Positions 1 to 20,000 of a stretch of 20,000 nucleotides of DNA are shown in pieces. Source of the DNA: an uncultured virus (IMG/VR IMGVR_UViG_3300011113_000633) (lineage: Duplodnaviria; Heunggongvirae; Uroviricota; Caudoviricetes); IMG/VR virus record IMGVR_UViG_3300011113_000633, one strand, 5' to 3'. Numbering within the stretch: position 1 is the stretch's first letter; every line of letters begins with the position of its first letter. Position numbers and translations under genes: made by a program. The notes under the pieces are model-generated. The model was not told the origin of the DNA and did not search any database. It worked only from the letters and a program-made list of their open reading frames with translations.

Positions 1-1
1 A

Positions 2-619
2 ATTTTGTCTAGTGCTGCTGTTGGTGGAGCAAACGTTGAATCAATTGAATCGTTGCGAAATAACATACCAAACTCTTTTGCAACACAAGACCGTGCTGTA
101 TCTTTAAGTGATTATAAGGCGCTTGTTTTACAAGTTGCTGGTGTTGCTAAAGGCACTGCTTCTTATTCAAGTGGAACAGTTACTATTTATGCTGCGCCAT
201 TTACGGAAGATTACTTAACATACTCGTCTTCAACATTGCCTGTTAACGCTACTTTACAAACCAACATTATTGAGTATTACGAACCTCGTCAAATGATTGG
301 GGCAAGCGTAACGGCGGCTAGTGCAATTAACTTAACAGCAGTCAACGTAACTGCTACCGTAAACGTGTTGCCAGGATACATTGCAAGTAAAGTTGCTGAA
401 TCTGTTGAAACAGCCTTGGACACGTTGTTTGAATTTGAGAATGTTTTCTTTAACCAAACTTTGTCAAAAGGCCAAATATACAGAACAATTCTTGATGTTC
501 CTGGTGTTGATTATGTAACCCTTTCTTTACCAAGCACTGAAACCGTAACGTCTGGTGCATATGGCTTGTTAAAAAAAGGAACCTATACACTTACAACCGT
601 TGGTGGAGTTACTGGTTAA
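2..619 (+). CDS. Baseplate J/wedge (T4 gp6-like) protein, C-terminal part (5'-truncated by window edge)
   Basis: Frame is open from position 2. The motif AVGGANVESIESLRNNIP..F.TQDRAVSLSDY and the C-terminal 'ILDVPGVDYV' are typical of baseplate J/gp6 proteins. Confidence 0.85.
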   Translation: MLSSAAVGGANVESIESLRNNIPNSFATQDRAVSLSDYKALVLQVAGVAKGTASYSSGTVTIYAAPFTEDYLTYSSSTLPVNATLQTNIIEYYEPRQMIGASVTAASAINLTAVNVTATVNVLPGYIASKVAESVETALDTLFEFENVFFNQTLSKGQIYRTILDVPGVDYVTLSLPSTETVTSGAYGLLKKGTYTLTTVGGVTG

Positions 620-2584
620 ATGGCTTTAATATCTTTTCGGTTACGCCGAACCGATGATGTTGGTTCTTATGTTCGCGAAGAAAGCCGACTAGATTCTGCA
701 CTTCGTAGTGACTCATATGTAACCCCAACAGATTCATCTGGGTTCTCGTCGTTTAGTGCAACGGTAATGAACGTTGAAGAACAAACTGTAATAGATGCAG
801 GACGACCAGGCGGTCAATACACCGTTTATGAATACGACGTGTTGACAGAATGGACATTGACTGAAGCGTTGGTTTCTTCTCCAGCAACCGTTTCACCAAC
901 TGAAATACATTTAATAGTTAACCAATACGGAGAACCACTTACAGTTGAAGATGGTACAACAATCTTTACTTGTAATAGTTCATCTTTTGTAAACACCTTT
1001 CGTCACATTAGTGCGTTATACAAACCTGGAACTTGGTTGTACTACGGTTTTTTTATTAAATACTCAGATGGCTCAACAGAATGGTTTGAGCGTGCTGCAA
1101 CAGTAACAGTTCAATTGCCAAAATATTACCAATCAGTTGAAGACCTTTGGAAACGAATTCCAGAGTACTACAGGGCTGCTGACTACGCCGAAGGGAAAGG
1201 TCATCTTAAAAAGTACTTGTCGTTGTTTGGCTGGGAACTTGATAAAACACGAAGTTTAATTGACAGTTTAATAACTATAAATGACCCTGTTACTTCTCCA
1301 ACTGCAACCCTTGATGCCATTGCCAAACAATTAGGAGTGCCAGTAACTTCATTGGACGTTGGGACATCCAGGCTTAGAAGCGTCCTTTTAAATATTTTTA
1401 ACCTTCGCCAACGCAAAGGAACGATTGACGGAACAACTTCTTTTATTTCTGCAATGTCTGGTTGTCAATCTCGTTTTGATTCAAATACAAATACTTTTTA
1501 TGTGTATTCGCAACGAGTTAATCTTTTATCAGACCCTAAATTTAGGCAACAAGATATTTCTTTTTATTTAGGAAACCCGTCTGTACTTGATAGAACACCT
1601 TTTACACTTCGTAGTGAGAGTGGTGGTTCTGCCTTACGTAACCCAGACGCAAATGATGATGCAATCAGAAACTACAACTCAAACCCTTTGTCTGTAGGAG
1701 AGTTAGCAGAATACACAACGACTTTAACAACCGATACTGCGGCTTCTGTAGGTTGGGGTGTTTACACGTATGGAAGTGCTTTTTCTGGAGGTGCTTCTGT
1801 TCCTGTTATTAACACAGTTATTTATGACGGTGAAGAAACGGCGGGTGCTTCGGTTTCTGTTGTTTATGCAAACGGAGATGGTATTAAAATTGAAATTCCA
1901 AATGATGCAACTGGTCCTCAAGTAGTTGTTGTATACGGAAGAAAACCTTTTTATTACCGAAATGATGTTACTTATTACAGTTCTTTTAACTGCAATCTTT
2001 CAGGAGCATCTTTTGTTAACCTTCGTTTTATAACTAACGATAACATTAATAGTTTTATAGAAATTGACCCACCAGACTCTATTGGTGAAGCATTGTTTTA
2101 TGATTCATGGAATACTGAAAGCGCCGCAAATCAAGACATATTTTTATATGGAAACACTGCTTATTACAACGCCAGTGCGCCTGGTTTGGCAACCGCTGGT
2201 CGCTTTAGTTTGCAACATCCAGAATCTCCAGACATTGACAACGTTGAAAAGGCTGTAGTTCCAGCATTAGTATTCTTTGCAGACCCAGGTGACTCTATCA
2301 TTGTCTCTAAATGGTTGGTTGAACCTAATGCCGTAGGACGTTATTTTGATGGAGATGACATCTATGGTGGTTTTATTCAACAGGCAAACCAACCAAGCAT
2401 TGTTGGTGTTGCAGACTACCGATGGGGTCCAAACGGCGGCGAAGACAATGAAAACTTTTCGTACTACACCCTTGATTATGCGAGAGTTACAAACGCGGTA
2501 GAACGTGTTGTTGAAGACACTTTGATACCTGTTAACATGATTGGCAACTACACTATTGAATGGAACACTATCCCAGGAGACTAA
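620..2584 (+). CDS. Phage tail/baseplate protein with P2 gpI-like domain
   Basis: 654 aa, directly after baseplate J. The central segment LWKRIPEYYR..D..LKKYLSLFG..LDAIAKQLG..RLRSVL..RKGT resembles the P2 gpI tail domain; the C-terminal region is beta-rich. Confidence 0.75.
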   Translation: MALISFRLRRTDDVGSYVREESRLDSALRSDSYVTPTDSSGFSSFSATVMNVEEQTVIDAGRPGGQYTVYEYDVLTEWTLTEALVSSPATVSPTEIHLIVNQYGEPLTVEDGTTIFTCNSSSFVNTFRHISALYKPGTWLYYGFFIKYSDGSTEWFERAATVTVQLPKYYQSVEDLWKRIPEYYRAADYAEGKGHLKKYLSLFGWELDKTRSLIDSLITINDPVTSPTATLDAIAKQLGVPVTSLDVGTSRLRSVLLNIFNLRQRKGTIDGTTSFISAMSGCQSRFDSNTNTFYVYSQRVNLLSDPKFRQQDISFYLGNPSVLDRTPFTLRSESGGSALRNPDANDDAIRNYNSNPLSVGELAEYTTTLTTDTAASVGWGVYTYGSAFSGGASVPVINTVIYDGEETAGASVSVVYANGDGIKIEIPNDATGPQVVVVYGRKPFYYRNDVTYYSSFNCNLSGASFVNLRFITNDNINSFIEIDPPDSIGEALFYDSWNTESAANQDIFLYGNTAYYNASAPGLATAGRFSLQHPESPDIDNVEKAVVPALVFFADPGDSIIVSKWLVEPNAVGRYFDGDDIYGGFIQQANQPSIVGVADYRWGPNGGEDNENFSYYTLDYARVTNAVERVVEDTLIPVNMIGNYTIEWNTIPGD

Positions 2585-2838
2585 TGGAACTATTACTTGC
2601 AGCACTAGCCGTTTACAAAGTTGTACAAATTTTAGATTTATTTTTGACAAAGGAACCAATGCCTTGGGTTAAAGTTGTTGCGACATTGGTTATGTCATAT
2701 GCAGCAGTTCTAATCTTATGGACCGAAATTATTTGGTTGCATGGACTTGTAGTTGCAACAATCGCTGGTATAGTGCACAGCCTAATTCGCATGATTACAC
2801 TCATGGGAGATATGGCAAGAACAAAATCGTTACGTTAA
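2584..2838 (+). CDS. Small membrane protein, possible holin (84 aa)
   Basis: ATG at 2584 overlaps the upstream TAA (TAATG). It has 2-3 hydrophobic segments and a basic C-terminus (ARTKSLR), and sits at the end of the tail module. No endolysin is seen in the window. Confidence 0.5.
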   Translation: MELLLAALAVYKVVQILDLFLTKEPMPWVKVVATLVMSYAAVLILWTEIIWLHGLVVATIAGIVHSLIRMITLMGDMARTKSLR

Positions 2839-2850
2839 AAGGAGAACAAC

Positions 2851-3528
2851 ATGAATCAGTTTGTAATACTTGGAGTAGGAAACACCTCTGAAAACATCAT
2901 AGAAGATTGTTTATTTGATTTGCCAAAGGACAGTATGTATCACATTTATACATACCGAACAAATTTGGAAGGAGTGTGCCGAGTCTACGATTGGTTGTTA
3001 GATAACAAAGCATCGTACATTGCGTATCACAATAACACAGCACCAGTAATGTTGACTAACGAAGCAACTAAAGCAGTTGAGTCAACCATAGATGAGATGA
3101 TTGACGTGGCGCGAAATATAAAAGCCACTGTTCTTTACTTATGGAACGACAAAGATGAAGTGGAGTCCGAGAAAGACGTAACCAAATTAATTGATAGCGG
3201 ATTACGTGTTCTTGACTTAACACAAGGTCTTACCCCATTCTTAATTGTTGACAACAAAAAAGAAGTAAACGACACTGTTGATTCTCTTAAACCAGTTACT
3301 CGTGAAGAGTATGAAGAGATGCCGTTGGCTTCGCTAAAACAACAAGCAGCAGCACATGGTGTTCCAGATAATAAACTTAAATCAAAAGAAGAAATGATTG
3401 AAGCATTGATAGAAGAAATGACAGCAACAGTGGTAGTTATTACTGGAAAGTTAGCCCCACTAGAATATCCAAAAGTATTTAAAGTTACAGAACAAGTAGC
3501 ACAACAAATAATCAACGACTTAACGTAA
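2851..3528 (+). CDS. Hypothetical protein: alpha/beta (possibly SLOG-like) domain plus Rho-N/HeH-like helical motif
   Basis: RBS AAGGAG upstream. YEEMPLASLKQQAAAHGVPDNKLKSKEEMIEALIE matches the helix-extended-helix (Rho-N/SAP-like) pattern. Confidence 0.55.
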   Translation: MNQFVILGVGNTSENIIEDCLFDLPKDSMYHIYTYRTNLEGVCRVYDWLLDNKASYIAYHNNTAPVMLTNEATKAVESTIDEMIDVARNIKATVLYLWNDKDEVESEKDVTKLIDSGLRVLDLTQGLTPFLIVDNKKEVNDTVDSLKPVTREEYEEMPLASLKQQAAAHGVPDNKLKSKEEMIEALIEEMTATVVVITGKLAPLEYPKVFKVTEQVAQQIINDLT

Positions 3529-3532
3529 TTAC

Positions 3533-3610
3533 GCAGGGGGACTGGAGGCGGAAAGGAGGTAGAAAAACCTCCAGCCCACACCCTGCTCAGCGTTCGGACA
3601 AGGACGCTGA
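3533..3610 (+). ncRNA. Putative structured RNA / cis-regulatory element (long stem-loop plus second hairpin)
   Basis: GCAGGG(3533-3538) pairs with CCCTGC(3581-3586) and CTGGAGG(3542-3548) with CCTCCAG(3568-3574). Hairpin TCAGCGTTC-GGACAA-GGACGCTGA at 3587-3610. The element is a GC-rich island in an AT-rich genome. Confidence 0.55.
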
Positions 3611-3644
3611 AATCAGTTTATCAAATAGGACGAGGAATAACACG

Positions 3645-4157
3645 ATGGCAAAAAGTAAATTTTCAGGACCGTTTCTACCCTTCCCACGTTGGGTACTTCA
3701 ATATCTTGGCAATGACTCAATCAGTAAAGTAGTATTATTAACTGTATTACTTTACATGGATGCTGATACCCAAGAACTAACAACTTCGTATGGACACGTA
3801 GCCAAATTGACTGGCTATTCGCGCAGAACCATCATTCGTTCTGTCAACCGCTTAGTTTCTGCTGGTGTCCTTATTCGTAAAAACCGTTCGGGCAAGCATG
3901 GAAACATCAGCAATAAGTACATCGTAAACTTTAACAATCCATCTACCCTAGTGTCTGCACAGACACCACCTAGTGTCCTCACTGACACCACTGGTAGTGA
4001 CACGTCTGACACCACCCCTAGTGTCCCCAGTGACACCCAATCAAGAATAACAATAAACAAGAATAACCATAACAAGAATCTCTCTTTCAAGAAGGAGAAA
4101 AAAAAGGACGAAATTACAAATGGTTACGTTATAGACGAAACGCTATTGTCAAAATGA
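3645..4157 (+). CDS. Replication initiator, winged helix-turn-helix (lambda O/replisome-organizer-like)
   Basis: The wHTH motif TSYGHVAKLTGYSRRTIIRSVNRLVSAGVLIRKNR..GNISNKYIV is followed by an iteron-encoded T/S/P-rich linker. The gene lies upstream of the DnaC-like loader and DnaB. Confidence 0.8.
   Translation: MAKSKFSGPFLPFPRWVLQYLGNDSISKVVLLTVLLYMDADTQELTTSYGHVAKLTGYSRRTIIRSVNRLVSAGVLIRKNRSGKHGNISNKYIVNFNNPSTLVSAQTPPSVLTDTTGSDTSDTTPSVPSDTQSRITINKNNHNKNLSFKKEKKKDEITNGYVIDETLLSK
3949..4037. repeat. Four palindromic iterons TAGTG(T/A)C-N6-GACACC (putative replication origin)
   Basis: Units start at 3949, 3971, 3995 and 4019 (spacing 22, 24, 24). The core GTGTC-N6-GACAC is an inverted repeat; unit 3 has GTGAC in the left arm. 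Confidence 0.85.
4038..4106. repeat. A-rich putative DNA-unwinding element with CAAGAA repeats
   Basis: CAAGAA occurs at 4042, 4058, 4073 and 4088 (period 15-16) in a strongly A-rich, strand-asymmetric tract right after the iterons. Confidence 0.65.
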
Positions 4158-4516
4158 ACGACGACTGGGGAAAGGCTCTAGGCTCAGATGAGGAGAAACC
4201 GATGATTACTAAAATGTCCACAAAAACAAAAAATACAACTATGGCTTTAGTTTACCACTTCAATAAATCCATAGAGTACCCAATGAACTTTGAAGTAAAC
4301 GCTTTGGCTTTGTCCAAAACATTTAAGACTTTGCGCGACAGTGGGGTTTCCTACGTTGACATGTACAACATGATTGACAGGTTCTTTTATGAAATCAAAC
4401 AAAAACCATTGCCAAAAGACGTGGCTACATGGGCAGCATTTATTAAACGACGAGACGATTTACTTCAGTGGGTGACAGCGAACTCTTCCAATTCCGACGT
4501 GTCGGAGTGGAAATGA
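4154..4516 (+). CDS. Hypothetical protein, replication module (120 aa)
   Basis: ATGA overlap with the initiator stop. Predicted helical; may correspond to an initiator C-terminal-type domain. Confidence 0.65.
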   Translation: MNDDWGKALGSDEEKPMITKMSTKTKNTTMALVYHFNKSIEYPMNFEVNALALSKTFKTLRDSGVSYVDMYNMIDRFFYEIKQKPLPKDVATWAAFIKRRDDLLQWVTANSSNSDVSEWK

Positions 4517-4731
4517 AAAAATGGTGGTTTTTCATAAAAGCATTTAACATTATTTTTAAAGTAAACACTGTTAAACAACAAGAAGAAAAAATTGAAATGT
4601 ATGTTTGTTCTTTGTGCGGGAGCATATACTTAGACAAACATTCGTACCTTACGCATTATAAAGTTGATGCGTGCACAGCACCAATGTATATTTTACCTAG
4701 CGACCCATTACACATAAAGGACACACTATGA
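4513..4731 (+). CDS. Small zinc-finger protein (C2H2-type spacing, 72 aa)
   Basis: ATG 4513 in an ATGA overlap, with GGAG upstream. YVCSLCGSIYLDKHSYLTHYKVDAC = C-x2-C-x12-H-x5-C. Confidence 0.6.
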   Translation: MKKWWFFIKAFNIIFKVNTVKQQEEKIEMYVCSLCGSIYLDKHSYLTHYKVDACTAPMYILPSDPLHIKDTL

Positions 4732-5366
4732 CAACAGGATGGAAAGGTGCTCGTTACTGGCGTAACAGGCCAATTGAAGAAAGACTAAGTAACTTACGAG
4801 TTCCACGGCGATTTGAATCAATGACATTGGAGTCATACGACAAGTCAACTGGAGACCAAGATGTTTACTATGCGGTTATGACTTGGTTAAAAAATGCAGA
4901 AGAAAACATCGCCACTGGAACTGGTTTGTATTTGTTTGGTGGCACTGGTGTAGGTAAGACACATCTTGCCATTGGTTTGTTAAAAGAAGTAGTTGCCAAA
5001 GTTCAAATTAGTGGTTACTACATACCAACCACAACATACATGGAAATGATGTATGACGAACTAAACAATGAAGGCACTCTTCCAGAAGAGTATGAATCTC
5101 CCTACACATCAAAATACTTACGAGCAGTTTATGACGTAGTTGTTCTTGACGGACTAGGAGACGAAAACGACACAGACTTTACACGCCGTTCAATTACCAA
5201 TTTACTAAATCAAAGAATCAACAATAATCTTCCAACAATTATTACAAGCCTATACAACCCTAAAAAGTTATCTTTGCGTTACGGAGAACGCTTTGTTTCT
5301 ATTTTGCAATCGGCGTGTCGGCTTGTTCCTGTATCGGGAACGGACCAACGCAATGCAGGGAAATGA
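4728..5366 (+). CDS. dnaC: DnaC/IstB-like AAA+ ATPase, helicase loader
   Basis: VPRRF..TLESY, Walker A GGTGVGKTHLA, Walker B VVVLDGLG, and R..NNLPTIITS and YGERFVS motifs. Confidence 0.9.
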   Translation: MTTGWKGARYWRNRPIEERLSNLRVPRRFESMTLESYDKSTGDQDVYYAVMTWLKNAEENIATGTGLYLFGGTGVGKTHLAIGLLKEVVAKVQISGYYIPTTTYMEMMYDELNNEGTLPEEYESPYTSKYLRAVYDVVVLDGLGDENDTDFTRRSITNLLNQRINNNLPTIITSLYNPKKLSLRYGERFVSILQSACRLVPVSGTDQRNAGK

Positions 5367-5784
5367 CATTGGTGAGTACTGGCAAAAAGGACAAGGCGTA
5401 GTTTTTGAAGGAGTTCTGACACAATTGTCGGACAGCCTTATTGCTAATTTTTATAAACAACGAGGTAATTGGAAAAAGTATTTGTCTTTATCCAAACCAT
5501 GTGAGTTGCCGTTAAAAGCAATGATAGATAGTTACAGCCGATTGGGTATAGCAACAGATGTTTATACTTTTATAGACAACGATGCAGTTGACGCAATTAA
5601 TGATTGGTTGCTGAGGAAAGGTATCTCGGTGGGTGTAATGTATTACCCCTCGGTGGAAGAACTAGCATACGATTTAAAGTTTCAACGTTCAGTTAGGACA
5701 ATATATGTTGAAACGCAAGAGCAAGCATCTATCATTGGGATACGTTCTCACGTAGTGGACACAAAGAAAGCGTGGATTAATTAA
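5353..5784 (+). CDS. Hypothetical protein, degenerate HAD-like fold (143 aa)
   Basis: Likely start MQGND at 5353, overlapping the end of the loader gene. VVFEGVL resembles HAD motif I (DxDGVL) without the catalytic Asp. Confidence 0.55.
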   Translation: MQGNDIGEYWQKGQGVVFEGVLTQLSDSLIANFYKQRGNWKKYLSLSKPCELPLKAMIDSYSRLGIATDVYTFIDNDAVDAINDWLLRKGISVGVMYYPSVEELAYDLKFQRSVRTIYVETQEQASIIGIRSHVVDTKKAWIN

Positions 5785-7040
5785 TGTCAAGTTCAGAGCA
5801 CTTACTAATTAGCAAGGTAATCACTGACAACGAAATCTTGCCCGTAATTGAAGCAGGGGTTAAACCACAGCACTTCTCAGCGCATTGGTCAAATGTTTGG
5901 GAATGGGTTGTTACCTATTGGCGAGAACACAACGCCGTTCCTTCTGAAAGAGCATTTAGTCAAGAACATGCCAATGTCTCTTTGGTGGACTCTTCCCGTG
6001 AGCAATTCTCCAACCTAATTGAGGAAATGCTTGAGTCATACCGTCACCAGAAACTTGTAGAAACGCTTGCAACAGCGGTCCCTATGCTGAACAACAATTT
6101 GACTTCAGAAGCGTTACACGCGCTTACAGAGGGCTTACAGACCGCTTCAGCCGATGTTGCCAGGTTACGCGACATCAACCTCATTGAAACTTGGGAGCAG
6201 CGAGTACAACGTTACCAATTGATGAAAGATACACCTAACGCCATCCGTGGAATACCAACTGGATTTGGTGGATTGGACAGGATTACATCTGGGTTACGAC
6301 CACAGCAGTTGATTACTTTTGTTGGTGAGGCAAAGAAGGGCAAATCTTTGATTACCTTGATTATGGCAAACGCCGTACACACTCACGGTAAGGTTCCGCT
6401 ATACATCTCGTTTGAAATGAGTGCAGAAGAACAATCAGCACGATACGACGCTCTTATTGCTGGAATATCGCACACAAAAATAATGCGAGGAGACTTAACC
6501 AATGCCGAAATTGAACGCATTAGAAAAGCAGTGTCAGTGCGAAAGAACATGCACCCATTTATTTTGTCTGAAGACATTTCGTCTTTGACCACAGTCAGTG
6601 CAATTGCAGGAAAAGTACAGCAACACAAACCTGATTTGTTAGTAGTTGACGGTGTATATTTGATGGATGACGAACAAGGTGAGCCAAAAGGTTCTCCACA
6701 AGCACTCACCAATATCACTAGGTCGTTAAAGCGCTTGGCTCAACGATTTGATATTCCTATTGTCGGTACAACTCAAGTGTTGAGTTGGAAGATTGGAAAC
6801 CGAAAAAGCAGGCAGATTACTGCTGAAGCCATTGGGTATACATCGTCTTTTGCTCAAGACTCTGACCTAGTGGTTGGCGTAGAGTCAGACCCTGATATTG
6901 AAAACCAAGCAATCTTGAGAGTGGTGCTTGCACGTACAGCACCAAAAGGCGAAGTAAGGATTAATTGGGATTGGAACAACATGGACTTTTCAGAGGTAGA
7001 AGATGACACTAACGATAGCAATGACAACTGGTATTACTAA
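5784..7040 (+). CDS. dnaB: DnaB-like (SF4) replicative DNA helicase
   Basis: GIPTGFGGLDRITSGLRP, Walker A GEAKKGKS, ISFEMS, LLVVDGVYLM, ITRSLKRLAQ and FAQDSD motifs. Confidence 0.95.
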   Translation: MSSSEHLLISKVITDNEILPVIEAGVKPQHFSAHWSNVWEWVVTYWREHNAVPSERAFSQEHANVSLVDSSREQFSNLIEEMLESYRHQKLVETLATAVPMLNNNLTSEALHALTEGLQTASADVARLRDINLIETWEQRVQRYQLMKDTPNAIRGIPTGFGGLDRITSGLRPQQLITFVGEAKKGKSLITLIMANAVHTHGKVPLYISFEMSAEEQSARYDALIAGISHTKIMRGDLTNAEIERIRKAVSVRKNMHPFILSEDISSLTTVSAIAGKVQQHKPDLLVVDGVYLMDDEQGEPKGSPQALTNITRSLKRLAQRFDIPIVGTTQVLSWKIGNRKSRQITAEAIGYTSSFAQDSDLVVGVESDPDIENQAILRVVLARTAPKGEVRINWDWNNMDFSEVEDDTNDSNDNWYY

Positions 7041-7932
7041 TTTTCGTGACGTCCTTGACGCAATAGGCGTTGATGTTCGCCGTGAGTCTGGCAATGAAAT
7101 CATTGGCTGTTGTCCAGTACATGCAAAACGAACTGGGAAATTAGACAGGTCTCCATCATGGTCAATGAACGCTTCTACAGGATTGTGGATTTGCCATTCA
7201 TGTGGGTCTCGTGGAAACTTACCGCAGTTGATTGCCGAAGTTACTGGAAGTTACGAATCCGTATCCACAATATACAACTTGTTAATGAACTCTGGAATGG
7301 AGCAACTAACACGTCCTAAGTTGGAAAAGGTTAAATCAGATGTGGACTGGGAAATGTATATGTTTTTTGACAACCCTCCATACGAGAAGTTGTTAGAACG
7401 TAATATCAAAGCGGTAGTTGCCGAAAGGTTTGGTATCCGATGGGATACGTCAAAACAAGCGTGGATTATTCCAATCATTTCTGCATCAGGAGATTTGATG
7501 GGATGGCAAGAGAAGTCACCAAAGGGAGTTCTCAATCAACCTGTAGGTGTTTCTAAATCAGAAACTTTGTTTGGTATTGACCGTTTTAATATACGAACAG
7601 CAATTTTAGTAGAGTCCCCACTAGACGTAGTTAGGGTTGCTTCAGCATATTCAGGAGTACAATGTTTAGCCAGTTTTGGAGTACAGGTCAGTAAAAAACA
7701 AATAGAACTATTAAGCAATGTTTGTGATTATTTAATTGTGGCGTTAGACAATGACGAGGCTGGAATGACGGTAGGTAAAAAGTTGTTTAAGCACCTTCCT
7801 ACTTTTCGTGAAGGTATTAAATGGCTTTACTACGGTCACACTAAAGCAAAAGACTTGGGTGAAATGTCAGACGAAGAAATTGGTATTGCCATAACAAAAG
7901 CAACTGTTCTTCCTTGGTGGGTAAATGTTTAA
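7003..7932 (+). CDS. dnaG: DNA primase (CHC2 zinc finger + TOPRIM)
   Basis: CPVH...CHSC zinc-binding domain; TOPRIM motifs LVESPLD and ALDNDEAG, and KDLGEM. The start may be 7003 or 7021. Confidence 0.9.
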   Translation: MTLTIAMTTGITNFRDVLDAIGVDVRRESGNEIIGCCPVHAKRTGKLDRSPSWSMNASTGLWICHSCGSRGNLPQLIAEVTGSYESVSTIYNLLMNSGMEQLTRPKLEKVKSDVDWEMYMFFDNPPYEKLLERNIKAVVAERFGIRWDTSKQAWIIPIISASGDLMGWQEKSPKGVLNQPVGVSKSETLFGIDRFNIRTAILVESPLDVVRVASAYSGVQCLASFGVQVSKKQIELLSNVCDYLIVALDNDEAGMTVGKKLFKHLPTFREGIKWLYYGHTKAKDLGEMSDEEIGIAITKATVLPWWVNV

Positions 7933-9469
7933 GGGAACGTTATACCCATTTCAAGAAGAAGCCCGTGAAAAAATGGTTGACAGGGGCAAGATGCTTTTAG
8001 CGGTAGTCATGGGTGGTGGCAAAACTGTAATCACTATCAACTCTCTTGAAACATTGTTTGAACAACAAGAAATCACAAGGGCAATCATTATTGTTCCCGC
8101 ATCTTTAAAGTATCAATGGCTGAGAGAAATTACAAAGTTTACAAACTCACGAGCAGTAGTAATTGATGGCAATGCAAAAATACGAGAAACATTATGGCGT
8201 TCCGCAATACGAGCAAGGTACGTCATAGTCAATCCTGAAACTTTGTTAAACGACCAGCACATGTTTAACTCACTGCGGTTTGAAGCAATGGTTATAGATG
8301 AAGCAACAATGATTAAATCACCGCGTGCTAAACGTTCAAGGCTTCTTAAAAAACTTGGTAAAAAATGTCAATATCGTTTTGCCTTAACTGGTCAACCAAT
8401 TGAAAACAAACCAGAAGAATTGTTTTCTATTATGGAATTTGTAGATGAAACTGTGTTGGGAAGGTTTGATTGGTTTGATAAAACCTTTATTGTTCGCGAC
8501 AAGTTTGGCAGACCAACACGTTATAGAAATCTAAACGTACTTAATAAATCAATGGAACTAGCAATGGTTCGTAAGAATAGAAAAGATATTCAAGACCAAT
8601 TGCCCGAAGTTATATCAACAGTTATACCAGTTCAGTTTGATGAGTTGGGAGCATTGGCATATAAAAATATTGCCAATGATTTGCTTAAACAGATACAACA
8701 GGCGCTGAACACTCATGGCAAAGGCTTTGATTTATGGTCTCACTATCATGGAAATCCAGCAGCAAATGAAGCGCAGGGTCAAATCATGTCGCGGTTAACT
8801 ATTCTGCGTATGCTTTGCGACAACCCAGAATTAGTTTTGTTCTCGGCAGAAGAGTTTGTTAGGGCAGACGGGGATGTGGGAAGTAAATACGCTAAAGAAG
8901 TTATGGACAATGGTTGGGTTAACGGCAATCTTAAAACTCCAAAAATGGATGCCGTTATTGATTATATGACGGAGATACTACAAGAAGACCCAAACAATAA
9001 AATTGTATTGTTTTCATTTTTTAAGAAAAATCTTAAACTATTGTCTGAGAATACTAAAAGCATTACCAAATCAGTTTTGTTTACTGGGGATATGAATTCA
9101 ACTGAAAAAGATGCCGCTAAACAAAAGTTTATTAAAGACCCAAACACACGTTTGTTTTTGTCTTCAGATGCAGGTGGTTATGGTGTTGACTTACCCCAAG
9201 CCAATTACCTAATATCTTATGACCTTCCGTGGTCTGCTGGTAAATTAGACCAACGAGAGGCAAGAATTATACGACTATCTTCACAACACCCTCACGTTAC
9301 AATTGCATCATTCGTAATGAAAGGGAGTATTGAAGAAAGGCAGTATGAAATGCTTCAACAAAAGAGAGGAATTAACGAAGCGTTTATTGACAAAGGTTAC
9401 GATACACAAGGTAGATTTGAGTTGACACTTAATTCATTAACAGAATTCCTACAACACTCGGAGGTGTGA
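7925..9469 (+). CDS. SNF2-family SF2 helicase/ATPase
   Basis: LYPFQ, MGGGKT, IIVPASLKYQW, VIDEAT, ALTGQPIEN, DAGGYGVDL and YDLPW..QREARIIR motifs. Confidence 0.92.
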   Translation: MFKGTLYPFQEEAREKMVDRGKMLLAVVMGGGKTVITINSLETLFEQQEITRAIIIVPASLKYQWLREITKFTNSRAVVIDGNAKIRETLWRSAIRARYVIVNPETLLNDQHMFNSLRFEAMVIDEATMIKSPRAKRSRLLKKLGKKCQYRFALTGQPIENKPEELFSIMEFVDETVLGRFDWFDKTFIVRDKFGRPTRYRNLNVLNKSMELAMVRKNRKDIQDQLPEVISTVIPVQFDELGALAYKNIANDLLKQIQQALNTHGKGFDLWSHYHGNPAANEAQGQIMSRLTILRMLCDNPELVLFSAEEFVRADGDVGSKYAKEVMDNGWVNGNLKTPKMDAVIDYMTEILQEDPNNKIVLFSFFKKNLKLLSENTKSITKSVLFTGDMNSTEKDAAKQKFIKDPNTRLFLSSDAGGYGVDLPQANYLISYDLPWSAGKLDQREARIIRLSSQHPHVTIASFVMKGSIEERQYEMLQQKRGINEAFIDKGYDTQGRFELTLNSLTEFLQHSEV

Positions 9470-9470
9470 C

Positions 9471-9866
9471 ATGGAAAAAGAATATGACGAACAATACTTA
9501 ACAAAACTTGTAGAAGACTTTGTATCACAAAAAAAACTGTTGTCTCAGTTAGAAACAAGGGTTGACAAGATTAAAAAAGAACTAAGCACCGTTGTTGAAC
9601 AACATGGAACTCCAGACGACAGCGGTCACATTTGGTTGAACATTGGTGGACACGAATTAAAACGTGAACGTCGTGTTAGCAAATCATTCAACGCAACGCA
9701 AGCGGAAGAGTGGGCACGTGAGCAAGGATTGTGGGACAACGTAAAAGAAGTTATTGAACGACTTAGCGAAGACAAACTTTTACAATTAGCATGGGAAGAC
9801 AAAGCACTTCTCACGACAGTTCAAACTTTCTACACAGAAAAAGAAACTTGGGCATTTAAAGCGTGA
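9471..9866 (+). CDS. Hypothetical phage protein, N-terminal coiled coil
   Basis: RBS GGAGG. A coiled coil followed by beta strands, loosely like Gam/gp157-type DNA-binding proteins. Confidence 0.6.
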   Translation: MEKEYDEQYLTKLVEDFVSQKKLLSQLETRVDKIKKELSTVVEQHGTPDDSGHIWLNIGGHELKRERRVSKSFNATQAEEWAREQGLWDNVKEVIERLSEDKLLQLAWEDKALLTTVQTFYTEKETWAFKA

Positions 9867-10291
9867 AAGACCCGTTAGATTTTTTTAATGATTTGCCTGA
9901 TTACCCTGGTGGTCGCACACCAAAAAACAGGGGTAAAAAGGTAAAAGCAATTGCCGATGATAGATACAACGGGGCAAAGCCCAAGAAGTATATAATCAAC
10001 GGTCAAGAGGTAGTGATGTTTACCATTGGCGACTTAGCCAAAGCAATAGGTAAACGTCCTTCCACGTTGCGAGTTTGGGAGCATCGTGGTTGGCTTCCCA
10101 AAGCCAAGTACCGAACACCAAAACCTGTGAAGCAACAAATTCCAGAGAAAACTTCACAAGGTAGGAGGCTTTACAGTTTAGAACAGGTAGAGTTTCTTTT
10201 TGAAGCAATGGACCGTTTTAAAGTACGTGAGATTAATCACGGAGATTGGAACGGTTTTAGAAAACATATCAAAGATAATTGGCCCCAATAA
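9863..10291 (+). CDS. MerR-like HTH DNA-binding protein
   Basis: FTIGDLAKAIGKRPSTLRVWEHRGWLP...GRRLYSLEQV; GTGA overlap with the upstream gene. Confidence 0.85.
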   Translation: MKDPLDFFNDLPDYPGGRTPKNRGKKVKAIADDRYNGAKPKKYIINGQEVVMFTIGDLAKAIGKRPSTLRVWEHRGWLPKAKYRTPKPVKQQIPEKTSQGRRLYSLEQVEFLFEAMDRFKVREINHGDWNGFRKHIKDNWPQ

Positions 10292-10311
10292 ACACACAAA
10301 GGAAAAATACA

Positions 10312-10974
10312 ATGCCAAGAAATTATGACGTAGTAGAATTAACACCGAATACAGAGCAGGACACACCTGCTCCAGAAGAATCAACTCGCAAACTACTTCG
10401 CGGTGGTTGGCAACAAGTTGATGTTTTGAAAAGCGCAGACTCTCAGTACGCACAGCGTTTGAAAGTTTCTGAGGACGTTCAAGTAATCAAGTTTTTGGAC
10501 GACGAACCATTTGCAGCATGGCACCAACACTGGGTAGAGCGTGAAGGTCAGAAATCCTTTATCTGCTTGCGTGACCTTGAAGAGCGTGGATGCCCACTGT
10601 GTGAGACAGGTAATCGTCCGTCACAACGCATTGCGTTTAACGTTGCATTGTTGGCTGTAGGAGCCAAACCAGTAGTTCGTTCATTTGAAGTAGGACCACG
10701 AGTTGTTGACCAACTTCGCAATTTGAACAAAGCACCTCAAACTGGTCCATTGACCAAACACTATTGGGCTGTAAGTCGCACAGGTAAGGGCGCTACAACT
10801 GCATACAATTTGCAGGCTATTCGTGCTCGCGACCTACAAGAAGAATGGAAGATGGAAGAGATTGACGAAACTTTCATGTCGTCATTGCGTGAAGACCGTT
10901 ATGACGCAAGCATCATGAAGGTTCCTACCTACGCAGACCTTCTTTCAGTTGCATCAGAAGATTTAGGGAAGTAG
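10312..10974 (+). CDS. Single-stranded DNA-binding protein, gp32-like with zinc ligands
   Basis: VIKFLD..PF...HQHWV...FIC...CPLC...VSRTGKGATTAY pattern. Start at ATG 10312 with AAGGA upstream; lies directly before the polymerase. Confidence 0.75.
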   Translation: MPRNYDVVELTPNTEQDTPAPEESTRKLLRGGWQQVDVLKSADSQYAQRLKVSEDVQVIKFLDDEPFAAWHQHWVEREGQKSFICLRDLEERGCPLCETGNRPSQRIAFNVALLAVGAKPVVRSFEVGPRVVDQLRNLNKAPQTGPLTKHYWAVSRTGKGATTAYNLQAIRARDLQEEWKMEEIDETFMSSLREDRYDASIMKVPTYADLLSVASEDLGK

Positions 10975-10977
10975 ATA

Positions 10978-13038
10978 ATGGGGAGCGTAAAACCTCCCAT
11001 TATCACAACCTTAGAAGAACTTGATGAACTTATTAGCGTTGTTAATGAGGTTGGGGCGTTTGCTTTTGACGTTGAAACACAGTCAGTGCTTGAGCATCAC
11101 CCCGACCTATTACAACACTTAGAAAAAGATTTTCAAGAACATGTTAAGGGTTTAAAAAGCAAAAGCCCTGACATTATTCAAAGAGCACATGATAATTTGG
11201 TAGAAGAATACCTTAAAGAGATAGCAGTAAATCCTTTACGCAATGAAGTGTTTTGGATTGGAATTGCAACTAAAGGTCACTCATGGGCAATACCAATGGG
11301 TCACAAAGTTGGTCCGTTGCTAGAAGCAGAAGAGGTGGGAGATGGAAGCACAGTACCACCTGTTGGCTATCGTAAAAAGTTAAAAAATGGTCAAGAGTCC
11401 ATGGCAAAGGCTAGATACATAAAGCCCGCTGTTTATGCTGAGCCAATAAAACAATTATCACGAAGCGTTGTCTTTGAACGTTTAAAGCCTTTGTTTTTTA
11501 GCGACCTAATTAAAGTTGGTCAAAACGTTAAGTTTGATGCACGGTCTATTTCAAAGTACTACGGTGCTATACCACCAGGACCTTATGTTGACACAATGCT
11601 TTTACAACATTTGGTTAACGAGAACTTAACCAACTACTCACTTGAAACAATCATTGAAAATAATTACAACGGTCATAAAGCATATGAACGTGGTGGAAAA
11701 CTTGGCAAAAGTATAAGCAAGGTAACTATTGACGACGCCTCATTGTACGTGCATCGTGACGCTCGTTGGACTTGGATGCTGTATACACGCTTGTTAAAGA
11801 AGGTAAACGCCTACGCTGACCTTCGCAAAGCCATGACTTTAGATAGTCAAGTTTTAGAAGTGTTAATGGAAATGGAAAATCAAGGCATTCCAGTTGACGT
11901 TAACAACTTAACAGTTCTAGAAAAAGACTTAGACCAAGAGTTAAAAGAAGTGCATGACAACATTTTAAAGTATGCACCAGTTGGTTTTAACCCTGATTCT
12001 AATAAACATAAACAAACATTTTTGTTTAATAAAAAATCAGAAGGTGGACTGGGACTTAAACCATATAAGAAGACTGGAAAAGGAGCACCGTCTGTTGACG
12101 AAGAATCTTTAAAGAGTCTTCAACATAAACACGAAGTTGTAGCCCAGTTACTAAAATGGGCAGAACTACAGAAGTTAAAATCAACTTACGTAAACGGATT
12201 GATACCAAAACTATATAAAAATAAACTTCACCCATCTTTTCATTTACATAGAACCGCTACTGGGCGACTATCTTCTTCTAATCCAAACCTTCAAAACATT
12301 CCAAGAACATCAAACATTAGAAAGTTGTTTGTTGCCTTAGACCCAAACGTTTTATTAGTTGCTGACTACGACCAAATTGAATTGAGAGTTATGGCTATGT
12401 TCAGCCAAGACAAACGTTTGTTGCATGTCTTTGCCAATGACGAAGACATTCACACCGCTACTGCATCGGCTGTCTTTAAGAAAAAACCAGAGAACGTTAC
12501 TTCTGAAGAACGACAGATAGGCAAAGGTGTTAACTTTCTAACCGCATACGGTGGTGGTTCTATAAAACTTGCACGAGTTACTGGCATTCCAAAACATGAA
12601 GCAGAAGAGATATTAAATAATTATTATAAAAGTTTTTACGAATTGACTGCTTGGAAACGGCAAGTTATTGCAAAAGCCAAAAAAGACGGTTATGTATCTA
12701 CTTTATATGGACGCAGGAGAAGGCTTCCAGATTTGTCATCAAGCAATGATGAGTTGCGGTCTAGGGCTGAAAGACAGGCTGTTAACGCGATAGTTCAAGG
12801 AACTGCCGCGGACATTTGTAAACAAGCAATGGTTGATGTTCATAAAGCCATGAGCGGAACCAGTGTAAAATTATTAGTGCAGGTTCATGACGAACTTGTA
12901 GCAATGGTAAACGAAACAGATAGGGTTGATATTCTTAATCCTTTTATTAACGCTATGGGAGACGGTATGGTTTTAGAGAAAGTGCCAATTAAGGTTTCCC
13001 ATCAATTTGCCAAGAGTTGGGCAGAGGCAAAAGAATGA
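10978..13038 (+). CDS. polA: DNA polymerase family A with 3'-5' exonuclease (no 5'-3' exonuclease domain)
   Basis: ExoI FDVET, ExoII QNVKFD, TATGRLSSSNPNLQNIP, motif A ADYDQIELR, motif B RQIGKGVNFLTAYG (Phe at the E. coli 762-equivalent position) and motif C VQVHDEL. Confidence 0.97.
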   Translation: MGSVKPPIITTLEELDELISVVNEVGAFAFDVETQSVLEHHPDLLQHLEKDFQEHVKGLKSKSPDIIQRAHDNLVEEYLKEIAVNPLRNEVFWIGIATKGHSWAIPMGHKVGPLLEAEEVGDGSTVPPVGYRKKLKNGQESMAKARYIKPAVYAEPIKQLSRSVVFERLKPLFFSDLIKVGQNVKFDARSISKYYGAIPPGPYVDTMLLQHLVNENLTNYSLETIIENNYNGHKAYERGGKLGKSISKVTIDDASLYVHRDARWTWMLYTRLLKKVNAYADLRKAMTLDSQVLEVLMEMENQGIPVDVNNLTVLEKDLDQELKEVHDNILKYAPVGFNPDSNKHKQTFLFNKKSEGGLGLKPYKKTGKGAPSVDEESLKSLQHKHEVVAQLLKWAELQKLKSTYVNGLIPKLYKNKLHPSFHLHRTATGRLSSSNPNLQNIPRTSNIRKLFVALDPNVLLVADYDQIELRVMAMFSQDKRLLHVFANDEDIHTATASAVFKKKPENVTSEERQIGKGVNFLTAYGGGSIKLARVTGIPKHEAEEILNNYYKSFYELTAWKRQVIAKAKKDGYVSTLYGRRRRLPDLSSSNDELRSRAERQAVNAIVQGTAADICKQAMVDVHKAMSGTSVKLLVQVHDELVAMVNETDRVDILNPFINAMGDGMVLEKVPIKVSHQFAKSWAEAKE

Positions 13039-13415
13039 GCGATATAGAAAGCGTAGTTGATAAACGACTGTTCTACTTGATGCTGTCAATAGGTCAAGGG
13101 CAAGAGTTTGCTAACTTCATGGGCTTTTCTAATCCGTCTAATGACGTGGAACAAGCAGAAATATACGACGTTGCCAGCAGATGGGCATTGTTTGTTAATC
13201 AAGGAGTTTTAGAAAGTATTGAAGAATCAGCCAATTGGGTGCTAGACTTTCTTGAGAAAAGTGATAAACTTTCAAACCCTAAAGAAGAAGTGCTCCCGTT
13301 GTTTGTAGCATACGGAGTTTCTTTATTAAATAAAATGTTAGAAAGTGGAAATCTTTCTATTATCATAGACGAAGAAGCATTATTAAATTGGCAGGAAGTA
13401 GAAGAAGATGAGTGA
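13035..13415 (+). CDS. Hypothetical acidic protein (126 aa)
   Basis: ATGA overlap with the polA stop; acidic C-terminus. Confidence 0.65.
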   Translation: MSDIESVVDKRLFYLMLSIGQGQEFANFMGFSNPSNDVEQAEIYDVASRWALFVNQGVLESIEESANWVLDFLEKSDKLSNPKEEVLPLFVAYGVSLLNKMLESGNLSIIIDEEALLNWQEVEEDE

Positions 13416-13770
13416 CTGGTGGGACAAAAAGTTAAAAGGCGAGAAACCAACGCCACAACCGATATATCCAAATCCTGTTACGTATAGCAATCGTCCTGTT
13501 CAAACGGTAGAAACACAAACAGTTCAACATAATTTGCCTCCAAACACCCAGTTAACCACTGGACAAGCGATTAGAATGTGGAAAGGAGGAGAAGCGCATC
13601 AACGTGAAGGTAGCATGAGGTGTCCAGAATGTGGAAGCCGAAATGTATTTTCACGTGTTGGAAAAGGTTCTAACAGTATGGTTAATGGAGCAGCACCAGC
13701 CCCACGTTGTTTTGAGTGTGGTTGGAACGGTAAATTTTCACAAGCAGACCAATCAAATTGGGCAATATAA
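13408..13770 (+). CDS. Zinc-ribbon hypothetical protein
   Basis: CPECG...CFECG pair after a P/Q/T-rich N-terminus. Confidence 0.7.
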   Translation: MSDWWDKKLKGEKPTPQPIYPNPVTYSNRPVQTVETQTVQHNLPPNTQLTTGQAIRMWKGGEAHQREGSMRCPECGSRNVFSRVGKGSNSMVNGAAPAPRCFECGWNGKFSQADQSNWAI

Positions 13771-13781
13771 AGGATTATCAC

Positions 13782-14810
13782 ATGACAGATTACGAATCAT
13801 TGGCATCAATTGTTTCCGCTATTCAAAAAAAGTATGGCGACGATGTTCTGATTAAAGGTTCAGACATAAAAGAAGAAGTGCCTCGCATAACTACTGGCAT
13901 ACTTGCTTATGACTTGATGCTTGGTGGAGGATGGCCTTTAAACCAATGGTCAGAGATTATTGGTGAGGAATCATCTGGAAAGACAGCACTTGCATATAAA
14001 ACTATTGCTGCTAATCAAGCAATTAATCCAGACTTTGTTGCTATGTGGATTGCTGCTGAGACTTATGTTCCTCAATACGCACGAGCCATTGGAGTTGACC
14101 TAGAACGTTTGTGGGTTGTAGAAACCAACATCATGGAACAAGTTTATGATTTGGTTATTAAAGCATTGGACAATCGCGCTGTTGACATGATTGTCATTGA
14201 CTCGTTGCCATCGCTGGTTCCAGGAGACGAATCAGAAAAAATGATGGAAGAGTTTACAGTTGGTTTGGGTGCTCGTTTAACTGGCAAGTTCTTTCGCAAA
14301 TCATCAAAGGCTCAACGCCGTTCCCTTATTAACGAAGACCGTCCTTGCACTGGGTTAGTCATAAACCAATGGCGTGAGAAGATTGGTGTCATGTGGGGAG
14401 ACAACCGAACCACACCTGGTGGCAAAGCCAAAAACTTTCACTACTTCAGTCGTGTTGAAGTTAAACGAGACGAATGGATTAAAGAAAAAGAAGAAGCCAT
14501 TGGTCAGACAATAAAGGCTCGCACAATCAAAAACAAAACTTACCGACCTCAACAAACCGCAGTTGTTGATTTTTATTTTACAAGCGCTGGTGGGTTTCGT
14601 TTAGGAGAGTTTGACGTCATTAAAGACGTCGTAAACATTGGCATTGCTGTTGGTTTAATTACTCGTTCTGGTCCATATTATTCTTATGGAACTCAAAAAT
14701 GGCAAGGCAAAGACGCACTGGTATTGGCAATTCGTGAGGATTTAGACCTTCAACAAAAACTTAAGAAAGAAGCCTTTGACCACTTTAATCTTCGGGTTCC
14801 CACTCAATGA
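13782..14810 (+). CDS. recA: RecA recombinase
   Basis: ITTG..YDLMLGGGWP, Walker A GEESSGKT, Walker B IVIDS, L2 region INQWREKIGVMWG..TTPGG and YYSYG. Start is probably ATG 13782. Confidence 0.95.
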   Translation: MTDYESLASIVSAIQKKYGDDVLIKGSDIKEEVPRITTGILAYDLMLGGGWPLNQWSEIIGEESSGKTALAYKTIAANQAINPDFVAMWIAAETYVPQYARAIGVDLERLWVVETNIMEQVYDLVIKALDNRAVDMIVIDSLPSLVPGDESEKMMEEFTVGLGARLTGKFFRKSSKAQRRSLINEDRPCTGLVINQWREKIGVMWGDNRTTPGGKAKNFHYFSRVEVKRDEWIKEKEEAIGQTIKARTIKNKTYRPQQTAVVDFYFTSAGGFRLGEFDVIKDVVNIGIAVGLITRSGPYYSYGTQKWQGKDALVLAIREDLDLQQKLKKEAFDHFNLRVPTQ

Positions 14811-15136
14811 TTCTTGGAGGAGATGGAGAACATAAACGAAGATTGAAGAAGTCTCGTAAACAGGAAGAAAAAACTGCTGCTCGTTATAAGGGCAGTAGGA
14901 ACGCAGGTTCAGGGTCTGGATGGATGCGAAAGAACGACGTACGAAGCCACGAATTTCTTATTGAGAATAAGTTTACGGACAATCTTAAACAGTATTCAGT
15001 AAAGATAAAAGACTTGATTGAGTTAGAACAACGGGCTATCTTTGAAGACAGAATTCCATTACTACAATTTGAGATACAAAATAGGCGTTACGTGATTTTA
15101 ACAGAAGATGATTTTACGAGTATGTTAAATGGCTGA
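14807..15136 (+). CDS. PD-(D/E)XK nuclease, Holliday junction resolvase-like
   Basis: SRKQE...GSG...KNDV...LIENKFT catalytic pattern. Confidence 0.75.
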   Translation: MILGGDGEHKRRLKKSRKQEEKTAARYKGSRNAGSGSGWMRKNDVRSHEFLIENKFTDNLKQYSVKIKDLIELEQRAIFEDRIPLLQFEIQNRRYVILTEDDFTSMLNG

Positions 15137-16028
15137 GTTAACTAGCGCAGACTTAGAGAGTCTTAAAAAGAATCTCAGAACAAAAGGTCGGTTGTTACCC
15201 ATTGTTGCTGCTCAAGTAGAACTTGAAAACAATGAGAACACTCGCGAACGAGATACGGACTACTTGCACCCCAGTCAAATTTGCAAACGCGATTGGTGTC
15301 CACGTTCATCAATGTACGAAATAAACAAAGAACCAGCAGACAAGGTTAAATCACACTCGTTTCAAACCTTAAACATCTTTAGAACTGGTCATGACATTCA
15401 CGAAAAGTGGCAAGGTTGGTTAGAGCGTTCTGGATTGATGAAACAATCAGAACTAAACATCTTTAACGAAGAGTGCCATATAAAAGGAAATGCAGATGGT
15501 TTGATTGAAGATGCAATGGGCGAAGCCATACTAGAAATTAAAAGCGTAGGTGTTGGCACCGTTCGCATGGAAAACATAGATTTGTACAAAGAGTATGACT
15601 CAGGAACTATAAGCATGGACGAGTTGTGGAAAAGGATAAGACAACCGTTTAGCACGCACCTTCGTCAGATTAATTTGTACATGTATGCAACAGGTGTACA
15701 TCAAGGCATTATTTTGTACGAATGGAAACCAACTCAAGCAATTAAAGAGTTTGATGTTACTTATCAACCAGCGTTGATTGAACATATTCTTGCCGCCGCA
15801 CAACTTGTCAAACAACACCTAGAACAAGGTACTATTATTGACCGCCCTACTTGGGCAACAGAAGACCATAAAACTTGTAAACAATGTCCATACAAAACAA
15901 CATGTTGGAGGAACGATGCTGATAGACGACAGACTGACAAACAGCCAAGCAATGAAGAACTTTCTGGAGAAGTTTTCTCTTCCAGACAGGCCGAAAGGAA
16001 ACTTACCAGAGATTCCAAAACATCTTGA
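15129..16028 (+). CDS. Cas4/RecB-like PD-(D/E)XK exonuclease with probable Fe-S cluster
   Basis: HPSQIC..WCPR, GHDIHE, GNADG, LEIKS, QINLYM and C-terminal CKQCPYKTTC. Confidence 0.85.
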   Translation: MAELTSADLESLKKNLRTKGRLLPIVAAQVELENNENTRERDTDYLHPSQICKRDWCPRSSMYEINKEPADKVKSHSFQTLNIFRTGHDIHEKWQGWLERSGLMKQSELNIFNEECHIKGNADGLIEDAMGEAILEIKSVGVGTVRMENIDLYKEYDSGTISMDELWKRIRQPFSTHLRQINLYMYATGVHQGIILYEWKPTQAIKEFDVTYQPALIEHILAAAQLVKQHLEQGTIIDRPTWATEDHKTCKQCPYKTTCWRNDADRRQTDKQPSNEELSGEVFSSRQAERKLTRDSKTS

Positions 16029-16407
16029 CGATTTGTCTGATGCTGATTTAATGGAACACTATTCTGAGTTCATGGCTTGGATTACATATTCTAAAACAGA
16101 ATTAGTCACTGCTGAAATTACAGAAGAACGTTGTGCTAACGACGTTAAGTTGATAGAAGCAAAAACTTTGATTTTACAATGGAGCGGGGATAAGAACGAT
16201 ACCGTTACTTTGGCTAAGGCTCGCCGTGATACCGATGACAATGTTGTAAGTCTTCAAGAGTTACACCTTAATTCACGAGCCTATAGAAAATTAGTAGAGT
16301 CAGTCTTTGAGCGGTGTGAACGTGGTGCTCAAATACTGTCACGAGAGTTGAGTCGTCGCATTAGTGTTGCTCCTCAAGAAAGGCGTTTGGCTAGGTATCA
16401 ACCGTGA
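15916..16407 (+). CDS. UvsY-like recombination mediator (helical, 163 aa)
   Basis: GGAGG RBS before ATG 15916. Long helical protein whose C-terminus (DDNVVSL..YRKLVESVFERCERGAQILSRELSRR) resembles UvsY-type proteins; located in the RecA module. Confidence 0.5.
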   Translation: MLIDDRLTNSQAMKNFLEKFSLPDRPKGNLPEIPKHLDDLSDADLMEHYSEFMAWITYSKTELVTAEITEERCANDVKLIEAKTLILQWSGDKNDTVTLAKARRDTDDNVVSLQELHLNSRAYRKLVESVFERCERGAQILSRELSRRISVAPQERRLARYQP

Positions 16408-16574
16408 CAACTATCAGTGTTACGTGTTTAAAATGCAACGAAACTTTATTTCATAATCCACGTCAAATAACTGGCTGTGTTTGCGACCCAGATGCTCCAA
16501 CGTGGGTTTATATTGAACGAGATGGAACTGTAAAAGGGTTTAGTCAAGCAAAGTGGATTGTAAATGGGCAATAA
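16404..16574 (+). CDS. Small Cys-rich protein (56 aa; not in ORF track)
   Basis: GTGA overlap. Translation MTTISVTCLKCNETLFHNPRQITGCVCDPDAPTWVYIERDGTVKGFSQAKWIVNGQ has CxxC...CxC and fills the gap between neighbouring genes. Confidence 0.7.
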   Translation: MTTISVTCLKCNETLFHNPRQITGCVCDPDAPTWVYIERDGTVKGFSQAKWIVNGQ

Positions 16575-16929
16575 ACATAAAGCCAAAGGAACGGCGTTTG
16601 AAACGCTGATTAAAGATTACTTAATATCCAAAAACTTTACAGAAGCACGTAGAGCAGTATTAGCAGGAGAAAATGACACTGGTGATATACACGGTATACA
16701 GCAAGAAACAACACTTCGTAACGCTTGTTTACAATGTAAGAACCAAAAGAAATGGGATTTAAGTGGTTGGTTAAACGCAACAATTGAACAGGCACGTCGT
16801 TTAAAAAATGCCCTTCCAGTTTTAATTGTAAAACGTCCTGGAAAAGGGTCAAAAGCAGTCGGAGACTCATATGTTGTGATGAGGTTGGATGACTTTGTAG
16901 AACTACTACGAGAGGCTAATTACAAGTAA
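16564..16929 (+). CDS. Holliday junction resolvase-like nuclease (Hjc-type)
   Basis: KAKGTAFE...DTGDI...LQCKNQK...VLIVKRPG..YVVMRLDDF pattern. Confidence 0.8.
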   Translation: MGNKHKAKGTAFETLIKDYLISKNFTEARRAVLAGENDTGDIHGIQQETTLRNACLQCKNQKKWDLSGWLNATIEQARRLKNALPVLIVKRPGKGSKAVGDSYVVMRLDDFVELLREANYK

Positions 16930-16961
16930 CCTAGTTATGTAACAATTTGATTAACTAGGAG
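16930..16961 (+). promoter_or_regulatory. Inverted repeat occluding the spoVS ribosome-binding site
   Basis: CCTAGTTA(16930-16937) pairs with TAACTAGG(16952-16959); the SD AGGAG is at 16957-16961. Confidence 0.45.
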
Positions 16962-16965
16962 TATT

Positions 16966-17256
16966 ATGTCTCAAGAACTAAACGCAAACATTGACGATTT
17001 TCTAAAAGTCTCTGGAAGTAGCAGTCCACAAAGTGTTGGCTCAATCATTGCTCGTGCTGTCAATGCAGGGCAGTATCCAAAGATTCGCGCTATTGGTGCT
17101 GGCGCTGTAAACCAAGCAGTAAAAGCATGTGCTATTGCTCGTGGTTTTGTTGCACCAAGAGGATTAGACCTCGTTTACATCATTGGATTTGATGATATTA
17201 TTGGAGAGAACGGTGAAAACATCTCAGCAATATCATTTAAACCCGTAGTGAGGTAA
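16966..17256 (+). CDS. spoVS: SpoVS-family protein (Alba-like fold)
   Basis: LKVSGSSSPQSVGSIIA...IRAIGAGAVNQAVKACAIARGFVAPRGLDL...ISAISF is a near-canonical SpoVS signature. Confidence 0.92.
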   Translation: MSQELNANIDDFLKVSGSSSPQSVGSIIARAVNAGQYPKIRAIGAGAVNQAVKACAIARGFVAPRGLDLVYIIGFDDIIGENGENISAISFKPVVR

Positions 17257-17258
17257 GC

Positions 17259-17648
17259 ATGGCAACACATGACAGAGCAGGAAATGCATACGGCTCTCCT
17301 GCTACAGCAAAAACTAACGCACAACGTGGAAGTCGTGATGTGGCTGGTGGAGGAGTTGTAGCAAGGTACTCTGCCGCAACTCGCAATGCACAACCGATAA
17401 CTCCAGAGCAAGAAAAATCTAGCATTGCTGCTGGTAAAACTCCTCAATCTCAATTAGGAAGTCAAGCAGAATATAAAGTTACAAATGCTTCCAATGCTCC
17501 TAAAGGCGCAACAATGAATCAAGTAAAAAGTGCTTACAAAACCGCTCGTAAAAGTGGCATGAGTCCTGATGATGCACGTGGACAAGCGCTCAATAGTAAT
17601 CAAAGACAAATAAAAATGTCTAGTGATGCTTACGGTAATCAAGTTTAA
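17259..17648 (+). CDS. Basic low-complexity hypothetical protein
   Basis: RBS GAGG; rich in A/S/G/Q/K/R and likely disordered. Confidence 0.6.
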   Translation: MATHDRAGNAYGSPATAKTNAQRGSRDVAGGGVVARYSAATRNAQPITPEQEKSSIAAGKTPQSQLGSQAEYKVTNASNAPKGATMNQVKSAYKTARKSGMSPDDARGQALNSNQRQIKMSSDAYGNQV

Positions 17649-17650
17649 AT

Positions 17651-17791
17651 ATGTCTGAAGGTCGTCGCAAACCAGGGTCTCGTAGCAAGACTCGTTACTA
17701 CCGAAAGAAAGGACAAGTGCGTCCCGTTTCACCATTTGGTGGTGCCGCAGGTGGTTTTATGGGTGGACCTAGTGCAGGTGGAATGTCGTAG
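17651..17791 (+). CDS. Small basic Gly-rich protein (46 aa; not in ORF track)
   Basis: MSEGRRKPGSRSKTRYYRKKGQVRPVSPFGGAAGGFMGGPSAGGMS. It starts just after the upstream stop and ends in a TAGTG overlap with the next gene. Confidence 0.65.
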   Translation: MSEGRRKPGSRSKTRYYRKKGQVRPVSPFGGAAGGFMGGPSAGGMS

Positions 17792-18279
17792 TGGCAGCAA
17801 ATACTTTTACATCTTGGAATAGCCCTGCAGAACCACCTGGAGTAGGTACATCTGTTTCATTTGGAAACGCTCCAGTATTCCGCAGCAACAAAGACAAAAT
17901 GCTTTCTGGTTACAGGAACACTCCAGACGCACAGTATCCAGATGGATACCTAGGAACAATGTCGTCCAACAGAAGGCAAGACAAAGTTCTTGGAACATTG
18001 AGCAGAATGAATGCTCGTCAATACTCTCGTGGTGTGCATAAAGGAGAACGAATTAACGCAGGAGATTATCTGTGGCCTGACGAGTTCAACAAATGGACTG
18101 CACTACAACTTCAAGAACAGGGTCTTAAGTTTGCACCTCCAGGTGCTGAGCCAGTTCGCTTGATGCGTGATGGTAACTATGCTCCTCGCGGAATTCCACG
18201 TGACCAAGAAAAACCAGAAACTTACAATAACCCAGAACGTCGTGCAAAATTAAAAGTTCTTGCACCAGCATGGAGGTAA
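17791..18279 (+). CDS. Hypothetical phage protein
   Basis: GTG start overlaps the upstream TAG. Conserved-looking core TPDAQYPDGYLGT..YSRGVHKGERI..DYLWP. Confidence 0.7.
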   Translation: MAANTFTSWNSPAEPPGVGTSVSFGNAPVFRSNKDKMLSGYRNTPDAQYPDGYLGTMSSNRRQDKVLGTLSRMNARQYSRGVHKGERINAGDYLWPDEFNKWTALQLQEQGLKFAPPGAEPVRLMRDGNYAPRGIPRDQEKPETYNNPERRAKLKVLAPAWR

Positions 18280-18281
18280 CT

Positions 18282-18590
18282 ATGCAAGCCAAAATTTATA
18301 ACCTTGACGAATACCGAGCAAGGAAAACTTCTACAATTAAAAAAGATAAAGGAGTAGATACGTCTACTCACCCTTCTCGTAGAGTAGACCGTCAAAGCAG
18401 GTTAGATAAAGTAATTAATAAAATTGGGGACTCCGTAGGTTTTCCAAGAACTTCTGTGCTGTTTACAGATTCGGAAGATGAGATTAGTCAAGACACTGAC
18501 CCTACACCCCCGCAAGGCATTAAAAGACCTGTAGAAATGTACGACCAAGAAAAAGACGAACCTCAGTTTTACGACCAAGACAAAGATTAA
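18282..18590 (+). CDS. Hypothetical charged protein with C-terminal YDQ(E/D)KD repeat
   Basis: GGAGGT RBS before ATG 18282; basic N-terminal half and acidic C-terminal half. Confidence 0.6.
   Translation: MQAKIYNLDEYRARKTSTIKKDKGVDTSTHPSRRVDRQSRLDKVINKIGDSVGFPRTSVLFTDSEDEISQDTDPTPPQGIKRPVEMYDQEKDEPQFYDQDKD
18540..18587 (+). repeat. Direct repeat TACGACCAAGA(A/C)AAAGA, two copies 30 nt apart
   Basis: Copies at 18540 and 18570, in frame, encoding YDQEKD and YDQDKD. Confidence 0.7.
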
Positions 18591-18593
18591 GTA

Positions 18594-19904
18594 ATGCCTG
18601 GTAGAAACGAACCACCAAGCAATCTTGGGGATATGCGTGGCGCTCAAGCACGCCGTAATACACCAAGAAGAAGTTCTGAATTTTTAAAAAACATTGATGC
18701 TGTGTTAAGAGAAGTAGACGACAGTCAAGCCGTTCGTGAAGCAAAAAAAGCAAAAAACACAGCAGAGATAGAAAAGATATTTCCAGGTGTTGAAGAAGAT
18801 GAAAAAACACTTTCTGGAATGTACGAACCAGCACTTCACAATTATCCTTTTGATGAAGATGTTGTTAGACCTAGACGACCAGACTTTATTGATTACATTT
18901 CTCCAAGCGATGAGTTAACTCTCAACCAAGCGCAAAGAATGTTTCCAGCATCAAAACAACACGTGCAACAAGGAACTGGTCCAAGAAGTGCAATGGGTAC
19001 GTCAGAAAGACGTTATCACCAATTTGAAGAAAGTGACCTTGACCCAGATACGCGCACTGATTTTGGCACGGATAGAGACGAGCGAGACTATATAGGTTTT
19101 CAACAAGAAGGACCATCTAACTACCCTGTAGATTCACCTGCATATTGGTACCAATTAGATAGTCGCTCTCATAATCCTGAAGTTAGGCGTGCTGCAGCCA
19201 CTTTTACTGACCGTGAACAGAGGGCTAGTGCAAGACAATTTTACAACAGAAACGCTTCTAGAGCCGCCGCTTCTATTTTGGGAACTTCTAGAAGAAGTCG
19301 CACCTCTGAAGTAGGTCCAGTTACAAACACACCCACTGCTGCAGAATTAATGGCTCAAGGAAACCCAGCACGCGCTGGTGGTCGTAGTGGTGGCAGGCAC
19401 AATTTTGCAGGTATTGCATCACCGCCTTATTCCCTAGGAAGATTGCCAAGCGATTTAAATCCAAGACGTCGTAATGTTGAAACTGACTATACTGTTTTTT
19501 CATATAGCACACCTATTGCTTGGAGAACAACTCAAGGTCATTGGGAAGTTCCACGAGTTAATTATTCTAGAACTACTCAAAGACACCAAAGTGCTATTAG
19601 AAGAGCATTGAGTAACTCATATCATTCTCCACTTCAAGAAGCAAGTTATAGAGTTTCTGATTTGCGACAACAACATTTAGAACAAGGCATACGTCTTCCT
19701 TCAAAAAATTATCAACTTAATATAAGTTTTGAAACATTTCATCCCGAACCACCGTCGGAAGATACAATTAATAGAATTGTAGAAGACCATGTTCAACAAG
19801 TTATAAATCCAGCCATTGAACGATATCGTCGTAGACCAAGTGTTCAAAGGCGGCAAGGTCAAGCAAACCAACCTCAACTACCTTTAGAAGGAGGCAATGA
19901 ATAA
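18594..19904 (+). CDS. Largely disordered hypothetical protein with a small embedded globular phage domain
   Basis: 436 aa, rich in R/D/E/P/S. Contains YTVFSYSTPIAW..W....YSRTTQRHQ, a motif I recall from small phage proteins. Confidence 0.65.
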   Translation: MPGRNEPPSNLGDMRGAQARRNTPRRSSEFLKNIDAVLREVDDSQAVREAKKAKNTAEIEKIFPGVEEDEKTLSGMYEPALHNYPFDEDVVRPRRPDFIDYISPSDELTLNQAQRMFPASKQHVQQGTGPRSAMGTSERRYHQFEESDLDPDTRTDFGTDRDERDYIGFQQEGPSNYPVDSPAYWYQLDSRSHNPEVRRAAATFTDREQRASARQFYNRNASRAAASILGTSRRSRTSEVGPVTNTPTAAELMAQGNPARAGGRSGGRHNFAGIASPPYSLGRLPSDLNPRRRNVETDYTVFSYSTPIAWRTTQGHWEVPRVNYSRTTQRHQSAIRRALSNSYHSPLQEASYRVSDLRQQHLEQGIRLPSKNYQLNISFETFHPEPPSEDTINRIVEDHVQQVINPAIERYRRRPSVQRRQGQANQPQLPLEGGNE

Positions 19905-19905
19905 T

Positions 19906-20000
19906 ATGGCATCTAAACCTTGGGCTTCCAGACAAGAAATGTTGGTTGACATCGCTCTGGAATCAGCAGTGTCAGACCCAGAAACCATTCGCCAGATTAG
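19906..20000 (+). CDS. Hypothetical protein, 5' part (truncated by window edge)
   Basis: AAGGAGG at 19888-19894 precedes ATG 19906; MASKPWASRQEMLVDIALESAVSDPETIRQI stays open to the end of the window. Confidence 0.6.
   Translation, partial: MASKPWASRQEMLVDIALESAVSDPETIRQI

Follow-up and report, generated by a model that had tools for sequence, protein, structure and literature searches.

A conserved candidate RNA gene with a 16S-tail loop beside the replication initiator of a probable actinophage

In the gap directly ahead of the replication initiator gene of an uncultured phage, we find a conserved and covarying candidate RNA gene on the minus strand, which by its sequence is of the CU-rich-loop sRNA kind. 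We put at about 0.55 the probability that the predicted product is a trans-acting anti-Shine–Dalgarno (SD) sRNA that would dampen mRNAs with strong SDs, likely those of the early genes and of the initiator. To our knowledge, few regulatory RNAs of lytic phages have been characterized. The window, by which we mean the whole stretch of 20,000 nucleotides analyzed here, forms the end of a virus record 72.4 kb long and 77% complete. The features discussed below are, in window coordinates:

2851 to 3528, plus strand: upstream gene of 225 aa, function not assigned by homology, convergent with the sRNA's 3′ end
3533 to 3608, minus strand: predicted 76-nt sRNA, with +1 at 3608 and an inferred 3′ end near 3533
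3589 to 3608, minus strand: 5′ hairpin P1, whose loop has UCCUUGUCC at 3604–3596 (from pairing and covariation)
3567 to 3586, minus strand: long stem P2/P3, 5′ arm, which includes a 3-nt bulge (from pairing and covariation)
3550 to 3566, minus strand: 17-nt open pyrimidine loop UUUUCUACCUCCUUUCC, in which ACCUCCUUUC (3560–3551) is identical to 10 nt of the 16S tail
3533 to 3549, minus strand: 3′ arm of the long stem P3/P2 (from pairing and covariation)
3615 to 3623, minus strand: extended −10 promoter-like box TG-A-TAAACT, hexamer from 3620 to 3615, in invariant columns of the alignment
3628 to 3636, plus strand: ribosome-binding region of the initiator, GGACGAGGA, a candidate target complementary to the P1 loop over 9 bp with one G-U
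3645 to 4157, plus strand: lambda-O-like HTH replication initiator, gene 1 of the replication operon (Pfam HTH_36; PHROGs 428, 270 and 678)

The phage probably infects an actinobacterium, because the best matches of its DNA polymerase among annotated phages are the Streptomyces phages LuckySocke, Alone3 and BRock (32% identity), because it has the gene order dnaC-dnaB-primase-helicase-polA and a sporulation-protein gene in common with BRock, and because two WhiB proteins are encoded by all four near-complete relatives, one of which has a 98% identical initiator. WhiB is absent from the phage's own 77% complete record. Relatives of the initiator were found neither in cultured phages nor in GTDB genomes, and the 225-aa upstream gene has no match in Pfam, PHROG, NCBIfam or Atlas. 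Within the replication operon, a SpoVS-family gene occupies 16966–17256, a placement similar to that of the BRock 'sporulation protein' gene. Inside the initiator gene, at 3947–4037, lie four imperfect palindromic 21-nt repeats, CCTAGTGTC-N6-GACACC, with spacings of 22, 24 and 24, followed by an A-rich stretch; judging from this arrangement, they are a probable lambda-type replication origin with iterons. The segment G000:C1:1-1340, at the end of the early cluster, is GC-rich and repeat-rich (CACGCG/GTGACG units, with a G7/C7 hairpin near 1190-1215) and is a possible genome end or packaging region.

As the earlier note had described it, the gap that holds the candidate gene is long and GC-rich: at 3529–3644 it spans 116 nt, more than any other gap among the 30 main ORFs (the runner-up is 36 nt), and its GC content is 61.5% vs 40% for the genome. 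The strong pairing claimed there is also real: folding exceeds chance on both strands (z of −3.56 for plus and −3.78 for minus), each of which beat all 200 of its shuffles, and the predicted 76-nt minus-strand RNA reaches a z of −4.22. The sequences from which that note assembled a two-state plus-strand RNA all lie where it put them, namely an outer stem GCAGGG/CCCTGC at 3533 and 3581, CTGGAGG at 3542, AAAGGAGGT at 3552, GGAGGT at 3555, ACCTCC at 3567 and a second hairpin at 3587–3610. The SD it called an orphan is one, since the plus-strand AGGAGG lacks a start codon in 19 of the 19 homologues tested, the copy caught in L036 and L037 being the upstream one rather than that of the loop. A leader peptide downstream of the plus-strand SD was ruled out, there being no start codon. 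The second hairpin lacks a U-tract, as had been said: a scan of 3300–3900 for L-shaped intrinsic terminators (a 3–8-nt loop plus a U tract) found none on either strand. Rfam, a search of which the earlier note had proposed, contains no family that fits the element, a search of the window returning nothing at E ≤ 1 and a search of 3450–3700 returning a chance lncRNA match alone (E 0.69).

Read on the minus strand, the predicted RNA folds into a 20-nt hairpin followed by a 17-bp stem with a 3-nt bulge, at the tip of which is the loop UUUUCUACCUCCUUUCC. This loop carries ACCUCCUUUC(U), the tail of actinobacterial 16S rRNA, which upholds the anti-SD match previously noticed on this strand. The core of the loop is open with a probability of at least 0.98 in all 19 homologues, and the open state is ahead by 4.4 kcal/mol. 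The sequence GGATCACCTCCTTTCT, the mature 16S end, is present in 180 of the 301 Actinomycetota genomes searched (173/294 when seven unpublished genomes, all seven of which matched, are left out), and the genomes without it are probably incomplete assemblies; the tail sequence is also found outside Actinobacteria. Among relatives of the window, the loop holds the 9-mer CCUCCUUUC in all 24 close loci and all 17 of the L039 type, and the full 11-mer of the 16S tail in 17 of the 24 close loci, the window itself matching 10 nt. The loops of ten far loci are CU-rich and lack this 9-mer. Across nine genomes, the 9-mer occurs zero to two times per genome.

The structure is conserved among relatives of the initiator. 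Searches with this gene led to 77 distinct upstream regions, two truncated loci being excluded, and sorting by eye gave 51 with the element, 21 without it and 5 set aside (one truncated, four remote matches). The 51 carriers, whose initiators are 45 to 100% identical, consist of the 24 close loci, the 17 of the 140-nt L039 type and 10 from three further clades. With near-duplicates and L033 excluded, the close clade gives 17 distinct sequences, over which the minus-strand structure shows 99.1% pairing and 11 of its 20 pairs are compensatory, with changes on both sides. None of 500 shuffles reached this level, a count that is not a p-value because the structure was derived from the tested sequences, which are moreover related. 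The P2 and P3 stems are 100% paired, with 9/16 pairs compensatory, and the P1 hairpin is 95.6% paired, with 2/4; UGUCC in the P1 loop is invariant in alignment A4. The structured-RNA candidate of the earlier note is supported insofar as the structure is conserved and covarying and the SD/anti-SD loop is conserved. A looser DNA pattern recovered 38 loci, and the 17 not previously covered yielded one further close relative (L149), one locus that led to a second clade described below (L140) and 15 without a model match. Two complete relatives lack the element at the initiator, and neither the model nor the 9-mer revealed a copy elsewhere in them, apart from one coding match, an absence that is not proof because the model is insensitive at that distance; model R1 likewise had no match in the 32-kb replication region of BRock. 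In G006, the second match is a run of proline codons. A different conserved element precedes the initiator in L083, L084, L120, L123, L125, L126, L128 and L129, where a long hairpin and then CTGAGCAA(C/T)CAAC, or a close variant, lie between divergent genes; five of these loci share a minus-strand extended −10 box.

Four lines of evidence, namely the −10 box, the pattern of G-U pairs, the far minus-strand matches and a sense copy after ssb, favor the minus strand and point to an RNA encoded opposite to the strand first proposed, very probably transcribed from the minus-strand box. All 51 element-bearing loci have the pattern TGnTAnnnT on the minus strand once, no more than 70 nt from the initiator start, against a background of 6.5% of random 70-nt windows and 5 of 21 element-less loci; no plus-strand occurrence was seen near the initiator start. 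In leaderless genes of this phage family, the hexamer-to-ATG spacing is 6 nt in 26 genes, 5 nt in 8 and 7 nt in 8, a tally from 638 genes in which the 6-nt peak alone is informative, since the caller rewarded spacings of 5–8 nt. Because of this peak, we place the predicted +1 at 3608, which coincides with the base of the small 5′ hairpin. The corresponding base is a purine in 42/51 loci, and the first paired base lies at most 2 nt from it in 41/51. A TAnAnT box stands 5–7 nt before the ATG of many genes (G000:C1:1338, 2071, 5233, 9098, 15254 and others), and these genes are predicted from their sequence to have leaderless mRNAs.

Read as minus-strand RNA, the long stem contains 24 G-U cells across 6 columns and no mismatches in P2/P3, and these cells would be A-C mismatches on the plus strand. 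A strand-symmetric count gives 35 G-U on the minus vs 14 on the plus strand, and the minus fold is the more stable one in 39 of 45 loci; in the L066 clade, the plus strand folds better (3/3 loci). The single U-G pair that the earlier note had read as favoring the plus strand does not bear this weight, as it sits in the non-conserved inner part of the small hairpin. A model built from the close clade only picks up 10 far loci, all on the minus strand (E from 3e-4 to 1e-2, rough values), and hardly detects the L039 type. In the second clade, for which 21 loci were fetched and 17 examined after 4 near-duplicates were dropped, the loop recurs in 6 of the 17, carried by stems of unrelated sequence and lying directly after ssb on the mRNA strand; there are 5 model matches, and G-U pairs are again on the pyrimidine strand. 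These hairpins sit between ssb and polA (L228:2206-2282, L229, L230, L233, L234 and L236) and may be 3′-UTR-derived, because no promoter of their own is seen. The lone RNA-seq run containing words of the window (33%) has a contig spanning 3439–3874, and such contigs tell neither strand nor level. With the promoter, the G-U pattern and the sense copy all indicating the minus strand, the proposal of the plus strand as the RNA strand is not supported; from the list of roles offered at the time, the anti-SD sRNA is supported and the plus-strand switch, decoy and standby site are not.

On the plus strand, nGGACA lies 17–19 nt upstream of a degenerate hexamer that overlaps the minus −10 (3595–3624), and the L039 type has a good plus-strand −10. 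From these sequences, 3595–3624 is a possible bidirectional promoter, in which the plus copy of the UGUCC loop might serve the initiator as a −35 box instead.

As to what the loops might bind, the early-cluster start regions are the top computed partners of the RNA in five of five genomes, 'early' being a presumption for small co-oriented genes located by homology and position. The bare 16S tail equals the RNA's early-gene enrichment in all genomes but G003, and the enrichment in the window's clade therefore shows just that early SDs are strong. AGGAGG precedes 4/24 early genes vs 1/118 others in G001 and 6/23 vs 0/129 in G002. In G006, the cognate RNA pairs less well than all four other RNAs; in G003, it outdoes all four others (p ≤ 0.0014). 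The G003 RNA has an extra inner loop that is the exact complement of CTGAGGAG. In that genome, CTGAGGAG precedes the initiator, 11 of 21 early genes and 2 of 128 others; in the four other genomes, none of 82 early genes has it. The motif tests were chosen after inspection of the data. The start-associated motif there is CCTGAGGAGG, ahead of 11/21 early-cluster genes (G003:C1:22888-34863). No repeated start-associated motif of this kind was seen in the window's own clade.

The initiator itself is the candidate target of the smaller loop. Its start region has a computed pairing of 9 bp in the window and 13 bp in L036, and in the L039 type the pairing involves an inner loop; it is clade-specific in these three clades and missing in the L007/L014, L016, L033 and L045 clades. 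Among the start regions of its own genome, the initiator ranks 3/101, and in other genomes 1/90, 3/149 and 5/150, with low ranks in three more (44/152, 18/144 and 22/105); all gene starts used here come from an SD-aware caller, which is partly circular. Two further candidates were rejected. The primase start region ranks high (2/101, 2/90 and 1/144) owing to the Glu-Val-Glu codons of the helicase tail, and its match recurs in phages that lack the RNA and fails to follow the loop. Early enrichment of GGACA as evidence for the P1 loop is non-specific, since G006 shows the enrichment too and G003 shows it at a borderline level, UGUCC being absent from both RNAs.

In the mechanism we favor, host RNA polymerase would transcribe the 76-nt RNA (3608 to 3533) from the extended −10 promoter, and the stems would keep the two loops open to pair with SD regions in trans, chaperone-free, as in 6C sRNA. 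The likeliest targets would be the phage's early-gene cluster, where most of its AGGAGG-type sites lie, and the neighboring initiator, on which the small loop would act. Once enough RNA had built up, it would turn down the strong-SD early genes and the initiator and so act as a timer; leaderless and weak-SD genes would be spared, and strong-SD host mRNAs would be affected too. We advance with considerably more hesitation, as a possibility we rather doubt, the wider proposition that actinophages encode a dedicated RNA copy of the 16S tail that vies with the ribosome for SD sequences and serves as an RNA-only early-to-late timer of translation, shutting off the host in part and leaving leaderless and weak-SD genes alone, and that its accessory loops co-evolve with the start-associated sequences of each phage.

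Other explanations of the same element fare less well. The minus-strand RNA might act in cis and restrict read-through into the replication operon, either in the manner of a plasmid ctRNA, as a counter-transcript, or as a divergent promoter causing transcriptional interference, with a loop that merely nucleates pairing. In 51 loci the element keeps a fixed head-to-head position relative to the initiator, and its minus promoter would overlap the leader of that gene. Since the upstream gene runs in the same direction, read-through RNA would include the full complement, and the plus −10 is degenerate in the close clade. Such a role has no need of identity to the 16S tail, yet the 9-mer is kept in 41 of 51 loops while the stems vary; moreover, the other clade has the same loop in sense orientation at a distance from the initiator, and the extra loop of G003 matches 11 distant early genes. 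We regard a cis role as unlikely.

We give similarly little credence to a protein decoy, in which the RNA, as a mimic of the 16S 3′ tail, would sequester a host protein able to bind or cut that tail, for example S1, a maturation nuclease or a toxin of the MazF type that cleaves the anti-SD. A mycobacterial MazF that cuts UCCUU exists, as do phage RNA decoys of toxins. The exact tail, including its UUUCU end, is kept in 17 of the 24 close loci, and hardly any phage start region is able to pair with that end. MazF is reported to cleave the 16S 3′ end (PMC7781912). A decoy is at odds, however, with the clade-specific complementarity to phage ribosome-binding sites and with the ten far-locus loops, which diverge from the tail yet remain CU-rich.

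It is very unlikely that the element is a bidirectional I-shaped terminator or a processing hairpin that ends the upstream operon and whose loop sequence is incidental: the GC-rich stem does start 4 nt past the upstream stop, and many relatives, as well as BRock, have hairpins after ssb, mostly without a 16S-tail loop, but the loop here is 17 nt long and conserved in sequence, the terminator scan was negative, and the element has a 5′ hairpin and a promoter-like box of its own. Least probable of all is a plus-strand leader or ncRNA that toggles the orphan SD between exposed and hidden, as a ribosome decoy or standby site; the two plus states of the window are indeed within 0.6 kcal/mol (−38.1 and −38.7), as the two-state claim implied, the L066 clade folds better on that strand and a plus transcript could arise by read-through, but the alternative helix is perfect in just 8/19 homologues, the exposure of the plus SD varies from 0.19 to 0.99, the 24 mismatched cells weigh against this strand, and the purine strand of the ssb clade is antisense to genes. 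The switch is a by-product of the GGAGG arm of the stem.

If the trans-acting anti-SD sRNA is what the gene encodes, this phage tunes translation by mimicking the ribosome. The candidate gene is self-contained in 76 nt, with a promoter-like box, two hairpins and an exact 16S-tail loop, and lends itself to direct tests in Mycobacterium smegmatis or Streptomyces; it could yield a compact, chaperone-free gene-silencing scaffold for Actinobacteria.

We found no phage RNA with a 16S-tail loop in the literature searched, which included few subscription papers. The accessible portion of PMC5737381 makes no mention of one, and three supplementary files of PMC10690425 contain no match to the motif, which may be among the 8,495 unnamed candidates that this paper, in the portion consulted, reports. 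Actinobacteria are described as lacking Hfq and ProQ, and their chromosomal 6C sRNA (B11) as having two hairpins with pyrimidine-rich C-run loops and as binding, without Hfq, the purine-rich ribosome-binding sites of several mRNAs, including that of the replication gene dnaB (PMC6486639, in the sections available). Our candidate resembles 6C in its presumed actinobacterial cytoplasm, two hairpins, pyrimidine-rich loops and computed ribosome-binding-site pairing. Unlike 6C, it is phage-encoded, has a 17-nt loop with the exact 16S tail and is unmatched by the Rfam 6C model, and in place of loop runs of about six C it has the loops UCCUUGUCCGAA and UUUUCUACCUCCUUUCC, with a longest C run of 2. 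Its mode of action would be like that of 6C sRNA, although it does not belong to that family.

The C4 antisense RNA of phages P1 and P7 lies on the same strand as its target, is co-transcribed upstream of it and is processed. Like C4, our candidate is a phage RNA. The loop complementarity of C4 to the ribosome-binding region of a neighboring gene has a computed counterpart in the window, L036 and L039 clades, but not in the L007/L014, L016, L033 or L045 clades. Our candidate differs in having its own promoter-like box on the opposite strand, a 16S-tail loop and many possible targets, and has no match to Rfam C4. Cuckoo/CcsR and RsaE/RoxS are chromosomal sRNAs of other phyla with CCUCCUCCC or UCCC motifs and tandem hairpins, the CCUCCUCCC motif of Cuckoo/CcsR being repeated in 2–4 tandem similar hairpins. 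They, too, display an anti-SD-like motif in a loop, whereas our candidate has a single CCUCCUUUC loop, dissimilar hairpins and no Rfam match. T4 RegB, which removes early mRNAs from translation by attacking the SD, is a functional analogy only, being a protein nuclease and not an RNA.

Going by the portion of PMC3203893 available, the nearest described phage feature is the SAS of cluster K mycobacteriophages, a motif that overlaps the ribosome-binding site and is repeated before non-structural genes. Its authors left open whether RNA or protein binds it, and no partner RNA is described in that portion. The SAS differs in sequence from the motif of G003, and the window's clade has no such repeated motif; like the SAS, however, CCTGAGGAGG recurs at gene starts, and its complement is carried in the G003 RNA. 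An RNA with a 16S-tail loop is a possible answer to the question of the binding partner and, if the wider proposition above is true, would be the RNA partner that has been missing for SAS-type motifs.
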